Below, one piece after another: positions 1 through 64,000 of a stretch of DNA of 64,000 bases (positions within the stretch are counted from its first letter, which is position 1; each line of letters starts with the position of its first letter). Source of the DNA: Octopus vulgaris (taxonomy: Eukaryota); NCBI GenBank assembly GCA_951406725.2, contig OX597831.1:33542001-33606000 (forward strand), in the 5' to 3' direction. The position numbers and the translations under genes were made by a program. The notes under the pieces were generated by a model. It did no database searches. It was not told the origin of the DNA and saw only the letters and a list, made by a program, of their open reading frames with translations.

Positions 1-279
1 AACTGAAAGAAGCCTGTCGTATATATGTATATATATCTATGTATGTGTGTGTGTGTTTTTATGTCTGTGTTTGTCCCCCTAGCATTGCTTGACAACCGAT
101 GCTGGTGTGTTTACGTCCCCGTCACTTAGCGGTTCGGCAAAAGAGACCAATAGAATAAGTACTGGGCTTACAAAGAATAAGTCCCGGGGTCGATTTGTTC
201 GACTAAAGATGGTGCTCCCGCATGGCCGCAGTCAAATGACTGAAACAAGTAAAAGAGTAAAAGAGCAAGTAAAAGAGTA
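1..279 (+). mobile_element. tRNA-derived SINE family A, 3' half (head outside window)
   Basis: Matches the full copy at 52123-52546 (aactgaaagaagcc-gtcgt, internal TA/TG tract, ...cagtcaaatgactgaaacaagtaaaagag tail repeats). Confidence 0.9.
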
Positions 280-627
280 ATATATACATACAATTAGGTG
301 ATTTGAAGTGGACTTATGAGGTACAAAAGTCATTATTATGAATCATTATAGAGATTCAAAGTCATACCGGTATCGTCAGAAGCTGATCACTGACTTTGAA
401 TGAACACCGATTTCCAAGCGATGTCGGGTCTATAGTACCTGAGTGAAAAGATTACATGCAATGGAGGTAAGCAGTTCTTGATGTGATGCAATTAAGGTAG
501 GTATAAATACTAAAATATGAATGGTGTATGGGATATATGGAGATTATATATGGAGACATCTAGTGTGTAATCTCCTCCTCCTTCTCCTACACCACCCTCA
601 ACGAGTAACACCGACGTCAGCCATCAG

Positions 628-675
<48 letters not shown>

Positions 676-676
676 T

Positions 677-908
677 AAGGCGGCGAGCTGGCAGAAACGT
701 TAGCACGCCGGGCGACCTGCGTAGCCGTATTTCGTCTGTCGTTACGTTCCGAGTTCAAATTCCGCCGAGGTCGACTTTGCCTTTCATCCTTTCGGGGTCG
801 ATAAATTAAGTACCAGTTACGCACTGGGGTCGATGTAATCGACTTAATCCCTTTGTCTGTCCTTGTTTGTCCCCTCTGTGTTTAGCCCCTTGTGGGTAGT
901 ACAGAAAT
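677..908 (+). mobile_element. tRNA-derived SINE family B, full length
   Basis: Head ggcggcgagctggcagaa (A-box-like), gagttcaaattcc (B-box-like), core gtcgactttgcctttcatcctttcggggtcgataa, tail ttgtgggtagta-agaaata; more than 10 homologous copies in window. Confidence 0.9.
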
Positions 909-1189
909 ATATATATATATATATATATACAAGCACACACCATATATATAATGTATATAATATACATGCATATATGATACTATTACAAATTTGGGATTTT
1001 ACTAAATAGAACATCAACTCTTATTTCAGGACAACCTTATTGTATGGAATACGCATAGAAAGTTATATCCAGTAGAATAATATAAGCATTTAAAAAACCT
1101 ACTATAAAATACAATGAAATTATTTGAAAAAGTATATTTGAAAAAATATATATAACTTGTCTGTGAGGAAAGAAGATATTTTTAATCAA

Positions 1190-1259
1190 CGCTACACGTG
1201 TTTCTGCGCTGGTAGGGTATTATACATAATGCATAAATCCACCTGTGCGTCCTCAGGCT
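1190..1259 (-). ncRNA. Degenerate minimal type-I hammerhead ribozyme motif
   Basis: Minus strand: GC CTGAGGA CGCACAGGTGG...CTACCAGCGCA GAAAC ACGT GTA GC; core CUGANGA/GAAA, palindromic stem III, imperfect stem II. Confidence 0.55.
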
Positions 1260-2087
1260 ATTTATCTTTTTGTTATTATTATTAACGGATCAAAGTTAAA
1301 AATACATATTATAAGTCATATTAAATAGAAAAATAAGAATATGAATAAACATATAATAAAAATATATAAATTATAAATATATTTCTAAAATTAAAAAATT
1401 TAAGAAAATTTAAAAAATCAAAAAAATTAAACAACTAAAATTACGTTACCGATATATATAGAAAATGCTAAACCTAAGGACACACTCAGCGACTATATTA
1501 TAAACACATCAAATCCTACAACCTATCTATATAAACATTACGGGAATTCATAAGTTAGTGTAAGATTTACCCCTATCTATACAAGTATAAATTGCCATAT
1601 TTATGTCAAACGTAAGTTAATATTATTTAAAAAGATTATTTAGTAAAAAACAATGTATATGTTATAAATTTATTGAATAAAACTAATAAAAAAAATTAGT
1701 AAAAAAAATTAACAAAAGAATGCTTATCGACATAATGTTTACTCCTCGTTCCTGTGCAAATATATGTATGTATATGTGTGTGTGTATGTGTGTGTGTGTG
1801 TGCGTGTATATACATACATATATACATATACATATGCATACACACACTCATATACATATAAATTTGACATGGCGATTCTTTCTTGTCTTGGGATTCATGG
1901 TCAAACGGCTGGGTGGAATAGCACGAAAAATTACAAAGATGTGTAGAATGATCCGGTGGTGTTGCTGGGCTTTGTATTTTTCATGGCTCCTATGGTTACC
2001 GAGATAATCTACTATAATAATACTCTTCTGGTTATGAATGAGAAAGGAAGGGGGTGATGTCATATTTTTTCATAGCTCCCATGGTTA

Positions 2088-3103
2088 CCGAGGTCTGGTG
2101 AGTATGGCGGATGAGGCAGAGTTTCGTTGCTCAATTCGTTCAACTTCTGCAGGGTCAGTTGTGCGACTTGCGGCCGAGCGTTATCGTGGAGAAGAATTGG
2201 TCCTTTTCTATTGACTAATGCTGGCTGTTTTTGTCGGAGTTTCTTATGCATTTCATCCATTTTCTTACTGTACTTCTCCGCCGTAATGGTATCGCCTGGA
2301 TCCAAAAAGCTGTGATGGATGAGACCGGCCACAGACCACCAACCAGTCACCATGACTTTCTTTTGGTGCAACTTTGGCTTCGGGAAGTGCCGTGGAGCTT
2401 CGTCGGCGTCCAACTACTGAGCTGAGCGTCGCCGGTTGTCGAAAAGAAACCACTTTTCATCGCAAGTCACAATCCGGTCGAGAAACAGGTCGTTCTTGTT
2501 GCATAAAAGAAAGGAAGACGACACTTCAAAACAACGTTTTTTTTTGGTTGTCATTCAATTCGTGCGGCACCCATTTCTCAAGTATTTTTGTTTTTCCAAT
2601 CTCTTCCAAATGGTTGGAAATTGTCGTATACGCCACGTCTAATTCAGAAGCAAGCTCTCAAACAGTTGTGCGTGGATTGGCTTCCACTAAGGCTCTTAGT
2701 TGATCGTTGTCAACATCCGATGCCGACTACTACGCTTATCATCTTCAAGACTCTCGTGACCGCTACGAAATTTCTTGAACCACCATTGGGCTGTACGTTC
2801 ATTAGTGGTTCCTGGGCCAAACGCATCGTTGATATCGCGAGCTGTTTCAGCAGCTTTTCGGCTTAGCATGAACTGGAATAAGAAAAATTGTGCGAATTTA
2901 CTTTCTGTCCATGTTGTATTCAACGTTCCGGGAAAAATGGTCTAATTATTTAAAAAGAAAAAGAGTAACACGATTAGATAGAGCGAAAAACGGGCTTTAA
3001 AATGATATATAAAGTCAAAGTAATTTAACGAAAATAAATTCGAAAATATATAATCTAAAACCAAAATTAAAACTTCCGCAAGAACTTTCTTGACAACCTA
3101 ATA
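2088..3103 (-). mobile_element. mariner (DD34D-type) transposon fossil, frameshifted, 3' end and right TIR missing
   Basis: ORF pieces 2696-2923 (HTH: TAQWWFKKFRSG..LEDD) and 2060-2413 (LHDNARP, PHPPYSPDL); WVPHEL motif at about 2557-2574; mariner-like TIR TA-TTAGGTTGTCAAGAAAGTTCTTGCGG ending at 3103. Confidence 0.9.
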
Positions 3104-3109
3104 TCTTTT

Positions 3110-3292
3110 ATCTTTTACATGCTTGGAGGGTTTTTTAGGCGAACAAATCGACCCCATGACTGTTTTTAAAGCCTGGTATTTATTCTGTCTCTTGCTGGAC
3201 TGCTAAGTTACGGGGATGTAAACATACCAACACCGGTTGTCGAGCGATAGTGAGGGACACAGACCTACAGACACGTGCACACACATACCGCT

Positions 3293-3330
<38 letters not shown>

Positions 3331-3502
3331 GTAGGTATGTATGTATACGACGGCCTTTCAGCTTCCGTCTACTAAATCCACTGACAAGGCTTTGGTCGGC
3401 TCGAGGCTTTAGTAGAAGACACTTGCCCAAGGTGCCATGCAGTGGGACTGAACCCAGATCCATGTGTTTGGGAAGCAAGCTTCTTGCCACGTAGCCACGC
3501 CC
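3110..3502 (-). mobile_element. SINE family A copy
   Basis: Reverse complement of the family A consensus including tRNA-like head and internal CA/TA tract. Confidence 0.85.
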
Positions 3503-4353
3503 TATACATACATACATACATACATACATACATACATACATACATACATACATACATACATACATACATACATACATGCCTTCCGATTAACAGCTACGGT
3601 CTTCGACCGATCGTGGCGGACACCTCATAGGGTTGCTTATTTACAACTCAGTAGTCTACAGCAACGTAAAAATGAAGTCTTTTACTCAAGAGTACAACGC
3701 ATAGTCCCTTCTAGGAAGCGAAACCATGTTCTTATAATCGTGGGTACAACATCCTATCCTCTTGGCAACACACGCTTTTGCGTCTATGCATACATGCATA
3801 CGAACACGCATAGTTTACGTGGACTTATCTGATTCTCCCTTTGAACAATTCTCTCCCTCTCTCCTTTTCTTCCTCTCTACCTACTTCTCTCTAACTGTTT
3901 CTCTGTTTCTCTGGCTTTCACTCTCATCGACTTCCTAACTGACGTTATATGTATGCAATGTTTTATCTGTAGTCCCACGTCACAATCTGATCATTTGAAA
4001 GATTAAGCATATTAAATTATAATCCTTTTCTTTTTCAGCTTGAATAAATATCTATACATATTTACATATGCTTATAAATGCACAGACACCCACACACGCT
4101 CACACCCATATCATATCATATCATATATATATATTATTACATACATACACACACATATGTATGTGTATATATACATATGTGTATATAGGCGTCACACACA
4201 TAAACACACACATGCATATATATATATATAAATTTATATGTATATATATATATATATATATAATATATAAATTATATATATATATATGTTAACAAGGTGA
4301 AAATACACTCATCTATTTATATATATATATGTTAACAAGGTAAAAATACACTC

Positions 4354-4446
<93 letters not shown>

Positions 4447-4477
4447 TTATATATATATGAATTATATATATATGAAT

Positions 4478-4508
<31 letters not shown>

Positions 4509-4676
4509 GTACGTACATACATACACACACGCATGTACACACATACTCTCTGAAAATGCACGAAGCTCGCACATATCTTCAGGGAAACGAAAAAAAATCG
4601 AGGAATGTTCGAAGAACTTGAATCAGTGCTACGTAACCTGATATGATTTTGTGGACTTAACTGATTGAATGAATGA

Positions 4677-4748
4677 ATAATAACGATAATGAAGGTGACG
4701 ACAACGACAACAACAGCAACGACGACGACGACGACAATGATGATGATG

Positions 4749-4821
<73 letters not shown>

Positions 4822-4850
4822 TAATAATAATAATAATAATAATAATGATA

Positions 4851-4936
<86 letters not shown>

Positions 4937-4937
4937 A

Positions 4938-4980
<43 letters not shown>

Positions 4981-4991
4981 TAATAATAATG

Positions 4992-5079
<88 letters not shown>

Positions 5080-5102
5080 TGATAATAATAATAATAATAA
5101 TA
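4677..5102. repeat. (TAA)n/(TGA)n/(CAA)n trinucleotide tract, target site of the Dong element
   Basis: Visible about 420-bp triplet repeat; source of the poly-N/I/L ORFs. Confidence 0.95.
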
Positions 5103-7800
5103 AGAAGAGAAACAAGTTTTACAAGCAAAATAAGTTGTTCACATCCAATGCCAAAAAATTCTATAGAGAAATAGGGAAGGAGAAAGTAACCGTTAAAGAC
5201 CCCCTCCCATGGAAGAAGTTCAAAACTTTTGGAAAAGGATTTGGAGTGACAAGAAGACGTACAACATAAATGCAGACTGGATTATACAAACTGAAGGATC
5301 CTACCAAAATTTACAACAACAAGCATGGGAAGACATCACAATAGCAGACCTAAGAAAGGCACTCACGAAGGCCCATAATTGGAAATCCCCCGGTAAAGAT
5401 AGGGTGCCGAATTTCTGGCTCGCATCGCTCCCATGCGCACACGGTAAGCTAGTTCAGCTGCTTAATGGAATTATGAGAGACCCAAAGAAAACACCTGAAT
5501 GGTTAGCAAGTGGCATTACTTACCTACTCCCAAAGAATAACGAAACCAACCTTCCAAAAAACTATCGGCCTATAACCTGTCTATCAACCACGTATAAAAT
5601 CCTAACATCTATCCTGGCGGAGAAAACATATGCATTCATGGAGAAGAACGATATTTTCCCCATTGAACAAAAAGGGTGCCGCCGAGGCTCTTACGGATGC
5701 AAAGATCAACTGCTAATCAATCGTATGATCCTTGAGAACTGTCACAACAAGCGCAGAAATCTCAGCACCGCATGGATTGATTATAAAAAGGCCTTCGACA
5801 GTATACCGCATCCATGGATCTTGAGATCGCTGGACATCTTCAAAATTTCCCCTGTGATTTCAAACTTCCTGAAGCACAATATGTCGTTGTGGAATACGAA
5901 TCTCCAATTATACCACTCTAATGGAGTACTTGCCTCAGAAAATATAAACATCAACTGTGGAATTTTTCAAGGTGACTCACTTTCACCTTTAATATTCTGC
6001 ATAGCCCTAATACCCCTTACAAGTGAATTAAACAGAACAGGGTATGGGTATAAAATTGCCAATAAAAAAATAAGCCATCTATTTTATATGGATGACTTAA
6101 AACTTTATGGTAAAAACAATAATGAACTTGAAGGCCTATTGCGCACCGTGAAAGCATTCAGCGATGACATCGGGATGGAGTTTGGACTTGAGAAGTGTGC
6201 CAAGGCCACTTTCCAGAAAGGGAAAGTGAAGACCACAAATTCAGTCGTGTTAGATGTTGACACAGTCATAAGAGAGCTTGAGCAAGAACAAACATACAAA
6301 TATTTAGGGATAAATGAAGGCTCTGGTATTCAGCATGCAAGCATGAAAGAGAAGATCAGGAAGGAATGTTATAGGAGAGTTCGTGCAGTCCTGAAATCTG
6401 AACTAAATGCACGTAACAAGGTGTTAGCTATAAATTCCTTAGCAGTTCCAGTTGTTACTTATGGCTACAATGTGTTGAACTGGAATATGAGTGAAGTAAA
6501 GAATATAGATAGAAAAATACGCAAGCTGCTGAGTTGTAATAGGATGCACCACCCAAAGGCAGACGTAGATCGCCTTTACCTTCCCAGAGCCCAAGGAGGT
6601 CGAGGCCTGATCCAATTTGAACTAGCTTACAAAACAACCACAATTGGACTGGCCAAATATCTCGAAATATCGAATGACTGGATGCTAAAGCTCGTGGAAA
6701 ATCACGAGAGACGAAAGAAGCTTCATTCTATCATAAAGGAAAGCAGAAAATTTGCTATTGATCTCGTGCAGGATACCCAAACTGAACAACCCGAGGGAAG
6801 TACGGCAACTATTGTTGCAAAGAAGGTGAAAATGATGGCAATGAAGAAAGCGCACGAGCAATTGGCTGATAGGTGGGAGGAGAAACCTCTGCACGGCAAA
6901 TATGTGACCCGCAGCAAACAAGCTGATGTTGACCAGAAGCAAACCCATCAGTGGCTGCGGAGCTCAGGGCTAAAAGCAGAGAGCGAAGGTTTCATCCTGG
7001 CTGCTCAAGATCAAAGCCTATTAACCCGGAACTACCAGGCCAATGTGATGAAAAATGGAGCAGACCCAAAATGCCGATTCTGCAACGACATGATTGAAAC
7101 AGTGGACCACCTAATCTCTGGATGTAAAGTCTTAGCACCAGTGGAGTATAAATTAAGACATGACAGAGTTGGCCAATATCTCCACTGGCTAATAAGTCGG
7201 CATTACAATATCAAAACTGCCGACAAGTGGTATAATCACCACCCTGAGGCTGTAACTGAAGGAGAAAATGTAACCATTCTGTGGGACTTTCCAGTACATA
7301 CAGACCGAACCATCAAGGCCAATAAACCAGATATTGTTGTGAAAGACCAAAACAATAAAGTTTGCTTATTGATCGACATGAGCATCCCCTGTGATCATAA
7401 TATCTCAGCGAAAGAGTTTGACAAGCTCAGAAAATATAAAGACCTACTCATTGAAATTGAGAAAATGTGGCATCTCAAGGCGGTTACAATACCAGTGATC
7501 GTAGGAGCACTAGGAATGATCAAGAAGGGAACCGAAAATTATATGAGAATGATCCCTGGCTTACCATCCCTGCAAGAAGTGCAAAAGATTGTCTTAACTG
7601 GTACATCACACGTATTGAGAAGAGCATTGTCGATGTGAAAATTGTTGCTGCTCATGTATGTTAATTTAACTTAAAAAAAAAAAAAAAATGAACGAACTAT
7701 TGTGTAATGGCCTACCGATGTATACTATGAGTTTCTTTGCCCTAGGAGTCGGGAAGACACTCGGCAAGAAATGGAAGCAAATTTGAAAGAAGAAAAAAAG
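5103..7800 (+). mobile_element. R4/Dong-clade non-LTR retrotransposon, 5'-truncated, inserted in (TAA)n
   Basis: Starts mid-ORF (KRNKFYKQNKLFTSNAKKFYREIG), apparent 1-nt frameshift near 5200-5208, then intact ORF, about 160-bp 3' UTR, flanked by (TAA)n on both sides; Dong elements are known TAA-repeat targeters. Confidence 0.92.
5209..7638 (+). CDS. Reverse transcriptase + CCHC zinc knuckle + restriction-like endonuclease (R4/Dong ORF, N-terminally truncated)
   Basis: 809 aa uninterrupted: WKSPGKD, NYRPITCL, EQKGC, WIDYKKAFDS, GIFQGDSLSPL, YMDD, CRFC..ETVDHLISGC, RHD, KPDIVV..IDMSIP, K..KY. Confidence 0.93.
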   Translation: MEEVQNFWKRIWSDKKTYNINADWIIQTEGSYQNLQQQAWEDITIADLRKALTKAHNWKSPGKDRVPNFWLASLPCAHGKLVQLLNGIMRDPKKTPEWLASGITYLLPKNNETNLPKNYRPITCLSTTYKILTSILAEKTYAFMEKNDIFPIEQKGCRRGSYGCKDQLLINRMILENCHNKRRNLSTAWIDYKKAFDSIPHPWILRSLDIFKISPVISNFLKHNMSLWNTNLQLYHSNGVLASENININCGIFQGDSLSPLIFCIALIPLTSELNRTGYGYKIANKKISHLFYMDDLKLYGKNNNELEGLLRTVKAFSDDIGMEFGLEKCAKATFQKGKVKTTNSVVLDVDTVIRELEQEQTYKYLGINEGSGIQHASMKEKIRKECYRRVRAVLKSELNARNKVLAINSLAVPVVTYGYNVLNWNMSEVKNIDRKIRKLLSCNRMHHPKADVDRLYLPRAQGGRGLIQFELAYKTTTIGLAKYLEISNDWMLKLVENHERRKKLHSIIKESRKFAIDLVQDTQTEQPEGSTATIVAKKVKMMAMKKAHEQLADRWEEKPLHGKYVTRSKQADVDQKQTHQWLRSSGLKAESEGFILAAQDQSLLTRNYQANVMKNGADPKCRFCNDMIETVDHLISGCKVLAPVEYKLRHDRVGQYLHWLISRHYNIKTADKWYNHHPEAVTEGENVTILWDFPVHTDRTIKANKPDIVVKDQNNKVCLLIDMSIPCDHNISAKEFDKLRKYKDLLIEIEKMWHLKAVTIPVIVGALGMIKKGTENYMRMIPGLPSLQEVQKIVLTGTSHVLRRALSM

Positions 7801-7844
7801 TAATAATAATAATAATAACAATAATAATAATGATAATAATGATG

Positions 7845-7893
<49 letters not shown>

Positions 7894-7913
7894 TAATAAT
7901 AATAATAATAATG

Positions 7914-7974
<61 letters not shown>

Positions 7975-7979
<5 letters not shown>

Positions 7980-8179
7980 TATTCAGACAAATACATAACA
8001 AAAACACCAGGACACATATAACATACAGAAAATTGCACTACTAGGCACTGCACACATCCTACGCAGAACACTTTCCATACAATAACCATCAGAGCCTCAC
8101 AACAAATCACAGCACATACCCAAGGCACACAGAGCTGTGCTCGGTAGTGAAGTGAAAGCACGCTATAAAAATAAAACTA

Positions 8180-8184
<5 letters not shown>
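7975..8184 (+). mobile_element. 3' end of a second, divergent R4/Dong element
   Basis: Encodes ..NIQKIALLGTAHILRRTLSIQ* (homologous to QKIVLTGTSHVLRRALSM*), own 3' UTR, flanked by (TAA)n. Confidence 0.85.
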
Positions 8185-8263
<79 letters not shown>

Positions 8264-8267
8264 AATA

Positions 8268-8494
8268 ATAAATCGTATTAACTGGAACGGCTCATGTACT
8301 GAGAAAAGCATTATCGCTGTGAAAACAACATCCACCCATGAATTTATTTATTTACTAATTTTTTAAAATACATAATTTACCTGTGAATTTGCGTGTTGAA
8401 TCTGGGAATGCATACAATGAGCTTCACTGCCCTAGGTGTATGGAAAACACTCGGCGAGAAACGGAAGAAAATTTGAAGAAAGAAGGAAAAAACA
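8268..8494 (+). mobile_element. 3' end of a third R4/Dong element
   Basis: Encodes KIVLTGTAHVLRKALSL*; 3' UTR with gccctagg...cactcggc...aaatttgaa homologous to 7737-7800; followed by (TAA)n. Confidence 0.85.
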
Positions 8495-8501
8495 TAATAA
8501 C

Positions 8502-8558
<57 letters not shown>

Positions 8559-8664
8559 GTTTTCTTTATTGGCCACAGGGACCGAATACAAAGCAAATAG
8601 GGACAGTCCAGCACAAGGGAAAGTGGGGTTTGGCACAATTAACAACAAAACAACAACAACAATA

Positions 8665-9043
8665 ACCTTTTCTACTATAGGCACAACGCCTGAAAAAAAT
8701 TTTTTTTGGGGGGCGCTAGTCAATATGATCGATCTCAGTGCACAACTGATACTTAATTTATCGACCTCGACAGAACTTGAACTCAGAACGTAGCGACGGA
8801 CGAAATACCTATTTCTTTACTACCCACAAGGAGCTAAACACAGAGGGGGACAAACAAAGACAGACAAACGGATTAAGTCGATTACATCGACCACAGTGCG
8901 TAACTGGTACTTAATTTATTGACCCCGAAAGGATGAAAGGCACAGTCGACCTCGGCGGAATTTGAACTCAGAACGTAACAGCAGACGAAATACCACTAAG
9001 CATTTCGCCCGGTGTGCTAACGTTTCTGCCAGCTCACCGCCTT
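8665..9043 (-). mobile_element. SINE family B composite (core+tail1 followed by partial core+tail2)
   Basis: Reverse complement of family B head at 9043; second partial core at 8750-8810 with the alternative ...caggcgttgtgcctatagtagaaaagg tail. Confidence 0.8.
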
Positions 9044-9059
9044 TGCTATTACTGTCTCC

Positions 9060-9360
9060 TTGAAAACTCGCTATTACTATATCCTTGAAGAGGGTCCCAT
9101 TGGCTGCCAGAGGATGGATCCTGTCTTTTAAGAATTCATGGAACCACTCTCCCAGTTTTCTGACAATGCCGACTCTTCGTAATTTGTAACACATAATACC
9201 GTATCAGAAGCGTTTGCAAAACAAAGATTTATCACATCCATGTTTGAGCGATTTATAATTTGTTTCAACGATTTGTCATAATGATGAAGTTCTGTAAGGC
9301 AGTTTCTTTCAGAACGGAAGCAATGCTGGGTGTCAAGGGAGCAAGTCATTACCTTCTGGG
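9060..9360 (-). pseudogene. Degenerate L2/CR1-group reverse transcriptase fragment
   Basis: [14 protein letters not shown] (QHGF..GRSC), VINLCFANASDTV (D..YLDF.KAFD.V), GIVRKLGEWFHEFLKDR motifs across frameshifts. Confidence 0.7.
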
Positions 9361-9413
9361 AACAATTACATCTCTAACCGGCTGATTGTCGTATATATAT
9401 ATATGTATGTATG

Positions 9414-9480
<67 letters not shown>

Positions 9481-9504
9481 AGTATATATATATATATATA
9501 TATA

Positions 9505-9535
<31 letters not shown>

Positions 9536-9575
9536 CACACATATATACATATATACATATATATATATACCCCTC

Positions 9576-9616
<41 letters not shown>

Positions 9617-10518
9617 GTATATGTATGTATTTATGTACGAATGTGTCTGTGGGTCTGGGTATATGCATACACACATACATATGTATATATATGAATATGA
9701 ATACATACATACATACATACATATACATACACACATACACACACACATGTATAGACGCTTACATACATTAGGGCATATGCATGCGTTTGTAAGTTTTGAA
9801 TCACATAAGAAAACAATAAATAACAAAAAGAATCAGAATAAAGCTAAAAAAAAAAAATCAATAAAACATTACCATTCAGCAACTATATCGAAAATATTCA
9901 ATGACATTATAAATCATATCGTGAAAAATACTTAGAACTGATAGATAAGGTTTAGGTTGTAAATTATTTAAAAAAAAATTAATAATGGAAAGCATAAATC
10001 TTGTTTTTTTTTATGATTACCGAAAGATGGAACACAATTTTGGATAAAACCTTATGTATGTATGTATGTATGTATGTATGTATGTATGTATGTATGTATG
10101 TGTGTATGTATGTGTGTGTACGTACTATGTATGTGTGTGTGTATGTATGTATGTATGTATGTATGTGTGTATGAATGTGTGCATGTATGTATGTATGTGT
10201 GTGTACGTACGTATGTGTGTGTGTATGTATGTATGTATGTATGTATGTATGTGTGTGTGTACGTATGTATGCATGTGTGTGTATGCATGTATGCATATAT
10301 GTATATGTGTATGTATGTGTGTATGTGTGTATGTATGTATATATGTATGTATGTGTGTATATGTGTATGAAGACAGACAGACACAGATATATTAGTGTGT
10401 CTATATCTATATGAATATACACAAATACATATCTATATGCATATATATAAATACATATCTATATGCATATATATAAATACATATATATATACATATAAAT
10501 ATATGCATATATATGTTC

Positions 10519-10581
<63 letters not shown>

Positions 10582-10763
10582 AATATACATATATATATAT
10601 ATATACGCACACATGCATACATACACGTACATACACATACACGCACACACACACACTTACATACATATGAATATATATGTACATGTATGTATATATAAAT
10701 ATATATATATGTATGTGTGTATATATATATGAACATATATATGTTCCCTATATGTACATGTAC

Positions 10764-10858
<95 letters not shown>

Positions 10859-11166
10859 CTATATGCATACATATACATATATATGTGTAATGTATATGTA
10901 TATGTATACACACACACACACATGCAAAAGACATATATATACACACACACATATACACTCATTCACATAGACGCAGCTTCGCACGCTCACGTACACGCAC
11001 ACACACACACATATATGAAATTGTCTTTGTTGAATTTACACACACTACACAATATCAGTCATACACTAGACTTAAGTCAACGTCCTTATACGGGCAGCTG
11101 GCTGTGCACTGGCGCATACCAACACGGAAATTTAGTAAATATAAAATGAAAACACGTAATACACAC

Positions 11167-11251
<85 letters not shown>

Positions 11252-11359
11252 CACACACAAACCGTACAACAGTGTTTCTCGATCCATTCGATTCGTGACC
11301 CACCGGTATTGAAACAAATAATTAATACTCTCCTTCACATGGAAAGATAAGGAAATAAT

Positions 11360-11469
<110 letters not shown>

Positions 11470-11781
11470 CGTTTAGAGTTTAAACGTTCGAGTTTAGAAA
11501 AATAATATTTAGCCAAACACTTGCTTGTCTTGTGAGATTAATCGCATTTGGCAAGAAGAAATTTATGTATGACACCGTTTTTCAGAATCTTGATGTATAA
11601 GTATGAATTTTCTGTAGATAAATTGTAGTTTACAAATGGTGTCGCTATTTTTTAGTAAAGTAGTACCCTTGCAGGTTACTACTTAACTCCTTGCAGGGCT
11701 CTACTGCTCTGCGGTTCACCTTTCTCGAAACATTCGCAGTAGAGAGCTGACGAAGTGGATGTTATGAGAGTGTCTTCTCGT

Positions 11782-11844
<63 letters not shown>

Positions 11845-11928
11845 TGAGAGAGAGAGAGAGAGGAAGAGAATCAATTCTAGTTTTCAGCAGACGTGCTGCT
11901 TGCAGTAGTACTGATATTGATTTCGTAG

Positions 11929-11969
11929 ATGGAAACTGAAAGAAGCCCGTCGTATATGCATATACACAA

Positions 11970-12055
<86 letters not shown>

Positions 12056-12215
12056 AAAATTATAAATGAGAGAAATATACGTTAATAAAATTTATTTTAC
12101 CATTGAAAATTCCTATTTAATGACAATTGTTTCGCAGCTTAATAAAAATGCATAGATTCTTTATTTTATCATATTTCATCAGATGAACCCATATACTGTG
12201 ACTTAAATTTTTATA

Positions 12216-12285
<70 letters not shown>

Positions 12286-12532
12286 ATATATGTATATATA
12301 TGTATATATATGTGTGTGTGTGTTTGTGTGTTATTGTCCCCCACCATCGCTTGACAACCGATGGTGTGTTTTTACGTCCCCATAACTAAGCGGTTCGGCA
12401 GAAGAGATCGATAGAATAAGTACTAGGCTTACAAAGAATAAGTCCTGAGTCGATTTGTTCGACTAAAGGCGGTGCTCCAGCATGGCTGCAGTCAAATGAT
12501 TGAAACAAGTAAAAGAATAAAAGTAAAAGAAT
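11929..12532 (+). mobile_element. SINE family A copy split by an expanded internal microsatellite and a nested insert
   Basis: gatggaaactgaaagaagcccgtcgt at 11928-11953 and family A 3' half at 12325-12532. Confidence 0.8.
12117..12187 (-). ncRNA. Degenerate minimal hammerhead ribozyme motif
   Basis: Minus strand: TTCAT CTGATGA ... GC GAAAC AATT GTC ATTAA; intact core, GUC site, palindromic stem III, stem I 4/5 bp, eroded stem II. Confidence 0.55.
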
Positions 12533-12697
12533 ATAGGTTAACCTATACCTACTGACTGAAAGGGAAGCCACCATTAGCCGTTTCTGAACAAGACAATCAC
12601 ACAACCACTGTTCTAATTGGAATTTTGGTGGCGCACCTAATGGAGCACTCACAACGCATGGTGATGAAATTTCTTCCTATTTCCTCTCTCTCTCGCT

Positions 12698-12780
<83 letters not shown>

Positions 12781-12805
12781 CATACATATACATACATACA
12801 TACGT

Positions 12806-12911
<106 letters not shown>

Positions 12912-13546
12912 GTATATATATGTGTGTGTGTGTGTGACTTTGTATTTCTGTCTGTCCCACTGAACCGATCGGTAAGCAGTCTCGGTGTGTTTACGTTTCC
13001 ATAACATAGCGGTTCGGCGAATAGATTCGATAGAATAAGTACGACACTTTAGAAAAATAAGCAGTCCGTTCCAAGATTAAACCGAGCTTCTAGGGACACA
13101 CATTTGCATCTGTTTGGAATGAAACAATGTGAAAGGATGTACCACTGCAGCCTCTGGTTTTAGGAATCGAACTCAACGCTCTCACGGATCAGGATCCTGC
13201 TTAAGCCGAATCAGCAGAGAATGCACTTTCCAGAACGCTTTTTACTGGAACGGTATAAGGTGATTTATTTAGCGCAAGCTTACAGATTGCAGTTTTTATC
13301 GGTTGTATGTCTCTGGAGAGGAGGTGAGGAAGATTTAAGACCTATTACTTCTGATACTTCTATTGACAAGACATGGAGCTATAAAGATCATCATCATCAT
13401 CATCATCCTCATCCTCATCATCATCATCATCATCATCATCGACAAGAACAAGAACAAAAACAACAAATATATAACTAAAACATACATAAATACATACTCA
13501 TATACATACATGTATACGTACATGCACATATATACATGCTTAGATT

Positions 13547-13607
<61 letters not shown>

Positions 13608-13732
13608 GTATATGTGTGTGTGTACATACACACACACATTTGAATATTGTGTACGCATGAGAGTGAATATATATAAGGCTTCTTAGAGAAACCTAGCTCA
13701 TTCAACTTCACTCGAGTATATATCTATATCTA

Positions 13733-13845
<113 letters not shown>

Positions 13846-13883
13846 GTCTGTATGTCTATTTATCTATCTATATATACACATAC

Positions 13884-13918
<35 letters not shown>

Positions 13919-13932
13919 TGTATGTATGTATG

Positions 13933-13982
<50 letters not shown>

Positions 13983-14265
13983 CAACAATTGAGGGTAAAA
14001 TTAATTAATTATTAATTAATTTCACCAAGTGTTCAGTATGCAAAGGGACCATTTAAGGCGAATTCAAATTATTACAATATATAAAAGGGCTTAGTAAAAT
14101 AAATTACTTTGCCGCATACTGAACTCATTAGAAATAGCAGCTAAAAAACTTTTTTAAAAACCATTTCTAATACTTAAAGAAAATCTCTCTCGTATAGTGT
14201 TTGGTCAACTCAACTCACGAAAGTTTGGGGGTAAAGACATAAAAAAATCAAATGCAAAGGTTATT

Positions 14266-14317
14266 TGAGAACGTACGTTTCAAGATTAGTCATCAAGACA
14301 CTTCTATCATCAGCTCA
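14266..14317 (-). ncRNA. Hammerhead ribozyme motif in 561-bp unit, copy 1 (copy 2 at 14827-14878)
   Basis: Reverse complement of TGAG CTGATGA T AGAAGTGTC TTGAT GACTAATCT T GAAAC GTAC GTT CTCA. Confidence 0.65.
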
Positions 14318-15145
14318 GAAACTCCATGGTTTGGATTTGAAAACACTGAAAGTGAGAGCATACTCTCTCGGCCTCTCATCTCCTTCGAAGATCTGCTCGT
14401 AACTAACAGTGCCAACAAACTCAAACATGCAAGCGAAGAATTTCTGTCCTCCCCTTTCCACCAGCGTGGGTTAAAATCAACAAACACTCTGCTTATTTCG
14501 GTAAAATCCGAAGCATTAATTAGAGGGAGATTAATTATAATTTCAACAATTGAGGGTAAAATTAATTAATTATTAATTAATTTCACCAAGTGTTCAGTAT
14601 GCAAAGGGACCATTTAAGGCGAATTCAAATTATTACAATATATAAAAGGGCTTAGTAAAATAAATTACTTTGCCGCATACTGAACTCATTAGAAATAGCA
14701 GCTAAAAAACTTTTTTAAAAACCATTTCTAATACTTAAAGAAAATCTCTCTCGTATAGTGTTTGGTCAACTCAACTCACGAAAGTTTGGGGGTAAAGACA
14801 TAAAAAAATCAAATGCAAAGGTTATTTGAGAACGTACGTTTCAAGATTAGTCATCAAGACACTTCTATCATCAGCTCAGAAACTCCATGGTTTGGATTTG
14901 AAATTATAATTAATTGTTGAAATTATAATTAATCTCCCTCTAATTAATGCTTCGGATTTTACCGAAATAAGCAGAGTGTTTGTTGATTTTAACCCACGCT
15001 GGTGGAAAGGGGAGGACAGAAATTCTTCGCTTGCATGTTTGAGTTTGTTGGCACTGTTAGTTACGAGCAGATCTTCGAAGGAGATGAGAGGCCGAGAGAG
15101 TATGCTCTCACTTTCAGTGTTTTCAAATCCAAACCATGGAGTTTC

Positions 15146-15197
15146 TGAGCTGATGATAGAAGTGTCTTGATGACTAATCTTGAAACGTACGTTCTCA
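15146..15197 (+). ncRNA. Hammerhead ribozyme motif in 561-bp unit, copy 3 (copy 4 at 15707-15758)
   Basis: Stem I TGAG/CTCA, core CTGATGA, imperfect stem II (AGA..GTC/GAC..TCT), GAAAC, palindromic stem III AACGTACGTT, predicted GUU cleavage triplet. Confidence 0.65.
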
Positions 15198-15940
15198 AAT
15201 AACCTTTGCATTTGATTTTTTTATGTCTTTACCCCCAAACTTTCGTGAGTTGAGTTGACCAAACACTATACGAGAGAGATTTTCTTTAAGTATTAGAAAT
15301 GGTTTTTAAAAAAGTTTTTTAGCTGCTATTTCTAATGAGTTCAGTATGCGGCAAAGTAATTTATTTTACTAAGCCCTTTTATATATTGTAATAATTTGAA
15401 TTCGCCTTAAATGGTCCCTTTGCATACTGAACACTTGGTGAAATTAATTAATAATTAATTAATTTTACCCTCAATTGTTGAAATTATAATTAATCTCCCT
15501 CTAATTAATGCTTCGGATTTTACCGAAATAAGCAGAGTGTTTGTTGATTTTAACCCACGCTGGTGGAAAGGGGAGGACAGAAATTCTTCGCTTGCATGTT
15601 TGAGTTTGTTGGCACTGTTAGTTACGAGCAGATCTTCGAAGGAGATGAGAGGCCGAGAGAGTATGCTCTCACTTTCAGTGTTTTCAAATCCAAACCATGG
15701 AGTTTCTGAGCTGATGATAGAAGTGTCTTGATGACTAATCTTGAAACGTACGTTCTCAAATAACCTTTGCATTTGATTTTTTTATGTCTTTACCCCCAAA
15801 CTTTCGTGAGTTGAGTTGACCAAACACTATACGAGAGAGATTTTCTTTAAGTATTAGAAATGGTTTTTAAAAAAGTTTTTTAGCTGCTATTTCTAATGAG
15901 TTCAGTATGCGGCAAAGTAATTTATTTTACTAAGCCTTTT

Positions 15941-15970
<30 letters not shown>

Positions 15971-15971
<1 letters not shown>

Positions 15972-16350
15972 ATTATAACTATAATTAAAGGTTTAGCTAC
16001 AAGTTGCTTCACCACATACGGAAAATTTAGAAATAGCAGCCAAAAGACAGCTTTCATTATTTTCATTATCACTTTCATTATTTTTTTCTTCTTTTTGCCT
16101 ATGTAAGTTGCAAATATTGTTGTCTGTGGAGTCATATTTTGTAGTGAAAAGAATTAGCTGTCTTTTGACTGCTATATCTAAATTTTCGGTATGTGGTGAA
16201 GCAACTTGTTGCTAAACCCTTAATTATTGTTATAATTATTTATAAAAAAACTTTTTGAACAAGTTTTTACCGATAATGGTCTTTTCCATACCGAAACTAC
16301 TCGGTAAAATTTATTAATTATTAAATTAATAATTCTTTACCCTATATCTG
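15971..16350. mobile_element. Fold-back element (about 80-bp inverted repeats) with an adjacent hammerhead-like variant
   Basis: 15971-16051 pairs with 16157-16236; TTTTA CCGATAA T GGT..ACC GAAAC TA CTC GGTAAAA at 16265-16310. Confidence 0.6.
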
Positions 16351-16383
16351 TAATGATTATATATATGTATATATACATATATA

Positions 16384-16443
<60 letters not shown>

Positions 16444-16804
16444 TATGTATGTATATGTATGTATGTATGTATATATAAATATATGTATATGTATGTATGC
16501 ATAAATAAATATATATATATATGTACGTGTGTGTATATATGTATATATCCGAGTTTGTATGATTGTATATAAGCGAAGAAATTCTAGTTTTTGTCTGAGC
16601 TTCACGTTTTAATGCTTACACTTTTCACAATATTACAATATTGAAATAAACTAGTACTTTCACACGTTACGCAATCATCCGTTTTATGTAGTGACTGTCG
16701 CGTTCCTCAATTGACAACGATGTCATATACATACATACAAACATACAAACATACATGCATGAATACATACATCACATACATACATACATGCATACGTACA
16801 TACA

Positions 16805-16859
<55 letters not shown>

Positions 16860-16865
<6 letters not shown>

Positions 16866-17860
16866 GAGTTCAGTTCAGGGACAGTATTTCTTGACCTACT
16901 TTGCTGGCTTGGAGACTGGAAGTCTGCAATGTAAAGTTATTGTCCTTTGTTCTGTCGGATTCACGAAAGAGTGATGGCTTTTGGAAAGACCCCCCCCCTT
17001 TTGTCGGTCAAGGAAGGGTCAAGGAAACTACCTTATAAAAAAGGAAGAGCTGTGAGTCTGTAGATCAGTTCAGCTGGAGAAATTGAGGTGGTAACAAGGG
17101 AGATGCGTTTACGAAGGAAGCGCAGAGAAAGACAGACACACAATCATGAGAGATGACAGGCGAGATAGTGACAGTGACAGCGTAGAGGAGGACAGACAGA
17201 TAGTATTACAGGACTAGGGAGAGAGTGACAGTGACAGCGTCGAGAAAGACAGACAGATGGGATTAAGGAGCATAGAGAAGGACTACGGTGTGAGGCATTG
17301 GCTGTTGTACGGTATGTGTTGATTATTGAGTTGTGTTGAAATGTAAATGAGTTGATGTGCTGGATAAAGGGATTATAACGAACATTGTGAATTGTGTTGA
17401 TATGTGAATTATGTAAAGAGATTATAACGAACTGTTACAGAATTGCGGAAAGCAAGAACAAAGAACTGTGTTTGATTGTTGTATTGATATTGAAATGCTA
17501 AAGAAATGAGATTGTAAAGACTTTGAAGGACTTTGAACTGTAGCGTGTATTGTTGTTTTGATTTGATCTGAACTTATTTGTTTGATTCGACGTGTACTGT
17601 TTAAATGCTGTTGTTTTATTGTATCTGCATGTTTAAATGCTTTGATCTGTTGTATACCTGTTGTTTTCTTTAAATGTATTTGATGTTGTAATGATTGTCA
17701 TAAACTGTGTTTAAATGTAGCCAATTGCCTTCCGTCTCTCTCTCTGTGTCTCTTCCTGCTGTTTGTTGTTGTTATCTCCGGTCGCCGACTTCGCTGCCAT
17801 CCCCACCGAGTCCTCTCTGTGTGGCGAATTCTCCGTTCGACTGGGTTAAGGGTGGTCCGT

Positions 17861-17864
<4 letters not shown>
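16860..17864 (+). mobile_element. Solo LTR (about 1.0 kb) inserted in (TA)n
   Basis: TGTT...AACA termini (tgttgtg / cgtaaca), ATAT on both sides, TATA-like ttataaaa at about 17033, internal 60-bp direct repeat 17163-17266, no ORF. Confidence 0.7.
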
Positions 17865-17929
<65 letters not shown>

Positions 17930-18084
17930 AGTAGGTGAATGAATTATCCTATGTTTATCGTCAGCATGGAAAATTCGTTTAACCGAAACCTGGGTAGCAA
18001 ATTCACGTCAGAAACACGGTTGAAGCGACCTGTCAAGGGTAGAAACTCCGGGTTCATGTGTAGAAATTTGTGTGTTGTATATGA

Positions 18085-18227
18085 ATAAATGAAAGAATGG
18101 AGTCGAACGAAGATGTTAACAAAGTTCCCTTTATTCCTTTCGAATGAAAACATGCTGTCTTCGAAACATGTGTCGAGAGTAAAGGAATTTTGTTAACATC
18201 TTCGTTCGACTCCATTCTTTCATTTAT
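18085..18227. repeat. 39-bp perfect inverted repeat enclosing a decayed hammerhead-like loop
   Basis: 18085-18123 is the exact reverse complement of 18189-18227; loop contains ...cga atgaaaa ... tc GAAAC ATGT GTC gag. Confidence 0.75.
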
Positions 18228-18233
18228 ATATAT

Positions 18234-18265
<32 letters not shown>

Positions 18266-18289
18266 GTATATGTATATATACACATATAT

Positions 18290-19050
18290 ATGCATACCTA
18301 TAGCAAAAAGGATTTGTACTATAGTTTCTAACACAAGAACCAGGGACACACGACTACATGAACTAAAAGACGAACTCATTACCAGGAACTACCCGCCATC
18401 ACTAATTGACATATGCTTTCAACGTGCCCCTCAACTCAACATACACGAACATAGGCATCCCAAATTAAAGAAGGATTTACAACCATACATCTTTGCACAC
18501 AACCCTTTTAATAATGAAGCCTTTGACATCATCCTCCAGAACTTTCCCCTACTAAAAAGCGACCACAGAATGAATTTAATCCCCCAAACGCACACCATTA
18601 TAAAGAGCAAAGCCCGAATACGCTCGACAACAACACTGAAGCTGTCAGTAAAAATATGCAGAAGACCTAACTATATGTTGGACATGCGTCAACTTAATTG
18701 AGGGATCAAAGTTCTCTTTCAAACAGTGTCAACGTTTTACAGTGAACAGCAACTTCACATGTGTTTCGGAGAACCTGATATATGTATTAACTTGTTCTGG
18801 GTGTCAAGAGCAATACATAGGCCAAACCCAAAACAGTCTATGTCAAAGGATGGCTCTACATAGATCCCAGATAAAATTTCGGAAATACAGAAAAATAGCA
18901 TTCAGCGAACATATCGACATTTGCGCCTAAAACAAACAACCCAGTTTCAGAATTTTGCTCCTCTATCAATTCAGGGACGATGCAACCTGTAGTCACCGCA
19001 TTAGTAAAGAGTCATACTTTATCACAAAATATAAACCCCGTTTGAATGTG
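18290..19050 (+). pseudogene. Penelope-like element: RT C-terminus, Cys linker and GIY-YIG endonuclease, 5'-truncated and frameshifted
   Basis: AKRICTIVSN..RLHELKDELITRNYPPSLID (PLE RT thumb); FTCVSENLIYVLTCSGCQEQYIGQTQNSLCQRMALHRSQI (GIY-YIG); KESYFITKYKPRLN end. Confidence 0.88.
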
Positions 19051-19359
19051 TCCACCACAAATGACACTACTACAAGGGCCTTAGAATAATACCCACGCAA
19101 ATATTAAAATCGATATATTCAGGACAGTCACTACCCATGAATTTATTCAGAACAATTCTAATCACTACTATTACAACAACAGGTCACTTTTAGGTCACTA
19201 GACCATTTAAGAGGATTCCACCAACAACCTACAACTGTCATACCACTCCCACATTCTTCTTCTTCTTCTTCTTCTTCTTCTTCTTCTTCTTCTTCTTCTT
19301 CTTCTTCTTCTTCTTCTTCTTCTTCTTCTTCTTCACCGTCTCCTTTCTCAGCTATATAC

Positions 19360-19802
19360 CATAGTTCTTTACAGGACAGCCATGTTATAGTGGCAAGAAA
19401 AACGTTACCGTCTCTATTGTAGCTATTTGTATTTCGTTTAGAGGTTTTAGACCTAGCTATTTTACTCGTTACGAGATCAACGGGTGTCTGCCGCTTCTCT
19501 GTTTTTATATATTGAGCAGGGACGATTGACTGTCATTTCTAGCAGGCAGGTGTTCAGTACCGATGAAGAGTAAAGACCCAGAAACAATGGTCTACTGATC
19601 TTGTCAAGCTGGAGCAGGGTGATTTGCTCTCTTACAATATATCGGACACAGGTTGTGTGTCGTTAACCAGCTGGAAAAGACGTTTTCCTGGGGTTAAAAC
19701 GTAGTAACATAGTTCTTTATAGAACAGCTATCTTATAGTAGGAAAAGAAAAACGTTACCGTCTACTACTTATATCTGGTGTAGAGATTTTAGAACTAGCT
19801 AT
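19360..19802 (+). mobile_element. Penelope pseudo-LTR region: about 100-bp direct repeats flanking a hammerhead
   Basis: catagttcttta...aaaaacgttaccgtct...ttttaga-ctagctat at 19360-19460 and 19708-19802. Confidence 0.7.
19554..19598 (+). ncRNA. Hammerhead ribozyme motif (U4C-type core) of the Penelope element
   Basis: TCAGTA CCGATGA AGAGT AAAG ACCCA GAAAC AATG GTC TACTGA: 6-bp stem I, GUC site. Confidence 0.7.
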
Positions 19803-20184
19803 ATGTATATGTGTGTGTTAATGCGTGTGTGTGTAACAATATACACATATTCAAACACATTCGCATATACACTCCTGCATATATATTTATTGGAATATAT
19901 GCGTGTAGAACATAATGCCAGGAAAGGCTTGAGAAGTGAATATTTATTTATTTAAACATATTCTTCCACATGACTACTGCCTTTCGTGACCTTTTCCATG
20001 TAGTATTATTTTCAGAATGCCAGAAATTATACGTACGTGTTTGCATTAATAATTACGCTCAACGTCTTTTTACAATACAATTCTCTACATTCACAAATTA
20101 ATGCGAATAAAGTAATCTAGCTCATCAGACCACCAGTATCTTGTGCTTACATCAGTGTTGTACAACTGGTGCAATAATGATAAT

Positions 20185-20360
20185 AATGGGTTCAAATTTT
20201 CGCACAAGACCAGGAATTTCGAGAGAAGGAGTTAGATGATTGCATTGACATCACTGCTCAGCTGGTACTTATTTTATCGACCACGAAAGGATGAAAGGCA
20301 AAGTCGATGTCGTCGGAATTTGAACTTAGAGCGTAAAGACGAGAACGAAATACTGCTAAC
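20185..20360 (-). mobile_element. SINE family B (tail2 type), degenerate
   Basis: Core ggtacttattttatcgaccacgaaaggatgaaaggcaaagtcga. Confidence 0.7.
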
Positions 20361-20484
20361 AGAAAAGAAAAGAAATTGCGCTGATAGTGGGGTTGGGGAG
20401 AGGGAAAATTTTCCTAACGATTTAGTTGAAAGGTGGAATCTATGTTAGAAGCGTATCAATACATTGTTATTCTTTCACTCTCTC

Positions 20485-20785
20485 CTTGTTTCAGACTGCG
20501 GCCATGCTGGAGTACGTAAACAAACCACCAGCAGTTGTTAAGCCATGGTGAGGGAGGACAAACACGCAAACACACATACGCACGCACACACGCACACACA
20601 CACACACTAACACTCACATACACGATGGGCTTCTTTCAGTTTTCGTCTACCAAATCCACTAACAAAGCTTTGGTCACTCTGTAATTATAGTAGAAGAAAC
20701 TTACTCAAGTTGCCACGCAGTAGAACTGAACCTGGAACGATGTAGCTAGGAAACAAGCTTCTTACCACACGCCCACACTTACACC
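20485..20785 (-). mobile_element. SINE family A copy, internally deleted
   Basis: Reverse complement of family A head and tail. Confidence 0.8.
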
Positions 20786-20788
20786 TCG

Positions 20789-20871
<83 letters not shown>

Positions 20872-20927
20872 TATATATATGCATATACATGCATTCATAG
20901 GCGGAGATGTGTCTGTGTGGATAGATG

Positions 20928-21351
20928 CAGGAGTGGCAGTGTGGTAAGAAGCTTGCTTCCTACCCACATGGTTCCGGGTTCAATTCCACTGCGTAGCACC
21001 TTGGGCAAGTGTCTTTTACTATAGCCTCGGGCCGATCAAAGCCTTGTGAGTGGATATGGTTGACGGAAACTGAAAGAAGCCCGTCGTATATATATTTATA
21101 TATATGTGTGTGTGTGTGTGCATGCGTGTGTGTGTGTGGGTGTATGTATGTATTTGTGTCTGTGTTTGACCCCAACCATCGCTTGGCAACCGATGTTGGT
21201 GTGTTCACGTCTCTGGAACTTAGCGGTTCGGCAAAAGAGACCGATAGGTTAAGTACAAGGTTTACAAAGAATAAATCCTGGGGTCGATTTGTTCGACTAA
21301 AGGCGGTGCTCCAGCATGGCCGTAGTCAAATGACTGAAACAAGTAAAAGAA
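20928..21351 (+). mobile_element. SINE family A, full length
   Basis: Head gcaggagtggcagtgtggtaagaagc..gggttcaattcc, CORE-like accttgggcaagtgtc, internal microsatellite, aagtaaaagaa tail. Confidence 0.9.
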
Positions 21352-24103
21352 TATATTTCTATGTGTTTGTGTGTATGTGTGTTTGCGTGTGTGTGTGTGT
21401 TACATAAACGAAAAATATCACAGATATAGAAGCAAAATTACAATATAAAATACATAAAAAAATATAAAGTATATGAAATAAAATAAAATATAATATGACG
21501 TAGACATGAATGAATTGCGGTTAATTTGTGAAACAGTTACCGTGTAAATGGGTTTAATACATTAATAAAACATGTTGGGTTGCATAAAGGGGAAAATTAC
21601 TAATTTAACATAGAAGCAAAATGGTGAGAAAATAAGATAAAAAGAAAAGGAAATAGAACATCAGGAAGGAGAAACGAAAACAAATAACACTAGTGTAATA
21701 TTAATAATCAAACGGTTATGTTTAATATAACGCTAAAGATAAGTAATTAAGGGAGGATAATTAACACTTGATTAATATAAGCAGAAATAGAATATAGATG
21801 ATATATATAAAAATATAAAATAGGTATCTGAAGGAAGGCGGTGGGGACGGAAAGTGGATAGGAATAGTATATATGATATGTAATGAATTATGCATGGTGG
21901 TGGTTGATAATAGTACGATATACGCACTTAGAGGTAATGTGTTGGGTGTGTGTGTGTACTTGTGAGTGTGTGTGTGCGTATTTGTGTGAGTGTGTGTGTA
22001 TTTGCGCGCGCATATATATATAATATATTAATAAATAAAACATATGCATATATATATACATATATGTACGTACCTACCTCTACATGTATATATACACGCA
22101 CATATGAGTACAGGACGCGCGCGCAAATACACACAAACTCACACAAATACGCACATACAAGCACACACGCACATATATATATATATATATATGAAAGAGA
22201 GTTTATTTGTGTGTTTGTTTGTTTGTGTGTGTGTGCGTGCGTGCGCGTATGTTCCTTATGCATTCCAAAACCGAGTTGCCGATGTTGACGTATGGGGTAT
22301 CAAAGGATTCAGTAAGCTTTCGGCCTACCAACTAAGCTTTGTTTCCATTCACATATTTGCATTACAAAAATTTAACATTATAATTTTTCTTTTAGTCACT
22401 TATTGTAAACGACATTTTATACCATCACCACAACAACGATGACGTCACATTTTCTATATGAGTGTGTTCGCGCGTTCGCCACGTACGTTAGGCCGATGAC
22501 TGACAAGTATATGCGTGTGACGGTGTATGTGTCTGTCAGTATACATACATCTTTGTGACGACTGACACAAATACACCTAAAGACAAAGACAGACACGCAT
22601 TGGGATAGAGATGTTTGTGTGTGTGCGTGAGTGTGTCTGAGTATATCTATATGACTTTAACGCCCATCCCACCAACAGTGAAACACGCCGATTTTGAAAC
22701 AGTTTAGTTTTGTTGCGGCCTGGACTTTAATCGAACAACAGCACTCACTATGAAGTACTACCAACATGAAGATTTGGTTGATTTACTGCTCTCACAATAC
22801 TCGCAAATATATCTGATAAAGAAGTTATTCTAGTTATTATAACAAATTCGGTAACTTGGCGAAGTAGAAAGCCTCAGCGGGTCTTTCAATATAATAACAG
22901 AAATGGTATTCCACTCCTTCTAACCAGTTTGAATATAATGCTTTTTCAACAGCCCTTATCGTATTCCTGCTATGCTGTTTCACCAGTGTGAGTATCATCG
23001 CTGCGCAACCTTTTTATTGCGTTATCAGTATTTATTTTGCAGCCTAAAACGTTAAACAGTTAAAAAATATATAGTAATATCAAATTAATTTATATTTTGC
23101 TACATACGTCCTTCAGCAAATGCTTTAAATTAACGTTCACAACAGCAGCATATTCCTTTCTATAACACATGGTTCCGGGTTCTGTGTGGCACCTTGGGAA
23201 AGTATCTCCTACTATAGTCTCGGGCCGACCAGAACCTTGTGAGTGGATTTGGTAGAAGGAAACTGAAAGAAGACCGTCGTGTATATGTATGTATATATAT
23301 ATATCATTCATAATATAATCCCCTAAGTTACTTCCTTTGCATACCGCCATTATTCCGTTTCTTCTTGTAAGCACATTACAAACCATTATTTTACATACAC
23401 AACGACCGTACTTCCCATTCTATACATAACCTCATCATGAACTTATACGCATAACATTTTAATTGCTTTATACACACACGGCCTTTGATGGAATTTTCGA
23501 TGTCTCCCTGTATTTTCTCAGTGAGGTTAAACTGGTTGTTTGTCTCTTTGCAGAACTCAATATGTTTTATTAATGTATATCTTCTCTGTTATACCATTCT
23601 CTGTAGTAGTAGAAGAATTAACCACGATTCTTTGATTGCTTTATGCTATTCTATGTCTTCTACGCCATTAAGTTTCTTTTTTTTTTTTTTTTTACTGATC
23701 TTCCTAATGAGATTTAATATTTCATAACACACCTCATCGATAATGCCGTTTTTATTTGGTGTGCAAGACTCTTGACGTAAACGCGTTTCGACCTCCTCCT
23801 CATCATCATCATCTCCCCCCCCCATCATCATCATCATCATTGTTGCCGTCGCCGTTGTTGCCGCTTAACATCCATATTTCCATGCTTGCAGAGGTCGGAC
23901 AGACTTAGCTGAGGCGAATTGGTTACGGCTGAAAGCCTATTCATGTCGCCAATGGATTTACTTATTTTCCCCAATTACGGTAATATTTCCTCATGGCCAG
24001 ACATGTTTTTTTTTTTTCACAAACGAAAGACACCGCTTTCAAGAAGGTGACATTTGTTTACAACTATCACTTCAGGTTAGGCTAAGGAAACAATAACACA
24101 CAC

Positions 24104-24181
<78 letters not shown>

Positions 24182-24444
24182 GACGGGCTTCTTTCAGCTT
24201 TCGTTTACCAAATCTATTTGATTACTCATTCAGTCAATTGAATAATCGATTGCAAATGGTGACAAAAGAATATTTACAAACCTGATTGATTGGTTAAATG
24301 ATTAATCAAGCAATCGATTAGTTATCTGGTCAAATGGCTAACTAATAGACTAATAATTATACAAGAAGCGAAATAGAACCAGAGGGTGAGTTTATTATTG
24401 GCATAATGACCCTCCCGTGTTGCAAGAAAATTATCCAAAATAAT

Positions 24445-24895
24445 TTCTTCTACTTTTGGTACAAAGTCCGCAATTTTTTGGGAAGGGTTAAAGTGGATTA
24501 CGTCGATTCCAGTGCTTGACTGCTACTTATTTTACCGTCCCCGAAGGGATGAAAGTCAATGTTGACCTCGGCAGAATTTGATCTCTGGCGCGCTGGCAGA
24601 AACGTTAGCACGCTGGGCGAAATATTTAGCGGCATTTCGTTTGTTTTTACGTTCTGAGTTCAAATTCCGGCGAAGTCGACTTTGCCCTTCATCCTTCCGG
24701 GGTCGATTAAATAAATACCAGTTACGCACTGGGGTCAATATAATCGACTTAATCCGTTTGTCTGTCCTTGTTTGTCCCCTCTGTGTTTAGCCCCTTGTGG
24801 GCTGTAAAGAAATAAGAATTTGATCTCGCATAAAGAGTAAGAAGAAAAATCCGCTAATCATCTGACCAGGCATGCCAACGATCTACCAGCTCGTC
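24445..24895. mobile_element. Young + strand SINE B (24586-24814) inserted into an older - strand SINE B
   Basis: 13-bp TSD agaatttgatctc at 24573-24585 and 24815-24827. Confidence 0.8.
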
Positions 24896-24899
24896 ACAT

Positions 24900-25110
24900 G
24901 GTTTCAAATCTTGATACAAGGCTAGCGGTTTTAGGGAGAAGGGGAAGATGATTACATCGATTCCAGTATTTGATTTTTTTTTATCAACCCCCTGAAAGGT
25001 TGAAAGTCAAAGTCAATCTCGGCGAGATCTGAAATCTGAACATAAAGAGCTGGACGAAATGCCACTAAGCATTTAGTCCGCGGCGATAATGGTTCGGCCA
25101 GTTCGTCGCA
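24900..25110 (-). mobile_element. SINE family B, degenerate
   Basis: Core tcaaccccctgaaaggttgaaagtcaaagtcaatctcggcg. Confidence 0.7.
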
Positions 25111-25437
25111 TTACCCATTCTAATGAGAGCAAATGTTACTACCATTTCATCCAGGTTTCAGTTAATCTGTTAAGAAAGATTTTTCATTACCAAGAAAAGA
25201 TTAAAATATTTCCGTTAGTGACGTCATGTATCCGGTTTCAAATTTCTAAATTTCCAGAACTTTCGACTATTTTCTTAACCCATTTCTATTATTTTGGACC
25301 CCTTTTTTTTTTTTAAAATTGCAATGATTTTATCATATGAAATCCATAATATTTCTGAGACCAGGACTATTTGCCGAAACTTCAAAGCCACAAGTTTTCT
25401 GCTTAATATGTACATACGTAGTCAAATACCGAGATAA

Positions 25438-25735
25438 TCTTTATATATAAAAGTGAAGTTGTGTGCCTGTCTCCTACGATTTAGATTCCTAACTACTCCC
25501 ACATTTTGCGGTGGAGTTTAACCAAAAGCGGGTATCTTATAGTCGTGATTCACATCGAGCCCTTCTGGGTATTAGCGCACGTCTACGATGAGTCTACGAT
25601 TAAAAAAAAAAATTACCATAATTTTTCCCATTTTTAATGCATTTTTTTGCTATTATATAAGGGAAATAACTCTCTAAAAATGCTTATATAGTTATTTCCC
25701 TTACAAACCCGAGCAACGCCGGGCGATACTGCTAG
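25438..25735 (+). mobile_element. Non-autonomous Helitron (298 bp)
   Basis: A|TCTTTATATATAAAA 5' end, subterminal hairpin CCCGAGCAACGCCGGG, CTAG|T 3' end, inserted between A and T without TSD. Confidence 0.8.
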
Positions 25736-25965
25736 TAATATATATTTTAGTTTTTCTTTGAAGGTTCGAAAATCATGTTTATTTATAGAAATAGGGAGAA
25801 GTTTGATTTTTATAATCTTCCAAAAGTTCGTTCACTGTCCATGAAAGCAACGTAATTTGAGCCGTGGTTAGGCCTCGACAGTAGCCTACTCCCATCTCAA
25901 GGCCATTCGGTGACCGTTAGTCATCGTCATCGCGATCACCCTCCTCCTCCTCCTCGTCGTCGTCG

Positions 25966-26000
<35 letters not shown>

Positions 26001-26019
26001 TTTTGTTCTCTCTCTGCAG

Positions 26020-26053
26020 GCTAAATACCGTGTCGTTATCCAATCACTGCAAT
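26020..26053 (+). CDS. Candidate 34-nt internal exon of an unidentified host gene
   Basis: ttttgttctctctctgcag|GCTAAATACCGTGTCGTTATCCAATCACTGCAAT|gtaagt: strong acceptor and donor in non-repetitive DNA; two open frames (AKYRVVIQSLQ or LNTVSLSNHCN). Confidence 0.45.
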
Positions 26054-26329
26054 GTAAGTCTGTCCCGTTGTTGATATTTCTGTGCACCTAATTCTTGGTT
26101 TTCCCCTCCCTCTTTGCACATTCATTTTTTTTTTTGCTTGCAAGTCAATAATCTTTATAAAATAATTTTTGTTCGAATTATGTTCGTTTATTAATGCAAG
26201 TACGTGTACTTGAGTGTGCATGTATGTTTCTGTGTGTGTGTATTCGTACATCCGTATTCACGTACGTGCGTGCGTACATATGTGTGTGTGTAAATCTCCT
26301 ACGATAGCACGAATTATTTCAGATTCTGG

Positions 26330-26466
26330 AGGGCTTATTCTTTGTAAGCCTAGTACTTATTCTATCAGTCTCTTTTGCCAAACCGCTAGGTTACGGGGAC
26401 ATAAACGCACCAACACTGGTTTTCTATGAAAAACATAGACACAAAGACACACACACACACACACAT

Positions 26467-26507
<41 letters not shown>

Positions 26508-26665
26508 CGACAGGTTTCTTTCAGTTTCCGTTTAACAAATCAACTCAAACGGATTTGGTCGGCTAAAGCCTATAGTAGAAGACACTTGCCGAAGATGCCA
26601 CGCAGTGGGATTGAACCCGGAGCCATGTGGTTGGGAAACAAGGTTCTTACCACACAGCCACGTCT
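26330..26665 (-). mobile_element. SINE family A copy
   Basis: Reverse complement of family A consensus. Confidence 0.85.
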
Positions 26666-27109
26666 GGCCCAAAATATTTTTGACTTATTTCTTTGATATT
26701 TTCTGATAAAATATTGTTAGTATTTTGCCGTTTCCTTAATAATTCTTAATACTTCAAATCAGTTTTGTGTTCTGTTTCATGATATTTTCAAACGTCTTCT
26801 ATATTCCTTCACATATCAAAAAATTTTGTAATCTATTGGTTAGTTTCGAAAGGGCCTAAAATATCAAACAGAAATATGATTGATAGGTAAGTGGGTAGAG
26901 AGGTTAAAATATTTGTCTAGGTGGACTCATCGATGTATTAATATAGAAATATATATATATATATTTCAGATGAGTAGTTGTCCAAATAGCTGGATAAATA
27001 ATTTTATACAGAGAAAGATAGATAGATTGATGGATAGGTTGGTAGATAGATAGAAAGGAAGATGGATAGATTGGCCGATATGCACATAGAAAGATAGATT
27101 GATTGATAG

Positions 27110-27210
<101 letters not shown>

Positions 27211-27216
27211 TACATA

Positions 27217-27276
<60 letters not shown>

Positions 27277-27904
27277 AGATAGATAGATCGATAGACAGAG
27301 AGAAGAATTCCAAGATCAGTGGAAAAGATAGATTGGTATAGAGATATATATGCAAATGAAGTGATAAATTGATAGATAATGGTCCACATAGAAAGATAGA
27401 TATATGGGATATATAGATAGATAGACTAACTGATAGAAACATAGAGAGAAATAAATGGAAAAAGTATAGACAATGATTGATATAAAGACAGACAGATCAG
27501 TAAATTTATAAACAGATGATTAGATAGATCTTGATCTAGATAAATAGATAGATAGACGATACATAGAGAGATAGACAAACAGACAGTTAGACAAATACAC
27601 AGACAGACAGATAAATAGATAGATAGATAGATAGATAGATAGACAACAGACAAATAAATAAATATATATGTAGGTAGTTAGGTAGATGTCCCCGTAAATG
27701 GAGGTAACTTATGAACGGAAATAAAGACATTGTAAAAAGCGAGCAAAAAGGAAAAAGGAAGAGGGGAAAGGAAAAAATCAAAAGGTTTATTATGTTACAC
27801 TTTAATAAAGAATATTTATGTTTGAAATCTGTTTACATACATAAAATATATTTAATTTTGCTGTAGTTAGTAACGGCAATGGTTCTTCTTATTCAGCAAA
27901 AAAC

Positions 27905-27977
<73 letters not shown>

Positions 27978-28324
27978 CGAGTGTGTGTAACTTATAAATA
28001 CATTTTTGAACATTTAATATGTTTTTACATGTTGAAGTATTAAAATCTGCATTAGAACCAATGTTTTTGAAGTATTTTTTCTTTATTTGCTTCCTTCTTA
28101 ATATTTCTCATTCATTTTCATTTTTTCGCACATTTTGCTTCTCAAATATTTTAAATATAAAATTATATGTTTGTCCGCTTGTCTAACCTACCTTACTACC
28201 TACCTAGCTACCTACCTACCTACCTACCTACCTACCTACCTACATACATACCTACCTACCTACCTACCTACCTACCTACCTACCTACCTACCTACCTACT
28301 TCCCTACATGTCTGTCTGTCTGTA

Positions 28325-28402
<78 letters not shown>

Positions 28403-29032
28403 CTTTAGCCATAGACAGAAACAGAGCAGAGGGTGAGCTAGTTAACTTGGCTATCGCTGTGTGGGCAGCCGGGTGTCAGACGTTGTCCCTCAGTCATTGT
28501 GTACTCTTCAGCATGTCGATGTGATAACCATTGAATAACGTATATTCTTTTGTAGTCTTATATCATCTTATAAATATTTATTTTGCAATAAAATACATAC
28601 TGTGGAGAGACTTTTTGAACACTCTGTATAATCGTGAGCAAGAGGTAAACTTGATCGAGTGAAACGCCTAAGATGAGGTAGCTTGAGTGAGAGAGAGAGA
28701 GGGGTGGTACTTAATGAGAGGGTACTTAATGATTTTCATCGTTATCATCAGTCCACAAAAGGCCCCATTTCAGTCTCCTTTTTCCTTCGTTGCAAGAGTT
28801 GGGACTTCAACACAGGATGCAATGAACTGAAACGAATACCACAAAAAAAGTCCCATCAGGCCCTCAAACGGTTCTGCCAGTCTACCGTCTCTTATTGGTA
28901 CTTCTCATTTTTGTTTCAAAGGATGAAAGGGAAAGCTGACATTGCCAAGAATTGAACTCTGAATGTAAAATGCCGGAAAAAGTACTCCAAGTTAATCTAT
29001 CTGATTTCCCCGGAAACTTTCGATTCAGCCCT

Positions 29033-29078
<46 letters not shown>

Positions 29079-29180
29079 GCGCACACACACAGGGACATAT
29101 AAAGATATACATGTACATATACATATATATATACACGCAGACATATACATATATACATATACACATATATACATACACAC

Positions 29181-29228
<48 letters not shown>

Positions 29229-29740
29229 GCGCCTATATGCAACATAGACATACAGACACAAGCATATATACACATATAATCATATACATACAAGCATACG
29301 TATATACATACACATATATTCATATATATATACATACACACACACACACATATATACTCACAGCGTGTGTATTTAGAACTAATGTAAATCAACGTGTAAT
29401 ATGTCAAAGAACAACTCATCCAAATACCAGTTGGAAATATCATAGGAAGTGAGCTGGAATCGGTGAAAATACCAGAATGGCATATCTACAAGAAATGCAA
29501 ATATCCATCGATCACAGAATGGTAAGTGGGAACAGAAGAGAGAAATATAACACTGAAGTGGAGGAATATATCACAGGAGGAAAAGTGTAACTGTTGCCGT
29601 TGATGCAGATATATATATATGCGTGTGTGTGTGTGTGTGTGTGTTTGTATGTATGTGAGTGTTTATATGTGTGTGTATATATATATACATATATATGTAT
29701 ATGTATATATCTAATATATTATATATAATATATTATATAT

Positions 29741-29844
<104 letters not shown>

Positions 29845-29865
29845 GCATGTATATATATGTGTATA

Positions 29866-29910
<45 letters not shown>

Positions 29911-30091
29911 TTAAAACCCTTTCTGAAAATTACTTGATATACTTTTAGTAAGTATAAATAAGATTTTTTTTAAATTGTAAAATTTCTTTCTAGAGTGTGT
30001 GAACGCTTTCGATTACGTTTTCAAACACGTGTTATAAGTGTGTGTGTTTGTGTTTGTGTGTGTGTGTGTGTGTTTGTGTATTTGTGTGTGC

Positions 30092-30134
<43 letters not shown>

Positions 30135-30632
30135 CCAAAATTATGATAAGACAAAGAATTCCTTTAGCACATCTTCAATGATTCGTCACAATTGTTTCTA
30201 CACCAAATCTGCTTTCAACATCGAAGTGAATATTGAGATAATGTTTGCTTTTTTTAAGACATTACAGTGGCACATCACCAGACTTGCATGAAATGTGCGC
30301 TCTTATCTTTCAACGATCTGAAATGCAAGTTATTTTTCCACTCTGGCGACGGGGGCTTGATTAGTCCCATATATATTTGCTTCCATTACGGTCGCATACT
30401 TCGGTGAACTACAATTACCGACATTATGATGGATCTGCGAGCCCACAGAAACAGCCGTTAGACGTATAACACTTTTCGTCTAAAAATCTTCAGTCTTTCC
30501 TTTCTGTTTGCATGTAGACATCTATACATGTTTGCATGTATTTTGTATATCAAACTCCAGCTGTTATATTTAATTTGTTTATCTGCCTAATAAAATATGT
30601 ATGCACGTATGTATGTGTGTGTGTATGTCTGT

Positions 30633-30960
<328 letters not shown>

Positions 30961-31230
30961 ATCTATGTGTGTATACATACACACGCATACATTTATTAAT
31001 ATAAAAGATAATAGGATACCTCTTTCAACGGAAAGTCTTGTCACATAGGAGATGCTCGACAAGACCTCCGATGGAGACCGCGAGTGTGTTTGTTTTCATA
31101 AATAAATGCATTTAATTCTACCTTAACTTTTACTTTAAGTGGTGTATATCGAATTCTACTTCAGAAGTTGTCTACTTCGATTTTCTCCTATTAATAAAGA
31201 CTATTACATACACACACGCGCGCGCGCGCG

Positions 31231-31270
<40 letters not shown>

Positions 31271-31378
31271 TACACACACACAAACACACACACACGTCTA
31301 TCGATTTTACGAATACATACACACATATAGGTGTGTGTGTTTGTGTGTGTGTGAATGTATGTGTGCATATGTGTGTGT

Positions 31379-31445
<67 letters not shown>

Positions 31446-31936
31446 CGTATGTGTAGGTGTGTGCCTGAGTCTACTAGAGAAAGACTGACTTGCTGTTCAG
31501 TGCGTGATGCGCAACAAAATGCTGGAGCATATTTTGACACGAATCTATCCTGAATGTAATAATGAAATGCTTTTGAACGGCGTTAATGAATCGGTAGAAA
31601 GACTGTAATTAAAGAAGTGTTAAGCGAGTACAATAGTAATTTTAACTGAGCAAGACGGATATTGTTAATCGTCGTGTAGCGTTTCTAGTAGATTTACATC
31701 GAAAATCAAGCGAATATCAATAATGGGTTGGCATGAAAGATATCAATTTGTGTGAGTTAAATAAGATATCAAGACAAAGATTGACGAAGCAACAAAAGTT
31801 GTTAAACTGTCTGGCTTACTGAGATGAATTGCTAAGATTTCTAGTTTCTTTACTTTGTCACATAAATCTCACAAGGTTACGAGGCCAAAATGTCAATAAA
31901 TTTCCGTACACGCATGTCATGTTTATCAATGTCTTC

Positions 31937-32370
31937 GGGTCTTTACGGTTTGAATGGCAGTTTTTCTTGCGGTGTCATATGAAATTGTCACCCATAATTA
32001 TGACCCTAGTATCGATCTGTTGCATTTCAATTTATTTTAGGGTTAGGGTTAGAGTTAGGGTTAGGGTTAGGGGTGGGGGAATGGTATCTTTTTTTCTTCA
32101 GAAATGTAAATAAACCCAATCTGTTTCTTAAACGAGGGATATATTCATACGGCACAGAATGTTTTCACCTCAATAGACAGTCATTGATTGGTTGAAATTG
32201 CAGAAATTGAAGAAAAAACAACAACAAATATCTTATAAACTATAGAATTTTCTCAATAAAGCCAAGAGAAAAAGATATTTTATAAACACATTCTACCAGT
32301 ATATGAAGTTTAACATTTTTTAGTTACCTAGAAATTATGTTAAAGACTGCCGTTCAAACCGAAAAGATCC
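31937..32370. mobile_element. MITE with about 28-bp TIRs carrying an internal (TTAGGG)6 tract
   Basis: gggtctttacggtttgaatggcagtttt versus reverse complement of aagactgccgttcaaaccgaaaagatcc; TTAGGG repeats at 32037-32072. Confidence 0.75.
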
Positions 32371-32409
32371 ATATATTCAGTTGAATGTGTACCAGTACAT
32401 TATTGAAGC

Positions 32410-32870
32410 TTATTTTATTTTATCTTAACCTTCTGCCTGTATGAAGCTGAAACCCGAACAGTCTATATAGCTCAAGTAGAGAAGTTATATGCATATATAA
32501 TGAGGCAAGAGCTACAGCGAATTATGAATATCATTTTGTTTGACAAGATCAGGAATAAAGAGATTCTATGGTGTGCTGGTCTGTTTCCGATGGTGGAAAT
32601 CCTCATTGATAGAAATTTATGTTGGTTGGGCAACATACACAGGACAAACAATAACAGTCTCTCCAGACAAATCCTATGCCAAGGGGAAAAGAAGGCATGG
32701 AAGACCTAGACTGAGATTTAAATATGCTGCAAAAAGGAATATGAAGCAGAAATGAATTGGTAAAAAATTAATGGCAAATTCAAGCGAAAAATCTGACCAG
32801 TACCGAAAAAGCTTATCAAATCATTCCAAAGCTAACAACAGTCATCGAAGCGACGACTGACTGCAAATAA
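32410..32870 (+). pseudogene. Degenerate RTE-clade LINE 3' fragment
   Basis: LQRIMNIILFDKIRNKEILW..RNLCWLGNIHR..LSRQIL..GKRRHGRPRLRFKYAAKRNMK. Confidence 0.75.
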
Positions 32871-33295
32871 TAATTATAAACCCTTTGCATGTCTAAAGTA
32901 TTTTCAAAGTATTTCAAGTTTGTCGTAAACGTTTATGTTTTTTCTCTTTTTTTTTGCAGACTTTTAGTTAGCTCTTGTTTCGTACCTTCTGAGTAATACA
33001 AAGTTTTCTTTTATATAAGACTCAAGTTACTCTGATTGAAAAAAAAAACCCCCAAAAAACAGAAGTTGGGAATGTGCATCATATATGATGATGCATGGAC
33101 GTCAGGGAAATATTTCCTGTGTATTGCATTTGATACACAGGACAGACAAAGAGTCAAGGAGGTAATAAATTTATAAAATAATTTTATTTTGTCTACGATG
33201 CAGCTACATGGTTTCGGGTTCGGGCCTAGTGCGCAGCAACTAGTATAAGTGTCTTTTGCTATAGATCTGAGTCGACTGTCTTGTGAGTGAATATT

Positions 33296-33873
33296 CTTTT
33301 CTACTCAAGGCACAAGACCCGAAATTTTTGAGGAGGGGGGAGTCGATTAGATTGGCTCCATTACGCAACTGGTACTTAATTTATCGACCCCGAAAGGATG
33401 AAAGGCGAAGTCAACCTTGGCGGAATTTGAACTCAGAACGTAACGGCAGACGAAATACCTATTTCTTTACTACCCACAAGGGGCTAAACACAGAGAGGAC
33501 AAAGACAGACAAACGGATTAAGTCAATTATATCGACCTCAGTGCGAAACTGGTACTTATTTAATCGACCCTGAAAGGATGAAAGGGGAAGTCGACCTTGG
33601 CGGAATTTGAACTCAAAACGTAACGGCAGACGAAATACCTATTTCTTTACTACCTACAAAGAGCTAAACACAGAGAGGACAAACAAGGACAGACAAACGG
33701 ATTAAGTCGATTATATCCACCCCAGTGCGTTACTGGCACTTATTTAATCGACCCCGAAAGGATGAAAGGCAAAGTCGACCTCGGCGGAATTTGAACTCAG
33801 AACGTAGCTGTAGACAAAATACCGCTAAACATTTCGCCCGGCGTGCTAACGTTTCTGCCAGCTCCCCGCCTTC
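33296..33873 (-). mobile_element. SINE family B trimeric composite inserted into a family A remnant
   Basis: Three about 180-bp core repeats; TSD tgagtgaatatt at 33284-33295 and 33877-33888. Confidence 0.85.
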
Positions 33874-34464
33874 TTATGAGTGAATATTATAGACGGAAAC
33901 TGAGCGGCATCCCATCTCAAGATCTGAAACAGTAACGCGATCAATCAGGTATCTGGTTTTGTATAAATTGCTGAATGAATATAACTCGTTTGACTGTTGC
34001 ATTTATCTTCCCTGTCATCTATGTTAGCAAACTTTTGCTGATAACTGTTTATACAATTGGTTTCCGACTACAGGGCTTATTACTTTGGTTTGAAACGCAA
34101 TAAATCCAATAATCTACCCACGATGATGTCCCCAAACTTCTTATGCAGCTATAAGTTATTTTTAAATATTGCGGGTTAAGCAGTTAGCAATATTGCTATC
34201 CCATGGCAAAAACCTTTCTGAATCTGGTCTAGGAAATTTTTGGCAATATTGAATTTGTAAAGAGGATTGAAGGAAATTACTTTAGGTTACCGTTTTCTGC
34301 TTATTTTCGCATTAAATGGAAATAGTTCAAAACATGGAGTTAAATTTATTGTTTTGTTTACATCTACGCTTTTCTCCTGTGTTTTGTTATTGCGATTTAC
34401 AAGTCTATCAAATGTTACTATGACTAAAGATATACTGGAAATATACTTCTACTACTATTAGTGA

Positions 34465-34802
34465 AGGCGCGTGGCTCAATGGTTAGAGCGTCGAGCTTAC
34501 GATCGTGAAGTTGTGAGCTCGAATCCCGGACCGGGCTGCGTGTTGTGTTCTTGAGCAAGACACTTTATTTCACGTTGCTCGAGTACACTCAGCTGTAGAA
34601 ATAAGTTGCGACGTCACAGGTGCCAAGCTGTATCAGCCCTTGCGTTTCCCTTGGACAACATCGGTGACGTGGAGAGGGGAGGCCGGTATGCATGGGCGAC
34701 TGCTGGTCTTCCATAAAACAACCTTGCCCAGACTTGTGCCTCAGAGGGTAACTCTCTAGGTGCAAACCCATGGTCAGTGTCTGACCGAAGGTGGTCACCA
34801 CC
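34465..34802 (+). mobile_element. tRNA-derived CORE-type SINE (family C)
   Basis: Head ggcgcgtggctcaatggttagagcg..gctcgaatccc, CORE-like gtgttcttgagcaagacacttt; 11-bp TSD actattagtga (34454-34464, 34803-34813). Confidence 0.85.
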
Positions 34803-35329
34803 ACTATTAGTGAGAAGGTTCTGAACCAAAATGACCGCTGGGGAAGTGTAGGTGAAGTTTTTGTTGATATTAGCGAGCATTTATTGGGTATAATTTGCGT
34901 TTTCACGTGTTGAGATCTTAATTAACTTCTAGAAAATCGCTTGTCGTTATATTCGTAATCATTGCGATATTACGTTGCAGTTTTTTTAAAGTTCTAATTG
35001 TGACTTTCTTCAGATCATGTATTTCTGTTATTAAAAACTGATGGATCGTCATCTCTGTATAGGCATATTAAATCTAGATTTTAGCTCATCTAAGACGGAT
35101 AATCCGATTAGACAGCAGGCCTCCTTGATAAAGTAGTTTATTGTAACACCAAATGAATAATTGGTATCTTTCATCTCTCTGTCGAAAAGCACTGATTTTT
35201 CTGCCGGCCGTATACTGCCATCACAATACCATAATATATCATTCCATATTCTGAAGAAATGGTTAGAAATGGTGTTGCGTTTCAACGGTTAGAATCGACA
35301 AGGTGGAGTTGGGTGAATTTCCATATATT

Positions 35330-35900
35330 TTTGTTACTCTTTTACTCTCTTTTACTTGTTTCAGTCATTTGACTGCGGCCATGCAGTTGTTATTTTGTAG
35401 TAGATTTCTATTTGTACATAAGCCCGTTATCCCTAATTGTAGATTAGGTGTATCCTATCGATATTTGCCAAGGATAAGATTTGTTTCAAAGTTCTAAACA
35501 ATCTTGTTGTCTGTTCTCTTAACTTTTGCTTGCTTCACTCATTGGACTGCGACCATTCAGAGGTACTACTTTCAAGGGTTTTAGTCATGCGAATCGACCC
35601 CAGTATGTTTTTAACTTTAGTGCTTACTCTATCGGGTACTTTTGACGATTCACTAAGTTGCGAGGACAAATCAAAACAACAACGGTTATCAAGAGGTGGG
35701 GGAAGGGCAAACACAAAAACCCACGTGTATATATTTGCAATAGGCTTCTACACAGTTTGCGTCCATCAAATTAAATCACAAGGCTTGGCGAGGGGCTACC
35801 GTAGAAGATACTTGATCTAAGTATCGTGTGTGGCGGAACGGAAGTCGAAATCACGTGGTTACGAAACAAGCTCCATAAGCAGACAGCCATACTTGTGCTT
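35330..35900 (-). mobile_element. Degenerate SINE family A pieces
   Basis: Tail at 35335-35385 and eroded copy at 35525-35900. Confidence 0.65.
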
Positions 35901-36375
35901 GTAAAATGAAATTGAAGTAGCACAAGAAACTATTCCAGCATTTTTTAAACTCTTACTCTACTAGTCTTCTCTTTGAGCATTATTTACATAAGTTCTTGAA
36001 TCCCACCAAAATAAATAAAATAAATAAATAAATACAGTGTCTCTCAGTTTCAGGTGAGTTCCATTAAAAAATGTGTAATGCAATTAACGACAGCAAGACT
36101 CCAACAGGGGGGGGGGGGGGAAAGAAAACCAGTGATAATTGCGCAAGCTTACACTGAGAAAAAATGAGGGGGCGCCAAGGTTGAAAGCAATGAATACAAA
36201 ATAAGCCAAGCCATTATTTCAAAGCGGATATAGTAAGGATTTATCTAATCTGCACATAGGGATGATGGGCCACGATACAAATACAGAATGATTAAAACTT
36301 AAGAATTGTGGCATGAGAAACATACTTAGCGAGAAATTTCCCCGAAGTATATAAGTGCGCGCACATAGATACATA

Positions 36376-36461
<86 letters not shown>

Positions 36462-36991
36462 CACACGCGCACATACACGTGGATATATAGACACGCTTAC
36501 GTACATAAATGCATACGCAGGTACTTAGTGCATGTATGCATGTATGTATGATTGTATGTATGTGTGTGTTTGTGTGTGTGTGTGTGTGTGTGCGTGTGTG
36601 CCTGCATGCATATATGTACGTACGTATGTAAGTATATATCTGTTCATCGCATATAGAAACGTATGTATACACAATCATGCATAAGTACAAACATACATAC
36701 GCAAATACACGCCTACACAGATAAACGTATTGTATCTACGCACACACATACACACGTACACACACATACACACACATATACATCTCACTCGCTCTCCCTC
36801 TGTGTGTGCATGTTTGTGTGTGTGTGTATATATATATATATGTATATATGTATGTCTGTATATGCGTATACATCTCTGTATACACACACACGCACACACG
36901 TACATGCGTAGATAAATAAACACAATCATACACACATACGTGCTTAAGTGATTACGTGCATGCATACGTATAAAGATTCATACACACACAG

Positions 36992-37028
<37 letters not shown>

Positions 37029-37034
37029 CACACA

Positions 37035-37099
<65 letters not shown>

Positions 37100-38018
37100 G
37101 TTTATATCTACATAGTACGAACGTACCTATCGATCTCCCTCCATACCTCTATCCCTACCAACCTACCTACCTACCTACCTACCTACCTATATACATACAT
37201 ATATAGATAAATAAGTACAGACATACGTACATACATACATATACGCATACATACATGCATGCATACATACATACATACATACATACATACATACATACCT
37301 GCATACATTCATGCATACATACATACATACATGCATATATAAATGCATACAAGCATAATGCATACATGCATACATTCATATATACGTATACACATACATA
37401 CTGACATACATATGTACATACATGCATACATTCATGCATGCATACATACATACGTACATAGATGCACACTTACATACGTACACACATACATACATGCATA
37501 CATACATACATGCATACATACATATATGCATACATACATGTATACATACATGCGTACATACATACATACATACATACATACATACATACATACATACATA
37601 CATGTATGCATGCATGCAGAGACGTATGTACGAACATAAACTCATGATATTACTGATAATGATTAGAAAATACTTATTCCTACGCTACGTAAGTTAAAAC
37701 TACAAAAAAAAAAAAAAATGAAAGCAGAAAAAATTCTTCAAAGAACCTCCAGAATCTGAGATAATTCGTGCTATCGCAGTAGATCTACACACGCACGCAT
37801 ATGTACGTACACACGCCTGTACGTACGCATACATAAACGTACGTACGAATACATAAACTGGCACAAACACATACGCGTAATGGCATTAAGACGTATAACT
37901 TATTGCAGAGACATTCATATATATATGCAGCACACATCCATATATGTAGGTACGAATGCAAATTTATATGAAGCTATAAACATACATGCATACATACATG
38001 TATGCACGTATTAAGTTC

Positions 38019-38064
<46 letters not shown>

Positions 38065-38150
38065 TTGGTGCTGCTCCAGCATGACCACAGCCACCTGGCT
38101 GAAACAAAAGAATAAAAGAATATATGTATATATATGTATATATATTTATT

Positions 38151-38181
<31 letters not shown>

Positions 38182-38410
38182 GTATGTATGAATATGTATA
38201 TATGTATATATTTATATATGTATATATATATATATACATATATATGTATATATGTATAAATATATATATATATATATATATACATACATACACATATATG
38301 TACATACATATATACATATGTATATATATATGTATGTATATATATATATATCTATATATATATATATGTATATACATACCTTCATACATACATATATATA
38401 CATACATACG

Positions 38411-38468
<58 letters not shown>

Positions 38469-38733
38469 TATATACAGAGTGACAGAAAGTATCACAAGCT
38501 ATATGTGTATATATGCACATGCGTACATATTTACAGCCATACATACGCACACATGAGTGAATAAATGGACAGATATACTTACGTGTGTATATCTGTCTAT
38601 CTCTGTATCACTCTCTCTCCGTGTCTCTATCTATTTTTGTCATACATTATATTGTCAAAATTCTCGTGGCTACTTGTCATAGTTGATAATGGTAAGCTTA
38701 AGAAAAATATAAAAATAAAATAGCAAAACGACT

Positions 38734-38826
<93 letters not shown>

Positions 38827-38901
38827 ATATATATATATACACACACACCTCACTTATCAGAAATCAAATAACCTATTTTCTCCTTGCCATACACGCATCT
38901 C

Positions 38902-38956
<55 letters not shown>

Positions 38957-39110
38957 AAATACACACACACACATACATATATATTTATTTGAATTTATTC
39001 TGTGACTCCTTGCTTTCGTTTATTGTGTTGCAGTCATACACGCGAACCGTCTTTAAAGGTTTAAGCCAGTCACCCTGACGCCAACACTCCTTAACTATTG
39101 AACGGATGCA

Positions 39111-39144
<34 letters not shown>

Positions 39145-39230
39145 ACTAATGTAGGATAAATTTTTTTTCGAAAATAAATCTTATCAATGGCCAGCATATC
39201 AAAAAATACCTTCAAAGGTTAAATTTATAA

Positions 39231-39389
39231 ACAACTTATAAAATAAGGGTAAAAGAAAAAAATTTAATGCCAAATAGGCCGAAAAAGAGACAAAATTGTC
39301 AATAACCATTAATGGTTATTAACTATTTTGTCTTTTTTTCGGCCTGTTTGGCATTAGAATTTTTCTTTTGCCCTTATTTTATAAGTTGT
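39231..39389. repeat. About 80-bp-arm spacerless palindrome
   Basis: acaacttataaaataagggtaaaagaaaaaaattt-aatgccaaataggccgaaaaa..aataaccat|taatggttatt..ttcggcctgtttggcatt..cccttattttataagttgt. Confidence 0.85.
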
Positions 39390-39445
39390 ATATATATATA
39401 CTCTCTCCCTTACTTAAATTATTTTGTCAGCATTTTCTTCATTTC

Positions 39446-39505
<60 letters not shown>

Positions 39506-39519
39506 GCGTGCGTGTGTAG

Positions 39520-39552
<33 letters not shown>

Positions 39553-39604
39553 AATATATAAATAAATATATATATATACATATATATATATAAATAAATA
39601 AATA

Positions 39605-39636
<32 letters not shown>

Positions 39637-39644
39637 CATATAAA

Positions 39645-39701
<57 letters not shown>

Positions 39702-39760
39702 CATATATATATACATATATATAAATAAATAAATAAATATATATATATATATATATACAT

Positions 39761-39827
<67 letters not shown>

Positions 39828-39859
39828 CATACATACATACATACATACATACATACATA

Positions 39860-41362
39860 CAGGGTGGTGCAAAATTTTGGACCCTTAGGCAATTTACCGT
39901 TTACAATAAGTGTTCGAACTGATACCCGCCTTTTTCGAAACAGTTTCTCACTCGGGAGACACATGATCTTTGCACATTTCTGAGCATAGTGTTATTCCCT
40001 CTTATGATTTCAATTTCTTGTGTGATGTTATCTTTTAGTACTTGTAATGTTCTTGGTGTGTTAGCATAAAACACTGATTTAAGATGTCCCCACCAGAAAA
40101 ATTCTAAAGTACTCAAATCCAAAGATCTTGGTGACCATTAAACCGGTTCTCGACGTCCAATCCATTTTCTTGGGAATATATTGTCCAAAAAACTGCGCAC
40201 ATCTTTCGTATAGTGTAGCAGAGCCCCATCCTGTTGAAACCACATATCTCTTAGAATTGCTAATGGTACGTTCTCTAGTCAAAGTATAAGGAATGTTTTT
40301 AATAAATGAAGGTATGAATCACCTGTTACCGTGTTTGTGAAGAAATGAGGACCAATTATCGTACATCCCCATATAGCCACCCACACTACAATCTTTGGAC
40401 AGTATTGGACGTGCACATCCTCAGAACACCGAAGATTTTCTGCCGACCAGTACCGTGAACTATGTCTGTTAACCGTACCGTTTATGTAAAATATTGCTTC
40501 GTCACTGAATGAAACATGCTCTTCCATCTGTGTTTGTTCTACAAACTTCTGACAATACTCTACACGACGGTCCATGACATCTCCATGCAACTCATATACT
40601 AATTTTATTTTATTTATTTATTTATTTGTCTTTCAGATCGGTAGCCATGGCAGAAAAACTAACAATTTTAGAAATAATAGAACCTGGATGGCACCAGCTC
40701 GCGTTCAGTCGGAATTTCGTCTATTTTCAAATCATTGGCTCTGATGAGGCTTCTATAAAGGAATTGAATTGTTTATATAACAAAAAAATGTATATAAACT
40801 GGTACTTTATTTATCGACCCCGAGAGGATGAAAGGTAAAGTCGAAATTCCGCCGAGGTCGACTTTACCTTTCATCCTCTCGGGTTCAATAAATAAAGTAC
40901 TAGTTTCGCACTGGGTCGATGTAATCGACTTAATCTCTTTGTCTGTCCTTGTTTGTCCCCTCTATGTTTAGCCCCTTGTGGGTAGTAAAGAAATATATAT
41001 GCATGAAGATGATTGCGAGACAAAATGCGGCCAGTGGAACGCTTAGATACACCCGTTTCTTGTGAAACTTTTCTTAATGATTTTCGTGGGCTTCCTTCCA
41101 AATGTCTGCATACCCGTGCAGATGTTTCACAATTAGTTGCAGTTCTTCGTCTTCCAATGCAGTGCCGGTGGTGGACACTTCAGGTTTCTCTAAAACGAAT
41201 AAAAGATTGCTGGCAGTTCTTTGTGTAACTGGTTGTCTATTCTGGTGTTTAGCACTAAACATATCAGCGACTGAGCGACTGAACGCGAGCTGGTGCCATC
41301 CAGGTTCTACTATTTCTAAAATTGTTAGCTTTTCTGCCATGGCTACCGATCTGAAAGACAAA

Positions 41363-41397
<35 letters not shown>

Positions 41398-41494
41398 AAT
41401 AAAATTAGATATAATTAAATGATCAAAATCATGGTAAAGATAAGAAATACTTTTTTGTAATTTCTCTATGGGGCTAGATTTTTGCACCACCCAT
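39860..41494 (-). mobile_element. Tc1/mariner-superfamily transposon fossil (rosa/DD41D-like) with internal complex insertion
   Basis: TIRs (TA)cagggtggtgcaaaattttggaccc / gggctagatttttgcaccaccc; fragments [69 protein letters not shown]. Confidence 0.88.
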
Positions 41495-41605
41495 ATATAT
41501 TGCGTTCTTGTCCCATTTTGTATTATATATATATATATATATGTAGCGGCGTAGTACACTTTGTTCTCTTATATACGTACACACACGCACACATATATAT
41601 GAACA

Positions 41606-42212
41606 ATAAATTAAGTAGAGAGATACAATTGACAATCCAATAATTTATTTATATTATAACATAATATAATATATCATAACAAACAATTATTAAAAAAACC
41701 CAATCCAGCCGTCCTTTCATACGGAATTTCGTCTATCTTCAAATCATTGGCTCTGATGAGGCTTATATAAAGGAATTGAATTGTTTATATAACAAAAAAA
41801 AAAATGTATATAAGTCGAAACAAATTATAGGCTTTCTTGTTTTTCTTTGATAATTGTTTATATTATCTTATCTTATATTATATTTATAGTATATTACGTT
41901 ATAATATATTTTCTTTATTACCCACAAGGGGCTAAACATAGAGGGGACAAACAAGGACAGACAAACGGGTTAAGTCGATTACATCGACCCCAGTGCGTAA
42001 CTGGTACTTAATTTATCGACCCCGGAAGGATGAAAGGCAAAGTCGACCTCGGTGGAATTCGAACTCAGAACGTAGCAACGGGCGAAATACCGCGAAGTAC
42101 TTCGCCCGGCGTGCTAACGTCTCTGCCAGCTCGCCGCCCTATACGTTATAATATTACGTTATAATATAAATAAATTAATAGATTGTCAATTGAATCTCTC
42201 TATTTAATTTAT
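41606..42212. mobile_element. Fold-back element (about 60-bp TIRs) with central hammerhead, interrupted by a SINE B
   Basis: 41606-41667 pairs with 42151-42212; SINE B (-) at 41908-42141 with TSD tacgttataatat (41895-41907, 42142-42154). Confidence 0.75.
41749..41833 (+). ncRNA. Hammerhead ribozyme motif with 10-bp stem II
   Basis: GGCT CTGATGA GGCTTATATA ... TATATAAGTC GAAAC AAATT ATA GGCT; stem III G appears mutated to A. Confidence 0.6.
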
Positions 42213-42309
42213 ATTTTGTAATTTCAATTATACCCATAGTAATGTGGTATTCAACGGACGTACCAGTGAATTGGATGTTTTACACACCCCATCCAAGGAA
42301 ATTTTTTCC

Positions 42310-42440
42310 TTAGTATGTTCTTCTTAATACTTTTTGCTCCTTTTGGAGCATAGGGCCTCAACAATTGTTTTCCACATTTTGCGGTCATTGGCGTGTTTCT
42401 TGGCTGCTTCCCATGTCAGGACGGTGGTCCTTAGTATGTT
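42310..42440 (-). pseudogene. RTE-clade LINE extreme 3' end
   Basis: LTWEAAKKHANDRKMWKTIVEALCSKRSKKY* followed by a taagaagaa tail. Confidence 0.7.
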
Positions 42441-42441
42441 A

Positions 42442-42517
<76 letters not shown>

Positions 42518-42521
<4 letters not shown>

Positions 42522-42777
42522 AAGTATATTTGCCATCTAAATATGGCTAACCATCGGTGATTGTCGTGCGCTGATGACAGGTAAATACTCAGAAACCCGG
42601 GTCCGTGCATATCACGTCAGGTCGACGATGGGAAGGATAGTTTCCCTTTGTAAGTACCGATAGGGCACAGAAAGTGTGTCAATAGCAAGCTGGAGAAGAT
42701 GTTCTCTTGGGGCTACAAGCTACAGTAGCATCCACCCTTAGTTTTTAGCAATATTTAGATGGCAAATATACTTCACA
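42518..42777 (+). mobile_element. 260-bp non-coding element with 33-bp TIRs and an internal hammerhead
   Basis: TIRs 42518-42550 / 42745-42777 (1 mismatch); interior similar to the Penelope 3' region at 19554-19695. Confidence 0.8.
42566..42608 (+). ncRNA. Minimal type-I hammerhead ribozyme motif
   Basis: GTGCG CTGATGA CAGGT AAAT ACTCA GAAAC CCGG GTC CGTGC: intact core, 5-bp stem I with 2 GU pairs, palindromic stem III, GUC site; stem II eroded. Confidence 0.72.
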
Positions 42778-43256
42778 TTATCGTGCAGCTACTGTCTATA
42801 CCTCGTTCAGAGATTTATTATATATATATATTTAGACACATACATATATTTGGACATATACACACATATTTTATTTGTGGGTAAACAAGGCAACCAATAG
42901 TTTCATATTAAGAGATCTTCACAATTGTTCAGCCGTGCCATATCGAAGTGTTGATGCTCTTGTGGTTGTTGACGTCATGTTCTCCCTCTCCATCTCTCTC
43001 CCTCTCTCTCACCTTATCTCTCCCCCTCTCTCTCCCTCTCTTTCCCCCCTCTCTCTCTATATATATAGTGAGAATTTACAAAAACAAAAGAAGAAGAGTG
43101 TGTAAACAACAAACAGATGTATTAGTTTTACACTGGGAAAGTGAGAAAGTCTTTTACGCTTTGAACCTACGCTCTTCGACAGAAAGGAACACAGAAATAA
43201 ACAGGGGGAGGAAATAGAAAAAGGTATAGCGGCTAGCGATATACACACACACACAT

Positions 43257-43314
<58 letters not shown>

Positions 43315-43606
43315 TTATTTATTTATTTATATACACACATATATGTGTGTGTGAGTGTGTGAATGTGTATCTGTGTGTGGTTGTTTTCAAATACACACGA
43401 AAATGTGCTTTAGTGTGTGAGTGTACGTGACGGGTCTCTGCACAGTTTTCGTGTACCAAATTTCATTCTTATGGTTAACCTGACGTTATAGAAGAAGACA
43501 TTTGTTCAAGCTGTCGCTTATCGCGAGGGGTTCCGATCAGAGAGCTGCATGGCTGAGTAGTGAACTTGTTACCCACCCAGTTATACCCAGTATATATACA
43601 TACGTA

Positions 43607-43668
<62 letters not shown>

Positions 43669-43884
43669 TATATCTATCTATCTATATATATGTATATATA
43701 TATATATGTATATATATATGTATATAATTAAGAGAAATAATCTCTATTAAGTAATTTAATATTGAAAGACTAACTATACTGTATAGAAAAATTTAAGTAT
43801 ACTATAATAAATATTATTTTTAAAAATCACTAAATTAAATAAACATTAATAAATATTCCCTACTACTACTACTACTACTACTAC

Positions 43885-43916
<32 letters not shown>

Positions 43917-44015
43917 GTTTGATAATAGAGATTTTTATAAGAAAAATTATTATTTTATTTATTTCCTAAAAAATATTGTTTAAATATATTTGCTTATTTA
44001 TTAAACTATTATCAT

Positions 44016-44112
44016 TAACCTGAAGATTGACTATAACTATAATACGAATTTTTAATTGAATTTAAATTATTGTAATTCGAATTGGCTTATGGCCATGAAA
44101 CGTACGTAGTGG
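44016..44112 (+). ncRNA. Degenerate hammerhead ribozyme motif
   Basis: AC CTGAAGA T TGACTATAA ... TTATGGCCA T GAAAC GTAC GTA GT, inside an AT-rich element bounded by (TA)n. Confidence 0.6.
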
Positions 44113-44400
44113 TATTACTTATTATCTTATATTAAACTTTTTAATACTTTTTGATAGTTATATATATTGAAATTTAAAAAAAAATTTAAAGTTTAAAAAT
44201 TTATAAATTTAAATTAAAAAAAAATATATATAAAAAAATATAAAAATTTATAAATATAAATTAAAAATTTTAAATTTAAAGGATTTAAATTTTAAATTTT
44301 ATGTATTTTGTATATTATATTAATTATATTTATTTTATGTATTGGTTTATGTTTTTCACTGTTTGATTTGCCTAATAGTGGTTTTATCTCTAATATAATT

Positions 44401-44442
<42 letters not shown>

Positions 44443-44526
44443 CATATACATATACATATACATACATATCCATATACATGTTTTTCACTGTTTGATTTGC
44501 CTAATAGTGGTTTTATCTCTAATATA

Positions 44527-44577
<51 letters not shown>

Positions 44578-44716
44578 TATACATACATATACAAACATAT
44601 GCATATGCATACATATACATATACATACATACGCATACCACATATCTATCTATCTATCTATCTATCTATCTGTCTGTCTATCTATCTAGATATGTATTTG
44701 TTATATATATATACTT

Positions 44717-44751
<35 letters not shown>

Positions 44752-44752
44752 T

Positions 44753-44791
<39 letters not shown>

Positions 44792-45082
44792 TGTATGCAT
44801 GTCTGTGTATATATGTATGTAGATAGATATAGGTACATATATACATATATGTATATAAATGCACATATATGTGCGTGTATATATGCATATACACACATAT
44901 ATATACTGCATACACACATGCATACATATATGGAGATACTTACACACATACACATATATATATATACATACACACATACGGAATTAAACATTTTTCTTCC
45001 TTGTATATTTTATTCTATGCAAGTACAAACACGCCCGTTAACACACTAACACATTTTTCTCTTTCTGTCTCTATCCATATAT

Positions 45083-45134
<52 letters not shown>

Positions 45135-45405
45135 ACATACACATATATATATATATATATATAACACCAAAGTGGTGAGAGAAAGTCTTTAAAATTCCGT
45201 CCATCATGAATTGACTGGCGTGAATATCGAGAAACCTTTTCCGATGAGCGTCCATTAACGGATCTGACCAAGTTCTTGAACTGGAATTAACATAACAAAA
45301 AGAACGACGCCGACGACGACTACAACAACAAACAACAACAACAACAGCAACAACAAACACAACAATAGCAGCAACAACCAAATAGTTGCAGTGACAACAT
45401 CAGTT

Positions 45406-45460
<55 letters not shown>

Positions 45461-45959
45461 CTGCAACAATAACTACAACAGCTACAAAAGCTACAACTAT
45501 AACAACAGCAAAAGGAATTGTCCCCTCATCTCAGCCGACCCCCAAGAGTAAAATCAAAATGATACGTCGTTTATTTGAAGTTGAGTGCCTCCCGCCACGT
45601 TCTTAATGGAGAGAACATCTAAAATCTTATATTGATTATTATTTTTTAATGCCGCAAAGCAACGAATCTTTAGATAAACTATGTTAGAAGCAGCAGGAAC
45701 TTGAGATGGAGTTTCTAACAACCACTTTGACAGTCTTATAGGCTCGTTGTAGAAGCTCACAAAACAGTCCTCAATTTTGGCAGGTTCTTATTCTTGAACC
45801 CCACATATTAGCAATCCAAACTCAAAGTGTGACGCCCTTGCCATTTTTGTTAGCGGATATTAACCCTTCACCTGACCAGTGTAGCACATGCCACGTACAA
45901 GATACGTTTACCTAGTGTTTATGCATCATATGTGATACACATTACGAAAGGAAAGCTTT

Positions 45960-46592
45960 ACGACAGCGTACCCAAAAGTAACCAGAAACGTCCTCTGTTA
46001 GAAAAGCCCTTTGTAGTTCGGGCTTCCGCCGCCAGAAGCCACTTGATGCAAACCTCAAGCGTCAGTCTGCCGATCGGCGTTGTCCGGTGGAGTGGGGGTG
46101 GGGGTCTTACTGTCACGTGGCGTGTCTTTGTTTTGCCGTTTTGCAGTGCTTCTCCCCTGTTCGTCGATTTTTGCGATAGACGAAACAAAGGAAGAACACA
46201 CTTCCTTGAAATTCTGATTTCTGTTATGGAAAACGGCAGCCGAAACAGTTGTCATCCTTCAAACAGCTTAGAAGGACACTGCCACGAGCTACACACAAGT
46301 TTACGAGTGGTTTTTACGCTTTAGAAATGGTCACATATTGCATGCTGATCAAATTCGTTCAAGGCGTCTGTCGACTTCCCGAACGAATGAAAACATCATG
46401 AAAATTCATGAACGAATGAAGACATCATGAACTGATCTTGGAGGACCATCACCGAACAATTTACGAACGTGTTGATATGACTGGTGCATCATGGAGCTCC
46501 TGCCAACGAATTTTGAGCGAGGAATTGCGAATGAAAAAAGAGTTGCAGCAAAATGTGTGCCTCGCTTGCTCAAAGAATATCAAAAGCAGTCA
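45960..46592 (+). mobile_element. mariner fossil, 5' half
   Basis: TIR-like TA-CGACAGCGTACCCAAAAGTAACCAGAA; protein pieces FRNGH, RLSTSRTNENI, ILEDHHRTI..SWSSCQRILSEELRMK, VAAKCVPRLL. Confidence 0.8.
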
Positions 46593-47126
46593 AAACCGAC
46601 CAACCAACAAACCAACCAACCAGCCGACCCACCGACCAACCAACCAACCAACCAACCAGCAAAACCACTGACCAACCAACCAAACAACAGACCAACCAGC
46701 CAACAAGACGAACCACCGAACCGACGAAACAAACAAGCCGACCCACCGACCAACCGACCAACCAACAAACCCACCGACCAACCGACCAACCAAACAAGCA
46801 ACCGACCAACCAACCAACCGACAAACCAGCCAACCCATGACCAACCGACCAACCAACCAACCAACCAACCAGCGAACCAACCGACAAACCAACCAACCAG
46901 CCAACCCACGACCAACCAAACAACCAGCCAACCAACCAGCGAACCAGCCAACCAACCAGCGAACCAGCCAACCAACCGACCAACCAGCGAACCAGCCAAC
47001 CAACCGACAAACCAACCAACCAGCCAACCAGCCAACCAGCCAACCAACCGACCAACCAGCGAACCAGCCAACCAACCGATAAACCAGCCAACCAGCCAAC
47101 CAGCCAACCAGCCGTAAAACCAACCA
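46593..47126. repeat. Degenerate (AACC)n microsatellite with higher-order variants
   Basis: Visible aacc/agcc/gacc tract. Confidence 0.9.
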
Positions 47127-47638
47127 GCTTTCCTGAGGGGTGGACAACAACAACAAGAACAACAACAATAACCATATAATATATTTAATACGACCGATTT
47201 TCTCTAGAATTAAGAACCAGGCGTTGTTTGCGTGAGTATGGCACAGGCATTGTGAAATAGCAGCAGCATGTCCGGAAGAAGTGTTTTCACTTAGATTTTA
47301 ATAAACCTCAATCTCTGGTGCTGGGGAGTTCGTTATTGCTGACATCTCTTCTCTTTTACCTGCTGCAATACAATGAAGGCTTTTGATGTTGTTGTTGTTG
47401 TTGGTGGTGTTTGAGATTGTAGTGGAGATACTGGTGGTAATGGTTGTAGTTTAGGTGGTGGTCATGGTAGTAGTGCTGGTGGTGGTGGTGTTTGAGATAG
47501 TAGTGGTGATGGTGGTGGCAATGGTTGTAGTTGTGGTGGTGGTCATGGTAGTGGTAGTAGTAGTGCTGGTGGTGGTGGTGTTTGAGATAGTAGTGGTGAT
47601 GGTGGTGGCAATGGCTGTTGTTGTGATGGTGGTCATGG

Positions 47639-47790
47639 TAGTCATTTGACTGCAGCCATGCTGGAGCACCGCCTTTAGTCGAACGAATCGACCGCAGGAC
47701 TTATTCTTTGTAAGCCTAGTACACATTCTATCGGGTCTCTTTTGCCGAACCGCTGGCTTTCGGAGACGTAAACACATCGACTTCCACACG
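47639..47790 (-). mobile_element. SINE family A 3' part (another at 48295-48435)
   Basis: gtcatttgactgcagccatgctggagcaccgcctttagtcgaa. Confidence 0.8.
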
Positions 47791-50659
47791 ATCCAAAATT
47801 GCCAGCTTTGTGCCAAAATAAGACGGGATTATGTATAAGTTTTGCAGATCGAGTTGTCGTCGTATGGAGGACAGTGTTCTCAAAGGTAGAAGTTTGGACA
47901 TCCTAATATGCATGCACACGTGTGTGTGTGTGCGTGCGTGTGCGTGTGCGTGTGCGCGTGTGTGTGTATATGGTTTTTCTTTGAGTTTTATTCGAATTCT
48001 TATTGAGAGAGTTCAAACCGGTCGCTAACAAAGAGACAAGACATTTTGGGCCAAAAGAGTTCCCGATGTTTATAAACATGTGGTTGAGACGGTGTGTTGG
48101 TTGAGCTGCTGTTGCTCACACCCAAGTGTCTGCATCTATTCCACCTAAAGAATTTCACATGGAGAACCTTTGAAATGTCTTACAAATCTTCAGTAAGCAC
48201 TAACAAATTGGATTCGGAGAAGCTGCGTCACTCACTTTTGCACTATCTTCGGGAAACCTACGATTTCTAGGTTTTTGTGCAAATTTGTAGGTATACTCTT
48301 TTACTCTCTCTTTACTATTTTACTTGTTTCAGTCATTTGACTGCGGCCATGCTGGAGCACCGCTTTTAGTCGAGCAAATCGACCCCAGGACTTATTCTTT
48401 GTAAGCCTTGTACTTATCCTGTCGGTCTCTTTTTGTTTCCTGTCCCACAGAAAAATAACCAGGTCTGTTATGTTTGCACCGAACTGCTGTTTTTATTAGA
48501 GTGTTCCATTAATATTCCTTGTTTTTAAAGGTGTGAATACATGCTGGTTCTGACATGCTTTTGATGTATACGTCAGGGCAAACCTTTCTGCGGAGAGCAT
48601 TGTAAATGTATGTATGTATGTATGTATGTATGTATGTATGTATGTATGTATGTATGTATGTATGTACGTCGTTCAGTTTTATTTCAAGATTTCTTGCCAA
48701 TATAGAAAGAGCTGGTTTCTAACTAGATTCAAAACTTCTTCATTGGAATTTCAACATCAACAACAGGGTATTTTTGTATGTATGTATGTATGTATGTATG
48801 TATGTATGTATGTATGTATGTATGTATGTATGTATGTATGTATGTATGTATGTATGTACGTACGTATGTATGTGTCTATGTATGTATGTACATGTGTAGA
48901 TTTGTATGTTTTATGCATGTATTCTCATGCATATAGTTGCATATCTAGACATGCTCATATATATTTAAATGCTAAACTTCAGGAAAGTTTTACAGATTTT
49001 TGCAGTTCTAGTGATGGATTGGATATGTTGTCTTCGAATTAGCGTTCTCCTATCTGGTTTTGAGAAGCCTAATTTCTCAAGATTGGTGTTGTGTTACATA
49101 TCCCTGGGTTTCGATAATTACAGGTATAAACCTGAACTTGTAATCTGGATAGAGTAACTGCAGATTTCTCAATAGTTCAGCATAGGTGTTCTCTTTTCCA
49201 CTGATCTTCAGTTTTATGTTAGCGTCGGCGGGGCAGCTTATTTCCACAACTGTACACAGTTTTTATTCTCTATCCCAAATCATTTTATCAGGTCTGTTGT
49301 GCTTACATTTTATAGTATACATACATATGCTCTCTCTCTCTCTCTCTCTCTCTCTAAAACCATTTTTAAGGGTATGTGTGTTGCCAGCATAGAAAGCGCA
49401 CGTTAAACGATGATGATCTATGGTCGTATGATGCTGGTGTGTTAACGTACCCGTAACTTTGCGGTTAGGCAAAAGCGACCGAAAGAATAAGTACTAGGCT
49501 TACAAAGAATAAGTCTCGGGGTGCTCCAGCATGGCCGCAATAAAATGACTGAAACAAATAAAATAATAAAAGAATATCTATCTATCTATCGCTCTTTATA
49601 TCTATATATACCTATACATAAACATATGCACATAAAATATGTACGTATATAAATTGTACACACGCACATACACACACGCAAATATATGCATTAATCTATA
49701 CAATTATTTTGAAACATACAAGCATAAATACATACCTGTATACCGACATACATATTTATATATAGCCATTCCTAGACAAATAGACGTATATGTATGCGTA
49801 CATACATATAGCATCCATACGCACATACATGCATGTATGCACACATGCATCTATCCTTCCATAGATTCATACATACGTGCGTAAATACATACATGCATGC
49901 ATACATATATACATAATACATACATAATAAATACATACATACATGCTTGTATTCATACATTCATACATACATACATTCATACATTCATACATACATACAT
50001 ACAAATCATACATTAACACACATCGCTAACTTACACTCGGCTTCCGTCTGGCGAATTCAAACCACAAAGCATTTGTGAACACGAAGCTTGTTGTAGAAGA
50101 TATTACCACAGTGCGACATGAACAAACCGGAACCACGTGACTGCCAAGCGAATTTCTCCATCACACAGCCATGACTACGACTATTTAATCCTTTCAAATT
50201 CTTTTCCAGTTCTCTTGTAGTCTTTTACGTATTTACACGTTCGCATTTAATGTTATGTAGGTTTATTGGCTAAGAAGTTATGTGTGTGTTTTCCTGAGTT
50301 ACATATATTGTAGAACTGCATAAAGAATCATGTTGAGCTATGCAACAAAAGTGTGTGTGCTGTGTCGATATGAATACATTCATTTAGCAATACCACAGTT
50401 GTTCAGCCATTTAAAATTGACTAGAAAATATTGCTAGTCTGTCTGTCTGTATATCTATCTGTCGGTCTGTCTGTCAGTTCATCTATCTATCTTCCTTTTC
50501 ATCATTATCACCACCCCACATCACCGAATTCATCTTCTTTTCACTCTCCTTTCACCTCTCCTCTCTCTGACAGAAACAGACTATCGACACACCTTGAGAG
50601 GAATAGGATATGTCTGTTTCTATAATGTATTTAAAAAAAATATGCAGCAAGGTTTATGA

Positions 50660-50935
50660 TGGACTCTCCCGTCGAAGACGACGTCTGAACGTTCAGCTTT
50701 TGCCGAACGACCTCCACAGATGATTTGTTTATTGCGATCAAATGTATGTGCCGCACGTTAGCTCACGCTCTCTATCAAATCGACGTTGTTTGAATAGGTG
50801 CAGGGTGTACCGTACGTCAGGTGTCGAAGTGATCGCAGAGCAACTTGAGATCACAACGCACCACCCGGTCTAGGAATTGAAATCACGATCGCTAGGTCAT
50901 GAGTGAAAGACTCTAACCACAAGGCCCCGCATCCA
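50660..50935 (-). mobile_element. tRNA-derived SINE family D (second copy at about 52665-52890)
   Basis: Shared tgatttgtttat-gcgatcaaatgt..atcaaatcgac..gatcgcagagcaac; tRNA-like head at 50860-50930. Confidence 0.7.
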
Positions 50936-50968
50936 CAAGGTTTATAATGTGAATAATACTCGTATATC

Positions 50969-51393
50969 AAGGCGGCGAGCTGGCAGAAATGTTAGCACAC
51001 CGAACGAAATGCTTAGTGGTATTCCATCTGTCTTTACGTTCTGAGTTCAAATTCCGCCGAGGTCGACTTTGCCTTTCATCCTTTCGGGGTTGATAAATTA
51101 AGTACTAGTTACGCACTGGGGTAGATGTTATCGACTTAATTCCTTTGTCTGTCCTTGTTTGTCTCCTCTATGTTTAGCGCCTTGTGGGCAATAATGGAAT
51201 AAGAAACGTTAGCACGCCGAGCGAAATGCTTAGTGGTATTTCATCTGTCTTTACGTTCTCAGTTCAAATTCTACCGAGGTCGACTTTGCCTTTCATCTTT
51301 ACGGGGTTGATAAATTAAGTACCAGTCGCACACTAATCTAATCAACTGGTCCCATCACCCAAAATTTCGGGCCTTGCGCCTAGAGTCGAAAAA
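50969..51393 (+). mobile_element. SINE family B dimer (tail1 unit followed by tail2 unit)
   Basis: 18-bp TSD gaataatactcgtatatc at 50951-50968 and 51394-51411 encloses both monomers. Confidence 0.88.
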
Positions 51394-51692
51394 GAATAAT
51401 ACTCGTATATCTAGCTTTATAATAAATATATCTACTATTATAATACGTTTATTAGAAATATATTTAGGCCAGCAACAATATTGTTTTTGAGAAGCAGTGA
51501 ATGAATTATGTTATTTAAAAGTGTGTTGTTTCCTTGTAATGACATAAATGTGTCTCATGTGATTTATTAAAGAAACCGTTCTGAATGAAGATGAAAATGT
51601 CAGATGTTATGTTTAAATACATAAATCCACGCCTGTGTATCGCTGGAATTGTTGACTTACTCTCTCTTCCTGTTCACACACACACACACACA

Positions 51693-51744
<52 letters not shown>

Positions 51745-52122
51745 CGAACTAATGTTTGTTTTTATGTTCAGTTACAATAAAAGCAATTTTACATTAATCT
51801 TAGGGGTTACTTCCATACTTTTGTAAAGCACAATTTTTTTTAATTCTTTAACAAGAGTTGAATTGACTGTAACTTCGAAGTATTGACTAGCTAAGCCATC
51901 ATCGAAATGTGACGCATTTAAGTTAAAATGAAAGATATACATGATGTATATGCAGGGTGAAGTTTCGACCTGACAGCCTTCATCGAAACTTCGTAGTCAC
52001 TGACACCCCCTTTCTAGTAAAAGTATCATAAATATTCAGTCTTCAAAAAGTTCGACTAATTTTCCAGTTTAATGTTAAAGTGTTATTGTAAGTCAACATA
52101 AAAACAAACATTAATAATATAA

Positions 52123-52281
52123 TGAGTGGCTGTGTGGTAAGTAGCTTGTTTACCAACCACACGGTTCCGGGTTCAGTCCCACTGCGTGGCACCTTGGGCA
52201 AGTGTCTTCTACTATAGCCTCGGGCCGACCAAAGCCTTGTGAGTGGATTTGGTAGACGGAAACTGAAAGAAGTCCGTCGCA

Positions 52282-52323
<42 letters not shown>

Positions 52324-52546
52324 TGTGTGTGTGTTTGTGTGTCTGTGTTTGTCCCCCTAGCATTGCTTGACAAACGATGCTGGTGTGTTTATGTCCCCGT
52401 TACTTAGCGGTTCGGCAAAAGCGACCGATAGAATAAGTACTGGGCTTATAAAAGAATAAGTCCCGGGGTCGAGTTACTCGATTAAAGGCGGTGCTCCAGC
52501 ATGGCCGCAGTCATATGACTGAAACAAGTAAAAGAGTAAAAGAGTA
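52123..52546 (+). mobile_element. SINE family A, full length, young
   Basis: Head tggctgtgtgg / ggttcagtccc, CORE-like segment, internal (TA)n(TG)n, (gtaaaaga)2 tail. Confidence 0.92.
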
Positions 52547-52551
52547 TAATA

Positions 52552-52651
<100 letters not shown>

Positions 52652-53007
52652 GATAATAATGAACTCTTCCGTCGTTATACGACGTATAAGGAACCGGCAA
52701 TTTCTTACCGAACAACCACACAAATGATTTGTTTATAGCGATCAAATGTTTATGTAGATATAAGATCATTCCCCTCCATCAAATCGACATTACCTGTACA
52801 GGTGCAACTAGTGCCACATGTCACATGTCGAAATGATCGCAGAGCAACGTGAAATGAAGTGCTTTGCTCAAGAACACAACGCAACGCCCAGTCGTAAATT
52901 TTTTTCCCACGAGAGTTCCGGACCTCAGAAATGAACTCGTTTGCATATAGCCAATCAAAGCTCACCTTGACCTTGTTGTCAAGTTAAACAAACATACTCT
53001 ACCAAGT

Positions 53008-53464
53008 AAGCTCAAGACGAAGAACGGTGTTGTAAGTCGACCGATCGCCAAGTTATGCCTGATTTTGGAAGGAGACAAGTAATTAGATTTGCATCTGTAC
53101 TTATTATCGGATTTTGTTAGGGCCCCTTATGGTAAAGATATGGATGGGGAAAATATGGGTACGGTTTTACAAAATAATCAACAACACAAATAACTACTCC
53201 GCATTGCAACGAGATGCGTCTTCGTCAAAGCAATTGCTCCCCCAAAGCAAATTAAATAAAATTTGAGATACGCGGAACGTGAATGCTGCTAACAAAAACA
53301 GGACATTGAAAACATTCGGTAAGGGCTGTTTAACCCTAACGAGGTGAAGTGGTGAACGCTGGAGAAAAAAAGCTTATAATTATAAGCTGAACGAGAAGAA
53401 AAAGAATTACAGTTATAAATACAGATCTATAATTATTGTATTATGTATAAAGTAGTGGCTTACA
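53008..53464 (+). mobile_element. BEL/Pao LTR-retrotransposon 3' remnant (polyprotein C-terminus, PPT, probable decayed LTR)
   Basis: 53008-53082 translates KLKTKNGVVSRPIAKLCLILEGDK*, the typical BEL/Pao terminal motif; purine tract ggatggggaaaa at about 53142-53153; LTR right boundary uncertain. Confidence 0.6.
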
Positions 53465-53910
53465 TTCGGGGCTTCCAATTTCTCTGTAAAATATAAGATA
53501 GTCGCATAATCATTGCACATGTCATCATCGATTACAAACGCCGGTGGAAGATAAATGTTCCAGAAGACATTCTTGTTCCTTCGTTCGTACACGGATCGTA
53601 TTATGTTTCGGTTTAAAATAAATTATAGATACAAATATAATGTATAGAAATATATAAAAACCAGAATAGAAAATAAACGTATATAAAATGAGATAACATG
53701 AGATATCAAGGTGTTATAAACTTGAAACCTACTAGAATATCATAAATTATATATATCAAGTCATCCAATCAGTTCTGTCCAATTTTACCTTTTTTTTTTT
53801 TAGATTTGAATGAAATTTAATAATATTTTCAAATGTCTAATTCAATTAAAAATTATTTTTATGCATTTGAGTACGTTTAAACTAATTCAATATTGTTTTA
53901 CAAAATAATA

Positions 53911-55166
53911 GAGGGTGTCTTTTAAAACAAAACAATTTTATTTAATTATAATGTTAATAAGTAATATTTTCAAAGTGATTGTCATAATTTTCAATGCATA
54001 ACTTGATGCGCCTTGTAAAATTCAGGTGAACCTGATTAAATAAGTCTACATTGCCATCAATTTCAGCACATTGACCGCTAATGCGTTCTCTCATGTGTTT
54101 TAAATCTGTAATCTTTATTGTAATCTTTCTCTTTCAACATACCCCAGAAAAAGAAATCAAGGGGAGAAAGGTCTGGTGAACGAGGGGACCTTTCCATATG
54201 ACCCCTTCTTCCAGTCCAGTGAGGAAAAGTGTCATTAAGCCAATCTCTAACAGTTGTGGCAAAATAGGTAGGGGCCCCATCCTGCTGAAACCAATTCGGA
54301 AGGCCCTCGCCCAGGCGCTCAATTTGAGATATTAATTTGTCTCTCACTATGTTTACATAAGTTTCATCCGTTACATGTTCAATGAAGAAGGGTCCTAGAA
54401 CATGAGCTTTCCACAAACCACACCATCACCTTTTTGCTTCCTTGCTGTTTGGATGGATCCATCCAATGTGGATTACCTCGAGACCAGTATAGAAGATTCT
54501 GTCTGTTGACCTCACCATTTACATAAAACGTAGCTTTGTCACTGAACAACAAAGCTTTTCGTAAAATTGATATTTTCATCCAATTTATCTGCAAACTATT
54601 CGCACGTCTACATTCGTCTATCAGGGTCGTCTTAATTTCAGTGATGCAATATTTGTAGGTTGTATCGACGAAACTTTTCCTCAACCAGCATTTTGTGGAT
54701 GGTTGGTTTTGGAACACCTAACACCGTGGATGTCCGACGAAGTGATTTCTTTGGGCTAGCAGAAACTTTAGTCATGACAGCCGCTTTCGTTTCATCTGAA
54801 GTCTTTGGTCGCCCGGAACGGGGTTTATCCAAAACACTGCCGGTTTCTTTAAATTTCTTGATCGATTTCCCGACGGCAGTTAAAAAAAAATAGGTTGCCT
54901 ATAAGGGTGTCGAAGATTAAATTCTTCCGCAATTTTGCAATAAGACCATCCCTCTCGTCCACATAATAATACTAACTCGATTCTTTCTTCTTTAGACAGA
55001 GCCATCATTCGATCATCTGTAGAAAAAATAACAAATAAATTTAGAAAAGTAAAGTATTTTTTTTATTTAATTTAAACAAAAGTAAAAAAGGAAAATTATT
55101 ATTGCTAATATTTATTTGTTTATGTTATGATTTTATTCCATGTACCCAGACTTCGTGGACACCCTA
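53911..55166 (-). mobile_element. Tc1/mariner-superfamily transposon fossil (rosa/DD41D-like, D-40-D spacing)
   Basis: DKPRSGRPK..SPKKSLRR, FSDKATFYVNGEVNRQNLLYWS, FQQDGAP-(40 aa)-SPDLSPLDFFFWG; TIR-like agggtgtc at both ends. Confidence 0.85.
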
Positions 55167-55289
55167 AAATTGCTTTGATTAAAACCCTTTCAACATGGAA
55201 GTATCCAAGGAGCATTTAAGGCACATATAATTCTTTATAAGTACAATAAAGGTAACTCTGCAGCCGAAGTGACTCGAAACATACACTCA

Positions 55290-57673
55290 GTTTATGGAAA
55301 AGTGCTTGAATGAAAGAACTTGCAGGAGACCGTTTGCAAAATTGAAGATGAATATCGAGCAGGATGTCCAGTTATATCAGAGAAGCTTTGTATACCACAT
55401 CAATAGATACTTTCGGCATGAGAGAAAGGCAAAACCCAGATTTTGTTCAGTGCTGGGCTCTCAGAGCTGGAAAAAGTTATCGAAACAAAGCGTGCAGCTC
55501 TGATGTAATACAAGAGTGATTCTTCTATAAAGTCACTCGAAGAATTCAGAAAGGCAAGAAATAAAACCCAACTGACTGCCAGACGCTGTGCAAGTAGGCA
55601 TTGGCAGGAAATCTTACAGAGTATCAAGTCAGCTGCTGACAGTGGCGAAACCCGTGGGATGCATGCCGGTTTGAAGAAGGCCGTCGGTCCATCCGCAACC
55701 AAGTCAGCCCCTCTGAAATCAACTACTGGGGATCTCATCAAGGACCAAAGCATGCAAATGGATAGATGGGTGCAGTACTACCAGGATCTCTACTCACGAG
55801 AGACCACGGTAGCTGAAGCTGCAATCGAGGGTGTCAAGATCTTGCCAGTCATGTGTGAACTTGACAGTCTGCCATCTATAGCAGAGCTCACCAAGGCTAT
55901 TGACTCCCTAGCAAGTAACAAGGCTCCGGCAAAAGAAGGCATCTCATTAGAGATCATCAAAACCGGCAAAAATACCATCCTGCTTCGGCACATTCATGAG
56001 CTTCTTTGTCAGTGCTGGAAAGAGGGTACAGTCCCTCAGGATATGCGGGATGCTAACATCATTACGCTTTACAAAAACAAAGGTGACCGTGGTGATTGTA
56101 ACAATTACCGTGGAATATCTCTTCTAAGCACTGTTGGAAAGGCCTCTGCTCGTATTATCCTGTCCAGGCTGCAACTGCTTGCTTCTCGAATTTATCTAGA
56201 ATCACAGTGTGGCTTTAGAAGAAGCAGATCAACTATTGGCATGATATTCTCCATACGCCAACTTCATGAGAGGTCCAGAGAGCAGAAAATGTCATTATAT
56301 ATGGCCTTAAATGATCTGACAAAGGTCTTTGACTTGGTAAGTAGAAAAGGCCTCTTTATCCTGCTCCAAAAAATCGGGTGTCCACCAAAGCTGCTGAGGA
56401 TCATCACATCTTTCCATGATGATATGCAAGGCACCAAACAGCACAATGGTTCAACATCAACCGCCTTCAAATAAAAAATGGGGTAAAGCAAGGTTGTGTC
56501 CTTGCTCCTACTTTATTTGGCATCTTCTCGCTGCTGCTGTCACATGCCTTTGTGACATCAGATGATGGAGTGCTTCTGCACAGTAGAAGCGAAGGGAAAC
56601 TGTTCAATCTTTCGCGTCTGCGTGCCAAGACCAAAATCAGAGGCGTCCTGATCAAGGAGATGCTATTTTCTGATGATGCCGCTCTGGTATCACACACAGA
56701 AGCCCTAGAAAGGCTCGTCAACTGTTTTGAGCAAGAATGTGGCAACTTTGGCTTATTTATCAGCCTCAAGAAGACCAACATCATGGGTCAGGCTACATCC
56801 ACCATCCCAAACATACATATTGGAGACCACAGAATATAGGAGGTGGATAAGTTTACCTATCTTGGCTCTACCGTCACCTACAACCTATCCCTTGAAACTG
56901 AGCTCAATATACGCATTGGCAAGGCAGCTGCTGTGATGGCCCAACTCTCCAAACGGGCATGGGACAACAATAAGCTGACCAAGACCACAAAAATGAAGAT
57001 TTACCAGGCATATGTACTTAGCACTCTACTGTATGGAAGTGAGACTTGGACACCATACACACGACATACGACGCCATACGTCGCCTAAATATCCTTTACC
57101 CGCGCTGCCTCCAGAAAATCCTTCGCATCAAATGGCAGAATCATGTTCCCCAAAAAGATGTCCTCAAGCAAGCAGGAATACCAAGCATGTTTACACTCCT
57201 CACACAAAGACGTATGAGATGGTTTCGACATGTTAGCCGTATGGAAGATGGCAGAATCCCCAAGGACATACTCAATGGAGAGCTTGCTAGGGGCACTAGG
57301 TCTATGGGAAGACCGTTCTTACGATACAAGGATGTTTCCAAAAGGGACATGAATGCCTGCAACATCAATATTACCAATTGGAGAGCAGTTGCCAGCAACC
57401 GTGGAGATTGGTGACGTAGCGTAAAAGGAGTGACATAGAGAGAGATGAGAAATGGAAAAACAAGAAAAGACGTCCACAAGAAAGTACGACATTACAACCA
57501 GCCATGCAAAGTCTACGCTACATTTGCGGCACCTGCCAGAGGGAGTGTTTGTCCAGGATAGGACTACACAGCCACAGCAGGTGATGTATTAGGACATGAA
57601 ATGTAAAAGCCGGACTAGATTATTTTATGCGCAACTCCATTGTCTCCCGAGACAAAAAGGATGCCAACAACAA
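55290..57673 (+). mobile_element. RTE-clade (BovB-like) LINE, 5'-truncated, with several stops and frameshifts
   Basis: PQDMRDANIITLYKNKGDRGDCNNYRGISLL, ESQCGFR, GVKQGCVLAPTLF, LFSDDAAL, LLYGSETW, RMEDGRIPKDIL, C-terminal C..C..H..H; 3' ccattgtctcccgagacaaaaaggatgcc(aac)n. Confidence 0.92.
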
Positions 57674-58789
57674 TATATATGGATTTCGTAGACAGGAACT
57701 GAAACAAATCAATCGTATATATATGTATATATGTAAGTGTATGTGTGTGTCTTTGTGTCTGTGTTTCGCCCTTATCACTGCTTCACAACTGCTGTTCATT
57801 TATTTACATCCACAAAACTTACTGGTTTCAGAAGAATAAATTAATAGAATAAGTACTAGGCTTATCAACATAAAAAAGCACTAGGCTGTGTCTCATATTT
57901 TTGTTTGCCCACTCAGTTGTATCTATCAATTTATCTTCGTGTGTGTGTGTGTGTGTATGTGTGTGTGTATGTGTGTGTGTGTATGTGTGTGTGTGTTTGT
58001 GTGTGTATCTATATATATATATATAACACCCTAATGGGAGCCTTAACAACCAAATTTTAGTCATTTCTTTTATGATCCAAAACTAGGTCAAAAGTACTGA
58101 ATGGATCTTTATGTAATTTGGAAATTATATTTTAAGCATAAGGGCCAGAACCCCCATGACAATTCATATATTTTTGCTGTTGATGAAATTTTAGCCATAG
58201 ATATTAGACTCAAATGAAGTAATATTTATAAAATTTCATCTTCTTACAAAGTTAGAAAGACCCCTCCATGGGGACTTAACACCCACAATTTTGTCATTTT
58301 ATCTAAGCAAAAACGAATACAGTTGTGCTCTTGGAAGTTGTAGGGTTACCCGAGCATAAAAGTTGGGCATTATTTCTAATTCAATGGTACAAAAATGTAA
58401 CAGTTTGCTTTGACATACACTTACATTGTGATTTCTGCAATGTGGTGCATAAATTGTTAAGTAAATGAGAGGCATCTTTGTCTTCACTGATTCAGTTGCA
58501 AAGTGTTGAGTAAAGTTATTTGAATGCAGACCTCCTTTCAGTCTTTTTATTATTACTCGGTCACACATAGTCCCCAGATGGTAACATTGATTACAAGGCC
58601 TTCTCAGATGAGTGACTGGTTATTCAAAGACATTTATAGATTCATTCTGTCCAGTTACGTATCACTATAGTGGTCATTTGCAAACTCCAGAGGTGACACT
58701 TTAATTTCTCCTAAGCCCTCACGTCACACAGTTGTTAATGTTGATTTCAGTTGGGTCACGCCCTTCCAATTGCTATAGATTCGTAATGC

Positions 58790-59041
58790 ATCTTACAGCT
58801 GTGCCTGTCACCTGGATGGTGAGGAATCCTACATTGGGAGTGGTAACGACTAGGGTAGGGTAACTGACTGCTTATTGTGATCATTCGTCTTTTGGTTTCC
58901 ATGTGGCACGATTACAATTTTTTTAGGGTATGTAAAGAGGGAAATAACCCTCATAGATATTCCAGTTCATTCAGAAAATATAACAGAAAAGTCTAATTCT
59001 TCAATTCAATGTAACCGGGCAATGCCGGGTATCTCTGCTAG
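58790..59041 (+). mobile_element. Helitron 3' end related to 25438-25735
   Basis: Hairpin CCGGGCAATGCCGGG followed by CTAG|T at 59038-59042; shared agggaaataac-ctc; 5' boundary uncertain. Confidence 0.6.
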
Positions 59042-59805
59042 TTATATAATGAAATAAGATATATAATATATATCTGCAGACAGCCATTAACTTGTTTAAT
59101 GGCGGTACCCCAGCATGGTGGTATCCTTTAGTGGGCAACATAAAGTAATAAAGGAGTGTATAATATCGCATGAAGATGATATTTTCAAGTGTCACCCATA
59201 TCCTTTTTTCTCTCTTTCGCATATCTCTACAGTCGCGTAATAATCTATATAAAAAAAGGAAGAAATGCAAACACTTACACAGAGTCATTTTCAACGTATT
59301 AATATCCGAGATCAAAGATATGTATCACTGAATACGATAAAAGATGAGGCTCATATCGTAGCAAGCAATCCATCTCATATCTTGGGGCTTCCCAAGATCA
59401 AACAGTAACCTTTAATATACATATATATATTTTTTTCTTTCGGCGATCTACTCTGCTGAAGCGATCGATTATTAAATTGGATCTAAAATATTAAATAAAA
59501 ACAGGATTTGAACCAAGAATAGTAAGCCAATATCCTCATCCGTTGCAGTATTATCTAGGGTTAAGGTTTGGTCGATATATCGCTAAAATAGATTGTGCTA
59601 AAAGTACAGACAGCTGAACATGCACTGACCTGACAAAGGAACCGGTGACCGCAAACTTTAACAATGCCGATATTGCAACAGCTTGGGCATCCTCTTCGTC
59701 GCCGTCGTTGTCGTCTCTCTTCATTTCCTCCTCTCCACTTCTCACCGTTCTACCTTCCCGTGTATGTATGAGTGTGTCTGTATGTGTGTGCATGCAGGTG
59801 CATGC

Positions 59806-59838
<33 letters not shown>

Positions 59839-59863
59839 TGTATGTATGTATGTATGTATGTAG

Positions 59864-59910
<47 letters not shown>

Positions 59911-59947
59911 GATATATGTATATATACCATGCACTGACATACGTATG

Positions 59948-60000
<53 letters not shown>

Positions 60001-60829
60001 GCGCATGTACAGACACCTTCTAAATCTCTAATTTGCCGACACCAGAATATTCTATTTGATTAATGAAAAAAAGAATGACATCGGAATCAAAATGCAAATG
60101 GCGGATGTTAAGTTAACTTCCTCAACCGGAAGTTGATTGATATTCTCCGTATTAACGCAGAAAGAGAATAGAATCAAAACAAAACAAAAAAAAAAGAAAG
60201 AAAATTATTTCTATTTTACTAGAGAAATACAATAAGCAGATGACATATTATCACTCAATAAAACTATTCTCATTCTATATCTGTTTCTATATTTGGATTT
60301 CGATACGAGTTAATCGCTCATGCAGCATAACGTAGCTCTTAAGATATCTAACTTAGAGACTGCTGACTGCTTATAGCAGACGTATTTCAGTTTCGACGGT
60401 TGCTGCATCTTTCAGAAAAGTACTTAATTTTACACTATTTTTCGTTTTCCACATCGACGTTGCCGAAATAAACGGCAGATTCTGAGCAGTATAAATTCCG
60501 ATAATGGTTTCATGATAAATAAATCATTAGAAATAAAATAATCGGTCATAATTTACTTTTGCAGGTATAAACTGCTTTTGTCAGTTGAGGCAGTTGATAT
60601 ATCTCTTGTCGGAATTGAATGATATTTTCTTCATAAACCTTCAAAATACAAAGAATATCTCCCATTTTTGTATCTTATGAGGATTAACTGTAGTTAAACG
60701 AAAGTCCGTTTCAAGGAAGTGGGATTTTGAATGAGCGAATCCCAAACTCTAGGCTTCGGTGACGCAGCAGAGTTAAAAGTGTTAAAGAGTATAAGCTTAA
60801 AAGATGTAGGTTCAAGATTTTGAAGAGAA

Positions 60830-61652
60830 AGAATGGAAGAGAAGGAAGGAGAGAGAAAGAGAGGCGAGAGAGAGAAGGGGGAGAGGGGGACTGGTAGAGA
60901 AAGGAATACAGAAAGATAGAGAAGGAAGAGAGAGAGAGAGAGAGCGGAGCGAGAGAGAGAAAGGGATAGAGTGAGGCAAATGAGAGAAAATGAGTGAGTG
61001 AGCGATTAAGAGAGAAAGAGAGAGAGAGAGAAAGAGTGGCCGAGAGAGAGAGAGAGGCGAGGGAGAGGGGTGCTGGTAGAGAAAGGAAGAGAGACGACAG
61101 AAAGATAGAGAGGGAAGAGAGAGAGAGAGAGAGAGAGCGGAGGGAGAGAGAGAAAGAGATGGAGTAAGGAAAGGAGAGAAAATGAGTGAGTGAGCGATTA
61201 AGAGAGAAAGAGAGAGAGAGAGGTACGAAAAGGGAGAAGGGAAACAGAAAGATAAAGAGAGAGGGGAGGGGAGAGAGATGGGATGGAGAAAGAGAAAAAG
61301 ATGGGGTGAGAATGAGAGAAAGGGAAATAGAAAAGAGAGAGAGAGAGAGAGCGAATGAGAGACAGGGAGAAAGAGAGAGAGTGAAAGTGAGCAAATGAGA
61401 GCGAGACAAAGAGAAAGATTCAGAGAAAGAGATAGAATGCGCGCACGCGAGAGAGTGAGAGGGAGAGAGAGAGAGAAAGAGAAATATAGTAAGAGAGAGA
61501 AAGGAGAGAGAGAAAAATAGTCTGAGAGATTTAGAGAGGGAAAGGGTGAGATAGAAAGAAAGAGAGGAAGAAAGAGGGAGTGAGAGAGAGGGACAGCGAG
61601 ATTGAGAGAAAGAGACTGAGAGATTGAGAGAGAGAGAGAGAGAGAAAGAGAG
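60830..61652. repeat. Purine-rich (GA)n region with about 190-bp internal duplication
   Basis: gagaaaatgagtgagtgagcgattaagagagaaag at about 60984 and 61177. Confidence 0.85.
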
Positions 61653-62275
61653 TTAATTTATATTCCAAACATTATCCCAATAAAGACAGAGTTATTTTAT
61701 TAAATTCTTCATCATTTTCGAAATCAACTGAAACAAAAGGCAGCGATGTATTGCAGCAGAAAATGGTAACAAAAGGTTATTTCTAGTAGGCCGAGAGGCC
61801 ACGTCGAAGCGTTCTCATTGGTTCATAAAATTGGTTGCCTTGGCACTGAGTGATGTCATTCTTGTAATGTCATAAATTCTACGAAAACTCCTCTGATTAT
61901 CCATCGTCGAAGTGGAACCGAATATAACCATTTTATGTTGAATCAAACCTGTGAGCGAGTTCTTACGGGGTTTATCCGTTCCTTCCTTGTTTTTTTTTTT
62001 GTTATTTTTATAATCGCTAAGTGGAGGAAGACAGAAAGCTGGCAGAATCGTTAGCACACCGGATAAAAATGCTTAGCTGCATTTCGTCCGGCTGTTTGCA
62101 TTCTGAGTTCAAATCATAACGAGATAAACTATACTTTTAATCCTTTCGGAGTCGATAAAATATTAATCAGATGAGCACTGGTGTTGGCGTAGTTGACTAG
62201 CTCCCTTCCACCAAAATTGCAGGTCTTTTGCTTAAAACACGAATGCCCTACCAAAAATACAAACTATTGCTAAGT

Positions 62276-62530
62276 GAAGGCGCGTGGCCTTATGGTTAGG
62301 GTAGTGTACGCAAAATCGCAAGATTGTGGTTTCGATTCCCGGACCGTCGTGTCCTTGATAAAACCCTTCAGTTCACGTAGTTTGTGACCGTTTGGGTGTA
62401 AATGAGTAATCCTTCTACGGACTAGCGTCCCGTCCAGGGAGAGTGTTTTGATCTCGGTCACTTTTATGCCATGGAAACGAGTAACTGGCCCTATGAGTCT
62501 TAAGACTCAAGACAGTGATTTACTAACTAC
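62276..62530 (+). mobile_element. tRNA-derived SINE (CORE/V-domain-like)
   Basis: Head gaaggcgcgtggccttatggttaggg..gtttcgattccc; ggactagcgtcccgtccaggg; ttact tail. Degenerate SINE B copies nearby at 62030-62240 and 63260-63655. Confidence 0.65.
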
Positions 62531-63674
62531 TGAGTCAGAGAGCAGCGCTGTGGACACTTTTAAGGACCACTGTGATTGGTAGGCGGAGACCTAGTCCGAA
62601 TGCTTGCAACGGAAAGAGCTCCTTTAAAGGCGCCCAAGGACCGACATTAGGTTTACTAAAGAAAATCGAGGGCGATCTTCGATGCTCATCAACTGAGTTT
62701 CTCTTCACCAAATTACTTTGGTGAAGAGAAGTGACTTTGATGGACCCGAGTCTATCCATCGGAGAAGACACTTGCTTAAATTGTCACACTGTGGGGTTGA
62801 TCACGAAACTATATTGTAGCTAGAAATAGCAATCAAATCTCACTAAAGTCAATAATACCATCTTTAAAGAGAAAGGTCATATCGGTTAATTTAGCCTTGG
62901 ATATAATTCTGCAAGAAAAAAGAAAAAAAAAAAAAAAGAAAAGAAGAGAGAAAACATAAAAGAGATAGAAATGTAATGAAAGACCGGATGATCACAGCTC
63001 GAATGGCTACTCCCTCTGACAGACTCAGGGCTAAACAACACAACAACAACAACAACATCCAAAACGAATCCAATACGAAAACAACTTTATCCAGACAGTC
63101 TCCATATAAAAGAAGAGACAATTTGGCACACGAATACATGAAATGCTAATATCATACTGTGTTCTGTGCTGTATAAAGGACGGCAAATATGAGATAAGAA
63201 AAGAGTGACTTGTTACTAGGGAAAAGTAATTGTCTTGTGGATGAGTTAGCATCGGATAAAACGACATTTATTCAATTACCGTCTTTTACTTTTCTTGGTA
63301 GTTCAAATTCTAGCAAGGTCAGTTTAACATTTCGTTCAGATGCCGATAAAAATAAAGTACAAAATAAACTATAATGGAGTCGATTAAAACCGTCTTAACC
63401 CATATCTTCAAAATTTGCGGGCCTGTTGCCTAAATTTGTGACAGAATCATTAGTATGTTTGGTAAAATGCTTAGCGGCCTTACTGCTTGTTTTCTTTTCT
63501 GTTTACGTTCTGAGTTCAAATTCCGTCAAGGTAAACTTTGCCTTTTATCCTTTCAGAGTCAATAAAATAAAGTACATATCTAGTACTATGGTTGAGGTAA
63601 TCGACTTGTGCCCCCACCCTCAAAATTTCTTCTGCCTGTTGTAGAAAGGTTTATTATTATTTAATAAAAGAAAA

Positions 63675-63958
63675 CTGTGAGGATTTCCCCGCCGCTCTCT
63701 TTTGACCAGGAGGGGCAGGCAATTTTTATTTGTCTGGTGGCTGTAGCGAAAAAGGTAGTATGGTGGACCCGTTTGAAAGGGCTAAAGCACAGATACTTTC
63801 CTCTTTGGCCAAGCCCTCATCAACTTTTTCAAGTTTCACTTGAAAAGAACGTTGAGGGTGGAGAGAAAAGTGTTGCCTTGTAGCAAGTTTGTTGAAAGGT
63901 GGGTGAATGCTGGAAGAATGGCCAGTGTGAAAGGAACAATTCTGAGCATGTACCTGTG
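63675..63958 (+). pseudogene. L1/Tx1-type LINE ORF2 C-terminal fragment
   Basis: FICLVAVAKKVVWWTRLKGL, then after a frameshift ALINFFKFHLKRTLRVERKVL..KFVERWVNAGRMASV..LSMYL*, followed by poly-A. Confidence 0.6.
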
Positions 63959-64000
63959 AAAAAAAAAAAAAAAAAAGAGAAGGGCTCTTGCTCTGTTGTT

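Follow-up and report, generated by a model that had tools for sequence, protein, structure and literature searches.

How a 561-bp, hammerhead-bearing sequence came to stand in an octopus genome as near-identical copies in both orientations, and whether it passed through a circular RNA on the way, are the questions raised by this locus. The window analysed, a 64,000-nt stretch from Octopus vulgaris, is microsatellite-rich animal DNA with 182 rows in its tandem-repeat listing; apart from the locus itself, 2.5 tandem copies of a 180-bp SINE-like unit, which recurs through the window, are present at 33367-33823. The initial annotation read the locus as a candidate retrozyme or circular-RNA replicon, copied more than once around a 561-nt circle with a strand switch. 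The answer reached here keeps the recent insertion and the hammerhead-bearing, Penelope-type unit and gives up the replicon. With a probability of roughly 0.75, what inserted here, and recently, is a Penelope-like element (PLE) that is non-coding, non-autonomous and high in copy number and was moved in trans; operationally it would be called a non-LTR retrozyme.

The repeat period is 561 bp, with a G+C content of 193/561 (34%). Unit nucleotides 1-561 are numbered from window positions 14928-15488, and both arms are read in the hammerhead sense. The insert consists of 1.66 minus-strand and 1.85 plus-strand copies, placed head-to-head between (TA)n tracts, and the coordinates given here confirm the copy numbers, near-identity and flanks first reported for it. 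On the left, the target microsatellite (13717-13974) passes from (TATC)n through (TATG)n into (TA)n, the last occupying 13940-13974. The left arm (13975-14903, minus strand, ie read from 14903 to 13975) is 929 nt or 1.66 units long and is made up of a 5'-truncated copy, starting at unit nt 194, and one full unit. Its 3' end at 13975 corresponds to unit nt 561 and abuts the (TA)n. The right arm (14912-15951, plus strand; 1040 nt, 1.85 units) contains 16 nt of unit end, the full unit at 14928-15488, and then unit nt 1 to 448-463; its 3' end abuts a second (TA)n tract (15941-15971), which is common to the insert and to a neighbouring element.

Both outer ends of the insert are 3' ends joined to (TA)n, and the flanks are non-palindromic. 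The last 98 nt of the left arm (13975-14072, minus strand) form a 'tail' that is present only at the outer end of that arm, and that would measure up to 113 nt if the right junction were placed at 15936. A target-site duplication is unreadable inside a microsatellite. The central, head-to-head junction (14898-14927) has a 6-nt microhomology (14898-14903) together with a short templated duplication spanning 14898-14911, in agreement with the duplication at a microhomology that had been noted there. Only two substitutions (15937 and 15949) distinguish the copies from each other. Both are located within the last 15 nt of the right arm, which suggests that they belong to the junction and do not reflect age.

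Over its last 200 nt the unit is predicted to fold much more stably than shuffled sequences (z = -6.5). This structured 3' module (15290-15488, plus strand) is predicted to contain a hairpin at 15291-15337, a multiloop, and an A+U-rich terminal hairpin which stops 19 nt short of the unit end. The 11-bp internal inverted repeat picked out earlier is real, and closes the multiloop in the predicted fold. A diverged neighbour (15972-16360, right end approximate, no strand assigned) adjoins the insert on the right via the common (TA)n tract. It is likewise head-to-head, with a short inverted arm (15972-16050) and a direct arm from about 16158 to about 16360, but has no hammerhead match; its segments 15972-16050 and 16158-16236 are 92% alike. 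The direct arm carries a 3' module homologous to that of the unit (nhmmer E = 3.6e-4; folding z = -6.3). The module appears to be conserved between the two with compensatory changes, 4 of 20 predicted consensus pairs being changed on both sides, three of them in well-aligned stems, in a comparison of two sequences only. The neighbour itself seems to be a second repeated fold-back family with the same module. When a covariance model built from unit and neighbour was run on the window, 12 matches were obtained at E<=1, of which 11 fell within 13971-16352 and one had an E of 0.5; no further convincing member was found in the window by this model. Inverted repeats of another kind, 84 bp long, 98% alike and flanked by (TTTA)n/(TAAA)n, are situated at 40628-40711 and 41276-41359 and enclose about 560 bp that include a SINE-like piece.

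In the neighbour, (TA)n follows the inverted arm immediately behind the first inner hairpin, at a site homologous to that used by the insert; the direct arm reaches (TA)n 17-19 nt beyond the terminal hairpin, as the unit does. The one-sided extension that results is about 120 nt in the neighbour and 98-113 nt in the insert. Since both end sites are shared by the insert and its diverged neighbour, the arms appear to finish at preferred 3' ends about 100-120 nt apart. The initial annotation had the arms starting and ending at different permuted points; the outer ends are instead two 3' sites at (TA)n, which the comparison with the neighbour sets apart from random permutation. That both sites are shared suggests two starts of reverse transcription about 100-120 nt apart.

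When the hammerhead core was searched for across the window on both strands, five matches were obtained, four identical ones in the insert and an unrelated one at 42566-42608. Those in the insert lie at 15146-15197 and 15707-15758 on the plus strand (right arm, first and second copies) and at 14827-14878 and 14266-14317 on the minus strand (left arm, copies 1 and 2). All four are in the unit sense, and the monomer has a hammerhead in one polarity only. The description of one type I hammerhead per unit with a self-complementary stem III is borne out by these motifs, which have a 4-bp helix I, an interrupted helix II with a U.U at its base, a palindromic helix III and a GUU triplet. Position 17 is U15193 in the first plus-strand copy, with the cut predicted after 15193, and U15754 in the second. 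Helix III and its flanks make up a perfect 10-nt palindrome (15184-15193). A GUA register was tried and rejected, as helix I fails to form in it. In dinucleotide shuffles of the unit the pattern arose 5 times in 3000, and once in 3000 when a palindromic helix III was included. A search with hammerhead models, put forward earlier as a check, had a divided outcome: the core scan recovers the four motifs, but there was no hammerhead family among the 67 Rfam matches at E<=10 in 13000-17000, most of them noise from microsatellites. The criterion of Li, Clavereau and Pollet (2026, bioRxiv 10.64898/2026.07.22.740005) is a run of two or more tandem units in which every unit has a complete type I hammerhead; each arm here has two. 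The unrelated match belongs to an element of about 260 bp (42517-42780) beside (TA)n(TG)n, which has 33-bp inverted-repeat ends with one mismatch; its type I hammerhead is a different one, with GUC and a palindromic helix III, and its sequence is unrelated to the 561-bp unit.

The motif region folds at -10 kcal/mol into a structure that is not the catalytic fold. In a dimer transcript the helix III palindromes of the two copies are predicted to pair with each other at about 0.99. The resulting duplex extends over A14 and U17, predicted to be paired at about 0.9, and in a 701-nt context the ensemble is 14.7 kcal/mol more stable than the active dimer fold. As a control in short context, the GUC hammerhead elsewhere in the window gave a gap of 8.4, compared with 5.0 for the GUU motif of the unit; with the larger gap on the side of the control, folding energies cannot rank hammerhead activity. 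The 40 variant rows listed, of 62 in the public contigs, place changes within the hammerhead in the helix II/loop II region (15723, 15728, 15731 and insertions at 15727-15731) and none in the core, which hints at constraint on the hammerhead. A GUU triplet can be cleaved, but GUC and GUA are the two fastest (PMC3138052). The hammerhead is probably weak, and any cutting would take place as a dimer or with the help of protein.

Transcription of either strand had been expected to cross two hammerheads 561 nt apart. Two sense motifs are indeed found on each strand, but they would be covered in a transcript that reads through the insert from end to end, which is predicted to form a hairpin of 831 bp with 2 mismatches (14073-14903 with 15121-15951). 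A free pair of hammerheads would be offered only by transcripts starting near the centre of the insert. The 831-bp double-stranded RNA formed by a read-through transcript would be a likely substrate for editing or for the production of small RNAs.

The coding capacity of the unit is slight. Its longest frames are 51-114 aa; none of the three frames tested had a Pfam match, no homologous protein was obtained for either of the two searched (0 of 132 and 0 of 3 candidates scored), and an ORF for a reverse transcriptase and GIY-YIG endonuclease was not found in the unit. No tRNA gene is present in the window, and a sigma-70 promoter scan, with a model not relevant to an animal, was at background (3 against 2.0). 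A decayed and frameshifted Penelope-like ORF fragment (18290-19089, plus strand) is located 2.3 kb from the insert and starts at a (TA)n tract. It retains a thumb/linker, a cysteine motif and a GIY-YIG match (E = 1e-4), and a relative of it carries PF26215; by its domain order and cysteine linker the remnant looks Neptune-like. The 3' flank of the remnant has no similarity to the 561-bp unit, and no sequence link from the unit to an autonomous PLE was found, either in the unit frames or in this flank. We infer that the mobilising partner is a PLE enzyme acting in trans, probably a reverse transcriptase/GIY-YIG endonuclease of the (TA)n-targeting Neptune type. Close by, at 18078-18234, is a short fold-back element beside (TA)n, with, in its loop, a degenerate stretch that resembles a hammerhead and has GUC and a palindromic helix III; the element is possibly the inverted end of another PLE insertion. 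Coding sequence of other kinds also occurs in the window. An uninterrupted 813-codon frame of a non-LTR retrotransposon (5197-7638, plus strand; RVT_1, E = 4e-30) is preceded by a long trinucleotide tract in an upstream frame, and a 321-codon fragment (55509-56474, plus strand) is presumably from an RTE-type non-LTR retrotransposon.

Other copies had been named as a further check, and many are present in public contigs. Of 24 listed runs, 20 contain the unit or part of it; they come from 9 studies and four organism labels, and the diverged contigs run into thousands. None of these runs is recorded as RNA; one (X2) was guessed to be RNA and was counted neither for nor against expression, and contigs cannot show RNA ends, strand or circles. 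Contigs aligned to 15385-16140 numbered 4213, 30, 1152 and 718 in four runs. In the run with 4213 (X1), 3014 were less than 99% alike to the window, over a stretch that takes in part of the neighbour. The window variant is matched with 0 differences by contigs of other runs (X2 records 10 and 16; X3 record 20) and so is part of a subfamily that other samples contain too. That a diverged contig from organism label B bridges the head-to-tail junction (X4 record 26; 52 + 37 nt, 4 differences) makes the tandem join a feature of the family. In some contigs the unit is joined only from helix II on, their 5' part being different, and related families appear to share the 3' half of the hammerhead. The inversion junction of the insert (13975-15951) was not among the contig joints listed; short contigs break at repeats. 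Metagenome contigs contained 0 exact matches to a 23-nt motif, and 14 metagenome loci returned by a looser core pattern were set aside as chance, none having a helix I of at least 4 bp or wider similarity to the unit. As for the neighbour, summed contig depth, which was not taken as copy number, was far greater over its arm (15983-16060) than over its spacer (16061-16086) in three large runs, and several opposite-strand joints were seen in contigs from this arm.

The assignment to PLEs rests on the combination of a partial tandem, an inverted 5'-truncated copy, a one-sided tail, a (TA)n target and a palindromic hammerhead, which, but for the length of the tail, is the published pattern of PLE insertions. 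Craig et al. (2021, PMC8557442) describe partial tandems, in many cases next to an inverted copy truncated at its 5' end, and a tail of 30-40 bp at one end, as well as the targeting of microsatellites and non-autonomous multicopy derivatives; the formation of the tandem and inverted insertions is called open there. PLEs of Adineta have the same layout, head-to-head being the most frequent inverted form (PMC3846280). A type I hammerhead with a short palindromic helix III is given as a feature of PLE repeats (PMC4209133, PMC6765202), and PLE hammerheads are further described as low in activity and as occurring pairwise, close together, on opposite strands (Cervera and de la Pena 2014, PMC4209133). 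For an anole PLE, the protein is reported to cut and extend both strands, favouring DNA that is AT-rich, and two internal starts define the tail (Frangieh et al. 2024, PMC11167929).

In the mechanism we propose, a PLE enzyme would bind the structured 3' module and cut a (TA)n tract on both strands. A cDNA would then be primed by each target end, one at the unit end and the other about 100 nt further in, and the inner start, just behind the first inner hairpin, would leave the tail on one arm. Both cDNAs would run through more than one unit on a template of more than unit length, and microhomology, with a short templated slip, would serve to join their 5'-truncated ends. The layout is better accounted for by two primed cDNAs linked at their 5' ends than by the strand switch around a 561-nt circle that had been invoked. 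As to the template, we lean towards one uncleaved linear multimer of at least 3.5 units, which fits at least as well as a circle and would have kept four hammerheads uncut. The start of the right arm and the site of the left arm's end are 16 nt apart, a spacing expected if both cDNAs were made on one RNA, and such as two enzymes on a linear RNA of this length would produce; the coincidence is suggestive, with a chance of about 6% by our own estimate. In the anole system, the sole in-vitro reconstitution, hammerhead cleavage was unneeded and uncut RNA was the main template (PMC11167929). A 561-nt circle would account for the identical copies no less well and is a possible but rather doubtful template, a circular one having already been proposed for PLEs by Cervera and de la Pena (2014, PMC4209133), and a monomer with re-priming is improbable.

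If the locus came from a true circular-RNA retrozyme, its dimeric hammerheads would release a ligated 561-nt monomer, and rolling-circle reverse transcription would have given the four identical copies. This origin is conceivable, though on the whole unlikely. It would account for four copies that are identical bar the two junction bases while the family is diverged, and for arms that are each longer than one unit; the predicted pairing of helix III between copies is in its favour, and circles are formed by the retrozymes of coral, mussel and axolotl, one of which has a U.U at the base of helix II (PMC7229834). Folded as a circle, the monomer reaches -145.9 kcal/mol (z = -5.1 against 40 shuffles, 65% paired), but much of this signal comes from the 3' module, which the hammerhead-less neighbour has too. 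Neither of the two fastest triplets is present (PMC3138052), and the palindrome covers A14 and U17, with the active dimer fold lying well above the ensemble, an argument that is weak given the GUC control. PLE-type hammerheads are reported to cleave poorly (PMC4209133), and 8 of 9 Xenopus dimers were without cleavage, the ninth being cleaved (Li et al. 2026). A fuller version is less probable again, and would have the locus as an expressed circular retrozyme RNA, with an atypical GUU dimer hammerhead, copied by a PLE enzyme pair from both ends of a cut microsatellite at two fixed starts about 100 nt apart, the module being a portable PLE recognition signal common to hammerhead-less fold-back families. 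If true, this would provide a natural test set for how the tandem and inverted insertions of PLEs, and their tails, are formed.

The geometry of the arms bears on two further explanations. Self-priming has been proposed for the head-to-head structures of bdelloid PLEs (PMC3846280), and an inverted arm made by self-primed fold-back of a single cDNA during insertion would agree with identical arms meeting at a microhomology. A fold-back from the left arm, however, could copy at most 577 nt before reaching the flank, compared with a right arm of 1040 nt, and one from the right arm would yield 831 nt, compared with a left arm of 929 nt. One pass being too short either way, a single fold-back cannot make the arms and an extra template jump would be needed, which leaves this route improbable. 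The same figures speak to the earlier concern that the palindrome is a simple fold-back artefact, which they disfavour. A chimera of sequencing or assembly, or copies made identical by consensus polishing, could be suspected from the near-100% identity, the microsatellite flanks, and an inversion junction that is missing from the contig joints listed. An artefact of this kind is nevertheless very unlikely, as the palindrome goes no further than the element and the two flanks are different, neither arm could template the other in one pass, the diverged neighbour has the same head-to-head layout, and contigs in other runs have 0 differences to the window (X2 records 10 and 16; X3 record 20). The small size, hammerhead and structured RNA would also suit a circular RNA replicon, autonomous and viroid-like, that had entered the genome by reverse transcription. 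We consider this highly improbable: the hammerhead is in one monomer polarity only, the ends are PLE-style, the layout is the standard PLE partial tandem with an inverted 5'-truncated copy (PMC8557442, PMC3846280), the DNA family is large, with thousands of diverged contigs under four organism labels, and the predicted circle is branched, not rod-like.

The preferred reading, a PLE derivative moved in trans, places the insert in a class that is already known, and it is the 561-bp family that may be undescribed. No description of such a family was found in literature searches on octopus or cephalopod Penelope elements, hammerheads or retrozymes. For Octopus vulgaris, 31 PLE families and 336 recently active insertions are reported in a 2026 repeat annotation, in the main text of which the word 'ribozyme' is absent, and the supplement or repeat library of which may hold the family (PMC13282606). 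What the analysis adds is the longer tail and the structured 3' module common to the unit and its diverged neighbour. With a substrate that is young, high-copy and non-coding, and that has two mappable 3' ends and a conserved module, the choice between linear and circular template becomes testable.

Among known systems, viroid-like replicons have ribozymes in both monomer polarities and are without a dispersed DNA counterpart; the unit has one in a single polarity and thousands of contigs in runs presumed to be DNA. In the twin priming of L1, a head-to-head inversion results when a cDNA is primed from each of two target ends, and its junction shows microhomology and a short duplication. The insert differs from it in that its template would be multimeric and its second start is apparently a fixed site in a structured module. 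The Chlamys element MRC1 is a short non-autonomous PLE derivative with pLTRs, insertions of multiple copies head-to-tail, and 3' ends shared with other families, and is alike in being such a derivative; Chlamys elements, however, are green algal, and most are without canonical hammerheads and target (CA)n or (C)n (PMC8557442). With animal non-LTR retrozymes the insert shares a non-coding tandem unit, one type I hammerhead per unit, high copy number, a structured monomer and a G+C content under 50%. The monomers originally described are 150-450 bp (PMC7229834), so that the unit, at 561 bp, is above their range, but it is within the 51-972 bp of the animal retrozymes that Li et al. (2026) argue to be non-autonomous PLEs. 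It differs from them in its PLE-type rather than canonical hammerhead, its GUU triplet and its inverted layout. Closest are the endonuclease-bearing PLEs (Neptune and Penelope/Poseidon), which have the partial tandem with an adjacent inverted, 5'-truncated head-to-head copy (PMC8557442; PMC3846280; PMC11167929), the one-ended tail, the (TA)n or AT-rich target and the type I hammerhead with a short palindromic helix III. Against their tail of 30-40, that of the insert is about 98-113 nt; the insert is without an RT or GIY-YIG ORF, and both of its arms are multimers of a short non-coding unit.
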